Source: an uncultured Poribacteria bacterium
GTDB taxonomy: Bacteria > Poribacteria > WGA-4E > WGA-3G
Direction of reading: 5' to 3'
Assembly: GCA_951813565.1 (NCBI GenBank)
Contig: OX638351.1
Location: forward strand, 2,336,001-2,400,000
DNA length: 64,000 bases
Part shown: one piece after another, positions 1 through 64,000 of the stretch
How positions within the stretch are numbered: position 1 is the first letter of the stretch
Layout: each line of letters starts with the position of its first letter
The notes under the pieces: generated by a model
Database searches by the model: none
What the model was told of the DNA's origin: nothing
The model's input: the letters and a program-made list of their open reading frames with translations, nothing else
Position numbers and translations under genes: made by a program

Positions 1-1
1 T

Positions 2-937
2 TCAGCAGCTGGTTTAGATATGGTGGATACGCTTGAGGAGCTGATTCGTGAAAAACCGGATGTTGTCAATGCTCTGGGGAGTGACGGGATGTCCCCGCTT
101 CATTTCTCCGCGACATCCCGAATTGCCGAACTGCTCCTCAAGCACGGCGCGGACATAAATCTACGCGATCGCGACCATAACGGAACTGCAGCGCAATGGA
201 CGATGCAGAGACGACCTGAAGTATGTAAATACCTCCTGGACCAGGGTGCTGAGGCAGATGTCGTCCTCTATTGTGCAATGGGGGACGTTGAACGGGCAAG
301 GGCAGAATTCCAAAAAAATCCTGAGATCCTCACGCTTCGGATAAACATGAAAGCTCCTGAAGGTTTCATTATCCCATCGTCAAAGGTTAACGATGACCAA
401 ACAGAGGTTGTTCCCGGTGGACATGTCTATGTCTATCAGGTTGGACCGACCATGCCGTTACTTGAGATAGCACTTCGTTTTAAACAACCAGAAATCGTTG
501 ATCTGCTCATTGACTTAGGTTATGAGATCAACTTGCGAGATTGGTATACGCTTGTTGGGCAGGGACCTAAGCGGTTTGATGAATTGGTGAAAGGGTTTCT
601 TGCCAAAGGTTTGGATATTAACGCACGTCAAAAACATCGACGTGGCATGTGGACACCACTACATTGGGTCGCACAACGCGGCCTGACTGACGGTATCGCA
701 TGTCTATTGGCAAACGGTGCCGACCCGAATGTGCCCGATGACAAAGGGCAAACGCCGCTACACTTCATCGCACAGAAGGGTATTGGCAAAAACCAAGTAG
801 AGCTGCTAATTGAACACGGTGCTGATGTTAATGTACGTGATAATGCTGGACAGACGCCGCTTGATTATGCCAAGAAAGCGAACAAAAAGTCAGTTTTAAC
901 ATTTCTGACTGAATTAGCAGAGAAACGCAGTAGTTAA
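2..937 (+). CDS. Ankyrin-repeat protein, probably 5'-truncated by the window edge
   Basis: Multiple ANK motifs (SPLHFS..LLKHGADIN, TPLHWVA..LLANGADPN, TPLHFIA..LIEHGADVN). The frame is open from position 2 (SAAGLD) into the listed ATG at 20. Confidence 0.9.
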   Translation, partial: SAAGLDMVDTLEELIREKPDVVNALGSDGMSPLHFSATSRIAELLLKHGADINLRDRDHNGTAAQWTMQRRPEVCKYLLDQGAEADVVLYCAMGDVERARAEFQKNPEILTLRINMKAPEGFIIPSSKVNDDQTEVVPGGHVYVYQVGPTMPLLEIALRFKQPEIVDLLIDLGYEINLRDWYTLVGQGPKRFDELVKGFLAKGLDINARQKHRRGMWTPLHWVAQRGLTDGIACLLANGADPNVPDDKGQTPLHFIAQKGIGKNQVELLIEHGADVNVRDNAGQTPLDYAKKANKKSVLTFLTELAEKRSS

Positions 938-991
938 TTTGTCGGTAAGAGCAATTGGTTCTCACCGTTGATGTAATAGGAGAGATATATA

Positions 992-2740
992 ATGTTATCA
1001 GAAAACGGAAATTTCGTAAAAGTCGCTACCCGAAGCGATATAGCAGAGGGAAAACCGAGGGCAGTTAGAGTTGAAGGACATAGTATTGCCCTCTTTGAAC
1101 ATGAAGGTGCTGTTTACGCAACAGATAACCAGTGCCCACACATGGGATACCCGCTAATAAGAGGGCATGTCAAAAGAGGCGTTTTGTCGTGCGACTGGCA
1201 CGGTTGGAGTTACGACATGGAAGGCGGTGGATGCTTCACCGGTGGTTGTGATGACCTCGCCACATTTCCTGTTGATGTACGGAACGGTGATATTTATGTT
1301 GATATCGGCAAAGGTGGAAAAAAACGGGACGATGCACATTTTCTCTTACTGAAAGAGGGATTATTTTCTCATGACAGTTGGACGCTGTCCAAAGCTATCG
1401 CCATTATGTTAGCGAAAGGCGTTTCAGAGGATGAAACGTTGGAGATTATGGTCAAGCACATGGTACGGCATATTACGACAGCCGAAGGATTTCGCAGTGG
1501 CGGCGGACGTGTCGCAACGCTGATGTACGGAATTAAAGTCGCCCACATGTATGAAGCGGAAGACCGGTTAATTCCGCTGATGATGGCTGCGACACATGCT
1601 GCTGGTGGACATAATGATCGTCCTGACCGCGAACCCCTTCCACCACCTGTTAACTGGGAAAAACTTGAAAACTGGATTAGAGTGTTCACTGTCGATAAAG
1701 AGTGGGAAGGCATAGAAAAATGTCTTATCACAGCGAGAGAGTTAGGGGGGCATGAAGACAAATTCATCCCGCTCTTCATGGATTGTGCGTCCCAGTGGTT
1801 CTTTCTCAGTAGTTCCAGAAACCTTATTGATCTGGCACTTCTGGCTGAATTACTTGAAAAATGGGGCTGGGAGTTGACAGGGGAATTAGTGTGCAACCTC
1901 AGCGCAAAGATACTTGGACAAGGCCGTGGCAGACCCGGTGAACGTCTTCGTGAAGCCATCCAAAAACTGGAAGAAATTGAGCATATCTTTGATGACCTTC
2001 CGCAGGAAAAATCTCCTGATGCAGACGTTGACTTTGACGAAGATCAATTATCTGCCGCTCTGGTTAGTGGAGATATAGACACAATTTTTGATGCTATAAC
2101 GAAAGTGCTCACCGCGGGTGTTCCCATTAACACGATTGCTACAACCATGGTCATGACCGCTGGTGATAGGATGGCAAGAACACCAGTTAACATGAGCCCC
2201 GGTTGGTGGGAATTACAGGAAGAGATGGAATTAGCGGCCAACATCAGAAAGGTGCTCCGTTTCGGTGGCACCAAAGTTGCCGCAAAGGCACTCTACCATT
2301 GTGCCTGGAGATTTTACGCTAACCGATGGTTAAACATCCGACATCAACCGATTTCAGAAGCGAGAACGACTTCAACAACTAAAGTTCTTGATGAAGATAT
2401 GGCAATTGCCGCAATTATTGATGGGATAGAATCTGTCCGCATCCAGGAAATCGGTCGACGTACTCGTGAATATCTGAACTCAGGATGCTCCGCTGAACGG
2501 TTATTGGCTGAGATGGGACAATGTATCCTCAAGGATGATAGAGGAGACAATCTTCTTAGTAGCATCTATATCGTGTCTGATGAATGGAAAAGGTGCGAGT
2601 CACATCCTGCCAGAAATCAACTGATTGTTGGGTTAGCACGTTGGGCAACGGATATTCGCAGAAATACCGGGAACGATTCCGCCGTGCAAACTGCACACCG
2701 CTTTGCAAAAGGTGAAACCGCAACGGAACTCTACGAATAG
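992..2740 (+). CDS. Rieske [2Fe-2S] ferredoxin domain fused to a large helical domain of unknown function
   Basis: N-terminal CPH...CDWH Rieske ligands; AGGAG RBS upstream. Confidence 0.85.
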   Translation: MLSENGNFVKVATRSDIAEGKPRAVRVEGHSIALFEHEGAVYATDNQCPHMGYPLIRGHVKRGVLSCDWHGWSYDMEGGGCFTGGCDDLATFPVDVRNGDIYVDIGKGGKKRDDAHFLLLKEGLFSHDSWTLSKAIAIMLAKGVSEDETLEIMVKHMVRHITTAEGFRSGGGRVATLMYGIKVAHMYEAEDRLIPLMMAATHAAGGHNDRPDREPLPPPVNWEKLENWIRVFTVDKEWEGIEKCLITARELGGHEDKFIPLFMDCASQWFFLSSSRNLIDLALLAELLEKWGWELTGELVCNLSAKILGQGRGRPGERLREAIQKLEEIEHIFDDLPQEKSPDADVDFDEDQLSAALVSGDIDTIFDAITKVLTAGVPINTIATTMVMTAGDRMARTPVNMSPGWWELQEEMELAANIRKVLRFGGTKVAAKALYHCAWRFYANRWLNIRHQPISEARTTSTTKVLDEDMAIAAIIDGIESVRIQEIGRRTREYLNSGCSAERLLAEMGQCILKDDRGDNLLSSIYIVSDEWKRCESHPARNQLIVGLARWATDIRRNTGNDSAVQTAHRFAKGETATELYE

Positions 2741-2757
2741 TATTATTAGCCATTATT

Positions 2758-2794
2758 GTAGGGCAGGGTTTATTACCTTTGCCCTACTTTTTTA
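2758..2794 (+). terminator. Probable intrinsic terminator
   Basis: GTAGGGCA..TGCCCTAC stem followed by TTTTTT, immediately after the Rieske gene. Confidence 0.6.
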
Positions 2795-2825
2795 TCTTAC
2801 GTAGGTTGAGTTTCGCCAACTACCT

Positions 2826-2999
2826 GTAGTGTCAATTTAAGAAAGGCACAACACACTTAACCTTAGACGGTAGGAGCGGTTTCTAACCGCTCCGTATTAT
2901 CCGAAAGTGCTATTGTGGGAGGCGTTTTCAACGCCGATACAAACAAATCGGGCGGACAAAGTCTCCAACAAGAAAGACTATACATTAATTGAAACTTAT
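2826..2999. mobile_element. Degenerate MITE of the ATAGGTGTCAATTTAAG-TIR family carrying REP-like palindromes
   Basis: Ends TAGTGTCAATTTAAG and TTAATTGAAACTTAT; internal GTAGGAGCGG..CCGCTCC and TTGTGGGAGGCG..CGCCGA palindromes. Confidence 0.55.
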
Positions 3000-3020
3000 A
3001 ACTCAAACTCCCGTTAACAA

Positions 3021-4046
3021 ATGAAAAAAATCTTTATATTTATTCTTTTTAGTCTATTATCCGTGTCAGTTCATGGGGCATCGTTGGAACTCGCCTTTCA
3101 ACTGGGCGAAAAACAGCACCCACGGCTTGACAGGTTGTTGCCTGATGTTGTACGGTATATGGCTTTTAACAAGGATAGCACAAAGTTAATTGCTAAAGGC
3201 ATGGATGGAACCTTGGTAGAGTGGGATATTCAGTCACGCCAAAAGCGAGAAATAGGAAATATTCAAGCAAAGCGATTGTTTGTTTATACTGCAGGTACTA
3301 ATCAACTTTTAATTCAGAAAGAGGATGATGTCACGATTCTCAATCTCGGAGATAGCAATGAAACACAGGTAACAAAGGGACAGTATGAAAGTGGGAGTCT
3401 ATCAGCAGATGGTACTTTGGTAGTATTGTCAAAAGGTGACAAAGAATTTGGGTTTTGGCAAATCGCTAAGAAGAGTCTGAAGTCAGTGAAAACCTTTCAG
3501 ACAACCTTCCCAGTGAGAAACGGTCTTAAACTTTCTAATGATGGTAAGTATGTTGCGGCTGCAGAAGGGATTTATCGCAATGGTGAGGGACATCGCACAA
3601 TTATTGAGATTTGGGATGCAAACACTGAAAAGCAACCTATGCGTGTTTTTAACACAGGTGAAATCTTGGGCGTGTGGAACGTGATATTTTCAGATAGCGG
3701 AAAGATGCTTGCAGTAGATACGCAACGCAACGCAAAATCTGGAATCCGCGTATGGGGTGTAAAAACAGGCGCACAACTTCTCAATAAATCTGGGTTTGAG
3801 GCATACTGGACACGCGCTCTCGCTTTCGCGCCCAATAACAAATCAAATCCTACAGAATATCTTGCCTCTGGAGACGAGAAGGGCAATCTCCGAATATGGA
3901 AAATTCCCGGTGGTGAATCAATAATTTGGGAAAACTATCCAACTGGCATTCAAGCGTTAGCCTTTTCACCCAACGGAGAGTATTTGGCAGTTGCATTGTG
4001 GGATGCTACAACGCAGATTTTAAGGTGGAAAAGAGATGAACAATAA
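3021..4046 (+). CDS. Secreted WD40/beta-propeller protein
   Basis: Signal peptide; WD-type repeats (LAFAPN..YLASGDEKGNLRIW, ALAFSPNGEYLAV). Confidence 0.85.
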   Translation: MKKIFIFILFSLLSVSVHGASLELAFQLGEKQHPRLDRLLPDVVRYMAFNKDSTKLIAKGMDGTLVEWDIQSRQKREIGNIQAKRLFVYTAGTNQLLIQKEDDVTILNLGDSNETQVTKGQYESGSLSADGTLVVLSKGDKEFGFWQIAKKSLKSVKTFQTTFPVRNGLKLSNDGKYVAAAEGIYRNGEGHRTIIEIWDANTEKQPMRVFNTGEILGVWNVIFSDSGKMLAVDTQRNAKSGIRVWGVKTGAQLLNKSGFEAYWTRALAFAPNNKSNPTEYLASGDEKGNLRIWKIPGGESIIWENYPTGIQALAFSPNGEYLAVALWDATTQILRWKRDEQ

Positions 4047-4542
4047 TAACGAATCTTACACTGATGAAAAAGGACGCACCCGATGGCGCGTCAACGATGA
4101 AATCTCGTTGAAGCTATTGGAACTTCATACCTTCCTGATTATGTCAGACTACCCAGAAGACCATGCATCACGATATCCTCGTTTGGCACATTCCATCTCC
4201 CGTTTTCCAGAATCCGTTGCAGATCTTGTCGAGCAAGGAAGGTTAATAGAAGAAATTGGCGGAGTTGGTGAAATAGTTGAGACAATCATCACTGAATATC
4301 TAAAAACTGGAACGTGCTCGAAAATACAGGACTACGCAGGAGACATTCCGCAGACAGTTGCAGAACTTGTTCCTATCCCTGGACTTGGTGCAAAGACGAT
4401 TAAACGTTTATATGAGGATATTGAGGTTGATAGTCTTGCGTCCCTCCGTGCAGCAATTGATGAGGGTAAACTCAAAGGTTTTAAAGGCATTGGAAAGAAG
4501 ACATTAGATAAAATTGAGGGATACCTCAATACAAACTTATAA
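4036..4542 (+). CDS. Stand-alone PolX N-terminal (8-kDa plus HhH) domain protein, copy 1
   Basis: NDEIS.KL.EL, IGGVG..EYLKTG, IPGLGAKT and FKGIGKKT follow the N-terminus of bacterial PolX; there is no palm or PHP domain. Confidence 0.8.
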   Translation: MNNNNESYTDEKGRTRWRVNDEISLKLLELHTFLIMSDYPEDHASRYPRLAHSISRFPESVADLVEQGRLIEEIGGVGEIVETIITEYLKTGTCSKIQDYAGDIPQTVAELVPIPGLGAKTIKRLYEDIEVDSLASLRAAIDEGKLKGFKGIGKKTLDKIEGYLNTNL

Positions 4543-4593
4543 GTAAATATATTTTGAATAGCGGGTATAAGGGGCCGCAATAGAGATGATATT

Positions 4594-4830
4594 ATGGCAA
4601 AATCGCGAACAACCGGTGAAATGGTTGATGGTAAAAAACATGGATATTGGATTACCTACTACGCGAATGGAATAAAACGCAGCGAAGGAAACTATATTCA
4701 TGGCAAAAAGGATGGGCGTTGGATTCAGTACCACAAGAATGGCAACAAAGCAACTGAAGCCTGCTTCTCTGATGACAAGTTGAAGGAAATTATATATCCT
4801 ATCATGAAAATGAGAACATGCAAATTTTAG
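4594..4830 (+). pseudogene. Frameshifted, truncated MORN-variant repeat gene (YwqK-like), copy 1
   Basis: Paralog of 6343 and 10399. A 1-nt deletion near 4780 (GACAAGT-TGAAGGAAATTATATATCCTATCATGAAAAT would read DKYEGNYISYHEN) shifts the frame; similarity ends near 4812. Confidence 0.8.
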
Positions 4831-5005
4831 CAACTAATTAGGATAAGATGCAACAATGTCAGTCGTTCTTCTTGTAGGAGCGAGTTCCAGCTCGCGACTC
4901 TCTAAAATCATGGTAATCTCGAAATCCTGAAAATCCTGGTTCAGACAAATAGTAGTACAGGATCCCTATAAGTGATTTATGAAATTGATTCTAAAATGGA
5001 GAAAA

Positions 5006-5158
5006 ATGAAAAATTAGGAAAAATTGGGCGAAAATTTAATTGCATCAGCAAAGGCTGGCGATATGACACAAGTCCGAGAACTTGTAGAAAACGGAGCTGA
5101 TCCAAACCATAGCTGGATTCTGCCTTTCATGTGGGCATATTTTGGAAGGAACGTATGA
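5006..5158 (+). pseudogene. Ankyrin-repeat gene remnant with an amber stop at codon 4
   Basis: Reads MKN*EKLGENLIASAKAGDMTQVRELVENGADPNHSWILPFMWAYFGRNV*. GGAG lies upstream and the TGA overlaps the next ATG (ATGA). Confidence 0.65.
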
Positions 5159-5631
5159 CAAAGAACACCGATGAACTAACCAACGATGAAATCGCACAGA
5201 AACTGATGGAACTCCATACCATTTTGATTGTTGCTGATTATCCAGAAGACCATGCAGCGCGCTACCCTCGTTTAGCGTATACAATTTCTCGCATGGAGGA
5301 ATCAGTGGCGGAACTGGCAACGCAAGGAAAGTTGCAAGAGGCAATTCCGGGTGTTGGAGATATAGTCTCAACTATCATCATTGAATATGTTGAGACTGGA
5401 ACATGTTCAAAATTACAGGAGTACGCAAGTGATGTCCCGCAGACAATTGTTGAACTCATTCCTATCCCCGGACTCGGTCCGAAAACAATTAAACTTCTGT
5501 ATCAGGAGGCAGGCATTGACAGTCTCTTATCACTCCGAACAGCAATTGATGAAAGCAAATTGAAAGGAATCAAAGGTGTTGGTCCGAAGACGATAGAGAA
5601 ATTTGAGGAATACCTTGATGAAAATTTGTAA
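5155..5631 (+). CDS. Stand-alone PolX N-terminal HhH domain protein, copy 2
   Basis: Paralog of 4036..4542 (DYPEDHAARYPRLA, IPGLGPKT, IKGVGPKT). ATG 5155 follows GGAAGGA. Confidence 0.8.
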   Translation: MTKNTDELTNDEIAQKLMELHTILIVADYPEDHAARYPRLAYTISRMEESVAELATQGKLQEAIPGVGDIVSTIIIEYVETGTCSKLQEYASDVPQTIVELIPIPGLGPKTIKLLYQEAGIDSLLSLRTAIDESKLKGIKGVGPKTIEKFEEYLDENL

Positions 5632-5802
5632 TACCATTTTGAATGCTCGCTTTTGATTAACGAGAAACACGTTTGTAGTCGCGCAATTCATTGCGCCTCT
5701 TACATTCACCTTCCGAATTTCAAAATTCCATTAAATCTCCTAATAGACATTATAACGTTTTAATTGTCCGTAGTTTTTGGTCTCTCATAAAATCTAAAGT
5801 TC

Positions 5803-6190
5803 GTCCGTCGGGTAGCGCTTGCGAAACCCGACAATATGAAGGTTTCAAGGCAAACTGGGCAGGTTTCACACGGAAATCGAAGGAACACACCAAGCAGGTT
5901 TTGATAATAGTATTTCAGTCCCAACATGTCGGGTTTCGCAAGCTCTACCCATAAGTGTCAATTTAGCGATATATTTTCTTGTGGGAGGGCTTTTCAAGCC
6001 CGATTTTTACATCTTGAGTTCCGTAGGAACGATATGTTTGTAGCAAACGTGATAATCAATCTCTTGAGCGCCGTAGGAGCGACATAGATTCTATAAACAT
6101 TCCGCCTCTACGAGGCTAACACATTCACCAAAACCGATACATTTTCCCTAAATTGACGCCTATGGGTTTCGCAAGCGCTACCCGACGGAC
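5803..6190. repeat. Inverted REP pair (REPIN-like) with an internal MITE
   Basis: GTCCGTCGGGTAGCGCTTGCGAAACCC at 5803 and its inverse GGGTTTCGCAAGCGCTACCCGACGGAC at 6164-6190. Confidence 0.7.
5951..6163. mobile_element. MITE with ATAAGTGTCAATTTAG/CTAAATTGACGCCTAT ends flanked by a 20-nt direct repeat
   Basis: Imperfect 16-nt TIRs; GGGTTTCGCAAGC(T/G)CTACCC at 5931-5950 and 6164-6183. Confidence 0.75.
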
Positions 6191-6342
6191 ACCCCATCCA
6201 CTTTTGCCTATATTTCGGTCTTGGCATTATCAGACACTTCCGATTAAATCATGATAATGTCTAATGTAATTTTCAGAATTGGTATAATAGGTATTCCTAA
6301 GAAAATGGGAAAACATTTCTACTTTACACAAGAGGTAAAATT

Positions 6343-6807
6343 ATGGCAAGTAAACTTGATACAGGCGAGATGGTTGATGGTAAAAAGCACGGTTATTGGA
6401 TTACTTATTACGCGAACGGGGTAAAACGAAGCGAAGGCAACTACATTCACGGTAAAAAGGATGGACCTTGGATCAATTATCACAAAAATGGGAACAAATC
6501 CGGTGAAGCCTCATTTCGCGATGGAAAATATGAAGGGCCTTGTATCAGCTATCATGAAAACGGGAACCTTAGATCCCGCGGTGCCTATCCTAAACATGAG
6601 GGTAAATCCTACGATGGCAAAAAGGAAGGACCATTTTACGGTTACGAAGAAGATGGAGAAACGGTGTGGATGATCGTAACCTACAAAAAAGGTGGCAGTC
6701 GTGCAAAACCGGATGAATATCCACTCGGAACGTGCGACGTTTGTGGCGAAGGCAGACGTTTAAATTGGGGTAATAGTTGTCCAAAGTGTGGTGCAGAAAT
6801 CGATTGA
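6343..6807 (+). CDS. MORN-variant repeat protein (YwqK-like) with C-terminal Zn ribbon, copy 2
   Basis: GKKHGYW..YYANG, GKKDGPW..YHKNG repeats; CDVC...CPKCG. Confidence 0.85.
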   Translation: MASKLDTGEMVDGKKHGYWITYYANGVKRSEGNYIHGKKDGPWINYHKNGNKSGEASFRDGKYEGPCISYHENGNLRSRGAYPKHEGKSYDGKKEGPFYGYEEDGETVWMIVTYKKGGSRAKPDEYPLGTCDVCGEGRRLNWGNSCPKCGAEID

Positions 6808-6963
6808 TAACCCGAAAAATAAAAAATCATCCTATAATTCGTTTGTAGGGTCTACGAATCAACAAACGATTCACAATTGTGGCGTTGCTTCGCAAACTGA
6901 TTATTTTGGCAATTTTCCCAACCAATCTTTGAATTTTCTCTTCCATTCTCGCGAAACCGAAAA

Positions 6964-7135
6964 CTATAGTGAACTTGAAAAATAAAGATACACATTTTCT
7001 GTAGGGGCGATCTCCGAATCGCGACGAAACTCACTGATAGTTGGGAATCGGAGTTCCCTCCCGCCAAATGCCAAACGCGCATTTGGCGTTGATTCACATC
7101 TCAAAATGTCCCGTTAATTCTAAAGCTTACTATAA
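6964..7135. mobile_element. Degenerate MITE carrying two REPs, one interrupted by an AATCAA hairpin
   Basis: Imperfect ends TATAGTGAACTTGAAAAATAA / TTAATTCTAAAGCTTACTATA; internal REPs match 63527-63592; a related element lies at 47510-47600. Confidence 0.5.
7062..7094 (-). repeat. AATCAA-tagged mini-hairpin element, single copy
   Basis: CGCCAAATGC-caaacgc-GCATTTGGCG-TTGATT splits the REP GGGAATCGGAGTTCCCTCC|CAC. Confidence 0.75.
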
Positions 7136-7153
7136 ACCCACCTCTGCAGCACT

Positions 7154-7341
7154 CAGAGGCATTCAATTGTCGAGTTTTCTAATCCAATAGTAAAAAAAAT
7201 AGCGTTTTCAAAGGTTAAAAGAGGCGCAATGAATTGCGCATGGTGAATGTGCGTCCGACATTCACATTAAACGCTTTTGTTGTTAAATCGGGGTTACAAA
7301 CCCCTCCTACAAGAGTGCTCCGTGACAATTGAATGGCTCTG
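7154..7341. mobile_element. 188-bp MITE with 18-bp TIRs and a 10-bp target duplication
   Basis: CAGAGGCATTCAATTGTC ... GACAATTGAATGGCTCTG (1 mismatch); CTGCAGCACT at 7144-7153 and 7342-7351. Confidence 0.85.
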
Positions 7342-7431
7342 CTGCAGCACTACGAAAAGACTTAACAATTTGTATAAAATCAGGTATCATGGGACAGATA
7401 CATTAGGGTATTTAAGGAGATTTATAAAAAT

Positions 7432-7486
7432 ATGTTGACACCTACTCGTAGGAACGCTTTGAAAGAGCACATTAAATTATTTTTAG
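7432..7486 (+). pseudogene. 5' fragment (signal-peptide start) of the trypsin-TPR lipoprotein gene, separated by the IS605-family insertion
   Basis: AAGGAG RBS, then MLTPTRRNALKEHIKLFL-G; joins in frame to 8851 when 7487-8850 is removed. Confidence 0.8.
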
Positions 7487-8850
7487 CACTCCCCGTCAAA
7501 CCCCCTGCCTTTAGGTAGGGGATGTAGACGGCGAAAGTTTTGATTTAAAATATACTTTCAATCTAATCACAATGTGGTATAATATATCATACTATATTGT
7601 AGCTCTTGAAGTGATAAAAGACTATATTGAAGGTCAAAGTGGACAATGAGAAAATCTCACAAGTTCAAACTTCAACACCAATCTAACACAATCAAACTTG
7701 GTAATATGCTTTATGATATGTGGGAAATCCATGTGCATATCATGCGTTTGGCACGTAGGTATTATCGCATGTTCGGCAAAAATTTGTCTGCGTATCGTCT
7801 GAAGGCACACGTCACAAAACTTAAAAAGACAACTAAACCGCATTGGGCAGCCTTGCCGAGTCAAGTTGTGCAAGACGTTGTCCTACGTTATGGTAAATCA
7901 CAAGACGCATTTTTCCAAAATATAGCAAGCCGCAAATCAGGTAAAACAACGCGTAAAGTGGGTAGACCGAAAATCAAACCGAGACACAAATACAACTCCA
8001 TGACCTTCACACAAGCGGGCTACAAACTTGAAGATAATCGTATCAAAATCAACTGTATAGATACATGGTTTTCGTTTCACAAACACCGTGAAATCAAAGG
8101 TGTCATCAAGACGATCACGATCAAACGTGACAGGTGCGGTGACTATTGGATATGCTTTTCGTGCGAGAATGTTGACGATCCCGAACCCAAACCCAAGACA
8201 GGTAAGAGCGCAGGATTTGATTACGGAAACAAAACATTCCTCACAAGCGACGAAGGGGACACAATAGAATCCCCGCAGTTTTTCAAACAATCACTCAACA
8301 CGTTGCGATCTCTCAACAAAGCACTCAGTCGTAAAGTCAAAGGTTCTAACAACTATTATCGTGCGTGCCGTGCTTTAGCAAGGCAACACAGAAAAGTGGC
8401 ACGACAAAGAGAAGATTGGCAATGGAAACTTGCCTCAAAACTTTGTGTAGAGTTTGACACACTCATTTTGGAAACGCTGAACCTTGACGGTATGAAACGA
8501 TTATGGGGACGTAAAGTTTCTGACCATTCTTTCTACCAGTTTCTTCAGATATTGGAACAGAAGTGTGCGAAGCACGGCAAAAAACTTGTGCGAATCTCGC
8601 AATGGATAGCAACAACAAAACCTTGTAGTGATTGTGGATACCATAACAAAGAACTCTCTCTTTCTGATAGGCAGTGGACATGTCCCGAATGTGGGTCACA
8701 CCACGACAGAGACACCAACGCTGCTATCAATATCAAACGGGCAGGCTTGGCTGCCTAAAGTGGAGCGACAATAAGACGGTCAACTCTCTGAGAAAACCGC
8801 AGTCGCAAGGAAGCACAAGCCCCTACCTTTAGGTAGTGGGTACCTATGAC
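7487..8850 (+). mobile_element. IS200/IS605-family element, tnpB only (IS1341-like), 1364 bp
   Basis: Subterminal hairpins CCCCTGCCTTTAGGTAGGGG (left) and CCCCTACCTTTAGGTAGTGGG (right). Left target TTAG with guide AAAC; right end TGAC with guide CAAG. No TSD and no tnpA. Confidence 0.9.
7646..8758 (+). CDS. tnpB: RNA-guided endonuclease TnpB
   Basis: RuvC-I GFDYG, RuvC-II ILETL, Zn finger CSDC..CPECG and RuvC-III HDRDTNAAINI; all three catalytic acidic residues are present. Confidence 0.95.
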   Translation: MRKSHKFKLQHQSNTIKLGNMLYDMWEIHVHIMRLARRYYRMFGKNLSAYRLKAHVTKLKKTTKPHWAALPSQVVQDVVLRYGKSQDAFFQNIASRKSGKTTRKVGRPKIKPRHKYNSMTFTQAGYKLEDNRIKINCIDTWFSFHKHREIKGVIKTITIKRDRCGDYWICFSCENVDDPEPKPKTGKSAGFDYGNKTFLTSDEGDTIESPQFFKQSLNTLRSLNKALSRKVKGSNNYYRACRALARQHRKVARQREDWQWKLASKLCVEFDTLILETLNLDGMKRLWGRKVSDHSFYQFLQILEQKCAKHGKKLVRISQWIATTKPCSDCGYHNKELSLSDRQWTCPECGSHHDRDTNAAINIKRAGLAA

Positions 8851-8866
8851 GTGCTCTCATCTTGGG
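8700..8866 (+). ncRNA. Predicted TnpB omega/reRNA (right-end scaffold plus flank-derived guide); 5' boundary approximate
   Basis: Inferred from established TnpB biology: the scaffold ends at the right end (TGAC, 8850) and the guide would be GTGCTCTCATCTTGGG. The transcript is not observed. Confidence 0.55.
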
Positions 8867-10310
8867 AATTCTCTTTTCTTGCGCGAAGACCACCCAACAG
8901 ATTATTGAAAATCCTTCAGAATTTCACAGACACAGAGACTCTATAGTCCGGGTAGAAAGTAAATTTGGATTTTTTAAAGTTAATGGTAGCGGATTTTTCG
9001 TCGAACGGAACAAGGTTGCGACTAACATTCATGTTATTGCTCTTTCAGGGCCTGTCTACGTAACGTCAGTAGACAAAGAGACGACTTGGAAAGTCAAAGG
9101 GGTTGCTGCTTACGATGTTAAAAATGATCTTGCCATTTTAAAAGTTGTGGGGGAAGGTGAGGTGCTTCCCCTTGGGAATAGCGATGTTATACGAGGTGGT
9201 GAACCAATCTCTGCTGTAGGATATCCCGATGAGAAGTACAAGGTTGCTGAGGGCACACTACACAGTATACGGGATAGCGATAAATGGCTTCGGATGAACG
9301 TTGATACTAACAGCGGAGGTAGCGGAGGTCCCGTGTTAAACGGTAAGGGACAAGTCGTAGGGATTTTTGCCTCTTCTGACGGTTATTATAGTTATGCTAT
9401 TCCCTCAAATATACTCAAAGTATTGCTCATGCAGCCAGCATCAACTGAACCTTTGGAACAGTGGCACAAACGAGAATTTATTAGTTCCTACGCCCATTAC
9501 GTTAAAGGAAAAATGAATTACGGTGTAAAACGCTATGAGAAAACAATAGCCAATTTAGATGAAACTATCCGATTAAACCCTGAATTTATTTTTGCCTACT
9601 ACACGCGCGGGTTAACGAAAGAAAATCTTGGTAACTATAAAGGTGCAATAAGTGATTATGATAAAGTCATCAGACTAAATCCAGAGTTTGCCACAGCCTA
9701 TATCAATCGGGGGTTAGCGAAAGATAATCTTGGTGAATATAAAGGTGCGATAAATGATTACAATAAAGCTATCAAACTAAACCCAGAGTTTATCGCAGCC
9801 TATATCAATCGGGGGTTAGCGAAAGATAATCTTGGTGAATATAAAGGTGCGATAAATGATTACAATAAAGCTATTAAACTAAACCCACAGATAGCCGGAA
9901 CTTACCATAATCGAGCGTATGCTAAATTCAAACTTGGCGATCATAGAGGTGCGATCAACGATCTCAATAAAACCATTAAACTAAATCCACAGGATTCCAC
10001 CGCATATGACTACCGAGGGATTGTCAAGTTTGAACTTGGTGATCATAAAGATGCGCTTGAAGATTTTAATAAAGCCATTAAACTAAATCCACAGCATGCT
10101 ACAGCATACTATAACCGAGGAGCCGCGAAACAGAAACTTGGTGACTACAAAGGTGCAATAAGTGATTATGATAAAGTCATCAAACTAAATCCAGAAGATG
10201 CTGCAGCATACTACATCCGCGCACACGCGAAAGAGGCACTTGGGCAACATGACGCGGCAAAAGCAGATTTTGAAAAAGCAAAGGAACTTGATGCGGATAT
10301 CGTAAAATAA
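8851..10310 (+). CDS. Trypsin-like serine protease with C-terminal TPR array (lipoprotein; 5' end interrupted by the IS)
   Basis: Triad motifs ATNIHV, NDLAILK and GGSGGP; about 8 TPRs; lipobox-like LFSC. Confidence 0.9.
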
Positions 10311-10398
10311 ACTATGCAAAGATGTGTTCAGATTTTTCAACTGTGATAGAAATTTCAGTAAAACGGGCGGACATTTTGCTCCAACAAAGAGGTGAATT

Positions 10399-10863
10399 AT
10401 GGCAAGCACACGAGATACAGGCGAGATGGTTGATGGTAAAAAGCACGGTTATTGGATTACTTATTACGCGAACGGGGTAAAACGAAGCGAAGGCAACTAC
10501 ATTCACGGTAAAAAGGATGGAAAATGGATTCTATACCACAAGAATGGGAACATTTCCAGCGTAGCCCACTTTCGTGATGATAAGTACGAAGGCGATTATA
10601 TATGCTATCATAAAAATGGGAATCGCAAATGGGGTGGTCCTTACAAAAAGCATGATGGCACATCTTCCGACGGTAGGAAAGAAGGCGTTTGGCTCTGTTG
10701 GGAGGAAGATGGTGAGACTGTATGGCGTATCATCACTTACAAGAAAGGTGGTGCCCGCGCGAAACCTGATGAACATCCGTTCGGTGAATGTCACGGTTGC
10801 GGTGAAGGTAGACGATCAACTTGGGGTGATAATTGCCCACGATGCGGCACAGAACTTGACTAA
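10399..10863 (+). CDS. MORN-variant repeat protein with C-terminal Zn ribbon, copy 3
   Basis: 154 aa and collinear with 6343..6807; CHGC...CPRCG. Confidence 0.85.
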   Translation: MASTRDTGEMVDGKKHGYWITYYANGVKRSEGNYIHGKKDGKWILYHKNGNISSVAHFRDDKYEGDYICYHKNGNRKWGGPYKKHDGTSSDGRKEGVWLCWEEDGETVWRIITYKKGGARAKPDEHPFGECHGCGEGRRSTWGDNCPRCGTELD

Positions 10864-10904
10864 CAGTTCGCAGTACGGAATAATAGGATAAAAGGAGGAG
10901 AAAA

Positions 10905-11693
10905 ATGAAAGTTACAAATACTTTGGTTATTATGCTGGTCCTGTTTTTTACTGGACTATGGGTTCACGAAAGTTGTGCGGCAATTGATGCAGAATCTGTA
11001 ATGGGTGTGTGGCTCTTTGATGCAGGGAAAGGAGCAGAAGTTAAAGATTCCTCAGGTAAAGGAAATGATGGAAAGATCGTTGGTGCTAAACGAGTAGAAG
11101 GGAAGATAGGCATGGGCGTAGAATTTGATGGAAGTAATCAAGTGGTCATTCCCGCAAGTGCAACTATTGACGATTATCGCGATGGGTTTACGTACCTGCT
11201 CTGGGTGAAACCGTTGAGAGCACCTGCTGGCCCTCACATTCGTCTTATTGAAAGAGATTGGCACAATCCAAATATTCTTATCGGTCCCAACGATTTCTAC
11301 GGAAGTTTTGTATTCAATGGTGCAATAGATAATAGTCAGATTCGGGCTGGAACATGGGAAATGGAAGAATGGAGTTTCGTCACACTCACTCACGATGGCA
11401 AGACGCTTATATTGTATGTCAACGGTGAAAAAGTTGCAGACATCAACGTTGGACAACCCGACCTCACCAAAAATAACGAAAGCGGTTCCATCTGGTTAGC
11501 GCGATGGAAAGGTGGACCGGGTTGGGATTTTTCAGGGGTACTTGACGAAGTGGCTATTTTCAACGCCCCTCTGGATGAAGACGACATCAATAATATTATG
11601 ACAAAAGGACTTGAGGAAACACTCGCTGTTTCTCCTATCGGTAGGTTAACAACAACTTGGGGTGGCATCAAAAAAGGTAAAGCAATCCAATAG
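10905..11693 (+). CDS. Secreted LamG-like jellyroll protein with a Poribacteria-type C-terminal motif
   Basis: Signal peptide; GVWLFD..DSSGKGNDG, WSFVTLTHDG..LYVNG, FSGVLDEVAIFN; ends AVSPIGRLTTTWGGIK. Confidence 0.85.
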   Translation: MKVTNTLVIMLVLFFTGLWVHESCAAIDAESVMGVWLFDAGKGAEVKDSSGKGNDGKIVGAKRVEGKIGMGVEFDGSNQVVIPASATIDDYRDGFTYLLWVKPLRAPAGPHIRLIERDWHNPNILIGPNDFYGSFVFNGAIDNSQIRAGTWEMEEWSFVTLTHDGKTLILYVNGEKVADINVGQPDLTKNNESGSIWLARWKGGPGWDFSGVLDEVAIFNAPLDEDDINNIMTKGLEETLAVSPIGRLTTTWGGIKKGKAIQ

Positions 11694-11808
11694 TAAAATT
11701 ATTGCACTAAGACATCCACAACTTCTTTAGTAGGAGGGTTGCTATAAAAGTGCATCCGTTGAAGCGTTAATGTAGAAATAAATACACGCGAAGGAGAACG
11801 GAAGCATT

Positions 11809-14256
11809 ATGAAAATTGATTTAGACTATTGGATCGCCTGGATGTTTATTGCGATTTTTTTCGTGTTTCAACTCCCAGGCGATGTATTGGCAGAAGCCGA
11901 AGAAACATCAGCACACCGCACAGCGACAGCTATCCGCATTGAGGGTACACCACCGAAGTTAGATGGCGTTTTAGATGACGACATCTGGAAAACTGCGCCA
12001 CTCCACGAGGGTTTTCGCCAACGCGATCCCGATGAAGGAGATCCCGCATCTGAACGCACTACGTTCCAAATCGCCTACAATGACGATGCGCTCTACTTTG
12101 GGATCATGTGTTATGACAGTGAGCCAGATAAAATAGATGCGCAATTAATCAGACGTGACAATGTTTATGTTGACTCAGATAAAGTCAATATAAACATTGA
12201 TTCACACTACAACAGACAGCGTGCTTTCTGGTTTACTGTGCATCCTTCAGGATCCGTGACAGACGGTATCATTTCCGATGATAAATATCCCGACAGGACA
12301 TGGGATGGTGTGTGGGATGCCAAGACGCAAATTCACGCGGATGGTTGGTCAGTCGAATATAAAATTCCGTTTCATGTGCTGCGTTTTTCTCCAAAAAATA
12401 AATATGTTTGGGGACTCCAAGTTAATCGGTATATTAGCAGAAAAAAAGAGGATGCCCATTGGCGTTTGATTAAGAAAGATGAGCCCGGTTGGGTGGCACG
12501 CTTGGGAGACCTAACTGGCATCAAAGATATTTATCCCTCCCGACATATTGAAATTGTGCCTTATGCGATGGGCAGGACAATCCTCAATAGCGAAACAGAT
12601 TTGTGGGGAAATATTGGCACTGATATCCAATATGGGGTCAGCACCGGAACCACCCTCAACGCCACAATCAACCCCGATTTTGGACAAGTAGAAGCAGACC
12701 CTGCCAGCTTAAATCTCTCAGCTTATGAAGAGTATTTTGAGGAACGTCGTCCCTTCTTTGTCAAAGGAGCGTCTATCTTTCAAACCAGTGGACATCGTTT
12801 CTTTTATTCGCGCCGTATTGGACGGCGCCCGGGACATTTTGATATCCCCACTGGTGCAGAGGAACAGAGCCGCCCCGAATCGACAACGATTCTCGGTGCC
12901 GCCAAAATTGTCGGCAGAACGCAAAGCAATACTTCTTTCGGTATCATGGAGGCAGTCACCGCACCCGAATATGCCCAAATCAAGGAAAATGGCAATCCCC
13001 GTGAACATCTCATTGAACCCTTGACGAATCACTTTGTAGGTCGAATTAATCAAGACGTGCTAAAAGGGAATTCGCGTGTTGGGTTGATAGCCACCGCCGT
13101 TAACCGTCAAAACTCTAACGCTGCTTATGTGGGTGGGTTTGATTGGGATTTGAAGTTTGCCAAAGAACAATACCTAATAAAAGGCACTCTGGCAGGGAGC
13201 CAAGCAGGAGAACTTGATGCCCGTAAATCGGGCTACCTTACCCACTTCAACTTTGCTAAACGCGGCGGATGGTTGAGATTTGATACCGATTTTAAAGCAC
13301 TCTCCCCAGCTTTTGAGACAAATGACCTCGGTTTTAGTCAACGTAGTGACAAATTAGAGTGGAATTACGACCTCACGATACGCAAAGAGAATCCATTTAG
13401 CATCTTCCGACGTGTCAGATTTGGGCTTTATGGCTGGCGCACTTGGAACTACGACAGTGTGAATATCAATAGTTTCTCGGAAATATGGACAATTGGTCGT
13501 TTTAAAAACTGTTGGGACTACGAACTCTGGGTTGGACGTAACTTAGAATCGTTTAGTGATGAAGACGTAAGACGTGGCGGCACACTGATTAAAAATCCAC
13601 CGGGTTGGTGGGTTTTCACCCTGTTGGCAACTGACAGCCGCAAAATGGTTCAGTTAGAACTGAATCCAGGCTTCTCGTGGGATGACGAGAAACGTTCGTA
13701 TGGATATGATGTCCGGTTCGGTCTACGCATTCGGATCGCATCTAACGTTGAGTTTACCTTTGGTCCACGGTATAACTATCAGAAGCGGGATGCACAATGG
13801 GTGGACATCGTTGAAAAGAATATCAATGGGAAAACGCAGCAACATTACGTTTATGGGGAACTCGAGAACCGCACTTTAGACTTTACCACGCGCGCAAACA
13901 TCAGTTTTACACCAACGCTGAGTTTACAATTCTATGTGCAACCTTTCATCACTATCGGTGATTTTACGAACTTCAAAGAATTGGTAGAACCGAAATCTTA
14001 TCTGTTTAAACCGTATCTACTAAATGAAAACCGGGATTTTCATCGGCGTTCCTTACGCGGCAACACCGTCCTCCGCTGGGAATTTCGTCCCGGCAGCACG
14101 TTTTTTCTTGTCTGGTCTCAATCGCGTGAAGCTGTCTTGGAATCGGTTCAGGAAACAGAGCTTGATCTCCGTCCGTTGTATCGCTTAGGCAGCAGTTTTA
14201 CGGACAAAGGACAAAACATTTTTCTGATTAAATGTCGGTATTGGTTTGGAATATAG
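11809..14256 (+). CDS. CBM9-like/DUF5916 outer-membrane protein
   Basis: PKLDGVLDDDIW, NATINPDFGQVEAD and EERRPFF..FYSRRIG; aromatic beta-barrel-type C-terminus. Confidence 0.85.
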   Translation: MKIDLDYWIAWMFIAIFFVFQLPGDVLAEAEETSAHRTATAIRIEGTPPKLDGVLDDDIWKTAPLHEGFRQRDPDEGDPASERTTFQIAYNDDALYFGIMCYDSEPDKIDAQLIRRDNVYVDSDKVNINIDSHYNRQRAFWFTVHPSGSVTDGIISDDKYPDRTWDGVWDAKTQIHADGWSVEYKIPFHVLRFSPKNKYVWGLQVNRYISRKKEDAHWRLIKKDEPGWVARLGDLTGIKDIYPSRHIEIVPYAMGRTILNSETDLWGNIGTDIQYGVSTGTTLNATINPDFGQVEADPASLNLSAYEEYFEERRPFFVKGASIFQTSGHRFFYSRRIGRRPGHFDIPTGAEEQSRPESTTILGAAKIVGRTQSNTSFGIMEAVTAPEYAQIKENGNPREHLIEPLTNHFVGRINQDVLKGNSRVGLIATAVNRQNSNAAYVGGFDWDLKFAKEQYLIKGTLAGSQAGELDARKSGYLTHFNFAKRGGWLRFDTDFKALSPAFETNDLGFSQRSDKLEWNYDLTIRKENPFSIFRRVRFGLYGWRTWNYDSVNINSFSEIWTIGRFKNCWDYELWVGRNLESFSDEDVRRGGTLIKNPPGWWVFTLLATDSRKMVQLELNPGFSWDDEKRSYGYDVRFGLRIRIASNVEFTFGPRYNYQKRDAQWVDIVEKNINGKTQQHYVYGELENRTLDFTTRANISFTPTLSLQFYVQPFITIGDFTNFKELVEPKSYLFKPYLLNENRDFHRRSLRGNTVLRWEFRPGSTFFLVWSQSREAVLESVQETELDLRPLYRLGSSFTDKGQNIFLIKCRYWFGI

Positions 14257-14260
14257 TTTA

Positions 14261-14833
14261 ACGTGAGCTTGATAATTAGAATGAATATAAATGTCCGTTG
14301 GGTAGAGCGAAGCGAAACCTATAAATCAACGCTATGAATGCCTGAATCAACGCCAAATGCGCCTGTGGCATTTGGCGGGCATTCAGCCAAATCAACGCCA
14401 AATGCGCTTTTGGCATTTGACGGGTGTAAACTTAAGGAAAAATGCTGGTTTTTTTCTTGTGGGAGGGCTTTGTCCGCCTGATTTTGTGAGACTCAACCTG
14501 TTAAATCCAAATCAACGCTGAATGCGCTAAATCAACGGTCCGAATGCCATTTAGGCATTCCCCGTATGGCATTCATCGGGGTTGAAAACCCCTCCCACAA
14601 GAAGGTGTATCCTTAAGTTTACACCTATGGGTAGAGCGAAGCGAAACCCAACAATTCAACCGTCTTGAGAATAATAAAGAGTTGGGTTTCACTTATTTTT
14701 TCGGAAATATCGTCCTCAATAGCTCAACAACCTCTCTTTAGAGTCTGTTTTTATTGTCCATTTCCGTTCTACCCCACCGAATGCCATAGGCGCATTCGGT
14801 GTTGATTCCCTACGGGATTTATCAAACTCACGT
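14261..14833. mobile_element. Composite nested MITE (outer TIR ACGTGAGYTTGATAA)
   Basis: ACGTGAGCTTGATAA ... TTATCAAACTCACGT flanked by TAGTTTA on both sides (or a TAACGTG TIR with a GTT duplication). Contains a REP pair, an inner MITE and mini-hairpins; a lone TIR copy lies near 54036. Confidence 0.8.
14321..14628. mobile_element. Inner MITE (TIR ATAGGTGTAAACTTAAGGA) whose left TIR is split by three AATCAA hairpins
   Basis: Removing 14324-14422 restores a perfect 19-bp inverse of 14610-14628; flanked by the direct repeat GGGTAGAGCGAAGCGAAACC. Confidence 0.8.
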
Positions 14834-14889
14834 TAGTTTATAATTCCATAGGTATCATTCATTTTAGCGTATGCCATGCCCCATTACCA

Positions 14890-15140
14890 TTGTAGAGCGG
14901 GGTACCCGCTGAATGCGAAGAACGCATTCACAGCGTTGATTTGGTGCCCGCCGAATACCACACGCGCATTCAGTATTGATTTCCTTCAACAAGAAACGCT
15001 GTCACGAGTTGGAACTCGCTCCTACAAGAAAATGTCCAAATCCGCGTCATCTGTGTAATCCGAGATTCAGACAAATATCTACCCACAGTCTGTAAATAAT
15101 CCGTGCCATCTACGTAATCCGATAAATTCGCGTTTCAGAC
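14890..15140. repeat. Cluster of REP-like palindromes, two AATCAA hairpins and AATC-periodic repeats ending TTCAGAC
   Basis: Hairpins at 14907-14943 and 14949-14981; the REP at 15001-15028 is the inverse of 4871-4898; periodic arrays at 15039-15072 and 15098-15140. Confidence 0.6.
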
Positions 15141-15262
15141 AGAAGCTGGCGCGCTTACAAGCGCCTACTGTTTGGGGTATTTAGCGCGTAAATTTCCTTA
15201 AGTTGGCACTTATGGGTAGCTTGCATTTAACGAAACTCTGCATACCGTAATATCATCCATAT

Positions 15263-15291
15263 TTGACAAATATAATTCAAAAGCGTATAAT
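15263..15291 (+). promoter_or_regulatory. Consensus sigma70 promoter of the sulfurtransferase-pterin operon
   Basis: TTGACA-N17-TATAAT, a perfect match, about 95 nt upstream of ATG 15386. Confidence 0.8.
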
Positions 15292-15385
15292 ATAAGCACA
15301 AACGAGCATGAAAACGCAAAAACGCAATTTATGCTTGCACAGCATAAATTTACTTTAAATTTCAGATAAGGAGGCATAAAACACA

Positions 15386-16234
15386 ATGGCTGATTACGCA
15401 AATCCTGATGTTTTAGTAAGTACGGAGTGGGTCGCCGCACATGGCAGCGATGCTGGCATCCGCCTACTTGAAGTTGATGTTGATACCTCAGCTTATGCAG
15501 AAGGACATATCGCGGGGGCAGTCGGTTTGAATTGGCAGACACAGTTGTGCGACCAAATCCGACGCGATATCCTCACGAAAGACCAGTTTGAAGCACTTTG
15601 CAACGACAGTGGCATCGCTAACGATACTACTGTTATTTTTTATGGTGATAACAACAATTGGTTTGCTACGTACGCGTTGTGGCAATTCCGCTACTATGGA
15701 CACGATGAGAGTCTACTGAAAGTGATGAACGGTGGTCGTCAAAAGTGGATTGATGAAGGCAGAGAACTCGTTACAGACGTTCCTTCTTACGCTGCCACTG
15801 GGTATCAGGCGAAATTCCCCGATGACAACGTTCGCGCAACAAAGGACAACATTCTACCCACACTTGAACAAGGTGTCATTAACCTCGTTGACGTGCGTTC
15901 ACCAGCAGAATTTTCGGGTGAAGTGATCGCACCGCCAGGCATGAGTGAAACTGCACAACGAGGCGGACATATCCCAGGCGCAGCAAATATACCTTGGGCA
16001 ACTGCGGTCGCAGAAGATGGCACATTTAAGTCTTACGATGAACTACAATCCATCTACGGCGGCGCAGGTGTTGACGATAGTAAAGAGACCATCGCTTACT
16101 GTCGTATTGGTGAACGTTCATCGCATACTTGGTTTTTATTGAAATACCTACTCGGTTATGAGAAGGTTCGCAACTATGATGGCAGTTGGACAGAATGGGG
16201 TAATCTGGTCGGCGCACCCATAGCACGCGATTAA
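15386..16234 (+). CDS. Two-domain rhodanese (thiosulfate/3-mercaptopyruvate sulfurtransferase, CysA/SseA type)
   Basis: GHIAGA, GHIPGA, active-site loop YCRIGERS, and NYDGSWTEWG. Confidence 0.95.
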   Translation: MADYANPDVLVSTEWVAAHGSDAGIRLLEVDVDTSAYAEGHIAGAVGLNWQTQLCDQIRRDILTKDQFEALCNDSGIANDTTVIFYGDNNNWFATYALWQFRYYGHDESLLKVMNGGRQKWIDEGRELVTDVPSYAATGYQAKFPDDNVRATKDNILPTLEQGVINLVDVRSPAEFSGEVIAPPGMSETAQRGGHIPGAANIPWATAVAEDGTFKSYDELQSIYGGAGVDDSKETIAYCRIGERSSHTWFLLKYLLGYEKVRNYDGSWTEWGNLVGAPIARD

Positions 16235-16298
16235 ACCTGAATTTGGGGCGATACGGAAGTCGCCCCGAATTCGTCACAAACACGCTAAAGATTGAATT

Positions 16299-16586
16299 AT
16301 GAGATTTATTTCTGCCCATGCGATCGCCTGCATGACACGACAAGATGTGGGACGACTGCTCAAGCGGTTCCAAGAAGAAGCAAACGATGATGTCCGTAAC
16401 ATTCGTGTCTTATGTGATACATTATCAGGTAGGATGGTTTGCGAGTGGGAAGCACGCGACAAACTAACGTTAATTGAGTGGTTGAAAAAGTGCAACGTGC
16501 AATTGCGAGGCACAGGTGAATGGGTCATGACAGTTCAATATGAATCCGTTGATGATGAACTCAAAGTAGCAGCACAAACGCATTAG
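16299..16586 (+). CDS. Small hypothetical protein, possibly DUF4242/SCO4226-like
   Basis: Fills the operon gap; GRMVCEWEA resembles the G-x-x-x-C-x-W-E-A motif. The family call is tentative. Confidence 0.55.
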   Translation: MRFISAHAIACMTRQDVGRLLKRFQEEANDDVRNIRVLCDTLSGRMVCEWEARDKLTLIEWLKKCNVQLRGTGEWVMTVQYESVDDELKVAAQTH

Positions 16587-16600
16587 GTGTCTAATGACCG

Positions 16601-17434
16601 ATGTACTACCTAACACGGCAGACCGCCTTTGAGGCATCTCATTACAATCGCATTCCTGAATTGAGCGATGCTGAAAACCTTGAGTTGTTCGGTGCCGCAG
16701 CGAATCCGAATAGTCACGGTCATAACTACGTACTTGAAGTGATGGTCAAAGGAAAATTAGATGCTGATGACGGAATGGTCATCAATTTGACGACATTGGA
16801 TGCGTTGTTAAAGTCAGAAGTGATTGCCAATTATGATCACAAACACCTGAACAGACAACATCCTGTCTTCGTCAAAAAACCGCACTTACAACCGACATGT
16901 GAAAACATCACGATTGAAATTTGGCAAAGACTCGCTCCTACCCTTCCCGATGGTCTACTCCATCGGGTTCGACTCTATGAAAATTCATTGAGATTTGCTG
17001 ATTACTATGGAGAAGATTTGATGGTTTATCTCACCAAAGTTTACGAGTTCAGTGCAGCGCATCGTTTGCACAGCCATGTGCTTAGTGATAAAGAAAACCG
17101 AGACATCTTCGGGAAGTGCAACAATCCTGCTGGACATGGGCATAACTACGTACTTGAAGTCACCGTAAAAGGTGACGTAGATGCTAAAACTGGACTGGTA
17201 GCGAGTTTGAATCTGCTTGACGAAGTGGTCGAAAAACAGGTTTATGCACGTTTTGATTACAAACATCTAAATCTTGATACACCAGAATTTGAGAAACTCA
17301 ATCCAACATCCGAAAACTTTGTGAAAGTACTTTGGGATGTGTTGAAACCGAATTTACAACCGGTGGTTTTACACCGTCTCCGCTTGCGAGAAACACCCAA
17401 AAATCATTTCGATTACTATGGAGAATCTTCTTAA
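16601..17434 (+). CDS. Tandem two-domain 6-pyruvoyl-tetrahydropterin synthase/QueD-family protein
   Basis: Two HGHNY Zn motifs, two DHK/DYKHLN motifs and two PT-x-EN motifs. Confidence 0.9.
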   Translation: MYYLTRQTAFEASHYNRIPELSDAENLELFGAAANPNSHGHNYVLEVMVKGKLDADDGMVINLTTLDALLKSEVIANYDHKHLNRQHPVFVKKPHLQPTCENITIEIWQRLAPTLPDGLLHRVRLYENSLRFADYYGEDLMVYLTKVYEFSAAHRLHSHVLSDKENRDIFGKCNNPAGHGHNYVLEVTVKGDVDAKTGLVASLNLLDEVVEKQVYARFDYKHLNLDTPEFEKLNPTSENFVKVLWDVLKPNLQPVVLHRLRLRETPKNHFDYYGESS

Positions 17435-17437
17435 TTT

Positions 17438-18046
17438 ATGAATACTGAACAGGAAAGCGAAGCTAATCACAAGCAGGAATTGCAAGATAAGACAGCGGAT
17501 TTAGAATCTCTCTATACACAGATCCTCGAAAATATAGGCGAAGATCCGAACCGTCAAGGTTTGGTAAGAACTCCACTCCGCGCCGCAAAAGCGATGGAGT
17601 TTTTGACGAGCGGCTACCGTCAGGATATCAATAAAATTTTAAACCAGGCTATCTTTGACGAAAAGTGTGACGACATGGTCATCGTTAAGGATATTGAATT
17701 TTATAGTCTCTGTGAGCACCACATTCTCCCGTTTTGGGGGAGATGTCATGTAGGTTATCTTCCACTGAACCGGGTTATTGGTTTAAGTAAGATTCCTCGA
17801 ATTGTGGATATGTTTTCTCGACGTTTACAGGTTCAGGAACGCTTAACACGCGAAATTGCCGAAGCATTGGAAGCAGCATTAGAACCACGAGGGGTTGCAG
17901 TTGTAATGGAGGCACAGCACATGTGCATGATGGCGCGTGGCGTCCAAAAACAAACCTCAAAGATGACAACAAATGCTATGCGGGGTGCATTTCGGGAAGA
18001 TAGTTCTACGCGCGCTGAATTCCTCAGGTGCGTCCAAGTTTCTTAA
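17438..18046 (+). CDS. folE: GTP cyclohydrolase I
   Basis: [40 protein letters not shown] and HMCM..RGV. Confidence 0.97.
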
Positions 18047-18081
18047 AAGTAATAGGCACACTCATGAAAATTATAAATAAC

Positions 18082-18427
18082 TGAGGGGTGTGCATAAATA
18101 ATTCCGATGTTAAATATGTCTTAAAGGTAGTCCGCACACGCCGTGGGTTTCCGTCCACAAGTTCAAAGAGGCGCAGCATGCCACACGGGGAATGCCATAA
18201 GGCATTCGGACCCGGTGAATGACTAAAGACGAATGCGCTTGGTAGAATACGCTTTTGGTATTCTACATGATTCGCCATGATTCATACCGTTGATTTCTTG
18301 ATTTGGCGCATGCTGCGTTGATTTGGCAATGAATTGCGCAACTACAAACGCATTTCTATAAATCAAGCGGCACCTGGCGTCTGTCCCTGTCTGTGTTGAT
18401 GCGCCAAATATTTATGCACACCCCTCA
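18082..18427. mobile_element. MITE with 19-bp perfect TIRs containing a five-deep stack of AATCAA hairpins
   Basis: TGAGGGGTGTGCATAAATA ... TATTTATGCACACCCCTCA; an uninterrupted relative lies at 26314-26421. Confidence 0.8.
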
Positions 18428-18538
18428 TCTATATACGCCCTTTCCTAATCGGGAAATTGCACCTTCCGGTAATACCCACGTTGTTCCTGTGGGGTCATCT
18501 GGCACAACATTAAATGGTGCTGGTTTTGGATTTTGCAT
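18425..18538 (-). pseudogene. 5' remnant of a WD40 paralog truncated at the MITE end
   Basis: AAGGAG RBS, then MQNPKPAPFNVVPDDPTGTTWVLPEGAISRLGKGVYR*; nearly identical to 20395-20488. Confidence 0.8.
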
Positions 18539-18577
18539 TGTGTTACTCCTTTACAAGTTAACACCCAGTGTCTGTTG

Positions 18578-20488
18578 TTAGTCTTGAGAACCGATAAAGG
18601 ACTTCAAATCCCACAGCAGAATTGTGCCATCAAAACTACCACTTGCCAAAAGCGTTCCATCTGGCGAAAAGGCAAGCGACTGCACATCTGTCGTATGTCC
18701 CCAGAAGGTGTGGATATTTTCACCGGTAGCAACATCCCATAAACGGATTGTCGTTTTCTCCATCCCTTTTTGCCACCAAGTTCCAGATGCGAGATACTCG
18801 CCACACGGTGAAAAGGCAAGGGCATACGCCTTTTGGTTATCCTGAGGCTGTGGTATTGTCCGGATCAGTTTCAAGTTTTCAGCACACCACAATCGGATTT
18901 CACCGAACATTCCACCTGCAATTAGGTTGCCACATGGTGAGAATGCTATTGCTGCCCTGTATGTGAGAGGTTTATCCAAAGGAAGTATCGCAATCTGTTC
19001 ACCAGATTCAACGTCCCATAACCGGACTGTTTTATCCCTTGATCCACTCGCAAGTCCTTTGCCATCTGGAGAAAATGCCAACGAACTGATGAGATCGGTG
19101 TGGCCTGTAAGCCGTTCCAATTTTTCCTTTTGTTTGAAATTCCATACACAAATTGTGTCATCTATACCTCTTCCCGCAAACCGATCACCTATTGGAGTAA
19201 ATACTATACACTCTATTGATTCCGTTTGTTGAGCAATTTCAAATTCGGCAATCGGTTCATCGGGTTTGTCAACATCCCACACGTAGACAGTCCGTTGATT
19301 ATTGGAGCGATCTCTATAAGAGGAAACAGCCAAGATGTTACCATCAGGGCGAAAAGCGAACGATTTGATGAACACTTCCTTCATTAAAGTTTTCCGTGCT
19401 TTCTTACTCACAACATCCCATAACACGACACCTCTACCTGAACGTATACATGCGAGTGTCTGTCCATCCGGTGAAAAACGGATCTGTCCCCGAGGGTAAA
19501 CAGATTCACCCAATATTGAGGATTTGTGTATGTTTTTACATTTATCCTTTTTATGCGGAGGGATATCTGCATCTGTGTCGGAGAGAGTTAATAGCGGATA
19601 TCTTTTTATACATGTAGCTTCAATACTTTCTGGATGTAAGTCCAAAACATGTAGCTTTTCACGGCGTTCTACATTCCAGACTTCAATTGTGTCTTGTCGA
19701 TCCTCAATAGCATGTAGTTCACCCTTTAGTGAGAAAAATGGGTTTTTCCTAACTGTCCCAGATTCGCTATATATCATCTTTGGCATATTCTTTCCAAATT
19801 CCCACACATTTAGTGTTTTACCTCCTTTTGTGACACACGCCAACTGACGATTGTCTGGTGAAAAAGCAAAATGTCTTCCCTCAAACTTCATAATCGGTGT
19901 TCCAGTTTCTGATGGCCATACATAAGTATTCCAACCTGCTGTAGCGGCAAGGAGTTTTCTATCAGGCGAAAAATCGAGTCGAGAAATTCCACCCTTGGTT
20001 TCATGTCCACCCCAATCCATCTCCGCGATGCGGACACCGTTTTGGAGATCCAATACTTGAACTATACCCTTAGATTGAGAGGCGGCGGCAATCCAATTGC
20101 TATCTGGAGAAAAGGTAATGTATCTATTTTTCATCCACATTATTTCTGTGATACACTCACCACTCTGAACATCTCGTATCTTAATTCTACCATCCCAATT
20201 GCCAATGGCGATCAGCTTACCATCAGACGAAAAATTGACAGCAGAAATAAGACCACGTTCCGTTTCCCACAAAGCAATGGGTGACCTTGACGACATTTCG
20301 TACCACCAGAGTCCCATAAGAGTGCCAATGACGAAATATGTGCTATCTGGAGAAATTCCTATCTCACTCTCTCTTTTTTGATAATACCCTTTCCCTAATC
20401 GCGCGAGTGTGCCTTCAGGTAATGCCCACGTTGTTCCTGTGGGGTCATCTGGCACAACATTAAATGGCGCTGGTTTTGGATTTTGCAT
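18578..20488 (-). CDS. WD40-repeat protein
   Basis: Canonical GHTDLISSLAFSPDG..LASGSRDKTVRLWD repeats; start placed at MQNPKP by comparison with the paralog remnant. Confidence 0.9.
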   Translation of the reverse strand: MQNPKPAPFNVVPDDPTGTTWALPEGTLARLGKGYYQKRESEIGISPDSTYFVIGTLMGLWWYEMSSRSPIALWETERGLISAVNFSSDGKLIAIGNWDGRIKIRDVQSGECITEIMWMKNRYITFSPDSNWIAAASQSKGIVQVLDLQNGVRIAEMDWGGHETKGGISRLDFSPDRKLLAATAGWNTYVWPSETGTPIMKFEGRHFAFSPDNRQLACVTKGGKTLNVWEFGKNMPKMIYSESGTVRKNPFFSLKGELHAIEDRQDTIEVWNVERREKLHVLDLHPESIEATCIKRYPLLTLSDTDADIPPHKKDKCKNIHKSSILGESVYPRGQIRFSPDGQTLACIRSGRGVVLWDVVSKKARKTLMKEVFIKSFAFRPDGNILAVSSYRDRSNNQRTVYVWDVDKPDEPIAEFEIAQQTESIECIVFTPIGDRFAGRGIDDTICVWNFKQKEKLERLTGHTDLISSLAFSPDGKGLASGSRDKTVRLWDVESGEQIAILPLDKPLTYRAAIAFSPCGNLIAGGMFGEIRLWCAENLKLIRTIPQPQDNQKAYALAFSPCGEYLASGTWWQKGMEKTTIRLWDVATGENIHTFWGHTTDVQSLAFSPDGTLLASGSFDGTILLWDLKSFIGSQD

Positions 20489-20558
20489 TGTATGAAATTC
20501 CTTTTTTATATATCGCTGAGGCACAGAGACTTCGCGCTACGATGGTCTGTGATTATAG

Positions 20559-21797
20559 TTATAGTTCTGCACGCGTCATAAAGGTGGCATAGATGGCAGA
20601 AGTCCGCACCAGATCGGGAATATGCACACGTTCATTTATAGCATGTCCCCCCTCACCCTTCGGTCCGTAACCAATTCCCGGCAAACCAGTGTTCACAAAA
20701 TAGTGTAGGTCCGTAAATCCCGCAGTACTCTTAAATTTCGGTTGATTGAATCGCACAGTCCGCACTGCATCAGCAAAACCTTGTGCCAAAGGAGAATCTA
20801 TATCTGTGATACATGGCTCAATTCGTAAGATTGCTTGCACCTCTGCTTTTAAATCCGGATAGTACTCACATGCCCCTGAAATTGCTTCTCGTAAATCAAG
20901 TTCCGCAAACTCAAGCTTTTCGTTCGGTGTAACCCGCCGATCAATTGAGAACGTGAGATGTGCCGGAACAGTATTGACTTTATCCCCTTCAGTGCCGCGA
21001 AACGTTCCACCAATGTTCATAGTTGGAAAACGTTCACCGCCATCAGGCAGTTTAAATGCGCGTTCCGGGGACTTCAAATCGCGTTTTACCCGTTGCAAGG
21101 CTAATACAAGTTCGGCTGTTTTTTCAAAAGCGTTTATCCCTTTGTCTGGTTGAGACCCGTGTACCGCTTTTCCGTGGACGTCAATTTCCAACCACAGCAC
21201 ACCGTTATGTCCGTTGCCGATGTTCATCTCTGAACCACCCTCACAGTTGACAACATAGTCCGCTTTGACCAATCCCTTCTCAACAATGTATCCTGCTCCT
21301 AACTGCCCGCCAGTTTCCTCATCACAAGTGAACGAGCATTCAATGTTAAACAACGGTTCAATGCCACTTTCCTGAACAGCCTGAATTGCAAATAGAAGTG
21401 CAGCGATGGCATCCTTCATATCATCTGCACCACGCCCGTAAAGCCACTCGCCTTCAATCTTTCCGCTGAACGGATCATCAAAACGCCACTCCCCCGCAAC
21501 TGGCACCACATCGTAATGGGCGTTAAAATGCACTGTCTTTGAAGCACCGACATCCCAACGTGCAATCAGGTTCAAGCGGGGATGGCTTGAGACATTTGAA
21601 ATAACTTGTTCAGCACGTCGTTTTGGAACCTTTACAACATTTGTTTTCATTCCCAACGTGTTGCACTTCGCCTCAAGCAGTGCAACAATCTCAGCATAAT
21701 TCTCACCCGGCGGATTAACAGTAGGAATTCTGACAAGTTCTTGTAGCAACTTACACAACGAATCTTGATTCTCCTTAATATAACTTTGTACGGACAT
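20559..21797 (-). CDS. M20 family metallo-hydrolase (ArgE/DapE-like)
   Basis: NAHYDVVP, GRGADDMK, CDEETGG and C-terminal H-AINE; start chosen at MSVQSY (AGGAG RBS). Confidence 0.9.
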   Translation of the reverse strand: MSVQSYIKENQDSLCKLLQELVRIPTVNPPGENYAEIVALLEAKCNTLGMKTNVVKVPKRRAEQVISNVSSHPRLNLIARWDVGASKTVHFNAHYDVVPVAGEWRFDDPFSGKIEGEWLYGRGADDMKDAIAALLFAIQAVQESGIEPLFNIECSFTCDEETGGQLGAGYIVEKGLVKADYVVNCEGGSEMNIGNGHNGVLWLEIDVHGKAVHGSQPDKGINAFEKTAELVLALQRVKRDLKSPERAFKLPDGGERFPTMNIGGTFRGTEGDKVNTVPAHLTFSIDRRVTPNEKLEFAELDLREAISGACEYYPDLKAEVQAILRIEPCITDIDSPLAQGFADAVRTVRFNQPKFKSTAGFTDLHYFVNTGLPGIGYGPKGEGGHAINERVHIPDLVRTSAIYATFMTRAEL

Positions 21798-21813
21798 ATA
21801 CCATATCTCCTGT

Positions 21814-22227
21814 TTAGGATACAACCGCTTGGTCACCAGCAGACAGATGCCCAACCGTTTCACCGGTCTCCGTGAAGGTACGGGTTACTTCAACAGAGGC
21901 ATAAGTCCACAAAATCTTCATGGGGGCGCCGCTTTCATTCCAAAACCGATGCGGGATACCAGCAGGAACGAACGTTGTGTCGTAGGTATTCATTGTAAAG
22001 ATTTCACCGTCGACTTCGCAGGTGGCTTCACCTTCAAGAATCGTCACAGATTCATCGCAGTTGTGGTAGTGGCGTGCAATCGCTGCACCGGGTTCAAACA
22101 TCGTTATGCCATTGGTAAGTGATGTTGAATCCAGCCACTTACCTGCCAACGGCACTGTTTGGACACCTGTGCCGCGGTCAATAGGGTTCTGTTTATCAAA
22201 ATCAATTACATGTGCTTTTGTGCTCAT
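21814..22227 (-). CDS. Cupin-domain protein
   Basis: HYHNCDE..ILEG and VPAGIPHRFWN. Confidence 0.9.
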   Translation of the reverse strand: MSTKAHVIDFDKQNPIDRGTGVQTVPLAGKWLDSTSLTNGITMFEPGAAIARHYHNCDESVTILEGEATCEVDGEIFTMNTYDTTFVPAGIPHRFWNESGAPMKILWTYASVEVTRTFTETGETVGHLSAGDQAVVS

Positions 22228-22376
22228 ATTGGTAGGTCTCTTTCAGTTTGGATTTGTCATAGTTTCACATAAATACACAATAATTTCAACAAGTAATTGT
22301 GTCGTGAGTATGTTATGTTTTTGACAAAACTGTCCACCTCTTATTGTAGAGGCAATGATTTATGAGATAGGTTATT

Positions 22377-23552
22377 TCATTCACTACAAGTAAGGTGGCG
22401 TACATTTTCAAACCCGCCTATAGCATGCTCTATATCAGAATCTGTGTGCGTTGCCATCACGGTAACGCGCAAACGGCTTGTCCCTGCTGGCACAGCCGGT
22501 GGACGAATTGCAGGCGCAAACACATCCGCTGCAAGTAACGCTTCAGCCACATCTGTTGCGCGTTGCGGTTCTCCTAATATCACCGGCAAAATCTGTGTTT
22601 GGCTCGGTAATAAGGTATACCCTAAATTCGTTAACGCTGCTTTCATGGTTTCTGCATGTTTCAGTAGTTGTCGCCGCAAATTCCGTGAAGTACGCATCAC
22701 ATTGAGCGCAGCATCTGCCGCTGCCAACGTAGCAGGTGGAAGTCCTGTCGTAAAAATGAAACCACGCGCGCGGTTGATGAGTAAATCAATCAACACACGA
22801 CTTCCAGCGACATACCCTCCTAAACCACCAATTGCTTTGCTGAGCGTCCCCATCTGAATAATATTTTGTCCTTCTAATCCAAAATGTGACACAGTACCAC
22901 TCCCATCTTTTCCTAAAACGCCAAATCCGTGTGCGTCATCTATCAGTAGCATCGCATTATAATTCAATGCGGCTTCGTAAATTTCAGGTAGCGGGGCAAT
23001 ATCACCATCCATACTGAAAACACCGTCTGTTACGATAAGTCGCCGCCTAAAACCAGCAGGCTCCGCTAATAAAGTTTTTAGGTGTTCCACATCGCAATGT
23101 CGGTATACCTTTTTGGTAGCACGACTGAGACGGCATCCGTCAATAATGCTTGCATGGTTGAGCGCATCGCTTAAGATGAGGTCACCTTCGCCCACAAGTA
23201 CAGGAATAATACTTGTATTTGCCGCATAACCCGAGCTAAACACAAGTGCTGCTTCAGTTCCCTTTGTTTTCGCGAGATTAGTTTCCAAAGTTGTGTAGTG
23301 TTCAATGTTGCCCGAAAGCAGACGGGAGCCGCTTGCACCAGCACCATATACCATTGCTGCAGAAGCTGCTGCGGAAATAACCCTATGGTGCATGCTTAAC
23401 CCTAAATAGTTGTTTGAGCCGAGGTTCACAACATAGTTTCCATCAAGAGTGATTACATCTGTCGGAGGACTCATCACGGTGCGGAGGTGGCGCACCAACC
23501 CCGCTTCTTCAAGTTCTGCATATTCTGTTTGCATCCAGTCGTGATAGTTCAT
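22377..23552 (-). CDS. bioF: 8-amino-7-oxononanoate synthase
   Basis: SNNYLGL, SGSRLLSG, SDALNHASIIDG, DGVFSMDGD, DDAHG, GTLSKA and IRPPAVP. Confidence 0.9.
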   Translation of the reverse strand: MNYHDWMQTEYAELEEAGLVRHLRTVMSPPTDVITLDGNYVVNLGSNNYLGLSMHHRVISAAASAAMVYGAGASGSRLLSGNIEHYTTLETNLAKTKGTEAALVFSSGYAANTSIIPVLVGEGDLILSDALNHASIIDGCRLSRATKKVYRHCDVEHLKTLLAEPAGFRRRLIVTDGVFSMDGDIAPLPEIYEAALNYNAMLLIDDAHGFGVLGKDGSGTVSHFGLEGQNIIQMGTLSKAIGGLGGYVAGSRVLIDLLINRARGFIFTTGLPPATLAAADAALNVMRTSRNLRRQLLKHAETMKAALTNLGYTLLPSQTQILPVILGEPQRATDVAEALLAADVFAPAIRPPAVPAGTSRLRVTVMATHTDSDIEHAIGGFENVRHLTCSE

Positions 23553-23556
23553 CTCT

Positions 23557-24471
23557 TCACCCGATGAACTGCCTGAGGAAAATATGGCTCTGCCTTAAAG
23601 CGCGTTGCCGTGTTTCCAACGTCTCTTCATAAGCGCGATCCTCAACCTCAACACAGACCGAACCATCATAACCGGTATCGCTCAAGACCGAGAAAAAACT
23701 GCCCCAATTGACATCGCCAAGCCCCGGCAGTTTCGGTGTATGATACGCCAGCGGCGTAGCGAGAATGCCTACCTCATCAAGCTGTTCTCTATCTAAACGT
23801 AAATCCTTTGCATGCACATGGAAAATACGATCAGCAAAGGTAACAAGTGGTTTCAGGTAATCCATCTGCAGCCATATAAAGTGGGACGGGTCGAAATTGA
23901 GTCCGAAATTCTTGGATGGAATTTCCTCAAACATCCGTTCCCAAATCGCTGGAGAATATGCAAGGTTTTGTCCAGCGGGCCATTCGTCTTCAGTGAAAAA
24001 CATCGGACAATTCTCAATGCCGATACGGATGCCATGGTCCGCAGCGAATTGGATGAGCGGTTTCCACACCTGCTTGAACCGTTCCCAATTGTCGTCTATT
24101 GTGCGTGTCTGATCTCTGCCGATGAACGTATTTACAATGTCTATTGACAACCGTTGCGCTGCCAGTATCAGCTGTTTAAGATGTTCGCTATAGATTTTCG
24201 CTTCTGTTTCGTTAGGTGTTAGTGGGTTTGGATAGTAACCTAACCCGCTAATCGTTATCCCCGCATCTGAAACACATTGTAGAATGTCATCTGCTGCTGC
24301 ATCGGAAAGTGCCGTTACGTCAACGTGTGTAACGCCTGCATAACGTCTTTCCGCTTTTCCTTTGGGCCAGCACATCAATTCAACACAATCATAACCGGTA
24401 TCGGCGGCAAATTGGACAACCTCCGCCAATGTTTGGTCAGGCAAAATCGCACTTACAAATCCAAGTTTCAT
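23557..24471 (-). CDS. Sugar phosphate isomerase/epimerase (AP endonuclease 2 TIM barrel)
   Basis: [20 protein letters not shown] and CVEVED. Confidence 0.9.
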
Positions 24472-24619
24472 ACACAACCTCCATGTCGCTTTTCAAACAT
24501 TATACTACGCATCGGACAATTTTTGGAGATATTTTAGAATCTATTTATACACTGAATTTTGTTTCAAAATATAAAAAAATATGATACAATTCACAATATA
24601 AGCCTAAAAGGAGGGAATT

Positions 24620-25435
24620 ATGACTCCTAAACAGCGATACCTATTTGATTTGACAGGTTATATCCACCTGAAAAACGTTCTCAGTGAAGTAGAATTAAAA
24701 AATGCCCAAGATGCTGTTGAACGTTGTGTCCAAACACCAGTAGACGAACTCCCGCCAGGCATTAGTTATGGCGGTGGCGGTTTTTCAAACGGCTTTTCTT
24801 ATGACAAATCGCTTGAGGCACTCACACTTCACCCAAAAACATGGCCCATTGTCCAAGAGTTGACCAGCAACAGGCCGCGTTTTAATCGGGGATCTCTGGT
24901 TGCAAAAGGTCCTGAACATGATCAAGTTATCGGCAAGCTGCACTGTGCTCGTGAAGATTGCGGATGGCAGACGCGGAGATATGTCGCTAAAAATGGGAAA
25001 ATTCACAACAACGACTTTGCAATCTTTTTCTATTTCACCGATGTCTATCCGGGTGATGGCGGATTAGTGGTATTGCCGGGTTCTCACAAAGCAGGTTTTG
25101 AAAGACCAGAAGGGATTTTCTTTCCAGACCCGGAGAATCCCTCTGATGAACTCCATCCTGCTCTCGTAAATGTTACCGCACGTGCAGGCGATGCAATCGT
25201 TATGTCCGAACTACTCACCCATGGCGTTTTAATATGGAAACCGAAGGAAAGGTATCGCCGATTTCGCATTTTGCGTTACAAGACACAGTTTTTTGAAGAT
25301 AATAGAGGACGCAGAGACCCGTTTCCACCTGAAGTGATGGAACGACTTTCCCCTGAAACCCGTGAACTTGCACAACCCGCACATTATACACATATCAAGG
25401 ATATTGTTAAACAGGAACATGTCCAGTTAACCTAA
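24620..25435 (+). CDS. Phytanoyl-CoA dioxygenase (PhyH) family protein
   Basis: YLFDLTGY, LHCARE, DGGLVVLPGSHK and LTHG. Confidence 0.85.
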   Translation: MTPKQRYLFDLTGYIHLKNVLSEVELKNAQDAVERCVQTPVDELPPGISYGGGGFSNGFSYDKSLEALTLHPKTWPIVQELTSNRPRFNRGSLVAKGPEHDQVIGKLHCAREDCGWQTRRYVAKNGKIHNNDFAIFFYFTDVYPGDGGLVVLPGSHKAGFERPEGIFFPDPENPSDELHPALVNVTARAGDAIVMSELLTHGVLIWKPKERYRRFRILRYKTQFFEDNRGRRDPFPPEVMERLSPETRELAQPAHYTHIKDIVKQEHVQLT

Positions 25436-25447
25436 AAGGAACGGAGA

Positions 25448-26287
25448 ATGACACCAGAACAACGCTATTTATTTGACGTTACAGGCTATCTACATATTAA
25501 AAACGCTGTTACGGGGGACGCACTGAAAGCGGCACAAGAGGCTGTTGATAGGTATATTCACATGCCACTTGACGAACGCCCCGAAGGATTTACAACGCGT
25601 CCGCGCGAATTAGAACCAGGCAAAGGCGGTAGATATGAGCACGGATTTGCATTTGACCGATCGCTTGAAGCGATGACGGTGCATCCCGCTATCTGGCCCC
25701 TCGTCAAAGAGTTCACCTTTGATATGCCGAGGTTTGTAACAGGCACACTCACACTTGAACAACACAATCCTGACAGGCAACCGATGGGAACAAATCCTGC
25801 AGGACTGCATTGCGCACGCGAGGGACGCCACTGGCTCACACGATATGAAGTTAAGGATAGCCAAATCTACTGCAATGATTTTGTAGCGTTCTTCTACTTG
25901 ACAGATGTGAATCCTGGCGATGGTGGTCTAATAGTCATTCCGGGGTCGCATAAAAGCCAATTTGAACGCCCTGAAGACCTTCTGACACCTGGACCAGATG
26001 GCATTGATCCTGAACCAGATGACGTTTTTACCAATCTCACGCCAAAAGCAGGCGACTTCCTTGTTATCTCTGAACTCTTGACACACGGTGTTTTGCAGTG
26101 GAGACCGAAAGATCGAGATAGACGATTCCTTATTCTACGGTATCGTCCGCAATATGAAGGTAGGTCCGGACTGCCAGAACCAATCGTCAATCGCTTGTCA
26201 CCAGAGGTACAGGAATTGACAAAAACCGCGTCTTATGGACATATAAAGGAAGTTGTCAAACAGGATGTTGTCCAATTAACGGCATAG
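25448..26287 (+). CDS. PhyH family protein, tandem paralog
   Basis: Same motifs as the preceding gene (LHCARE, GDGGLIVIPGSHK, ELLTHG). Confidence 0.85.
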   Translation: MTPEQRYLFDVTGYLHIKNAVTGDALKAAQEAVDRYIHMPLDERPEGFTTRPRELEPGKGGRYEHGFAFDRSLEAMTVHPAIWPLVKEFTFDMPRFVTGTLTLEQHNPDRQPMGTNPAGLHCAREGRHWLTRYEVKDSQIYCNDFVAFFYLTDVNPGDGGLIVIPGSHKSQFERPEDLLTPGPDGIDPEPDDVFTNLTPKAGDFLVISELLTHGVLQWRPKDRDRRFLILRYRPQYEGRSGLPEPIVNRLSPEVQELTKTASYGHIKEVVKQDVVQLTA

Positions 26288-26313
26288 CAGAAATCAGTAT
26301 GCCAAGTAAAATG

Positions 26314-26421
26314 CGGTGTGCATAAATAAGTTCAACGTCAGATATGTGCTTAAAGGTAGTAGGCACGCTCCGCGTGCCGTAACAAGTTAAAGAGGCGCAA
26401 TGAATTGCGCAACTACAAACG
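26314..26421. repeat. Partial copy of the GGGGTGTGCATAAATA MITE with an uninterrupted REP
   Basis: Collinear with 18085-18350 but lacks the hairpin stack. Confidence 0.7.
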
Positions 26422-26517
26422 CCGTAAATCTTGATAAAAAATGTGTAGGTGTAATCTGTTTGATATTGCACAATACAATTATGAACACTTTTAGGTAAAT
26501 ATGATGGAGGAACTCCG

Positions 26518-27561
26518 ATGGAAACCACACAATACCGTGTCTGTATTGTTGGCTGTGGACGGATGGGCGGTACCATTGATGAAGAGGTGCGAGGAACGCC
26601 CCACGGTGCACTACCGTATTCACATGCTGCTGGTTACACCGCTTTTGAGCGAACAACAATTGTTGCCGGCGCAGATGTGGTTGAAGAAAAAGCAAAATAT
26701 GTCTGCGACAAATGGGACATCCCGAAGTACTATCTTGACTATAAAGAGATGATAGTGCAGGAAAAACCTGATATTATCAGCATCGCCACGCGCCCGGGAA
26801 ACCACGCCGACATCACACAATTTGCCGCAGAAAATGGTATCAAAGGTATCTATTGCGATAAACCGCTCTGTGCCTCTATGGAAGAGGCGGATGCTATGCT
26901 TGAGGTGTGCGAAAAATACAACATCAAATTCAATCTCGGTACACAGAGACGTTTTACACCTGGCTATATCAAGATGCGTGAAATCCTTGAAAGTGGCGAA
27001 TTAGGTGAGCGGCGTTCTATCATCTCCTATACGGGTGGTTCCGCTTTATGGGGCTACACTCACGCCGCCGATCTAATTCTCTTTTTAGCAAGCGATTCGC
27101 CGATAGAATACGTGCAAGGCAACGTCGCTGTTGATGATGCTGACTTTGAGGATAACCGCACCGATGCTGATCCGGGAATTGTGATGGGATTTATCCGTTT
27201 TCAGAATGGAATCAACGGTATCAGTATTCCGGGCACCGCTTATGAATTTGAAGTGAATTGTAGTGAAGGCACAGTCCGTTCCCTCAACAATGGACTCGGT
27301 TTTCAACTTCGCAAACGGCAAGGACAGTTTAATGAAATTTTAGACACGCAATTTCCGCCTTTTGAACGGAAAAGTGGCACTGTAGGGTGCATTGAGGACA
27401 TCGTTGAAGCAATTGACACCGATACTGAGACGCAAGGCAACATTCAACTTGCACATCGTAGCACCGAAATGGTCTTTGCCATCGTTGACTCGCAACGGCA
27501 GAAAGGCATTCGTGTGCCGATACCGATGGAAAACCGAGGACTCTATCTCGGAAGGTGGTAA
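26518..27561 (+). CDS. Gfo/Idh/MocA oxidoreductase
   Basis: IVGCGRMG, PDIISIAT and YCDKPL. Confidence 0.9.
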   Translation: METTQYRVCIVGCGRMGGTIDEEVRGTPHGALPYSHAAGYTAFERTTIVAGADVVEEKAKYVCDKWDIPKYYLDYKEMIVQEKPDIISIATRPGNHADITQFAAENGIKGIYCDKPLCASMEEADAMLEVCEKYNIKFNLGTQRRFTPGYIKMREILESGELGERRSIISYTGGSALWGYTHAADLILFLASDSPIEYVQGNVAVDDADFEDNRTDADPGIVMGFIRFQNGINGISIPGTAYEFEVNCSEGTVRSLNNGLGFQLRKRQGQFNEILDTQFPPFERKSGTVGCIEDIVEAIDTDTETQGNIQLAHRSTEMVFAIVDSQRQKGIRVPIPMENRGLYLGRW

Positions 27562-27565
27562 ACCG

Positions 27566-28375
27566 ATGATTACAAAATTACAAAGCATTTGTGGGAGGGG
27601 TTTAAAACCCCGAAAACTCACAAAGATTTGCGTCATTGTTTTTGGTATACTGTTTCTGCTAATCTATACAACAACTTCACCGAAAGGCGATTCGCACTCG
27701 GAAACCGACCAGACACGTCCAGCAAGCACACGCTATGCACAACGCACCCCAAGCCGAGATGGTATCGGCAAAATCTACATGGGGCGCGAAATATCGCAGG
27801 TCATGGGACATCTCGCTGCGGGATGGTTAGAACGTCCTGAACGTGAACGCGAAGAGATGCCGAATAAACTCATTGAAATGTTAAAACTAAAGGAAGGGGA
27901 TGTTGTCGCAGATATTGGAGTTGGAACAGGTTATATTGCCCGGCGTATCTCACCGAAAATAGGGGAAACAGGGACCATCTACGGTGTAGAAATTCAGCAA
28001 GAGATGCTTGACATCCTTGCTGAAAAGATGGCAGAAGAAGGTATTACCAATATCAAAGGCGTATTAGGCACGATAACCGATCCGAAACTGCCACCGAATT
28101 CGGTTGACCTCGCCATTATGGTGGATGTTTACCATGAATTTTCGCACCCGTATGAGATGATGCAGAATATCTGTCGTGCCCTCAAAGTAGGCGGTAGGGT
28201 GGCTTTTGTAGAATACCGCTTGGAAGATGACAGTGTGCCGATTAAACGCTTGCACAAGATGAGTGAATTGCAGGTGGTGAAAGAGGCGACACCACACCCG
28301 TTGTCTTGGGTAGAGACGCATGATGATCTGCCGTGGCAGCATGTTATCATTTTTGAGAAGGTTGCGGGAGAATAG
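27566..28375 (+). CDS. Class I SAM-dependent methyltransferase with an N-terminal membrane/signal segment
   Basis: YMGREISQVMGH..WLER, VADIGVGTG and MVDVYHEFSHP; start at MITKLQ, after the upstream gene's stop. Confidence 0.85.
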   Translation: MITKLQSICGRGLKPRKLTKICVIVFGILFLLIYTTTSPKGDSHSETDQTRPASTRYAQRTPSRDGIGKIYMGREISQVMGHLAAGWLERPEREREEMPNKLIEMLKLKEGDVVADIGVGTGYIARRISPKIGETGTIYGVEIQQEMLDILAEKMAEEGITNIKGVLGTITDPKLPPNSVDLAIMVDVYHEFSHPYEMMQNICRALKVGGRVAFVEYRLEDDSVPIKRLHKMSELQVVKEATPHPLSWVETHDDLPWQHVIIFEKVAGE

Positions 28376-28403
28376 GTGGGTTTTGCACAAATCATAAAAG
28401 TGC

Positions 28404-29012
28404 TTACGGGGCGGAGTTTTTTGCAGCTTTAAAGACAGAATCAATAGCACTAAAGAGAGCAGGCAAATTATCCACGCTAAAACTCGTTCGATTTTGGGTG
28501 AAAGTTTCACCGACAAGGTGTCCAATCTGCCAGAGTGTTCCATCGCTGACAATACCGTACACAGGATGTTCCGTATCCTCGTTGATCTTTTGAGCGGCGA
28601 CTAACTCCGCTAAACATTGTCCCCAACCAACCTCAAAATCGTTCTTCTTTGCCTCAACCATCATTATCAATGGCGTGCCGACTACAAGTTTGCCTAACTC
28701 AGACCGTGTGGAAATAAAATAATCTGGTGTCCCGCTCAAAACATCATCGTAAGTGATCGGCTTTTTTATCCAGAGCGCGTAGTCCTCAGCATACCCTTTG
28801 TAGACTTCACGCAAAACAGGGAAGATTATTGCCTCACACCGCGCACCCTCGGAGGTAAGAACATCAATATATTCACGGTTAAAATCAAATTCTTGTAAAA
28901 ATTGTTCGGAAGGACCCGCACTGTTTTCAGTTTCTATAAAGTCATTTTCCACATGCCGTATTCTGAATCTCTCTTGAACTTCAGGGATTGCTTTGAAATC
29001 ACTAAATGCCAT
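28404..29012 (-). CDS. PD-(D/E)XK-fold hypothetical protein (type I restriction N-terminal-like)
   Basis: GTPDY..MVEAKK..GWGQCLAELVAAQ..YGIVSDG; start at MAFSDFK. Confidence 0.7.
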   Translation of the reverse strand: MAFSDFKAIPEVQERFRIRHVENDFIETENSAGPSEQFLQEFDFNREYIDVLTSEGARCEAIIFPVLREVYKGYAEDYALWIKKPITYDDVLSGTPDYFISTRSELGKLVVGTPLIMMVEAKKNDFEVGWGQCLAELVAAQKINEDTEHPVYGIVSDGTLWQIGHLVGETFTQNRTSFSVDNLPALFSAIDSVFKAAKNSAP

Positions 29013-29106
29013 TCTGCTGCACCTCAATGAAATCTTTTTATTTGCCATTCGGTATGTGATTGTCCTTGCGAACATAATAGAAAACCAAACAAAAACTATG
29101 ACAAAG

Positions 29107-29466
29107 TTATAATAAGGCAGGATCATATTCAATCACTGCTGCAATTGCAGTTACAATCATGTCCATGATTGACAGTGGAACTTCCCCGACTTTTCGAACA
29201 AATCGCAGTGTATCAAGACCTCGTAGTTGTAATGTATCAACAGCAGAGAGTTTTGTGAGATTATTTGTTGAGTCGGGCACTAACTTCACATGCCAAATGT
29301 TATTGGTGAAATAATTTTTCCATTCCGTTATCGGTGCAACGAGGCGAATAGGTAATACGCCTATTTCATCAGAATTTACGACAACAACAGGCCGTGTCTT
29401 CTAAATTTCTGCGCCGCGTGTCGGGTTAAGGTCGACTAACCAAATTTCCCCGCATGTCGGGTTCAT
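29107..29466 (-). pseudogene. mazF: MazF/PemK toxin gene with an in-frame amber stop
   Basis: MNPTCGEIWLVDLNPTRGAEI*KTRPVVVVNSD..VAPIT..QLRGLDTLRF..VG; the TAG is at 29401-29403. Confidence 0.85.
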
Positions 29467-29713
29467 CCACAAAATCTCCTGCTTGCCATTTGTCACGTTC
29501 AGACTCTGTTTGTTCGTAGTGGTCTTTCATCTGTTCTGCTTGTTGCGATAGAAGTTGACGACGTTCATCAGTAGAAAGACGCATGAATTTCGCTTGAGGT
29601 GATTCTCCCACCGCTGTTGTTAAGGAATGCAGTAAACGGTACGCTAACGGTAATTTGGATTCTGGCAGTTTTGCTACTAATGCTTGCACTTCGGTGTGTG
29701 TTATTGTTCGCAT
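29426..29713 (-). CDS. Putative antitoxin upstream of mazF
   Basis: Small ORF (MRTITHTEVQ) with an AGGAGG RBS, overlapping the toxin start. Confidence 0.65.
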   Translation of the reverse strand: MRTITHTEVQALVAKLPESKLPLAYRLLHSLTTAVGESPQAKFMRLSTDERRQLLSQQAEQMKDHYEQTESERDKWQAGDFVDEPDMRGNLVSRP

Positions 29714-29964
29714 CCTTTCCTCCTGATATGGTAATTTTGAAAAGACCATAACAAATTGCTGTTTAAGATTATACAATCTTTTCGGCACATCTTCAACAAA
29801 ATTACATCTCTAAATCAAAAAAGTATTGACAATAAAACCTTTTATGTCTTAAAATGGCATAATCATTTTTAAACTTTTTGATTGTCATAACGTTATATAA
29901 CACAATTACTCTGTTACAACAAACTTCAGCTTGTAAGCCATATTGAAAAAGGGAGTGAATTCCA

Positions 29965-32900
29965 GTGAAAAGTGCTAAAAGTTCAATTCCACTAACTGCC
30001 ATGTTTGTCTGTTTGTGTATCGCAATGTTAGGACTGCCAATAGCATTTGCAGATCACCACGAAACCCCACAAACAACCATCAACTATAGTCAAGATATCC
30101 GTCCCATTTTATCGGATAACTGTTTCGCTTGCCACGGACCAGACGAAAAGACTCGACAGGCAAACCTACGACTTGATACAAAAGAAGGTGCTTTCTCTGA
30201 TCCAAGTGGGTATCCGATTCTCGTTCCTAAAGAGCCAGATGAAAGCGAACTCTATCTCCGTATCACTTCTGATGACGACAGTCGTCGGATGCCACCAGCA
30301 GATTTCAATAAAACGCTAACACCAGAGCAAATAGAAACCATTAAACAGTGGATAAGCGAAGGCGCGCAATGGGAAGAACATTGGGCGTTTACCACACCTA
30401 TTCGTCCAACGCTGCCCACTGTAAAAAACAAAGATTGGGCGCGGAATCCAATTGATGCATTTATCTTGGCACGCCTCGAAAAAGAGGCACTACAACCTGC
30501 TAAAGCAGCGGATAGGCGCACGCTAATTCGCCGCTTAAGTTTTGACCTCACTGGTTTACCGCCAACACGTGAAGAAATCTATCAATTCCTTGCGGATGAT
30601 TCACCCGATGCTTATGAAAAACTGATTGATACTTTCATGGCAAAGCCCGAATACGGCGAACACATGGGTCGCTTCTGGTTAGATGTAGCACGTTATGGTG
30701 ATACCCACGGACTGCATTTAGACAACTACCGTGAGATGTGGCCCTATAGAGATTGGGTGATTAAGGCGTTCAACAATAAGATGCCGTTTGACCAGTTTAC
30801 GATTGAACAGTTGGCGGGCGATCTCTTGCCGGAACCGACCCTTGATCAACAGGTAGCCACTGGTTTCAACCGATGCCACGTTACAACAAGTGAAGGCGGT
30901 TCAATTGCCGAAGAATATTACGTCCGATATGCTGTTGACAGAGCCAATACGACTGCTACCGTCTGGATGGGATTAACCGCCGGTTGTGCGCAGTGCCACG
31001 ACCACAAATATGACCCGATTTCACAGAAAGAATACTATCAACTCTACGCCTATTTTAATAATATCACGGAAAATGCGATGGATGGCAACCGCAAGGATTC
31101 TCCACCTGTTGTGAAGTTGCCAACACCAGAGCAGAAGGCACAACTCGCAAAATATGATGACCTGATCAAAGACTTAGACACACGTAGCAAAGGATCACTG
31201 CCGCAGGTTGATGCTGCCCAAACTGCATGGGAAAACAGAATGCCGCGCTGGACACTTATCAAGCCAGAAGTTGTCCTTTCGCAAGGTGGCGCAACGCTTG
31301 AAATCCGTGATGATAATTCCGTTTTGGCAAGTGGTGAAAACCCTGATAAAGAGGTCTATGAGGTTATTGCAAAACTACCCTCTGGCAAATGGAGTGCTGT
31401 ACGCTTGGAAGGTATCCCTGACAAATCCCTACCGGGCAGTGGTATCGGACGCAGCGACAATAGCAACGTGGTTTTGACTGGAATTTCTGTTGACATTGTT
31501 CCTGCTGCAAATGCGGAGGCAGAGCTTAATGCTGCTAAGGAAGCAGCACAAAAGGCAGCTGAAGCAGCTAAGGCGGCTGAAGAGGCAAAAGCGGCTGAAG
31601 CGGCTAAAGCAGCCGGTGAAAAAACTGAAGAAGCAGCAAAGGAAGCTGATAAACCCGCTGAAGATGCGGCAAAACAGGAAACAGCACCAGAAGCGGAAGA
31701 TAAACCAGCCGAAGATGCTACAACAGAAACCGATGCTGTAGAACCTGCTGAAGATGCGGCAGCTGAGGATGCAGCACCAGAAGAAGCGGCACCAGAAACC
31801 GATGAAGCGAAAGCCGCTGAGGAAACAACGGAAGATGCTGCAGAATCTGCCGAACCCAAAGACCCTTGGACATCCGTTCCCATCGTAAAAGCATGGGCGG
31901 ACAAGGAGCAGGGAGGCGGTGATTTTTCTATTGCGAATGTGATTGATGAGAAGCCTGAAACCGGTTGGGGATTGGAGAGCAATAACAATCGTGGCAACAG
32001 TCGGCAAGCGATCTTTCTTGTTGCAAACCCATTCGGCACGGAAGGTGGACTGCTAAGAATTCGCATTAAGCATGAATCTGAAAATAGCAAGCACCACCTC
32101 GGCCGATTCAGGCTTGCCGTCACAGATGCCCCGACGATCTACCCGATCGGTTCTAAAGTATCGCTTGGGAACTGGCATTCTGCTGGCCCCTTTACCGCAG
32201 AACACGGCAACATCGCCTTTTACAATGTTTATGAACCGGAAACCAAACCTGTCAATACAAAGGATAAATTCGCTGTCGGTTCGCAAGAATTGGCGTGGAA
32301 ACAGCAGACGCACTGGCAGGACAGCCAGGTGCATAACGACATCGTTGGTGAAAATAGTGCGACATACCTCTATCGGAACATCGCTTCCGAAACCAAACAG
32401 AAAGCGACGCTATACCTCAGCAGCAATGATGCGTTGAAGGTGTGGGCAAATCAGATGGAGGTGCTTGCCAGCAATATCCAGCGCGATGCCGCACCTGATA
32501 CCGAGAAAGTCCAGATTCAACTTAACCCCGGCAACAATGCCCTGCTACTAAAGGTCGTGAATTATTCGGGGCCATCAGGATTCTTCTTCCGTATGGAATC
32601 TGACACACCGATGGTGACAGCAAACATCGTTGACACGATAGCAGTTGAAAGAGGTAAACGCAACGGAGATCAACAGACGCAAATTCGGGAATACTACCGT
32701 CGAAATGTTTCAACTGATGAACCGTTGAAAAAACTCTACGCTGACCTCGCTGATACACAAAACAAGAGGAATTCCCTAAACAACTCGCTCACCACGACGT
32801 TAGTGATGCAGGAACGATCCGAACCACGCGGTGCGTATGTTCTGGAACGTGGTGCCTACGAGCATCGTGGCGATCAAGTATACCCGCAAACACCGGCAGC

Positions 32901-33885
32901 ACTACCGGCGATGGTAAAGGGTTCACCACCAAACCGACTTTCACTGGCGAAATGGTTGGTTTCCCGCAAACATCCGCTCACTTCGCGTGTCACAATTAAC
33001 CGTTTCTGGCAAAACATCTTCGGGACCGGTATTGTGAGAACGTCAGAGGACTTCGGCACGCAAGGCACACCACCTACGCATCCGAAACTTCTTGATTGGC
33101 TCGCAACTGAATTCATCGCTTCTGGCTGGGATATCCAGAAAATGCAGAAGCTGATGCTCACATCAGCGACATACCAACAGAGTGCACAGGTTACACCTGA
33201 AAAATTGGAACGCGATGCTGATAACGTGTTGCTCTCCCGCGCACCAAGGTATCGTTTTGATGCCGAAATCGTGCGCGATAACGCACTTGCACTTAGCGGT
33301 TTATTGTATAAACGTATCGGTGGGCCGAGTGTCAAACCGCCGCAACCGGGTGGCCTCTGGAAAGCGGTTGGGTTTACAGGTTCTAATACTGATACATTTA
33401 GGAAAGATTCAGGTGCTGATAAGGTGTATCGCCGGAGTCTCTATACGTTCTGGAAACGAACAGCACCACCGCCGCAGATGAACATCTTGGATGCGCCATC
33501 ACGCGAGGCATGCACAATTCGCCGTGAACGTACGAACACACCAATGCAGGCGTTAATGTTGATGAACGATCCACAGTTCGTTGAAGCGGCGCGGGCATTG
33601 GCAGAACGCACGATTAAAGAGGGGGGGCAAACATCAGAGGAACGAATCGCTTTCATCTTTGAGATAGCAACTGCCCGTGAACCGAAACCAGCGGAAGCCG
33701 CATTGATACTCGAAACGATGCAGGTACATTTAGAGGAATTGAAAGAGGCTCCCGAAGCAGCCAAAGAGTTGATCGCTGTCGGCGAATCGAAACCTGATGA
33801 AAAATTAGATGCAGTCGAAGTCGCTACATGGACGATGATTGCAAACCTCATCCTCAATCTGGACGAAGTCCTTAATAAGGGATAA
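29965..33885 (+). CDS. Planctomycete cytochrome c / PSD1 protein (PSCyt1 + DUF1549 + DUF1553)
   Basis: CFACHGPD, NPIDAFI, RRLSFDLTGLPP, CAQCHDHKYDP, HPKLLDWLA and TNTPMQAL. Confidence 0.92.
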   Translation: MKSAKSSIPLTAMFVCLCIAMLGLPIAFADHHETPQTTINYSQDIRPILSDNCFACHGPDEKTRQANLRLDTKEGAFSDPSGYPILVPKEPDESELYLRITSDDDSRRMPPADFNKTLTPEQIETIKQWISEGAQWEEHWAFTTPIRPTLPTVKNKDWARNPIDAFILARLEKEALQPAKAADRRTLIRRLSFDLTGLPPTREEIYQFLADDSPDAYEKLIDTFMAKPEYGEHMGRFWLDVARYGDTHGLHLDNYREMWPYRDWVIKAFNNKMPFDQFTIEQLAGDLLPEPTLDQQVATGFNRCHVTTSEGGSIAEEYYVRYAVDRANTTATVWMGLTAGCAQCHDHKYDPISQKEYYQLYAYFNNITENAMDGNRKDSPPVVKLPTPEQKAQLAKYDDLIKDLDTRSKGSLPQVDAAQTAWENRMPRWTLIKPEVVLSQGGATLEIRDDNSVLASGENPDKEVYEVIAKLPSGKWSAVRLEGIPDKSLPGSGIGRSDNSNVVLTGISVDIVPAANAEAELNAAKEAAQKAAEAAKAAEEAKAAEAAKAAGEKTEEAAKEADKPAEDAAKQETAPEAEDKPAEDATTETDAVEPAEDAAAEDAAPEEAAPETDEAKAAEETTEDAAESAEPKDPWTSVPIVKAWADKEQGGGDFSIANVIDEKPETGWGLESNNNRGNSRQAIFLVANPFGTEGGLLRIRIKHESENSKHHLGRFRLAVTDAPTIYPIGSKVSLGNWHSAGPFTAEHGNIAFYNVYEPETKPVNTKDKFAVGSQELAWKQQTHWQDSQVHNDIVGENSATYLYRNIASETKQKATLYLSSNDALKVWANQMEVLASNIQRDAAPDTEKVQIQLNPGNNALLLKVVNYSGPSGFFFRMESDTPMVTANIVDTIAVERGKRNGDQQTQIREYYRRNVSTDEPLKKLYADLADTQNKRNSLNNSLTTTLVMQERSEPRGAYVLERGAYEHRGDQVYPQTPAALPAMVKGSPPNRLSLAKWLVSRKHPLTSRVTINRFWQNIFGTGIVRTSEDFGTQGTPPTHPKLLDWLATEFIASGWDIQKMQKLMLTSATYQQSAQVTPEKLERDADNVLLSRAPRYRFDAEIVRDNALALSGLLYKRIGGPSVKPPQPGGLWKAVGFTGSNTDTFRKDSGADKVYRRSLYTFWKRTAPPPQMNILDAPSREACTIRRERTNTPMQALMLMNDPQFVEAARALAERTIKEGGQTSEERIAFIFEIATAREPKPAEAALILETMQVHLEELKEAPEAAKELIAVGESKPDEKLDAVEVATWTMIANLILNLDEVLNKG

Positions 33886-33946
33886 TTAAACTTGATGGGC
33901 ACTACTTTTCTGTGGTGTCCATTTCATAACATTATGAAGGTGATAT

Positions 33947-35299
33947 ATGAAATTTTATCACATAACTTTACTTTTATTTTCTCCGCTACTTTTCATTTTG
34001 TTTGAGTGTGAGCCGCTTGAAGAAAAGACTCCAGCACAGCAGTGGGAGAATTTCATAAGCGGACAAAAGGCATTAGGGTGTGAAGTGCTGAGTGTTGCAG
34101 CGTCACAGGTATGGATAGAAGAACATAGGGACGAGATAAGTATTCCAAATCAGATTGTGTTTGGGAAACCGCATCACGTGCAGGATTTCGGTTTTGTGCC
34201 TTATGGTATTATGATAGCAGTTGACGCGAATGATAAACGCCGCGTTATTGCCAGGAAATGGCCTCCAGAAAAAACGCTTCTGAAGGTCGGTGATACACTA
34301 ATACTATTGTTTCCTTTTAATTCTCTATTCCAAAGAGAATTTTCATTTGATAATAGTAAAGAAATTGAAATTGACCCGAATGAGCACTGGAAAAACGTAA
34401 CTTCCAATTTCGTTTTTGAAGCGAAAGAAACAATCGTTCATCCCAATTTTGAAACATTTGCTGATGACAATTTTATATGCACCACTTACATGTCTCCAAA
34501 TGGTGCCACTATTTCATGTAAACTAGATGATAATGGCATAATTGTCACTAAAATCGAGGGATCCGTCTTCAAAAGGAACCACAACCTTTTGTTTGTGTAT
34601 GAGCCGCCTCAAGAAGAGTCTCCACCACCGCCTGGAGTAAAGACACCCGCACAGCAATGGGAACATTTCATAAGCGGACAAAAGGCATTAGGGCGTGAAG
34701 TTCTGAGTGTTGCAGCGTCACAGGTGTGGATAGAAAAACATAGGGACGAGATAAGTATTCCAAATCAGATTGTGTTTGGGAAATCGCATCACGTGCAGGA
34801 TTTCGGTTTTGCGCCTTATGGTATTTATGGTATTATGATAGCAGTTGACGCGAATGATAAACGCCGCGTTATTGCCAGGAAATGGCCTCCAGAAAAAACG
34901 CTTCTGAAGGTCGGTGATACACTAACAACAGCTGGGTTTCCTATTGGTGATCTTGCTCTTGATCTTGATAATTTTGGTAGTGGTTCGGAAGCCGTAGAGG
35001 CCTTCAAAAAGCACTTCGAAAACCAAACTTCCAATTTCGTTTTTGAAGCGAAAGAAACAATCTTTCGTATGGGACTTCCAGTGCCCAATTATAAGCCTTT
35101 TGTAGAAGCAAAATTTGAACAAGCAAAAGCTGAAGAAGCATTTTATAATTCTGTCGCACCCGGTAAATGGACCATTTACATGTCTCCAAATGGTGCCACC
35201 ATTTCATATAATGGTTTCAGGGTTGTCACTAAAATCGAGGGATCCGTCTTCCAAAGCAGCTACGACCTTACGGCAATTGCAACGTCGCTTCTTGAATAA
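33947..35299 (+). CDS. Secreted hypothetical protein built from two tandem ~190-aa domains
   Basis: Hydrophobic N-terminus; the KTPAQQWE..TKIEGSVF unit occurs twice, joined by a PPPP linker. Confidence 0.75.
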   Translation: MKFYHITLLLFSPLLFILFECEPLEEKTPAQQWENFISGQKALGCEVLSVAASQVWIEEHRDEISIPNQIVFGKPHHVQDFGFVPYGIMIAVDANDKRRVIARKWPPEKTLLKVGDTLILLFPFNSLFQREFSFDNSKEIEIDPNEHWKNVTSNFVFEAKETIVHPNFETFADDNFICTTYMSPNGATISCKLDDNGIIVTKIEGSVFKRNHNLLFVYEPPQEESPPPPGVKTPAQQWEHFISGQKALGREVLSVAASQVWIEKHRDEISIPNQIVFGKSHHVQDFGFAPYGIYGIMIAVDANDKRRVIARKWPPEKTLLKVGDTLTTAGFPIGDLALDLDNFGSGSEAVEAFKKHFENQTSNFVFEAKETIFRMGLPVPNYKPFVEAKFEQAKAEEAFYNSVAPGKWTIYMSPNGATISYNGFRVVTKIEGSVFQSSYDLTAIATSLLE

Positions 35300-35466
35300 C
35301 TTCGGTTTCTGGTTGTATCGCATGATATGCAGGATTAGATTGGATATTGAAGCACCCCTCACAGGTAACTAAAGTATTTTCTGCATGTCGACGTGACAAA
35401 AAATGCAAGAAGTATAGCCAAAAACAAGATAGCACGTATTCATTCATTTGAAAGGAGTATTGCTTT

Positions 35467-36243
35467 ATGAAAAATTTGACTGTAACAATACCAGATGCCA
35501 ACTTAGCTGCTGCAGTGCGAGCTGCACTCGGTTTAGGTTCAAACGATTCTATTCCACAAAAGAAGTTAGCGGAATTGGATAAACTACATGCTGAAGAAAA
35601 AGACATAAAAGACCTAACTGGATTGGAAAAGGCGATAGGTTTAAAAGTTTTAGAACTTGAAAAGAATCAAATCACTGACATCACGCCTATAAGTGGGTTG
35701 ACGCAACTAACTTATGTAGAGTTCTGGGACAATCAAATCAGTGATATTACGCATCTTTCAGGATTAACACAACTCACGAAATTAGGACTTGGCAAAAATC
35801 AGATTAGTGAAATTAAACCTCTGAAGGAATTGACAAAACTCACAGAATTAGGGCTTTGGGACAACCAACTTAGCGATATTTCAGCGTTGGCTAACTTGAA
35901 ACAAATACAGTTGTTAAACATTAGACGGAATCATCTTAGTGACATCAGTCCACTGGCAAGCCTGAAACAGATAACGCATTTATGGCTAAGTGGAAATCAG
36001 ATTAGTGATATATCACCGATTGCTGGCTTAATGCAATTGACACACTTAGCTTTGGATAAAAATCAAATTAGTGTCGTCGGTCCTATAGCGAACTTTACGA
36101 GGTTAACACATTTAAATATCAAAGAAAATCCAATTCAGGATATGGAACCGCTTCGAAAATTACTTGAACAACTACCGGATTTAGAACTGGATATCCCAGC
36201 ACCAGTGGAACTGAATATTCAACCACCACCTGCAAATAAGTAA
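35467..36243 (+). CDS. Internalin-like leucine-rich repeat protein
   Basis: [11 protein letters not shown] cap; 22-aa L..L.L..NQISDI repeats. Confidence 0.92.
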
Positions 36244-36293
36244 AGCATAGCAATGTCCAAACAAGCAGCAAACATTGCAAAAGGAGACAAATA

Positions 36294-37772
36294 ATGGACC
36301 CGATTAAAGAATATTTACAACTTGAAACACGCCGCCAATTCTTTGGGAAGTGTGCGACAGGCCTCGGCGGTGCAGCCCTTGCTACACTGCTACCGAGTAG
36401 TATTGTAAATGCTCTCGAACAGCAAGCAGGAACGCGAGTTGGCGGTTTACCACAACTGCCACACTTTGCACCGAAGGCGAAACGGGCTATCTACCTATTT
36501 ATGTCTGGCGCACCTTCGCAAATGGACCTGTTTGACTATAAACCGACGATGGGGGAATGGTTTGATAAAGACTTGCCGGAGACGGTTCGGATGGGGCAAC
36601 GTCTCACCACGATGACTTCCGGACAGAAACGTTTCCCAATCGCACCTTCTATCTTTGAGTTTAAGAAGCATGACAACGGAAGTGATGGCGCATGGCTTAG
36701 CGAGTTGTTGCCCCATACTGCATCTATGGTCCGAGACATCGCTATCATCAAAAGTGTTCATACCGATGCCATTAACCACGACCCGGCTATCACCTTTGTT
36801 TGTACCGGCGATGAAACACCTGGCAAACCGAGCCTTGGCGCATGGCTCAGTTACGGGCTTGGCAGTGAAAATCAAAACCTGCCTGCTTTTATTGTGATGA
36901 ACGCAACATGGAGTGGCCCAAAGGGTGCACAGGCACTTTACAACCGTCTCTGGGGTTCAGGTTTCCTCCCATCAGAACACCAAGGTGTGCTGCTCCGCAG
37001 TCAAGGCGATCCTGTGCTATTCCTCTCAAATCCGAAAGGCATGAGTGAAAAGGGACGCAAACGGATGCTCGACACACTTGTTAAACTCAACGAGGAAATC
37101 TATGAGGAAGTCGGTGATCCAGAAACGCATGCCCGTATCTCGCAATACGAGATGGCATATCGGATGCAGACCTCTGTCCCCGAACTCACGGATCTGAAAC
37201 AAGAATCTGACAAAGTTAAGGAGATGTATGGTCCAGAGGTTGACACACCCGGTACATTTGCCAACTGCTGTATTCTCGCACGTCGGATGATGGAGCGGGA
37301 TGTCCGCCTTGTCCAAATCTTTCATCGTGGTTGGGACCAGCACGGAGACCTGCCCAAAAACATTCGTAATCAGGCTCGCGATATTGACCAACCCGCAACA
37401 GCACTCGTTCAAGACCTGAAACAACGCGGCATGCTTGACGAAACCCTCGTTGTTTGGGGCGGTGAATTCGGACGGACTGTTTATTGCCAAGGCGCGCTCA
37501 AGAAAGATAACTACGGACGAGACCATCATCCGAAGTGTTTCACGCTCTGGATGGCTGGCGGTGGCATAAAAGGTGGCATCGTTCACGGCGAAACCGATGA
37601 CTTTAGCTACAACGTCATCAAAGACCCTGTCTCTGTTCGCGACCTAAACGCTACCATTCTCAATCAACTCGGTATTGACCACGAAAGGTTGACCTTTAAG
37701 TTCCAAGGACTTGACCATCGGTTGACTGGGGTTGAGGAGAAAGCACGAGTTGTCAATGAAATCTTGGCATAA
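36294..37772 (+). CDS. DUF1501 protein (Tat signal), copy 1
   Basis: [34 protein letters not shown] and GRDHH. Confidence 0.92.
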
Positions 37773-37859
37773 TCATACATATTTACCAATAGGCGTTTGT
37801 AAACACGTCTGTCAACAATGTTAAGAATACACCGCGACACCTGAATTAAGGAGTAAATA

Positions 37860-39338
37860 ATGGACCCGATTAGAGAATATCTTCAACTTGAAACACGCCG
37901 CCAATTTTTTGGTAAATGTGCGATGGGACTTGGCGGTGCAGCTCTCGCCTCAATGCTACCGAGTAGTATCGTCCGTGCCCTTGAACAGCAAGCAGTGCCA
38001 CAGACAGGCGGGTTGCCCGAACTACCACACTTTGCGCCGAAGGCAAAACGAGCGATCTACTTATTTATGTCCGGCGCACCTTCGCAGATGGACATGTACG
38101 ACTATAAACCGAAGATGGGAGAATGGTTTGATAAAGAGCTACCAGAAACAGTGCGGATGGGACAACGTCTCACCACAATGACCTCTGGACAAAAACGGTT
38201 CCCAATCGCACCTTCTATCTTTGAGTTTAAAAAGCATGACAATGGTAGTGATGGCGCATGGCTTAGCGAGCTACTTCCCCATACCGCATCTATGGTAAAA
38301 GATATTGCCATCATCAAAAGTGTTCATACAGATGCGATTAACCACGACCCGGCTATCACTTTTGTCTGTACTGGTGACGAAACTCCGGGAAAACCGAGCC
38401 TCGGTGCATGGCTTAGCTACGGGTTAGGCACTGAAAACAATAATCTGCCCGCTTTCATTGTGATGAATGCTACATGGACCGGAAGAAAGTCCGCACAAGC
38501 ACTCTATAACCGACTCTGGGGTTCAGGATTCCTACCGTCCGAACATCAAGGCGTACTCCTGCGCAGCCAAGGTGATCCGGTGCTGTTCCTCTCAAACCCG
38601 AAAGGTATGAGCGAAAAAGGACGCAAACGCATGCTTGACACACTTGTCAAACTCAATGAGGAAATCTATGAGGAAATTGGCGATCCAGAAACGCATGCGC
38701 GGATTTCACAGTATGAGATGGCATTCAGGATGCAGTCCTCTGTCCCCGAACTCACGGATTTGAATCAGGAGTCGGACAAAGTCAAAGAGATGTACGGTCC
38801 CGACGTCAATAAACCCGGCACATTTGCCAACTGCTGCATTCTTGCCCGTCGGATGATGGAGCGCGATGTTCGCCTTGTTCAAATTTTTCATCGCGGTTGG
38901 GACCAACACGGCAACCTACCGAACGACATCCGAAACCAATGCCGTGACATTGACCAACCCGCAACTGCACTCGTTCAAGACCTGAAACAACGCGGTATGC
39001 TTGACGAGACCCTTGTTGTTTGGGGTGGTGAATTCGGACGGACTGTTTACTGCCAAGGCGCACTCAAGAAAGACAACTATGGACGAGACCATCATCCGAA
39101 GTGCTTTACGATGTGGATGGCAGGTGGCGGCATCAAAGGCGGAATCGTGCATGGCGAAACTGACGACTTCAGTTACAACGTCATTAAAGACCCTGTTTCT
39201 GTGCGAGACCTAAACGCTACCATTCTCAACCAACTTGGTATTAACCACGAAAGGTTAACCTTTAAGTTCCAAGGACTTGATCATCGGTTAACTGGAGTTG
39301 AGGAAAAAGCGCGTGTTGTTAAAGAGATATTGGCATGA
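37860..39338 (+). CDS. DUF1501 protein, tandem copy 2
   Basis: 492 aa, collinear and highly similar to copy 1. Confidence 0.92.
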
Positions 39339-39343
39339 TCTGA

Positions 39344-39491
39344 TACCAAATTAACGGAATTCGTCTTGTTTTTCCAGTGTTTTTTCTACTCTTCCGCTCC
39401 AGCGGAGCGGTATGTTTATAGCACGTGGAGTTTTCTGTCTTCCGCTCCAGCGGAGCGGTATGTAAAGACGATGAATCAAATGAATTTGGTA
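39344..39491. mobile_element. Short MITE with two internal 26-nt direct repeats
   Basis: TACCAAATT..AATTTGGTA flanked by TGA on both sides; TCTTCCGCTCCAGCGGAGCGGTATGT at 39390 and 39438. Confidence 0.65.
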
Positions 39492-39545
39492 TGAAACACC
39501 TACTGTTCGGTGAGCTTTTCAAGCGCGCCTACTTTCAAGAAGATA

Positions 39546-40703
39546 ATGAAAAAATTAAAAGCAGTTGTCGTTGGGGCAGGCTGGTCCGCTGAAGGACACA
39601 CAAAAGCGTTTCAACATTACGGTGTTGAAGTGCTTGCTATTTGCGCGCGCAAACCAGATATCGTTCAAAAAGTTGCTTCAGGTTTAGATGTGTCTGATGC
39701 CTCAATTGATTGGCGAAAAAGTTTGTTGGAACATAAGCCAGATATTGTTGCACTTACGACTCCAGCGATTCTACGGACAGAGGTTATTGAATTAGCCGTA
39801 GAACTCGGCTGCCACATCATCTGTGAAAAACCCATGGCGCTTACCGCTGAAGCAGCAGGTCATATCTATAGTCTCATCAAAGACACAGGATTAAAACACG
39901 CCTTCGCCGCAACACATCTATACGATCCGAGTGTTGCTTATGTGCGTCAACTGTTGACGCAGCAAAAAGTCATCGGAGATTTAACAGCCGTTGATATCGG
40001 ATACACCCGCCGAATTCCAGGCGGTCCACCTTCAGATATGATTAAGCCGTGGAATTGGATGAGTTCATTGGCACACGGGGGAGGTGCGTTGAACAATGGA
40101 CTTACACACCGACTCGGCATGCTCGAACGAATGACGGGTATGGAAGTTGTGTCTGCAGTCGGAGAGGCAAAAATCTATCCGAGGAAAGCCCCAGTCGTGC
40201 CAGAGATTCGCGACTTTCGGGTATGGCGAAGTAAGATGATAACCCCCGAAGAAGCATCAAAACTTGAGTGGCGAGCGTGTGATGCAGAATGGGATTATTC
40301 CGCGTTTTTCAAGTTAGGACATCCGAATCCAGATACCGGCAATTCTATCCTTGTGACAATGCGTACACATCCGGGTGTACCTTCACATAAACCCACTGGC
40401 GGTTGGTTTTTCTACGGCACACACGGAACATTGGTTGGAAGGGGTGGACACATTCTATCACCTATCACGAAACATGTCGGTGAGGAAGTTGAAGAGCTAT
40501 CTGTTCCACAGAATTTAACGGACGACCTGCCACAAATCTCGGACGAAATCCAAAACAAGTGGACTGCACTTGTCCGCGATTTCCTTGCGGATATTAAGGG
40601 AGACCCGCACGAACCGTATTTGACGTTCCATGATGGGTGGCGATACCAAATTGCTATTGATGCAATACGGGGAAGCAAAGGATGGGCTCAGATGCTTGAT
40701 TAA
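39546..40703 (+). CDS. Gfo/Idh/MocA oxidoreductase
   Basis: VVGAGWS, PDIVALTTP and ICEKPMA. Confidence 0.88.
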   Translation: MKKLKAVVVGAGWSAEGHTKAFQHYGVEVLAICARKPDIVQKVASGLDVSDASIDWRKSLLEHKPDIVALTTPAILRTEVIELAVELGCHIICEKPMALTAEAAGHIYSLIKDTGLKHAFAATHLYDPSVAYVRQLLTQQKVIGDLTAVDIGYTRRIPGGPPSDMIKPWNWMSSLAHGGGALNNGLTHRLGMLERMTGMEVVSAVGEAKIYPRKAPVVPEIRDFRVWRSKMITPEEASKLEWRACDAEWDYSAFFKLGHPNPDTGNSILVTMRTHPGVPSHKPTGGWFFYGTHGTLVGRGGHILSPITKHVGEEVEELSVPQNLTDDLPQISDEIQNKWTALVRDFLADIKGDPHEPYLTFHDGWRYQIAIDAIRGSKGWAQMLD

Positions 40704-40744
40704 GCACGAGAGACGCGCGTTTCATATCATAAGGGAAAATATCA

Positions 40745-41902
40745 ATGTATGAAAAACACGGAGAAACGATTGAAGCGCGCGAATTTCTTGAGGCGTTGGC
40801 AGGCGATGCCTCACACATCTCCCTAAATAATTGTACGATTGAAGGTGTTGTTGACCTCTTTTCTGCTGAACTTGAGCGCGACGAAAATGACCGAATCTGT
40901 ATTGATAAAACACTTTCTTGTATTGGATGCACTTTCAAAAATGTAGTTAATTTTCGAACAACAGTTTTCCAACAAGAAATTTCCTTTCGCCGTTCTGTCT
41001 TTGAGGCAGACCTTGACTTTGACGAAGCTACGATGCAACACCATTGTGAATTTCGAGAGGTTTCGTTCCACAACCGTGCCAACTTTCATAGTGTCACCTT
41101 CCATAAAAGCGTAAGTTTTTGGCGTGCGAAATTTCACAACGTCGCCGATTTCCATCAAGCACAATTCCACGATAACGCTGTTTTCCATGAGGCACAATTC
41201 CAAAAGGAAGCGAATTTTAGCCGTGTCCGTTTCCAACAAACACTCGACTGTACAGGCACGGACTTCGCAGGGGTAGCAGTCTTTAATCGAGCAATATTCC
41301 TCGGTGCCACCCGTTTTACAGCTGCAAAATTTGCTGCTGTCGCCTCCTTTCGCAATGTTCAGTACACCCCCAACACAATCCGTCAATCTATTATCAATAG
41401 GTTTACCAAGAATCGCAAAAATCCGACTGAATTCTATTTAGACAGCCAACATGTGGACGAGGTGGCAAACCCGTTCTTCAAACGGTATGTCGCAGACCAG
41501 CAGTTTATCCGTGCGTTCAACAAAGCGAATCCCATGTTGGCACACTTATGGCGATGGAGTTCCGATTATGGACGGAATTTAGGGCTTTGGGCATTCTGGT
41601 CACTTTTCTTTGCTCTGCTGTTTGCGATAGCATACCTGCCGTACCCATCGTGGTTGCCAGAGTGGATGCAGAATTGGTCACCCCAATTTCATCAAGCAAC
41701 TGGTAAATATAGCGGTGAACCCCTAACATTTTGGAATTCCTTCTATTTTAGCGTTGTCACCTTTACGACACTCGGTTTTGGAGATGTCGTTGCGGACAAT
41801 GCCACAGCACGTCTGCTCGTAACACTGGAAGTTATTTTTGGGTATCTGATGTTAGGTGGGTTAATCAGTATTTTTGCGAATAAATTGGCAAGTCGGAGTT
41901 AG
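40745..41902 (+). CDS. Pentapeptide-repeat protein fused to a 2-TM potassium-channel pore domain
   Basis: A.F...F periodic repeats; YFSVVTFTTLGFGD filter motif. Confidence 0.88.
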   Translation: MYEKHGETIEAREFLEALAGDASHISLNNCTIEGVVDLFSAELERDENDRICIDKTLSCIGCTFKNVVNFRTTVFQQEISFRRSVFEADLDFDEATMQHHCEFREVSFHNRANFHSVTFHKSVSFWRAKFHNVADFHQAQFHDNAVFHEAQFQKEANFSRVRFQQTLDCTGTDFAGVAVFNRAIFLGATRFTAAKFAAVASFRNVQYTPNTIRQSIINRFTKNRKNPTEFYLDSQHVDEVANPFFKRYVADQQFIRAFNKANPMLAHLWRWSSDYGRNLGLWAFWSLFFALLFAIAYLPYPSWLPEWMQNWSPQFHQATGKYSGEPLTFWNSFYFSVVTFTTLGFGDVVADNATARLLVTLEVIFGYLMLGGLISIFANKLASRS

Positions 41903-42115
41903 TTTATTTTCGCTATACCCTTAAACCTCTACATACCATCCTTAAATACCGATAACAAGGTGCAGTCTGAATCGGCAGCTTGCACTACAAGATCTCCTGA
42001 ATCATATCCATTTTATCTCAGGTTATCAAGTTTTTGTTAGATTATTTTTCATGTTTGGCACTTAATTGTAAATCGTGTTTTAACATATTTGATTATATGT
42101 ATCAATTCATTTCCA

Positions 42116-42144
42116 TTGACATTCCCTCTCTGTTAGTGTATCAT
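42116..42144 (+). promoter_or_regulatory. Putative sigma70 promoter
   Basis: TTGACA-N17-TATCAT with TG directly 5' of the -10. Confidence 0.55.
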
Positions 42145-42211
42145 AAGAATAAAATACTTTCCAAAGCCAAAATAATTTCACAAAAAATATACAAAACAAT
42201 AGAGAATAAAA

Positions 42212-43573
42212 ATGCCAACAATTTTGGAGCGGTATCAAAAAACATTCTCAAAAGATAGAGAATTGGCACAAGCAGCAAACCAGCTTTTCCCGGACGGTGT
42301 AACGCACGATAGCCGTTATATGTTGCCATTCCCGATCTATATTACGCGTGCTGATGGCGCAAAAAAATGGGGACTTGAAGATAGGGCGTTTATTGACTAT
42401 TGGGCAGGACACGGCGCATTACTGCTGGGGCATAATCCACCTGAAGTTGTAGAAGCAGTAACAGCACAAATGCATCGTGGTACGCATTATGGTGCTTGCC
42501 ATCCGCTTGAATTGGAATGGGGTAATCTCGTAACCCAACTGATACCTTCAGCAGAACGCGTTAGGTTTGTGAGTTCTGGCACAGAGGCAACGCTTATGGC
42601 GATTCGTCTGGCACGCACCTACACATGCAAGAATAAGGTGCTGAAGTTTTCTGGACATTTTCACGGTTGGCACGACAGCCTTGTCTTTGGTGCATATCCA
42701 CCCTTTGATATGTCCGTCCCGGGCATACCTCAAGAGGTGCGTGATACCACCCTTCTCTGTCCACCGAACGATATTGATGCTGTTGAAAAACACTTAAAAA
42801 CAGACAAAGATATAGCATGTGTTATACTTGAACCGACAGGCGCCTCCTTTGGAATTGTCCCTACCGATGGCGTATTCTTACAGCAACTTCGTGAACTTAC
42901 ACAGAAGCACGGTGTCCTCCTCATTTTCGACGAGGTGATTACGGGATTTAGAGTTGCACCCGGTGGCGCACAAGCGCACTACAAGGTTACGCCAGATCTG
43001 ACGACACTCGCGAAGATTTTGGCTGGCGGACTTCCCGGCGGAGCACTTGCAGGCAAAAAAGAGATTCTTGAGTTAATTTCAATACAGGCAGAGGAAGAAG
43101 GATTGAAAATGCCACATCCCGGCACATTTAATGCTAATCCGCTCTCTGCATCTGCAGGCATAGCGATGCTCAACATTGTCAAGACCGGTAAACCGCACAA
43201 ACAGGCAAATCGCATCGCACAACAACTCCGTGATGAACTCAATAACGTTATTGATTCGTACGGATTAGACTGGGTAATTTACGGAGAATTTTCTGGTATC
43301 AGACTTCTTATTGGACACGGTGAGAAGGATATGCGCGCCGCCGATTTTGACCCTTACGCTTGGGATTATCGGAAACTCAAAGGTGGCAACGATGAAGAAT
43401 TGCTTACACATCTCCGATGCGGTTTGTTGCTTAATGATGTTGATCTCGCTACCAACGGTGGTATGACAACCGCTGCACATACAGAAGCAGACATCACACA
43501 AACGGTGCATGCCTTTGAACAGACAATTGAATGGATGAAGGCAGATGGATTAATCTTGAAGTCAAATAGGTAA
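42212..43573 (+). CDS. Class III aminotransferase (glutamate-1-semialdehyde aminomutase-like)
   Basis: FVSSGTEAT, FDEVITGFR, PDLTTLAKILAGGLP and GTFNANPL. Confidence 0.9.
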   Translation: MPTILERYQKTFSKDRELAQAANQLFPDGVTHDSRYMLPFPIYITRADGAKKWGLEDRAFIDYWAGHGALLLGHNPPEVVEAVTAQMHRGTHYGACHPLELEWGNLVTQLIPSAERVRFVSSGTEATLMAIRLARTYTCKNKVLKFSGHFHGWHDSLVFGAYPPFDMSVPGIPQEVRDTTLLCPPNDIDAVEKHLKTDKDIACVILEPTGASFGIVPTDGVFLQQLRELTQKHGVLLIFDEVITGFRVAPGGAQAHYKVTPDLTTLAKILAGGLPGGALAGKKEILELISIQAEEEGLKMPHPGTFNANPLSASAGIAMLNIVKTGKPHKQANRIAQQLRDELNNVIDSYGLDWVIYGEFSGIRLLIGHGEKDMRAADFDPYAWDYRKLKGGNDEELLTHLRCGLLLNDVDLATNGGMTTAAHTEADITQTVHAFEQTIEWMKADGLILKSNR

Positions 43574-43583
43574 CCGAAGGTGT

Positions 43584-44819
43584 ATGGATTATTACATCAG
43601 TCCATTCGGAGACGATTCAAACGCGGGCATTTCCACAAAGCAACCTTGGCAGAGCATTGAAAGGGTGAATGTGACCCGATTACAGTGGGGTGATTCGGTA
43701 TGGTTTCATGCTAATCAGACCTTCAAAGGAAATCTCACACTTTCCGAGTCGGATGTGCATACGTTAGATAAACCGATAACATTCGGTTCGTACGGGGACG
43801 GTAAAGCAACGATTAATGCTGGCACCGGTGCCGGTTTGTTTGCAAAAAACCGTGGTGGCGTTGAAATAATAAACCTCAACTTTGTAGGAGCAGCGCAGAA
43901 TACGAGTTCTGGAATCTGGTTTGCTAATACGCTACCGGAACACAAAAAGTTGAAACATATCCGTATTGAAAGGGTTGATGTCAGCGGTTTTAAGCATGCG
44001 GGGATTCGCATCGCCGCGCAGCCGATTGATGGTGGTTGGTGCGGGTTCAGTGATGTAAAAATAACGCACACTAACGTCCATGACAATGGAGATGCGGGGA
44101 TAAGTTCCATAGGCGCATGGAATCCGGAAGAAACGGAATATTCTCACACAAACATCTATGTCGGGAAGTGCCGTGCCTATAGAAACTTGGGCATTCCCGG
44201 CAAAGGGAGTCATTCAGGGAACGGTATTGTCCTTGCACAAGTAGATGGTGCCACGATTGAACATTGTGAAGCTTATGAAAACGGCAAGCTAAACGATTGT
44301 GAAGTTGGCGGTCCTGTCGGTATCTGGACGTGGGATTCAAATCGTGTTCTCATTCAGTTCAATAAATCGCATCACAACCGAACTGGAAGCAGTAAAGATG
44401 GTGGAGGGTTTGATCTGGACGGAGGTGTGCGGAATTCAATTGTGCAGTATAACTATTCACACGATAACGATGGTGCGGGGTATCTGTTAGCACAGTTTGA
44501 AGGTGCAAAAGTGTTTCACAACAATGTTATCCGCTACAATATGAGCAAAAATGATGGACGAAAAAATAGTTACGGCGGTATTCATTTCTGGTCTACCGGT
44601 GCAAACGGCGGTATCAGAAACACGACTATCTATCGGAATACAATCATAATGTCCAAATCTGATGTCGGGAATCCCGCTGCAGTTGACTGCATGAGCGAGG
44701 AAATTCATAGCATCCACTTCTACAACAACACCTTCAAAACCGATGGTGAAGCGGTTCTGATTCGTGGAGAAGATAACCCAAAGGTAATTTTTGAAGGCAA
44801 TACCTGCTTGACTGCTTAA
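43584..44819 (+). CDS. Right-handed parallel beta-helix protein (pectin lyase-like)
   Basis: YYISPFGDDSNAG..PWQSI and DGGGFDLDGG..IVQYNYSHDNDGAG. Confidence 0.85.
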   Translation: MDYYISPFGDDSNAGISTKQPWQSIERVNVTRLQWGDSVWFHANQTFKGNLTLSESDVHTLDKPITFGSYGDGKATINAGTGAGLFAKNRGGVEIINLNFVGAAQNTSSGIWFANTLPEHKKLKHIRIERVDVSGFKHAGIRIAAQPIDGGWCGFSDVKITHTNVHDNGDAGISSIGAWNPEETEYSHTNIYVGKCRAYRNLGIPGKGSHSGNGIVLAQVDGATIEHCEAYENGKLNDCEVGGPVGIWTWDSNRVLIQFNKSHHNRTGSSKDGGGFDLDGGVRNSIVQYNYSHDNDGAGYLLAQFEGAKVFHNNVIRYNMSKNDGRKNSYGGIHFWSTGANGGIRNTTIYRNTIIMSKSDVGNPAAVDCMSEEIHSIHFYNNTFKTDGEAVLIRGEDNPKVIFEGNTCLTA

Positions 44820-44852
44820 TTGATGACGAAGGATTTGACAAGAGGGAGAAAA

Positions 44853-46445
44853 ATGAGGCGTTTTGGAACTCAAGGACGTGTATATCCTGATCGACACTAT
44901 GTTGTCCCACGCACAGAAGAAATTGCTGACTTCATTACTCGTGTGAAAGATGGACGGTATGTCGTTCTCTTTGCGCCGCGCCAAACAGGAAAGACCACCT
45001 TTTTCCGAATGGCACTTGAAGCACTTACCACAGAAGATCCAACCTATTTCCCTATTCAGTTAGATTTCCAAGTGATGCGCAATGGTTCACCTCCTATTTT
45101 TTATGACAGACTCTCTCAAATGCTTCGTAGGCATATTGAGTTTGTTTTACAAAAAAATAAAATGAAACAGAGCGAGGACTTAACGCAATTTTTGGAGGAT
45201 GCACAGTTAAGCGATCATTTTTCGATGTTAACGTACTTTGAAGAATTAGAAATACTGCTTGATAATAAGAAGGTTGTGCTTCTGATTGATGAGTTTGATG
45301 GCATACCGCAAGATGTTGTGAGTGATTTTTTGTATGCCCTTCGAACCATCTATCTCTCTGATGAACTTCAATGCCCACACAGCGTTGGCATAGTAGGTGT
45401 TAAAAGTATCAGTCAACTTAATTATGACCGATCTGTTTCACCGTTTAATATCCAAGACGAATTTCGCTTGCCAAACTTTACGCTTCAACAAGTTCAAGAA
45501 CTACTTTCGCAGTATACGGACGAAGTAGGTCAAGAATTTGCACCCGAAGTGATTGCGTCTATTCATAAGCAGACCGCGGGGCAACCTGTGCTTGTGAACC
45601 GTTTCGCACAAATTCTCACTGAAGAGATGGATATTCCCAAAACCGAAACCATTACCTTTATACACTTCTCAGAGGCACACATGCAGCTTCTTCGTGGACG
45701 AAACACGAATATACAGCATCTAACAACGAATATCCGTAGAGATCGTCGATTTGAAAGTATGCTGATGAAAATCATGGCGCGTGAGGAAGGCGTGGACTTC
45801 AACCTTGATGATGACATCATCAGTGAACTCGCTACCTATGGTGTTATCCAAGAAGGTTCCGACGGTATGTGTGAAATAGCTAATCCGATTTATCTCTACC
45901 GTATCATGAGGACTTTTAAGCCGACAATCAATGGGTTAGAGGATGCGTATTTCTCTGAAGAGAAAGATGAATGTTTTTTGGATTACCTTACGCCTACAGG
46001 ACAGATTGATATGGTAACCCTACTTGATAACTTCCGAGACTTTATCGCTCGTGTCGGTTTCCGAATTTTGCAAGTACCGGATAAACCGCAGGAATATGTT
46101 GGACAACATCTGCTTTATGCCTACCTTGAACAGTTTATCCGCAGCGTAGGTGGAAATATGTACCTTGAAGTACAAACAGGGCGTGGCAGGATGGACCTTC
46201 TCCTCATCCACAACCAGCAAAAATACATTGTTGAAACTAAGATTTGGGAAGGAAATAACCGCTATGCTGCAGGCAAAAAGCAACTTGCAGCATATATGGA
46301 ATTGGAAGGAACTATGGAAGGTTATTATGTTGTATTTGATCATCGCGAGAATCCAGTCCCGTTGGTAGAGACAGAAACAGTAGATGGTGTGGCAATTCGG
46401 AGTTACGTCATTCCTGTAATGCAGGCACGCCCTTCATCAATTTAG
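44853..46445 (+). CDS. AAA-like ATPase with a C-terminal PD-(D/E)XK-type domain
   Basis: APRQTGKTT, LLIDEFD and SPFNI; C-terminal EVQTGRGRMDL..VETK..QLAAY. Confidence 0.85.
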   Translation: MRRFGTQGRVYPDRHYVVPRTEEIADFITRVKDGRYVVLFAPRQTGKTTFFRMALEALTTEDPTYFPIQLDFQVMRNGSPPIFYDRLSQMLRRHIEFVLQKNKMKQSEDLTQFLEDAQLSDHFSMLTYFEELEILLDNKKVVLLIDEFDGIPQDVVSDFLYALRTIYLSDELQCPHSVGIVGVKSISQLNYDRSVSPFNIQDEFRLPNFTLQQVQELLSQYTDEVGQEFAPEVIASIHKQTAGQPVLVNRFAQILTEEMDIPKTETITFIHFSEAHMQLLRGRNTNIQHLTTNIRRDRRFESMLMKIMAREEGVDFNLDDDIISELATYGVIQEGSDGMCEIANPIYLYRIMRTFKPTINGLEDAYFSEEKDECFLDYLTPTGQIDMVTLLDNFRDFIARVGFRILQVPDKPQEYVGQHLLYAYLEQFIRSVGGNMYLEVQTGRGRMDLLLIHNQQKYIVETKIWEGNNRYAAGKKQLAAYMELEGTMEGYYVVFDHRENPVPLVETETVDGVAIRSYVIPVMQARPSSI

Positions 46446-46519
46446 ACAGAATATTGAAGTAACAAAAAGCATTGCAGCCTTAAGAAAGTCGAAACGAAAT
46501 ATGAAAGGAACAGACGAAA

Positions 46520-47503
46520 ATGAAAACAATTACCTATCGTGATGCTCTAAAAGAAGCACTGATAGAGGAGATGGAACGCGACGAGGCAGTCTTTCTGATG
46601 GGGGAAGATATTGCTGAGTATGGAGGCGCATACAAGGTCACCGATGGTCTTTTTAAACAATTTGGAAAGGATCGTATCCGAAACACCCCGATTTCTGAAG
46701 CCGCTATCATCGGCACAGCACTGGGCGCTGCTGTTACAGGCATGCGTCCTGTCGCGGAACTCATGTATATTGACTTTACAGCGGTCGGTATGGATCAAAT
46801 CGTCAACCAAGTTGCTAAGATTCGCTACATGGTGGGTGGACAGTTAGATGTGCCGCTCGTTATCCGCACGCAAGGTGGTGCGGGACGTTCCTCTGCTGCA
46901 CAGCATGCCCAAAGCCTTGAGGCATGGTTTGTGCATATCCCAGGACTCCTTGTTGTGATGCCCGCTACCCCTTATGATGCAAAAGGATTGCTAAAAACCG
47001 CTATCCGAAATGACAATCCGATTATGTTTATTGAACACAAACTTCTCTATACTGAAGAGGGCGAGATTCCCGATGAGGAGTATACGATTCCTTTGGGGGA
47101 AGCGGATGTTAAACGTGAAGGTGAAGATATAACAATTTTAGCGACATCGCGTATGGTCCTGAAAGCACTTGATGCTGCAGACGAACTGGCTGAAGATAAC
47201 ATTTCAGCGGAGGTTGTTGATCCAAGAACATTGATGCCGCTTGACAAAGAAACCATTTTTGAGTCTGTAAAGAAAACCAATCGTCTCTTAATTGCACACG
47301 AGGCAGTCGGCAGAGCTGGGTTCGGTGCTGAGATCGCTGCGCTCGTTGTTCGCGAAGCGTTTGACTATCTCGATGCGCCAATTGAACGTGTTGCTGCTGC
47401 ACCAGTGCCTGTCCCTTTCGCACCTGTGATGGAAAACTTTGTTATTCCGGATACAGAACAGATTGTTGAAGCTGCTCAAAAGTTGGTCAGATACGAAATT
47501 TGA
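46520..47503 (+). CDS. 2-oxoacid/acetoin dehydrogenase E1 beta subunit
   Basis: MGEDI..GGAYKVT, NTPISEAA, QHAQSLE and DYLDAPI. Confidence 0.93.
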   Translation: MKTITYRDALKEALIEEMERDEAVFLMGEDIAEYGGAYKVTDGLFKQFGKDRIRNTPISEAAIIGTALGAAVTGMRPVAELMYIDFTAVGMDQIVNQVAKIRYMVGGQLDVPLVIRTQGGAGRSSAAQHAQSLEAWFVHIPGLLVVMPATPYDAKGLLKTAIRNDNPIMFIEHKLLYTEEGEIPDEEYTIPLGEADVKREGEDITILATSRMVLKALDAADELAEDNISAEVVDPRTLMPLDKETIFESVKKTNRLLIAHEAVGRAGFGAEIAALVVREAFDYLDAPIERVAAAPVPVPFAPVMENFVIPDTEQIVEAAQKLVRYEI

Positions 47504-47645
47504 AAATTTATAGTCTAATCTAAATATGGGCACACACCTTGGTAGGCGCGCTTTGTAAGCGCACCAATCACGATGTCCCATTAATTGAACCTACCATAAT
47601 TGAACTATTTTCTAAAAAACGTTAGAAATCAGAAGGAGAAATAAT

Positions 47646-48593
47646 ATGGAACTTTCCCAATACTTGCATCTTATCACCGCAAAGCGAATTTTGTTTGTGG
47701 TTATCGGCGTAGCAGTTTTGGTGAGTTTAACAACAAGCTTTTATACTGTTGAAGCAGACGAAATCGCTGTCGTTCTAATGTTCGGGAAAGTTGTCCGACA
47801 AGCAGAACCCGGACTGCATTTCAAGTTACCATTCGGTATTGAGGAAGCCGTTGGTGTTCCGGTCCGAAAGGTCTTCAAAGAAGAATTCGGATTTCGGACT
47901 CTCAAAGCAGGCGTTCGCACCCAGTATGACACGCGAGATTACGCAGAAGAATCCTTACTGCTGACAGGTGATTTAAGCATCGCTGATGTTGAATGGGTAG
48001 TCCAGTATAAAATTAAGGACCCCCAAAAATTTTTATTTTTTGTGAGGAACCCTCAACGTGCTTTGCGTGACCTATCAGAATCAGTCATGAGCCAGGTAAT
48101 TGGTGACCACACTGTTACCGAAGTTTTGACCATCGGACGTATAGAAATTGCAGGAAAGGTTGAACAACATCTGCAGACACTGCTGGATTTATATGAAACG
48201 GGTTTGGATGTAACGACTGTGACCTTGCAGGATGTAAATCCACCAGAAAAGGTAAAATCCGCCTTTAACGCTGTTAACGAGGCGAAGCAGGAAAAAGAAC
48301 GTCTCATTAACGAAGCGTGGCGGGATTATAACCAATCTGTCCCGAAATCCAAGGGGTTGGCACAGCAACAAATTTCAGAAGCACAAGGCTACGCACTGAA
48401 ACGAGTCAACCAAGCACAAGGCGACGCAGATAAATTCAACGCAATACGGACAGAATATGAAAAAGCAAAAGAGGTAACACGCCAACGGCTCTATCTGGAA
48501 GCGATGCAGGAAGTTTTGCCAAAAGTTAAAGAGATTTATATCATTGACGATAAAGCAAACACACCAATCCCAATTCTGCAGCTGAAAGAGTAA
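47646..48593 (+). CDS. hflK: FtsH protease modulator HflK
   Basis: SPFH domain; LLTGD..DVEWVVQYKI, QDVNPP and VTRQRLYLE. Confidence 0.93.
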   Translation: MELSQYLHLITAKRILFVVIGVAVLVSLTTSFYTVEADEIAVVLMFGKVVRQAEPGLHFKLPFGIEEAVGVPVRKVFKEEFGFRTLKAGVRTQYDTRDYAEESLLLTGDLSIADVEWVVQYKIKDPQKFLFFVRNPQRALRDLSESVMSQVIGDHTVTEVLTIGRIEIAGKVEQHLQTLLDLYETGLDVTTVTLQDVNPPEKVKSAFNAVNEAKQEKERLINEAWRDYNQSVPKSKGLAQQQISEAQGYALKRVNQAQGDADKFNAIRTEYEKAKEVTRQRLYLEAMQEVLPKVKEIYIIDDKANTPIPILQLKE

Positions 48594-48634
48594 TTTGCAA
48601 CAGATTACCATATCAACACAAAAGGAGATTACTA

Positions 48635-49594
48635 ATGAAATTCAAGATACTGATACCTTTGATTATCGTTGGCATTATAGTGATTATATTTGCCTCAGGT
48701 GCGTTCTATATTGTAAAAGAAGGTGAACAGGTTGTTATCACTGAATTTGGTCGCCCGGTGGGTGAACCCATTGTCGATGCGGGTTTAAAGATAAAGACAC
48801 CATTCATTCAACAGGTACATCGCTTTGAGAAACGCATCATGGAGTGGGACGGATCCCCAAACCAAATACCAACGAAAGATAAGAGATTCATCTGGCTTGA
48901 TACCACAGCACGCTGGCGGATAAAAGACGCTCTCATCTTCTATCAAGCACTCGGAACAGAAGTACTTGCACAATCACGACTTGATGATATTATCGATTCC
49001 GCCGCGCGGGATTTGGTAACAGCACATATGTTAATTGAAGTTGTGCGAAATTCAAACAGAGTGTTAGAACTTGATGCGGAAATGCTTGGAGAAGAGGAAG
49101 GTCAAACCAAGGAACAGTTAGAAGAGATACAGATTGGCAGAGAGGAAATTACACAAAAAATCCTTGAAAAAGCAAGCGAGGCAGTACCACGATTCGGCAT
49201 AGAACTTGTTGATGTACGCATAAAACGGATCAACTATGTAGATGAAGTCCGACAGAAAGTCTTTGACCAAATGATTTCTGAACGTCAACGTATCTCTGAG
49301 AAATACAAATCGGAGGGTGAAGGCGAAGCGGCGAATATCATGGGGCAGAAACAGAAGGAGTTGGAGCGTATACAATCAGAGGCATACAAGGAAGCGGAAC
49401 AGCTTAAAGGAGCTGCTGATGCGCAAGCCATCCAGATTTATGCGGAAGCGCACGGCAAAGACCCAGAATTTTTCGCCTTTCTTCAAACTTTAGAAACCTA
49501 TCGCAAATCTACTAACGCAAGTACGAAACTCATCTTGACAACAGATAGTGAGCTTTATAAATATCTCAAGGATAGCCAAGCACAAAAGCGTTAA
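48635..49594 (+). CDS. hflC: FtsH protease modulator HflC
   Basis: SPFH domain; VDVRIKRIN, MISER and DPEFFAF..LETY; follows hflK. Confidence 0.93.
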   Translation: MKFKILIPLIIVGIIVIIFASGAFYIVKEGEQVVITEFGRPVGEPIVDAGLKIKTPFIQQVHRFEKRIMEWDGSPNQIPTKDKRFIWLDTTARWRIKDALIFYQALGTEVLAQSRLDDIIDSAARDLVTAHMLIEVVRNSNRVLELDAEMLGEEEGQTKEQLEEIQIGREEITQKILEKASEAVPRFGIELVDVRIKRINYVDEVRQKVFDQMISERQRISEKYKSEGEGEAANIMGQKQKELERIQSEAYKEAEQLKGAADAQAIQIYAEAHGKDPEFFAFLQTLETYRKSTNASTKLILTTDSELYKYLKDSQAQKR

Positions 49595-49624
49595 CTGGTG
49601 CTGAACAGGATTTCTAATAGGAGT

Positions 49625-50238
49625 TCGTAGGTTGGGCAGAGCGTAAGCGAAACCTAATGCTATGAATGCCTTTATGGCATTTCGCGGATTTTTGGAACTT
49701 GGTGTTGATTCGCGGAGTAAATATTTACACACTTTTGCGAACATATTAACTTGAGGTTTAGTCTTTTTTGTGGTATAGTATACGTGAGTGAAAAATATGA
49801 GATCCACCACGGTTGCAACCGTTATAAAGTGAACACTTAAGCAAATGGCTAAAGAAGAGAGGGTGTGTAAATATTTGGTTACATAGGTTCAATTTGCAAT
49901 GATTACGCGGCGTTTTCCACTGTAGGGCGGGGTCCCTGTGCCCCATAGCCGTCAATTTAAGGATATACCCTCTTGTGGGAGTGAATCAACGCAGCATGCG
50001 CGTCCGGCATGCTGCCAAATCAACGCCAAATGCGACGAGTGCCATACGCGCGCTCGGCGTTGATTCTGCTTTTGGCATTTGTCGGGTTTTCAACCTCGAT
50101 AAGTACATATAAATCGGGCTTATAAAGCCCTCCCACAAGAGGCAATCTGGTAATTTTTTCTTAAATTGACATCCACTGAATGCCAAAAGGCATTCATAGC
50201 GTTGATTTGGGTTTCGCTTTGCTCTATCCGACCTACGC
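49625..50238. repeat. Inverted REP pair enclosing a MITE (49945-50208) and five or more AATCAA hairpins
   Basis: GTAGGTTGGGCAGAGCGTAAGCGAAACC ... GGTTTCGCTTTGCTCTATCCGACCTAC; ATAGCCGTCAATTTAAG ... CTTAAATTGAC; hairpins at 49657-49714, 49984-50084 and 50174-50207. Confidence 0.7.
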
Positions 50239-50253
50239 GAATGCTTGCGTAGA

Positions 50254-50871
50254 TCAAAACTCCCACTGCAACAACGTTACACGATTATGCCATACAAGCA
50301 CTCCCATCGCGGTGCCTATGGCTGCTCCAGTCAACACATCCGACGTATAATGTCGCCCAAGATAGATACGCGAAAAACCTACCAATCCCGCGCCGATATA
50401 TAACGGTATTCGCCACTTCGGATACCGATACCCAAGAATCGTTGCTGCGCTAAAAGCAATTGTCGCATGTCCTGATGGCAGAGATGGATTCCCAAGGGTT
50501 TCATCAAGAGGGCGTTTTCTGCGAGTCAACCGTTTTAGCCCGTACGTCATCACCCCTGCCCCGATATATGCGGAGGATAACAGCCTTCCTGTATTCCGAT
50601 GGTCCTCATCTCCGTAAGCCATGAGCAAAATAGATAATCCCATGATTGAACGGTAATGCCCGAACTCTGAGATGCCTTCCATAACTGTCCACATCGGTTC
50701 GTTATGTGGAGGTGCGTCGTAGACACGATCAAAAAGCTGCTGATCCCATCGCGCTAAGATATTGTCGGCATTCGCATCTAAACCTGTTGCCAACCAGCAG
50801 AAAAAGAATACGTAGATTAGCAGTGTTTGTTTTTTCGGATAAAAAGATCTTGATTTTATAGAAAGAACCAT
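50254..50871 (-). CDS. PAP2 family phosphatase
   Basis: K-x6-RP, PSGH and SRIYLGRHYTSD. Confidence 0.92.
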   Translation of the reverse strand: MVLSIKSRSFYPKKQTLLIYVFFFCWLATGLDANADNILARWDQQLFDRVYDAPPHNEPMWTVMEGISEFGHYRSIMGLSILLMAYGDEDHRNTGRLLSSAYIGAGVMTYGLKRLTRRKRPLDETLGNPSLPSGHATIAFSAATILGYRYPKWRIPLYIGAGLVGFSRIYLGRHYTSDVLTGAAIGTAMGVLVWHNRVTLLQWEF

Positions 50872-50957
50872 AATTATTTATGCTCACCCCTCAAGTAAAT
50901 CGGGCTTACAAGGTTTCCCTCCCACAAGAGCACTTTTTGATAATTGAATGTCTCCGA

Positions 50958-52406
50958 CTACCACGGTGCTTGACGTTCAGGTAGCGGGTCCACCGTCCAT
51001 GCCATTCGGTGGATTAGACGCTCTTGCATTTCCAGTTTAACACCCGTGTAATCCGCATGATTCCAGAGGTTGTGTGTTTCTTGTGGGTCTGCCTCCAGAT
51101 CATAGAGTTCACCGCCATCTGTGCCGTGCGCCACAACTAACTTATACCTTTCGCTCCGCACCATTGTAGCGTTCGCAGCGGGTTCCCGATGCCATCCCAT
51201 CGCGTTGTAATACTCGCAATAGATGTCGTCGCGATGCGAATCCAAACTTTTTTCGCCTGTTAGCATTGGCAGAAGACTTTGCCCCTGCATCCCTGGGTAA
51301 CGCTCCAAATTGCTTGCTTCCAAGAGTGTTGGTGCTAAATCCACCAATTCCACGAGCGCATCCGAACGCGCTCCGTTATTCGACATCCCCGGTCCGGAGA
51401 TAATCAGCGGCACGCGGATGGCAGGTTCATAAAAATAGGGTCCTTTCAGATAGATGCCGTGGTCGCCGAGCATTTCTCCGTGGTCAGAGGTAAAAATTAC
51501 AATCGTGTTTTCTCGCTGCCCCGTTTCCTCTAAAAAGTCAAGCAGCCTCCCAATTTGCGTGTCAATGACGTCAATCATTGCCCAATATGCAGCGGTTACC
51601 CAACGGTGGTCTGATTCGTTCATTTCTTGGTACGGATAACCCGACTTTCCACCATAAGCACCACCGTTGTCAATCTGTTGCCAAATCGGTTTATTTTCAA
51701 GTTCACCTTCAACATAGTTCGGTAACGGAATATCGTCTAATATTTCGCGGTATCGTTCTAATGCTGCTAACGGAGGATCAAATGCATGGTGCGGGTCAAA
51801 CATATTTACAGAGAAAAGCCACGGTTGCTTAAACCGTTCTGCGCTGCTGATGAACGACATTGCACGTTCAATACTCCAAGTTGTCTGGCTGTGTTCCTCA
51901 GATGGAATCACGCGGACGTATTTTGAATCGGCAAACGGTGTGCTATCTCGGCGCAGCCCCTTATCTGTTAACCACTGAATATAATCGTGTGTAAACCATG
52001 CATCACTCGGATCGTGCGACCAAAAGAATTGGTCGTAGCCATCGTCAATCCGCTGTTCTGTGCCTTTGCAGAAGCGTGGATTGCACGGCGCAAGGTGAAG
52101 TTTACCTGCCAACCCATTTATGTAGCCAGCATCTTGGAGCAGTTTCGTCACAAGTACTTCATCTGGTGGAATTGCCTGTCCATTTTGCCTGCATCGTGTT
52201 GTACGCGGGTATCGTCCTGTGAGGAAACTTGCCCTGCTCGGTGTGCAGACAGGACTCTGTGAGTAAGCGTATTCAAATAGTACACCTTCTTGGGCAAGAT
52301 TGTCTAAATTCGGTGTTTGGACATAAGGGTTTCCGTAGCAACCTAAGGTGTCAAATCGTTGTTGGTCGCTACATATCCAGAGTATGTTAGGTAGGTTTTT
52401 ATGCAT
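50958..52406 (-). CDS. Sulfatase (formylglycine-dependent)
   Basis: PNILWICSDQ, CTPSRASFLTGRY, GKLHL and TSDHGEMLGDHG. Confidence 0.95.
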   Translation of the reverse strand: MHKNLPNILWICSDQQRFDTLGCYGNPYVQTPNLDNLAQEGVLFEYAYSQSPVCTPSRASFLTGRYPRTTRCRQNGQAIPPDEVLVTKLLQDAGYINGLAGKLHLAPCNPRFCKGTEQRIDDGYDQFFWSHDPSDAWFTHDYIQWLTDKGLRRDSTPFADSKYVRVIPSEEHSQTTWSIERAMSFISSAERFKQPWLFSVNMFDPHHAFDPPLAALERYREILDDIPLPNYVEGELENKPIWQQIDNGGAYGGKSGYPYQEMNESDHRWVTAAYWAMIDVIDTQIGRLLDFLEETGQRENTIVIFTSDHGEMLGDHGIYLKGPYFYEPAIRVPLIISGPGMSNNGARSDALVELVDLAPTLLEASNLERYPGMQGQSLLPMLTGEKSLDSHRDDIYCEYYNAMGWHREPAANATMVRSERYKLVVAHGTDGGELYDLEADPQETHNLWNHADYTGVKLEMQERLIHRMAWTVDPLPERQAPW

Positions 52407-54024
52407 CTACTTCTGTCTCTGTTTGTTTAGATTTTCGGTATCGGTAGAATGTCCATATACCAGAGGCAATTATGAGAACCAACAGACAGACTATGCCGAT
52501 ATTAATAATATTGCGCCAAGGATTTAGCTGCCACAAACGCTGTCCAGCTAATTTAGCAGCGGTACTCCCTTTTTCGGCTTTTAATTTTACCTGTTTCCAA
52601 TACTTTTTGACAAGGTCCGGCTGTTGATACGCTTCAGCTAATTTCGCTGTGACAACAAAATACTTAATATCTTGAACTTTGGAACGATCAACAGCATCGG
52701 CAAAAGTCGTAAACAACAAGACCGTTAAATCTTCCGACATCGGTGGGAAATCTGTCGTCAACTCAATACCATTTTGGAAGGCTGTTACTGCTTTTTGATG
52801 GTCATTCCGACTAAATTCAAGTTCTGCAATCTCAAACCATGTTTTTTTCACTAACTGTATCGATTGTTCTATCGCAGTGTAACCATCAAACGTGAAAGTT
52901 GCTGAACCGTGATAAAAATCCGCTTGTTTTGCATAGAGTGTATAATTCGTTCCTGGCGTTAGCATATTTGAGGCTTGCCAGTCTTGAAATGAATAAGTTC
53001 CATCTTCTCCTACAACTGCGACATATTCAGTTCCATCAATTGAAATTTGTGTATCAACAACGGACACATCGGAGGGACCGGTAACAGTGCCAAAAACTGA
53101 AATCGGTTTGAGTGCCCAAGCAAAATTTACGCTTTCACCTTGTGTTAACTTCAATTCAGCAGTTTTAGCCTCTGGACTATTATAGCCCACCTTTCTAACA
53201 GAGACAGTATAGGTTCCCTGCTGTAAGCCGTCTGTGAAAAGCTTAGGTGTCAATCCACTTTCTTTTTCATTTAGTAGAATTTGCGCTCCGTCTGGAAATG
53301 TAGTGACTTTAATGGCAGGGCTGAGTCTCATTACCGTTTCCTCAACATTCCCTGTGGGCGCGAAAATTGCGCGTTCAAAAGCGGTGTTTGTCTGTAGCTG
53401 TTGATATATTTCTATAATACTGATGTGTCTGTTATCATCTGCATCAATTTTTTGTTGAGACAAGGCATCAATCAGGGACTCAAGAAAGGCATTCTTACCT
53501 GCTGTAGAAGGTTGGATAACGTTTAGCGCCGCAGTACCAAGAGTTTCTCTATTCGCATAGTAAATGCCCAGATTCTCTTCGTTTGCATAACCATCAACGA
53601 TTACAAGCGTGCGATCCACACCTGTCCCTTGTAGCCATTGATTCAAAACAGAATCTTGGATAGTTTCTCCCGATTGTGTTGAAAGGTACATAGCGTTTCC
53701 TCCACGCAGTTTAGACACTTCACCATAATAAAGAAAGATAAAGGCATCTATTTTCCCGCTCCTGTTGCCGATATCAGCCAAGAATATCTGTATTTCATCT
53801 TTGGTCGCTTGGTCACCTGTAAGGTTGTGTATGTGAGCCCGAGAGACCTTTCCTTTCTCTATTAACAGTTTGTTTAAAGTGTTAAACAACGCTTGCGCAT
53901 CAGCATCAGGCGTCGTATCAACCATAAGCCAAAACGTCCCTGAATCGCTGGGTTCAGTAGAAACTGTTTCGATAATAAAAAAAGAGGTTAAAAGTATGAG
54001 GACAATAATTTTTTGTTTGGGCAT
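52399..54024 (-). CDS. Membrane-anchored protein: degenerate caspase-like domain, PEGA, beta-sandwich, TPR-like segment, C-terminal TM
   Basis: Signal peptide; VTTFPDGAQILLN..GLTP..GTYTVSVRKVGY (PEGA); TM followed by a basic tail. Confidence 0.7.
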   Translation of the reverse strand: MPKQKIIVLILLTSFFIIETVSTEPSDSGTFWLMVDTTPDADAQALFNTLNKLLIEKGKVSRAHIHNLTGDQATKDEIQIFLADIGNRSGKIDAFIFLYYGEVSKLRGGNAMYLSTQSGETIQDSVLNQWLQGTGVDRTLVIVDGYANEENLGIYYANRETLGTAALNVIQPSTAGKNAFLESLIDALSQQKIDADDNRHISIIEIYQQLQTNTAFERAIFAPTGNVEETVMRLSPAIKVTTFPDGAQILLNEKESGLTPKLFTDGLQQGTYTVSVRKVGYNSPEAKTAELKLTQGESVNFAWALKPISVFGTVTGPSDVSVVDTQISIDGTEYVAVVGEDGTYSFQDWQASNMLTPGTNYTLYAKQADFYHGSATFTFDGYTAIEQSIQLVKKTWFEIAELEFSRNDHQKAVTAFQNGIELTTDFPPMSEDLTVLLFTTFADAVDRSKVQDIKYFVVTAKLAEAYQQPDLVKKYWKQVKLKAEKGSTAAKLAGQRLWQLNPWRNIINIGIVCLLVLIIASGIWTFYRYRKSKQTETEVDA

Positions 54025-54257
54025 TTACTTGGACCTAACGTGAGTTTGATAAAAATAGTATTGTGTGACAGCAGGAATCCCTCTTGATAGAGTGAGCTAA
54101 GCAAAACCATTATAAGTATATTATAAACAGATGTTGATGTCAAGGAACATATTATTGGTCTTTGATCCGCACCTCTTGCTAAAAACTACAACTTTTGCTA
54201 AAATACCCTATCAATAACAAAAGCGATATATCCGAATGCCTAATATCTGATAAAACA

Positions 54258-54938
54258 ATGCACAACATAGTCACCGGCACCCTTTACCTCGTCAGCACAC
54301 CGATCGGAAATTTAGAGGACATCACTCTACGCGCACTACGTATCCTCAAAGAGGTTGACCTTATTGCTGCTGAAGACACCCGACAAACACGCAGATTGTT
54401 AACACACTATGAAATCAAAACCCCACTCACAAGTTATTTTGAAGGCAACCAACAGACGAAATCCGAAAAATTGATCGCACGACTGAAAGCAGGAGAATCC
54501 GTTGCCCTTGTATCAGATGCTGGCACGCCAATAATTTCTGACCCAGGTTACCCGCTTCTACAAGAATGCATCGCTGAAGCCTTACCAATCGTGCCGATAC
54601 CAGGTCCATCGGCTATTCTTGCGGCGGCGGCTGTGTCGGGTCTACCGCTGCATAACTTTACCTTTGAAGGTTTTCTCTCACCAAAATCGGGAAAACGGAA
54701 ACGTCAATTAACACAACTTGCAGACGAAAAACGAACGTTAATTCTCTTTGAATCACCACATCGGCTCCGTCGTTTTCTCGAGGATGCTCTTGATGTGATG
54801 GGGGAACGCAACATTGTCATTGCCCGTGAATTGACCAAACGGTTTGAAGAGATTTTTCGCGGAAATATCAGCCAAGCACTGGAAAAATTCCAGTCTACTG
54901 AACCGCGCGGGGAATTTACTATTGTTATTGGAGCATAA
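54258..54938 (+). CDS. rsmI: 16S rRNA (cytidine1402-2'-O)-methyltransferase
   Basis: LYLVSTPIGNLEDIT, AAEDTR, VSDAGTPIISDPG, FESPHR and ARELTK. Confidence 0.97.
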   Translation: MHNIVTGTLYLVSTPIGNLEDITLRALRILKEVDLIAAEDTRQTRRLLTHYEIKTPLTSYFEGNQQTKSEKLIARLKAGESVALVSDAGTPIISDPGYPLLQECIAEALPIVPIPGPSAILAAAAVSGLPLHNFTFEGFLSPKSGKRKRQLTQLADEKRTLILFESPHRLRRFLEDALDVMGERNIVIARELTKRFEEIFRGNISQALEKFQSTEPRGEFTIVIGA

Positions 54939-54940
54939 AA

Positions 54941-55882
54941 TTGTCTAACAAAAAGATCAAAAACATTGCCGTAATCGGTGCAGGATTGATGGGACACGGC
55001 ATCGCACAAGAATTCGCATGTGCGGAATACAATGTTAAACTTCATGACATTACCAAAGAAAAATTAAATAATGCCCGCGTACAGATTGGCAAAAACCTAA
55101 CACTACTCGCCGAAAACGGTGTTATTGAAAAGACAAGCATCCCTGAAACGATGCGGCGTATTCAGACCACAGCCGAACTCGCTACATCCGTGGAAACTGC
55201 TGATTTTGTCGTTGAGGCTGTATCCGAGAATCTACCCCTAAAACAGCAGATTTTTGCGGAATTAGATACTTTGTGTCAACCGCATACAATCTTGGCGAGC
55301 AACACAACAGCACTAATGCCCAGCCAGATAGGTGCAAACACGAAACGCACCGATAAGATACTTAATACGCACTATTTTAATCCACCTTACCTGATTCCGC
55401 TTGTTGAACTAATTCGCAGCCCTGATACATCCGATGAAACCGTGTTTGTGACGTTTGATCTCCTTACCTCCATTGGCAAAACACCGGCGATTATTGAAAA
55501 AGAGGCACTCGGTTTTGTAGGGCCGAGGCTACAAGCCGCACTCATTCGAGAAGCGTTTGCAATTGTAGAGCAGGGCATCGCCAGTGCTGAAACGGTTGAC
55601 CTTGTTGTACGCAACAGCTTTGGTAGGAGACTCAGTGTCGCAGGTCCATTTGAAGTCTTTGAACTTGCAGGATGGGATTTGGTGCTTGATGCCTTTGAAG
55701 AACTCTACAAAGACTTGAACAGTTCTCCGGAAATCAATCCGCTCCTCAGAAAAATGGTTGAATCCGATAAGCTCGGAGTGAAGTCAGGTGAAGGTTTTTA
55801 TCAATGGTCTGAGGAACGACAACAAGTACTTCGCGACCGAATGAGTCAGGCATTGATTCGTGCTATTCAGCAAGATGAATAA
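54941..55882 (+). CDS. 3-hydroxyacyl-CoA dehydrogenase family protein
   Basis: VIGAGLMGHGIA, VVEAVSENL, LASNT and HYFNPP. Confidence 0.93.
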   Translation: MSNKKIKNIAVIGAGLMGHGIAQEFACAEYNVKLHDITKEKLNNARVQIGKNLTLLAENGVIEKTSIPETMRRIQTTAELATSVETADFVVEAVSENLPLKQQIFAELDTLCQPHTILASNTTALMPSQIGANTKRTDKILNTHYFNPPYLIPLVELIRSPDTSDETVFVTFDLLTSIGKTPAIIEKEALGFVGPRLQAALIREAFAIVEQGIASAETVDLVVRNSFGRRLSVAGPFEVFELAGWDLVLDAFEELYKDLNSSPEINPLLRKMVESDKLGVKSGEGFYQWSEERQQVLRDRMSQALIRAIQQDE

Positions 55883-55968
55883 TTGGTAGAGAACTTATGG
55901 GTTAAGTAGTTGCCTCCTGTGAACAAGTTTTGCAACTCTAATCTACGACATTTCTGGACTATCAATAA

Positions 55969-56643
55969 ATGTCCAAAAAAAATCTCCGTAAAACATTCAC
56001 ATTCGTCATAGTTGGAATCGCAATTCTCTGCCTGATACTATTCTTTAGGCAGATTCAAGGATTTCTTCTTGAACTGATCGCAGCATTCCGGAACATTGAA
56101 ACAGTCCGTGAATATATCGCAGGTTACGGGCTGTTTGCTCCGCTCATTTCAGCGACTCTCATGATCTTTCAGAGTGTCATCGCGCCGTTGCCTGCATTCC
56201 TCATCACAATAGCGAACGGTGCGCTCTTCGGATTCTGGTGGGGTATGCTCCTATCTTGGAGCAGTGCTATGCTTGGTGCTGCTCTCTGCTTCTACATTGC
56301 CCGCTTTCTCGGTGCTAAACATGTTGCTCGAATCGTCAGTCAACCCGTTGTCAACAAAACCGATCAGTTCATTCAAACATACGGTAACTATGCAATCCTG
56401 ATTGCCCGCCTTATCCCGTATATCCCATTCGATGTTGTCAGCTATGCCGCAGGATTGACACGGATACAGTTCATCGGTTTCTGGCTTGCCACTGGCATCG
56501 GTCAACTTCCCGCAACCGTTGTTTATACCTACCTTGGCAACAGAATCTCTACTCACACAAATTTAATGCTATTTGGTTTCGGTATTGCGATATCCGTTTC
56601 GATTGTGTTATGGTTAGTAAAGAAGCGAAAACCTCTTGATTAA
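55969..56643 (+). CDS. TVP38/TMEM64 (VTT/DedA-like) membrane protein
   Basis: APLPAFLITIANGALFG and ARLIPYIPFDVVSYAAG. Confidence 0.92.
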   Translation: MSKKNLRKTFTFVIVGIAILCLILFFRQIQGFLLELIAAFRNIETVREYIAGYGLFAPLISATLMIFQSVIAPLPAFLITIANGALFGFWWGMLLSWSSAMLGAALCFYIARFLGAKHVARIVSQPVVNKTDQFIQTYGNYAILIARLIPYIPFDVVSYAAGLTRIQFIGFWLATGIGQLPATVVYTYLGNRISTHTNLMLFGFGIAISVSIVLWLVKKRKPLD

Positions 56644-56723
56644 CCTTAGGATAGGAATCTATCCTGCCATTTGTTTAGGCACACCAGATATAGCAAGCAC
56701 TAACACCAGTAGCCATAAACCAA

Positions 56724-56752
56724 TTGACATCAATCCCACTTTAAGGTAAATT
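56724..56752 (+). promoter_or_regulatory. Putative sigma70 promoter
   Basis: TTGACA-N17-TAAATT about 45 nt upstream of ATG 56798. Confidence 0.55.
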
Positions 56753-56797
56753 CTCTGCATAACAACGTATTACCCTTTTTAAAAAAGGAATATAATT

Positions 56798-57766
56798 ATG
56801 ATTCGAATAGGTGTTATTGGAGTAGGTGGCATGGGCAATGGCCATTGCAACTCACTTCCCAACGTAGAAAATTGTGAATTTGTAGGTGTAGCAGACTTAC
56901 GGATCGACGCTGCAAAAGCTGTCGCCGAAAGGCACAACATCCGTGCATTCCAAGACTATCAAGAACTCTTACCACTTGTTGACGGTGTCGTTGTGGCGAC
57001 GCCGCCTGTAGTACATACCGAAGTTGTCGTTGACGCTGCAGAAGCAGGCGTACACGCCTTTTGTGAAAAACCGCTCTCTTTAACACTTGATGAGGCGGAC
57101 AAAATGATCGAAGCATCGGACAAAGCTGGCACACATCTCATGGTCGGTCAAGTTCTCCGCTTCTATCCTGTGCACGAACTCGGTAGGAAGATGGTGGATA
57201 ACGGTGACATCGGAGATGTCGTATATATAGAAACTGATTATACTGGTCCCTATAATGCGCCACGCGGTAGACCGGATAGTTGGTACGGCACCGTTGGTGG
57301 ATTGTTAGAAAATGGCATTCATAAATCCGACCTAATCAATTGGTTCGGAGGCACCGCACTCACCGTCGCAGCGGAAGTCGGTAGCTTCTCTGGACATGAT
57401 GATTGGGAGGATTATACTGTTTCACTGATCCGTTACGATACCGGTACCGTCGGTATTCTCCGTTGGGGTGGTTTCCTCGGTGCCCGCGGCACAAATGAAA
57501 CAATCATTGACGGCACCGAAGGGTCACTACGTCTTGACATGGCAGCGGATCTTGCATATCTCAAAAAACGTGGTGGCGACTGGCAGGAAGTCGTTCCTGA
57601 CCGCTCCGGTCCGAGCCATGTCGTCGGCGAACTCACACATTTTGTCGAATGCATCCGGGACAACAAAACCCCAATGATTGATGGCAGAGGCGGCAAACAT
57701 GCCGTAGCAATTGTCTTAGCCACGTATGAATCGGCGAAAGAGAAAACGAAGGTTTCTATCGGTTAG
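56798..57766 (+). CDS. Gfo/Idh/MocA oxidoreductase
   Basis: IGVIGVGGMG, VVVATPP, FCEKPL and GGLLENGIHKSD. Confidence 0.92.
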   Translation: MIRIGVIGVGGMGNGHCNSLPNVENCEFVGVADLRIDAAKAVAERHNIRAFQDYQELLPLVDGVVVATPPVVHTEVVVDAAEAGVHAFCEKPLSLTLDEADKMIEASDKAGTHLMVGQVLRFYPVHELGRKMVDNGDIGDVVYIETDYTGPYNAPRGRPDSWYGTVGGLLENGIHKSDLINWFGGTALTVAAEVGSFSGHDDWEDYTVSLIRYDTGTVGILRWGGFLGARGTNETIIDGTEGSLRLDMAADLAYLKKRGGDWQEVVPDRSGPSHVVGELTHFVECIRDNKTPMIDGRGGKHAVAIVLATYESAKEKTKVSIG

Positions 57767-57777
57767 TCAGCTCCTGA

Positions 57778-57811
57778 AAACTGTAGGGACGGGCATCGTC
57801 CCTACAGTTTG
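57778..57811 (+). terminator. Hairpin, possible terminator or REP
   Basis: AAACTGTAGGGACG-ggcat-CGTCCCTACAGTTT perfect stem after the stop codon. Confidence 0.55.
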
Positions 57812-57834
57812 CAAGTGTCAAAAGGAAGTTTCAG

Positions 57835-59097
57835 ATGAAAAAGACACTGTTCTTTACCTTTTTAATCCTTGGTATTATTTCGTTTTATTTGATTCCGCTT
57901 CCTATTTCAGCCAGAGATGTTACGGAAACATTTCGTTGCTATGATTCTCCACAGTGGCATCTACCTGAAGGAGTGAAAGCACGCATCGGCAAAGGAAGCA
58001 TTATTAGGTTACAGTATTCTCCGGATGGTAATGTATTAGCCGTTATGAGTTCTATGGGGATTTGGCTTTACGATGCACACAGCGGTGAAGAACGTGCCCT
58101 TCTCTCAGGACATACTGGATTAATTTTAGGCATGTCATTCAGTCCAGATAGTCGCATAATTGCGAGTGGTGGAACGGACGGCACCACTCGAATGTGGGAT
58201 ATTGCTACTGGTAAACAAAAGCACACGCTCACAGTGCCAAGATTCAGAATTGGTGATGTATCGTTCAATTCAGACGGGAAAACGCTTGCAAGCGTAAGTG
58301 TTTCTGCTATGTCAAAACGTTTTATCGGTTGGGCTGACCCATATATCCAAACAATTGGAATTGCAAGTACAAGATCTGAAATTGAACTGTGGGATGTTGC
58401 CACAGGAAAACATAAGGAAACTATTGAGACCGGGGATTTGCGCTTCAACATCTTATTCAGTCCTGACGGAAAAACACTTGCGAGTGTATATGATAAAAAT
58501 ATTAGCTTATGGGATGTTACCACAGGAAAGTGCAAGCAGATACTTGGTGGTAATACGTCGCGGATTAGAAGCATGTCTTTCAGTTTAGACAGTCACACAT
58601 TTGCGAGTGGGAGCTGGCAAGAAATTCACGTATGGGACGTTGCCATAGATAAACAAAATGAAATCGTCTCTATAAGACATCCCAGGCTGACCCTCAAAGG
58701 GCATACTTCGTATGTCAATAATTTGTCTTTTAGTCCGGATGGGCAGACGCTCGCAAGTGGGAGTGAGGACAAAACTATCCGGATGTGGGATATAGCCACT
58801 GGTGAGCAACGACAAACGTTCGTCCTTCAAGATTTACCAAATCAATTTGATGCTGTTGGGGATGTCGCTTTCAGTTCGGATGGTCGTATTCTTGCTTGTA
58901 GTATGTGGAAGGGACCTATCTATTTGTGGAATGCGTTCACAGGAGAGCGAAAGAAAATACTCATAGGACATACAAAGCAGGTAGTTCACCTGTCATTCAA
59001 CTCAGACAGTCACACTTTGGCAAGTGAGAGCGAAGATGGCACAGTGCTTGTGTGGGACATTGCTTCTGTATTTAAACCTACAGATAAAACCAAATAG
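57835..59097 (+). CDS. Secreted WD40-repeat protein
   Basis: Signal peptide; WHLPEGVKARIGKG; GHTSYVNNLSFSPDG..LASGSEDKTIRMWD. Confidence 0.92.
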   Translation: MKKTLFFTFLILGIISFYLIPLPISARDVTETFRCYDSPQWHLPEGVKARIGKGSIIRLQYSPDGNVLAVMSSMGIWLYDAHSGEERALLSGHTGLILGMSFSPDSRIIASGGTDGTTRMWDIATGKQKHTLTVPRFRIGDVSFNSDGKTLASVSVSAMSKRFIGWADPYIQTIGIASTRSEIELWDVATGKHKETIETGDLRFNILFSPDGKTLASVYDKNISLWDVTTGKCKQILGGNTSRIRSMSFSLDSHTFASGSWQEIHVWDVAIDKQNEIVSIRHPRLTLKGHTSYVNNLSFSPDGQTLASGSEDKTIRMWDIATGEQRQTFVLQDLPNQFDAVGDVAFSSDGRILACSMWKGPIYLWNAFTGERKKILIGHTKQVVHLSFNSDSHTLASESEDGTVLVWDIASVFKPTDKTK

Positions 59098-59173
59098 CGA
59101 AGTTGCCCACGGCGTAAATCAACACACCAGCGACAAAGAATTCAAGACTTGGAAAATTGGACAGAGAGTATAT

Positions 59174-60264
59174 CAGGACTTACGCAGTTTTGAAAATTAT
59201 TGAAGGATTAGAGAGTTGATGTCGCATGTAATCATCCAATAAACTATCTTTGAGTCGGTAAATCGTTTGAGAGGCTTTCCGTGCAGCACGCATTAGACAG
59301 ACCCAGACCTGAAAACAACAGGCAATATGGTTTCGTTGGGCACGCAACTTACGACACTGACATTTATCAATACCTGTAACCTGTTTGATTTCACGGTGAA
59401 GTTGCTCAATCTTCCAGCGAACCCGACACTCGTTTTTGGTCGCAGTCGCATCCGATTGAGATAAATCGTTTGTCACAATATATTCCGTGCGTCCGTTTTC
59501 AGATACAATCCGGAACAACTTCACTTGATGCCCTTTCGGAAAGTTTTTGATGTGAACCCGTTTCCCCTGTTGCTTTTCTGTCTGTGTCCAAGATAAATCT
59601 TCTACATGCTGGTGTGGTTCAACACCATCCGTATCATTCACAAGTCGGTTTCGTTTCAGAGGCGCATAGTAAACCTTGGAAAGTTTCTCAATCGCTTTCA
59701 TCACTTGCATACAAACATACCAAGCATCCATCAACACGGTCCGAAACGGGAGTTGTTTTTTCAAGACAGCATTATGCAACATATCCAGTAAATGGTCTAT
59801 TTTGGTCTTACCATCATGCGATTTGTCAAAAATGCGATAATCAATGACCCAATACTCGCCAGTTTTTGGGTTGACATAGAGACACGTGACAATACCGATG
59901 CCACGAATAACTTTTTTGTCGCTACCACTCCATTGATGGTAAACAGCTTCTATCTGTTTTGAAAACTTCTTAGAGAGAACGACATCATCAAAGGCAATGT
60001 ATCCATCTTCATCAAACTCAATGTCCGGTTTTACAGATTTCCAGAGTTCGCTTGAAGGAATGTTTTCGTTCCTCAGGTATCGATTGAGTTGATCGTGGCT
60101 CCACTTCTCAGTATGGTCTGCGAAATAGGTTTGTGTGAAATTAGTGAAACTTGCTATCAGAAATTGACAATAGTTGGAATGTAAGTTTTGCTTCTTTTCA
60201 GGAAGTGTAAATGAAATCATAATCCAATAGTATAACACAATTTTTGATTATTGCGTAAGTCCTG
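59174..60264 (-). mobile_element. IS701-family (ISAba11-like) insertion sequence, 1091 bp
   Basis: 13-bp perfect IRs CAGGACTTACGCA/TGCGTAAGTCCTG; 5-bp TSD TATAT at 59169-59173 and 60265-60269. Confidence 0.92.
59180..60220 (-). CDS. DDE transposase, IS701 family
   Basis: SHDQLNRYL, IAFDD, LMDAWY and RWKIEQLHREIKQ..CQCR..QRNHI; the stop codon lies inside the IR. Confidence 0.92.
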   Translation of the reverse strand: MISFTLPEKKQNLHSNYCQFLIASFTNFTQTYFADHTEKWSHDQLNRYLRNENIPSSELWKSVKPDIEFDEDGYIAFDDVVLSKKFSKQIEAVYHQWSGSDKKVIRGIGIVTCLYVNPKTGEYWVIDYRIFDKSHDGKTKIDHLLDMLHNAVLKKQLPFRTVLMDAWYVCMQVMKAIEKLSKVYYAPLKRNRLVNDTDGVEPHQHVEDLSWTQTEKQQGKRVHIKNFPKGHQVKLFRIVSENGRTEYIVTNDLSQSDATATKNECRVRWKIEQLHREIKQVTGIDKCQCRKLRAQRNHIACCFQVWVCLMRAARKASQTIYRLKDSLLDDYMRHQLSNPSIIFKTA

Positions 60265-60397
60265 TATATTTTATGTTATACTGACGTTACAGTTTCAACT
60301 AGGCATATATCCAACAAAAACATCTAATCTCATAATACCGGCACGCGCTAAAAAGCGATTTATGAGATAACTTCCTAAAGACAACAACGGACAAATT

Positions 60398-63280
60398 ATG
60401 ATGAAAAAACTGATTATTATTTTAATGTTAATAGCCTTGCTTTACGTATCGAGCATCGCACAGAAAATTCCTCAATCAGAAAACACAGCACACAAACCTG
60501 ATATAGCAGTTGATACTTACCACCCGGACGACAACGTTGGACATCCCACGTTCATGAGTCCACACGCTTCACCAATTGTAATAAGCGATGGCTATGTTTT
60601 TGTCGTGAATACACCCGCAGATACAGTTGACATCATTGACACCGACACGCATGCCATTGTAAAACGTATCAACGTCGGAATTGATCCCGTCAGTATTGCT
60701 GTCCGTCCCGATGGTAAAGAGGTGTGGGTAGCGAATCATGTTTCGGATTCGGTAAGCGTTATCGATACAAATTCGACGAGTCCGACGTGGCTTCAGATTA
60801 TTGATACGGTACAGGACTTTGACCCCGAAACCCGTGCCACCCGTTTTGACGAACCTGTAGGCATCGCTTTTGCCAGTAATGAGAAAGCCTATGTTGCCCT
60901 CTCCTCCGAAAATCAGATTGCCATTATCAACGTAACCACACGCCAAGTGGACAAAAGACTTGACATCACAGCGCAAGACCCGCGCGCTATCACCGTCCGT
61001 GGGAATCGCCTCTACGTCATTCCTTTTGAGTCTAACAACAAAACGCAGCTTTCAGGTGCTCCCGGTCCGATTGATGGCAAAATGATTACTTTTGATGCAC
61101 AAAAACATGTCATTGACAAAAATAATGTTCTGTCAATAGGGGCAGTGTTAGACATCATCAAACATCCCAAGGTGCCGGACCGTGACTTGTACGTTTTTGA
61201 TACTAAGACAGACGAACTCGTTGAGACTGTTGACACACTCGGCACACTGCTTTATGGCTTGACAGTTGATTCCAAAGGACAAGTATTCATTGCGCAGACA
61301 GACGCTCGTAACGATGCCAACGGTTTGTCAGGAACAAAAAATCATGGTCTGGCAGAGTTGGAGAATAGGGCATTTTTGAACCAGATTACAAGCGTCAGTT
61401 TCAACAGCGATTCTGCTAAAGAGCCAAATTTTATTGATCTTGAACCATTGCCACCAGAGCATCCGAAACAAGGTGAGGCCTTAGCAACACCTTTTGCGAT
61501 TCAAATCAGTGATGACGATACCACGTTGGTTGTATCTGCGGCAGGGTCAGATAAACTCTTTACTGTTGATGCTGCCAGCGGGAAGATTCTTGGGCGCGTT
61601 GATGTTGACGCGGTGCCGCGAGGCATTGCACTTGAGTCTAATGTTGAAGGTAAACCTTCCCGTGCTTGGGTTTTCAATGCGGTGGCAAACACGGTATCCC
61701 TCGTCAATCTGTCAGATCTCATTCGTCCAGAGGCAGTTGAGAGTATTCCATTAGAAGATCCTACACATCCCGCCGTTAAGCGTGGACGAATCGTCTTCAA
61801 CGATGCCGATGCATCTACTACCGGCACTTTTTCTTGTGCAAGTTGCCATCCTGATGGACATACCGATCAACTGCTCTGGGTATTAGAAACACCGATTGTC
61901 ACAGGTGCGAAACAGATTATGCCGCGTTCAACGATGCCTGTCCGTGGCTTGCGCGACACTGAACCTTATCACTGGGATGGTATTCCTGGTGACCCTTACG
62001 GAGGCAATAACAGCGCGAACGTTTATAAAAAAGTTGAACCCAACAGCATCCTTGGCAACCCGGAAAGTAGTGTTCGACATCTTATAGACGGAAGTCTTGC
62101 TACGACGATGAGCATGGTAGGTGTTGCGGTTGAAAATGATGAGGGCAAACGTGGCGCATTGACAAAAGTTGAACGTGACGATTTGGCGATATTCCTACTG
62201 AATGTTCTCTATCCACCCGCACAAAGACGTGCCTACACAAACGTTTTGTCAAACGAAGCACAAAAAGGATTCAAGTTATTCCATATTGACGGTGACCTAC
62301 AAGGAAAACCTGAACCGAATGTCTGCGGTGACTGCCATCGCATGCCGTTTTGGGTGAGTACCAACACACCAGGGACCGGAATGGAAGCCCCCACATGGCG
62401 CGGTGCTTATGACCGTTGGCTTATCCTTCCACAGGGAAGACTAAACTTAATTGATTTTGATTTCTATCAACGGGTTGCAGAACGTGGGATTCCTGAACAA
62501 CGTGTATGGCAATTCTCGTGGGCTGGCAGAAAACGTTTCGACCCCGTCTGGAACATGGTATTGGAAGGCAGTACCGGTTTTTCCGGTGCTTTCGCTCGGC
62601 AAGTTACACTCAATAAGGAATCTGCCCTCACCCGACCTACTCGTGACATATTGAACACATTGGAACTATCTGCAAAGGAAGGCGGCATTATGCTTCTCGG
62701 CGAAGGTGTGCTCATTGATGGCGACAAATCTACACCTGTTACACTTCAGTTCAAAGAGGGTAAATATGTCAAAAAAGATGATGACCACAAAACCTTTACC
62801 CGAGCACAATTGGTTTTGTTCGCTTCTGATGGTAAATTCGTTGGCACTTTTACTGCGCGGCATGGCGCAAAGGTGGGTATTGATAATCCACAGCCAGGGA
62901 TTTGGACTTTAGGGCCAATTGAAGCACAACGCGGACATCAGGATTTTCCTGTTCTGTCACCTGATAATACCACGATGACAGTCAGTGGTCGGCACATCCA
63001 CGAAGGTGCACATCTTTACGTTAATGGAAGGCGAGTAGATGGCACCATTACCTCTCAACAAGGAAAGTTTTTTGACTTAGATTTCACCGTTAAATTAGAA
63101 AAATTGCCAGAAGTTGGTATGCACTTACTCCAGATCCAAAATCCGGACGGGATGTTCAGTAACGACTTCATCTTCCATGTCGCTGAAGAAAAGAAGGGCG
63201 ATGACGCTAAAGTAAACTCTCGGAAATCTAAAAAAAGTGTTGAATTCCTAAAGCAAATTCTTGAAAAACCTAAGAAATAG
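60398..63280 (+). CDS. Secreted YncE/YVTN beta-propeller fused to a di-haem cytochrome c domain
   Basis: Signal peptide; VGIDPVSIAVRPDGKEVWVAN; CASCH and CGDCH. Confidence 0.85.
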   Translation: MMKKLIIILMLIALLYVSSIAQKIPQSENTAHKPDIAVDTYHPDDNVGHPTFMSPHASPIVISDGYVFVVNTPADTVDIIDTDTHAIVKRINVGIDPVSIAVRPDGKEVWVANHVSDSVSVIDTNSTSPTWLQIIDTVQDFDPETRATRFDEPVGIAFASNEKAYVALSSENQIAIINVTTRQVDKRLDITAQDPRAITVRGNRLYVIPFESNNKTQLSGAPGPIDGKMITFDAQKHVIDKNNVLSIGAVLDIIKHPKVPDRDLYVFDTKTDELVETVDTLGTLLYGLTVDSKGQVFIAQTDARNDANGLSGTKNHGLAELENRAFLNQITSVSFNSDSAKEPNFIDLEPLPPEHPKQGEALATPFAIQISDDDTTLVVSAAGSDKLFTVDAASGKILGRVDVDAVPRGIALESNVEGKPSRAWVFNAVANTVSLVNLSDLIRPEAVESIPLEDPTHPAVKRGRIVFNDADASTTGTFSCASCHPDGHTDQLLWVLETPIVTGAKQIMPRSTMPVRGLRDTEPYHWDGIPGDPYGGNNSANVYKKVEPNSILGNPESSVRHLIDGSLATTMSMVGVAVENDEGKRGALTKVERDDLAIFLLNVLYPPAQRRAYTNVLSNEAQKGFKLFHIDGDLQGKPEPNVCGDCHRMPFWVSTNTPGTGMEAPTWRGAYDRWLILPQGRLNLIDFDFYQRVAERGIPEQRVWQFSWAGRKRFDPVWNMVLEGSTGFSGAFARQVTLNKESALTRPTRDILNTLELSAKEGGIMLLGEGVLIDGDKSTPVTLQFKEGKYVKKDDDHKTFTRAQLVLFASDGKFVGTFTARHGAKVGIDNPQPGIWTLGPIEAQRGHQDFPVLSPDNTTMTVSGRHIHEGAHLYVNGRRVDGTITSQQGKFFDLDFTVKLEKLPEVGMHLLQIQNPDGMFSNDFIFHVAEEKKGDDAKVNSRKSKKSVEFLKQILEKPKK

Positions 63281-63319
63281 TAATAAGCAAACGTATATCC
63301 ACAAGGAGGTAACGTTATT

Positions 63320-63436
63320 ATGGAAGGTTACGGTTTAGGTCTCAGCATAGGTTTAGCTGCCGTAATAGCATCTACAAGCGGTAACACTCGAAAGAAAGTT
63401 GAACGACAATTACGCAACGCAATGTTTGATGTATGA
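63320..63436 (+). CDS. Small ORF (38 aa) or gene remnant
   Basis: AAGGAGGT RBS; MEGYGLGLSIGLAAVIASTSGNTRKKVERQLRNAMFDV*. Confidence 0.4.
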   Translation: MEGYGLGLSIGLAAVIASTSGNTRKKVERQLRNAMFDV

Positions 63437-63466
63437 AAGTAATTCTAAAACCTACTATAAAAACCT

Positions 63467-63780
63467 AAGTTGCTACCTATGTAGCACAAACTTTTAGTGG
63501 AGTGTCTACCGAAATTTTGCGGGTAAAGGTCGCGATTCGGAGATCGCTCCTACAGAACACCCCTCTTTGTAGGAGGGAACTCCGATTCCCGACTACTGAC
63601 ACGAATCGCAATTTTAGTGTAGACAGAACATTAGTTTGTGTCATAAGGGCGCAAACTGAAAGTGCTATCAACGGTATGAATGCCTTAATGGCATTCCCCG
63701 TGCTACAAAATCTATGCTAATAGTGAACTATCCGATTAAAAAGGTGTTTTTTATGTCAATTATCTTGTAGGTAGCAACTT
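63467..63780. mobile_element. Composite MITE with REPs and one AATCAA-type hairpin
   Basis: AAGTTGCTACCT ... AGGTAGCAACTT ends; REP pair at 63527-63592; hairpin at 63667-63700. Confidence 0.65.
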
Positions 63781-63806
63781 GAGTTATAAAAGGAGGTTAT
63801 GGACAG

Positions 63807-64000
63807 ATGAAAGTCGTAATGGCGAACCTAATGCTCGCGTGCGTCAGTTTAATTGTTCTGTGTCTAATGTTTGCCAGTTTCAGCAGTGCTGAATTGGATC
63901 CAAAAACTGTTGTTGGGATGTGGCTCTTTGATGAGAATAAGGGTAATACAGCGAAGGATTCCTCTGAAAGTGCCAATGACGGGAAACTTATGAACAGTCC
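63807..64000 (+). CDS. Secreted LamG-like protein, 3'-truncated by the window edge
   Basis: MKVVMANLMLAC..ELDPKTVVGMWLFDENKGNTAKDSSESANDGKL parallels the 10905 protein; AGGAGG upstream. Confidence 0.85.
   Translation, partial: MKVVMANLMLACVSLIVLCLMFASFSSAELDPKTVVGMWLFDENKGNTAKDSSESANDGKLMNS

What the first reader, a model, noticed from the sequence alone, without database searches (positions are those of the whole stretch)
14324..14422. A ~33-36 nt AATCAA-tagged hairpin that behaves as a mobile element and inserts into other repeats and into itself
Seen: about 20 copies of AATCAA followed directly by a ~10-bp stem and 4-8 nt loop, in both orientations: 7062, 14324 (x3), 14510 (x2), 14775, 14907, 14949, 18173 (x5), ~49657, 49984 (x3), 50174 and 63667. 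Stems covary while the tag is conserved (CGCCAAATGC/GCATTTGGCG, GCAGCATGC/GCATGCTGC, CACCGAATGC/GCATTCGGTG, GTAGAATAC/GTATTCTAC). Every copy I found lies inside a REP, a MITE end or another copy, never in a CDS. Deleting 14324-14422 restores a perfect 19-bp TIR with no target duplication. Established: a short tag at the 5' foot of a hairpin and TSD-free insertion are hallmarks of HUH Y1 transposase substrates (IS200/IS605 ends; GTAG- and CGTC-tagged REPs with RAYT). Inference: this is a REP-like class with a different tag that moves as a single minimal unit and targets structured or single-stranded DNA. No cognate enzyme is visible in this window.
Basis: partly seen in the sequence, partly recalled or inferred. 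Interest (0 to 1): 0.82.

Follow-up and report, generated by a model that had tools for sequence, protein, structure and literature searches.

The report
Tiny self-targeting hairpin insertion element
A 34-36-base piece of DNA, a short fixed tag plus a hairpin, sits at hundreds of places in this sponge-symbiont (Poribacteria) genome, inside other repeats, inside its own copies and in frame in two genes, with matching empty sites elsewhere; it is likely pasted in by a single-strand nicking enzyme made elsewhere, which was not found.

Summary
Real, with corrections. Of 20 claimed copies, 16 carry the exact tag, 2 a variant tag, 1 a clipped tag, 1 none. The genome holds at least 693 units in about 80-100 site types. 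Exact empty alleles exist for 338 of 2358 tag sites against 7 of 2358 random sites, mostly 34-35 bases shorter. One gene carries a 36-base in-frame copy in 3 of 20 orthologues, 17 empty, so 'never in a CDS' fails genome-wide. The unit starts 2 bases before the tag and lands between C and G; each insertion rebuilds that target, which explains stacking (135 of 136). The hairpin end is exact; the tag end is loose, sometimes losing or duplicating host bases. It is confined to one Poribacteria family (83 of 99 genomes, 1 of 51 outside). No cognate RAYT, reverse transcriptase or IS110 was found, and several carriers lack any detected Y1 gene. It is not a REP by the tests made; the nearest kind is the Nostoc small dispersed repeats (paper not held). 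This scan noted the same unit before on other DNA of this and other genomes.

The parts
14324..14387 (+). Outer unit (bulged-stem type) inserted in the left inverted repeat of a MITE; no 2-base lead; its loop is interrupted by the next unit
14343..14377 (+). Inner unit in the loop of the outer one; about 3-4 loop bases of the host are lost
14388..14422 (+). Tandem unit inserted at the C|G formed by the end of the outer unit; 14422 is the closing G
14324..14330 (+). The 7-base tag; its last base pairs with the G that closes the stem
14321..14628 (.). Host MITE with 19-bp inverted repeats (left arm split by the stack, right arm 14610-14628), flanked by a ~20-base direct repeat
14508..14577 (+). 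Unit at the foot of a REP hairpin inside the MITE, with a 36-base unit (14528-14563) in its loop
14775..14809 (-). Unit with a compensated outer stem pair, in a GTAG-type REP
14907..14943 (-). Diverged unit in a REP
14949..14983 (-). Diverged unit, seventh tag base changed
7062..7096 (-). Single unit in the tag of a GTAG-type REP, one or two host bases replaced
18173..18325 (-). Five-deep nest in a REP: three units with the main tag (tags at 18318, 18298, 18290) and two with the variant tag (18277, 18267)
49655..49687 (+). Hairpin body without a tag (eroded or truncated copy)
49982..50083 (+). Tandem pair (49982-50015, 50016-50083) in a REP, the second with an opposite-strand unit (50034-50067) in its loop
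50174..50209 (-). Unit in a MITE-like end
63667..63699 (+). Tag-clipped unit flanked by a 5-6 base duplication of the host; 7 copies of this junction in the genome

Best explanation
It is a gene-less 34-36-base insertion unit (2-base lead, 7-base tag, ~10-bp hairpin) that has inserted at many C|G steps, likely as a single strand joined first at its hairpin end by a HUH-type (Y1/RAYT-like) nicking enzyme acting in trans, with the tag end likely finished loosely by host repair. Shown: the unit boundaries, the C|G-then-G-rich target, empty alleles, an exact hairpin end, a variable tag end, and self-stacking because every insertion ends in C before a host G and so rebuilds the target. Shown too: many copies were multiplied passively with their host repeats (527 junctions fall into about 103 site types). 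Inferred: the enzyme class, the single-strand intermediate, and that the transferred strand reads hairpin first, tail last.
For: Empty alleles: 338 of 2358 tag sites against 7 of 2358 random, 294 of 338 at 34-35 bases; 60 of 333 isolated units have long-flank empty paralogues, 41 with no net loss, 13 with one host base lost, 6 with one gained; 17 of 20 orthologues empty at an in-frame site. Target: the common lead follows C in 420 of 438 units; 534 of 693 are followed by G and 133 by the next unit; by site type, C before in 56 and G, G, G after in 82, 62, 51 of 103. Tandem junctions use the common lead in 135 of 136. Where the host has no C, leads differ and the host loses or swaps 1-4 bases while the closing G still appears. 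Structure is conserved over sequence. No duplication as a rule and hairpin substrates fit HUH chemistry as described in PMC8266576 (sections 3 and 23 part 1 read). Hosts are often GTAG-type REPs (46% of site types against 29% of intergenic controls), and RAYT-like genes exist in the genome. On the tag strand A.C mismatches outnumber G.T 33 to 14 haplotypes (p 0.008), the reverse of GTAG REPs (16 to 23, not significant).
Against: No cognate enzyme: none of 23 RAYT-like loci seen in full (of 30 fetched; 3 too short, the rest cut from the output) is framed by the unit; G001, G010, G023 and G024 hold 58, 61, 63 and 25 units of one type yet no PF01797 or NF047646 match, and G023 is one contig. No further HUH nuclease was evident in the own genome. 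Loose tag ends, lost bases and one duplicated junction type are not what plain HUH strand transfer gives. Strand evidence is mixed: 5 to 4 in foreign loci, and the tag strand folds lower in 154 of 253 bodies against 84. No circle, no strain polymorphism and no sign of present activity were seen.
Confidence: 0.42

Rival explanations
1. A free single-stranded copy (DNA cut out of a hairpin, or an RNA copy) is patched into gaps or forks by host repair enzymes through 1-3 bases of microhomology; no dedicated transposase is needed for the insertion step.
For: Explains the closing G overwriting host bases, the G-rich preference beyond the hairpin end, the shared C before the common lead, 1-4 base losses, a clipped and duplicated junction, and variant-tag units that join through 3 shared bases. 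Explains carriers with no detected Y1 gene.
Against: It does not explain why a 7-base tag at a fixed distance is kept across two genera unless some protein reads it. A reverse transcriptase is not general: 18 of 40 genomes have one, and unit-rich G006, G012, G014, G017 have none. No leading/lagging bias (365 of 693; origin taken from a weak GC skew).
Confidence: 0.25
2. It is a REP class with a new tag at the 5' foot of the hairpin, cut and rejoined precisely by its own RAYT.
For: Tag directly before a hairpin, REP size, intergenic spread (682 of 693 outside ORF cores), dinucleotide target; in one RAYT the tag selects the cut site.
Against: No REPtron found; copies are single inserts, nests and head-to-tail stacks rather than inverted pairs; units whose first stem base is A still sit after C (13 of 13 listed); tag end loose; mismatch bias points to the other strand.
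Confidence: 0.15
3. A few ancient insertions, spread only by amplification of host REPs and MITEs, slippage between tags and gene conversion.
For: Most copies fall in few site types (72, 28, 27, 27, 26 copies in the top five); all 3 copies of one transposase-like gene carry the same insert; conspecific contigs show the same filled sites and no empty one in the rows seen.
Against: About 81-103 distinct site types, 42-57 seen once, in one genome, unique in-gene insertions, and nests up to five deep require many separate events.
Confidence: 0.13
4. Decayed ends of a larger IS or MITE, or an assembly artefact.
For: One stack lies in a MITE end; hairpin plus short tail resembles the geometry of IS200/IS605 right ends in this genome.
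Against: Ends of 40 TnpB-bearing loci do not resemble it (read by eye); none of 20 ORFs flanked on both sides by units is a transposase by eye; independent assemblies and metagenome contigs hold the same units, some at identical sites.
Confidence: 0.05

Closest known systems
Small dispersed repeats (SDR) of Nostocaceae, Elhai et al. 2008 (PMC2527708; not held; seen only through passages of PMC4390886, PMC5861425 and PMC3116915)
   Same: Very small, gene-less, lineage-restricted repeat that inserts precisely at a fixed step of a short palindromic target, mover unknown.
   Different: Other phylum (SDRs are reported only from Nostocaceae); target here is C|G in many hosts, not HIP1; a fixed tag plus covarying stem and a loose tag end. 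Sizes and sequences of SDRs could not be compared.
GTAG- and CGTC-tagged REPs, BIMEs and REPINs with RAYT (TnpA-REP) (PMC8266576 abstract, sections 3 and 23 part 1; PMC3733652 passages and section 7; PMC3116915 passages)
   Same: 20-50 base hairpin with a conserved tag at one foot, hundreds of intergenic copies, no target duplication.
   Different: 7-base tag plus 2-base lead instead of a tetranucleotide; joints at C|G rather than C|T; no neighbouring RAYT found; moves as a single unit into REPs rather than as inverted pairs.
IS200/IS605 ends and their non-autonomous derivatives (PMC8266576 passages; derivatives recalled)
   Same: Hairpin with a short tail, no duplication, target bases conserved on one side of the joint.
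   Different: One hairpin instead of two ends; no guide at the foot on the hairpin-first strand; no likeness to the genome's own IS605 ends; one end imprecise.
IS91/Helitron rolling-circle elements (recalled; named as HUH)
   Same: One exact end and one loose end, hairpin close to the loose end, no duplication.
   Different: Thirty times smaller; no Y2 transposase found in the own genome, although that search rang in no control and so proves little.

Membership tests
REP with RAYT | 20-50 nt hairpin, many copies, mostly intergenic | tested here: met
   693 units of 32-36 nt, 11 in ORF cores that cover 76% of the genome
REP with RAYT | Conserved tetranucleotide (GTAG or CGTC type) before the stem | tested here: not met
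   A different 7-base tag and a variant of it
REP with RAYT | A tnpA-REP gene framed by the cognate repeats (REPtron) | tested here: not met
   5 RAYT-like loci of the own genome and 23 of 30 genus loci seen in full are framed by other repeats, mostly GTAG-type; the unit occurs there only as an occasional insert
REP with RAYT | Organisation in inverted pairs (BIME/REPIN) | tested here: not met
   346 of 474 loci are single units; stacks are head-to-tail or nested; a few double-tag palindromes exist
REP with RAYT | Strand-specific cleavage of the single strand by the enzyme | not testable with these tools
   Needs in vitro assay
IS200/IS605 non-autonomous element | Separate left and right hairpin ends matching a resident IS | tested here: not met
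   One hairpin; no likeness to ends of 40 TnpB loci (by eye)
IS200/IS605 non-autonomous element | No target duplication, precise at both ends | tested here: inconclusive
   Clean in 41 of 60 long-flank pairs, base loss or gain in 19; one duplicated junction type
SDR-type very small mobile repeat | Precise insertion at a fixed step of a short target | tested here: met
   C|G joints, empty alleles
SDR-type very small mobile repeat | Sequence, size and structure of SDR1-8 | not testable with these tools
   Defining paper not held
MITE | Terminal inverted repeats with target duplication, 70-300 bp | tested here: not met
   34-36 bases, asymmetric tail, no duplication as a rule
Rfam RNA family | Match to a covariance model | tested here: not met
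   0 matches up to E 1 in 14200-15200

The most novel reading that the evidence does not exclude
A separate class of minimal mobile DNA in which one tailed hairpin serves as both ends, is transferred hairpin-end first at C|G, rebuilds its own target at each insertion, and is moved by a family-wide enzyme of Poribacteria that is not a recognisable Y1, RAYT, IS110 or reverse transcriptase.
Probability: 0.22. Interest if true: 0.85.

Novelty: new variant of a known kind. Interest (0 to 1): 0.52.

Why it matters
How 20-40 base repeats spread in bacteria is an old open question; even for REPs the dissemination mechanism is stated to be unresolved (PMC8266576). Here the unit, its target and hundreds of junctions are defined to the base, with two junction classes and in-frame inserts in genes, so a short oligonucleotide assay against a handful of candidate enzymes becomes possible. 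A 35-base cargo that inserts at C|G without duplication would also be of interest as a tool. The value is limited by the missing enzyme, an uncultured host and no sign of present activity.

Tried and rejected
Enzyme searches that led nowhere: PF01797 in the own genome gave 5 IS200/IS605 TnpA and 5 RAYT-like genes, none framed by the unit; a profile search of six-frame peptides added none; an HUH motif scan listed 78 ORFs, none a new nuclease by eye; IS110 0 matches (control rang in 6 of 14); Rep_trans 0; Y2 0 but uninformative; one tyrosine recombinase, not examined further; two reverse transcriptases, one beside cas1 and a CRISPR array, neither with a unit within 6 kb. G001 and G016 first looked unit-free but carry the second type, so no clean negative genome was available. 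No match in viral contigs, phages or plasmids (one search used an unrelated stretch), or Rfam. Orthologues of the 14256 gene end in 8 relatives lack the whole host cassette, so they do not test this site. Laying contigs of 6 runs showed 35-37 base skips, but with short sides and many paralogues they cannot be read as excision; contigs of runs X8 and X9 stop at 49651, unresolved. A guide rule in which the first stem base picks the target failed. Peeling used only bodies confirmed by empty alleles, so the 14775 type and others were missed: 693 is a floor and some site types are chimeric. Literature: six searches (listings and abstract starts only) showed no description of this repeat; subscription journals and the SDR paper are not covered. 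One planned direct count of host-repeat alleles was not run; allele counts come.

Full report
Setting. The window is G000:C1:2336001-2400000 of a 5.43-Mb single-contig genome, 43% G+C. A hairpin-body pattern scanned over 12 of 64 parts of the GTDB collection gave 122 loci; of the 80 listed, 79 are titled Candidatus Poribacteria and one 'uncultured bacterium'. The window's own name is inferred from this kinship.

Observation. The tag hexamer alone is at chance level in the window (87 against 74.6 +/- 9.1). Tag plus hairpin is not: 304 of 6935 genome sites precede a 9-bp stem, 26 times background, and 237 of 6935 fold at -10 kcal/mol or lower against 2-8 of 2772-4057 for six control hexamers. 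Of the 20 copies claimed, 16 have the exact hexamer, two a variant tag, one a clipped tag and one none. The deletion of 14324-14422 restores a 19-bp inverted repeat without duplication. In 13 aligned window copies 8 of 10 pairs change on both sides.

Anatomy. An unbiased deletion test (all starts from -8 to +3, lengths 24-46, 12-base flanks) found exact joined flanks elsewhere in the genome for 338 of 2358 tag sites and 7 of 2358 random sites; 294 of the 338 were 34 or 35 bases. The common register starts 2 bases before the tag and ends at the C before the G that closes the stem. Iterative removal found 693 units (0 in the reversed and 0 in the complemented genome) at 474 loci; this is a floor, since only bodies confirmed by empty alleles were used. 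There are two main body types, an even 9-bp arm with a 7-8 base loop and a bulged arm with a 4-5 base loop. A second tag, changed at positions 6 and 7, heads 60 of 770 sites; its seventh base again pairs with the closing base; the other 14 dinucleotides give 0-7 each.

Junctions. The common lead follows C in 420 of 438 units; 534 of 693 units are followed by G and 133 by the next unit. Among about 103 site types from 527 junctions, C precedes in 56, and G, G, G follow in 82, 62 and 51; right flanks alone give 81 types. Because a unit ends in C before a host G, it rebuilds the target; 135 of 136 tandem junctions use the common lead. In hosts without the C, the lead differs, 1-4 host bases are lost or swapped, and the closing G still appears where the empty allele has A or C. 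Of 60 isolated units with long-flank empty paralogues (of 333), 41 were net clean, 13 had lost one base, 6 had one more. The 63667 type is tag-clipped with a 5-6 base duplication, 7 copies. So the hairpin end is exact and the tag end loose, a reading that earlier notes of this scan also gave and that I tested.

Mobility. A gene at G000:4511528-4512346 (lipoate-ligase-like; label recalled from the sequence, untested) carries a 36-base in-frame unit at C|G in 3 of 20 fetched orthologues (20 loci from 40 genomes searched) and is empty in 17. A multicopy transposase-like ORF carries another 36-base unit in 3 of 3 copies found. Only 11 of 693 units lie in ORF cores that cover 76% of the genome; both gene inserts keep the frame, so purifying selection likely explains part of the intergenic bias. 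Preference for structure is modest: median -6.1 against -5.1 kcal/mol for intergenic CG sites (p 0.0009), REP tag within 20 bases in 46% against 29%. Many copies rode along with host repeats. Conspecific metagenome contigs show the same filled sites, which rules out artefact, but no empty allele in the rows seen; laid contigs were inconclusive.

Distribution. The even-arm pattern is in 22 of 24 same-genus genomes and 0 of 16 of other families; the bulged type in 83 of 99 genomes of the family and 1 of 51 outside, backwards control 0. No match in viral contigs, phages, plasmids or Rfam.

Enzyme. The own genome has IS200/IS605 TnpA and RAYT-like genes, each with other repeats. In 23 of 30 RAYT-like loci seen in full none is framed by the unit. 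Four carriers, one a single contig, have no PF01797 or NF047646 match; loss after spread remains possible. Reverse transcriptases occur in 18 of 40 genomes and not in several unit-rich ones. IS110 and Rep_trans were not found; the Y2 search was uninformative. Resident IS605 ends differ.

Which strand. On the tag strand A.C mismatches exceed G.T (33 to 14 haplotypes, p 0.008), while GTAG REPs lean the other way (16 to 23, p 0.34); this fits wobble or deamination on the hairpin-then-tail strand. Target information also lies on the side that is 5' of the insert on that strand. Against: 5 to 4 in foreign loci and lower folding energy of the tag strand in 154 of 253 bodies. The point is open.

Mechanism and rank. 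Best reading (0.42): single-strand transfer of the hairpin end by a HUH-type enzyme in trans, tag end closed by repair. Rivals: microhomology patching by host enzymes (0.25), a true REP with its own RAYT (0.15), passive spread of few events (0.13), decayed IS end or artefact (0.05). It works like a REP or IS200/IS605 substrate but fails membership tests for both, using the definitions in PMC8266576 (abstract, section 3, first part of section 23) and PMC3733652 (passages, section 7). The nearest kind is the SDRs of Nostocaceae, seen only through passages of three citing papers; the source paper is not held. Six searches showed no description of this repeat in the held library. The scan itself has noted the unit many times in this and other Poribacteria genomes. 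Verdict: real, a new variant of very small mobile repeats, enzyme unknown, interest 0.52.

Noticed in passing
window 14300-14650: The host MITE (19-bp inverted repeats, 140-390 bp pairs in the genome) is flanked by a ~20-base direct repeat that duplicates a REP hairpin; 5 of 24 end pairs showed exact 20-23 base duplications. Its parent transposase was not sought.
   Followed up: partly
window 18241-18282 and about 60 genome sites: A second micro-unit family with a variant tag, loop reversed relative to the tag, that inserts into stems of the main units and joins through three shared bases.
   Followed up: partly
window 7487-8822: IS605-family derivative: left-end hairpin, a remnant of tnpA and an intact 370-aa tnpB; about 30 near-identical copies in the genome.
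   Followed up: partly
G000:C1:3988991-3996100: A stand-alone reverse transcriptase gene between a cas1-like gene and a long CRISPR array (cas1 label read from the sequence by eye).
   Followed up: no
G000:C1:134301-134348, 502438-502476: Double-tag palindromes with a tag at both feet of one hairpin, probably from inversion or template switching between opposed units.
   Followed up: no
window 18047-18430 and 49856-49930: A further very abundant repeat end brackets several unit stacks and draws the highest contig depth.
   Followed up: no
L207-L236: The genus holds several RAYT clades, each framed by its own GTAG-type repeat family, a ready set for matching REP families to enzymes.
   Followed up: partly
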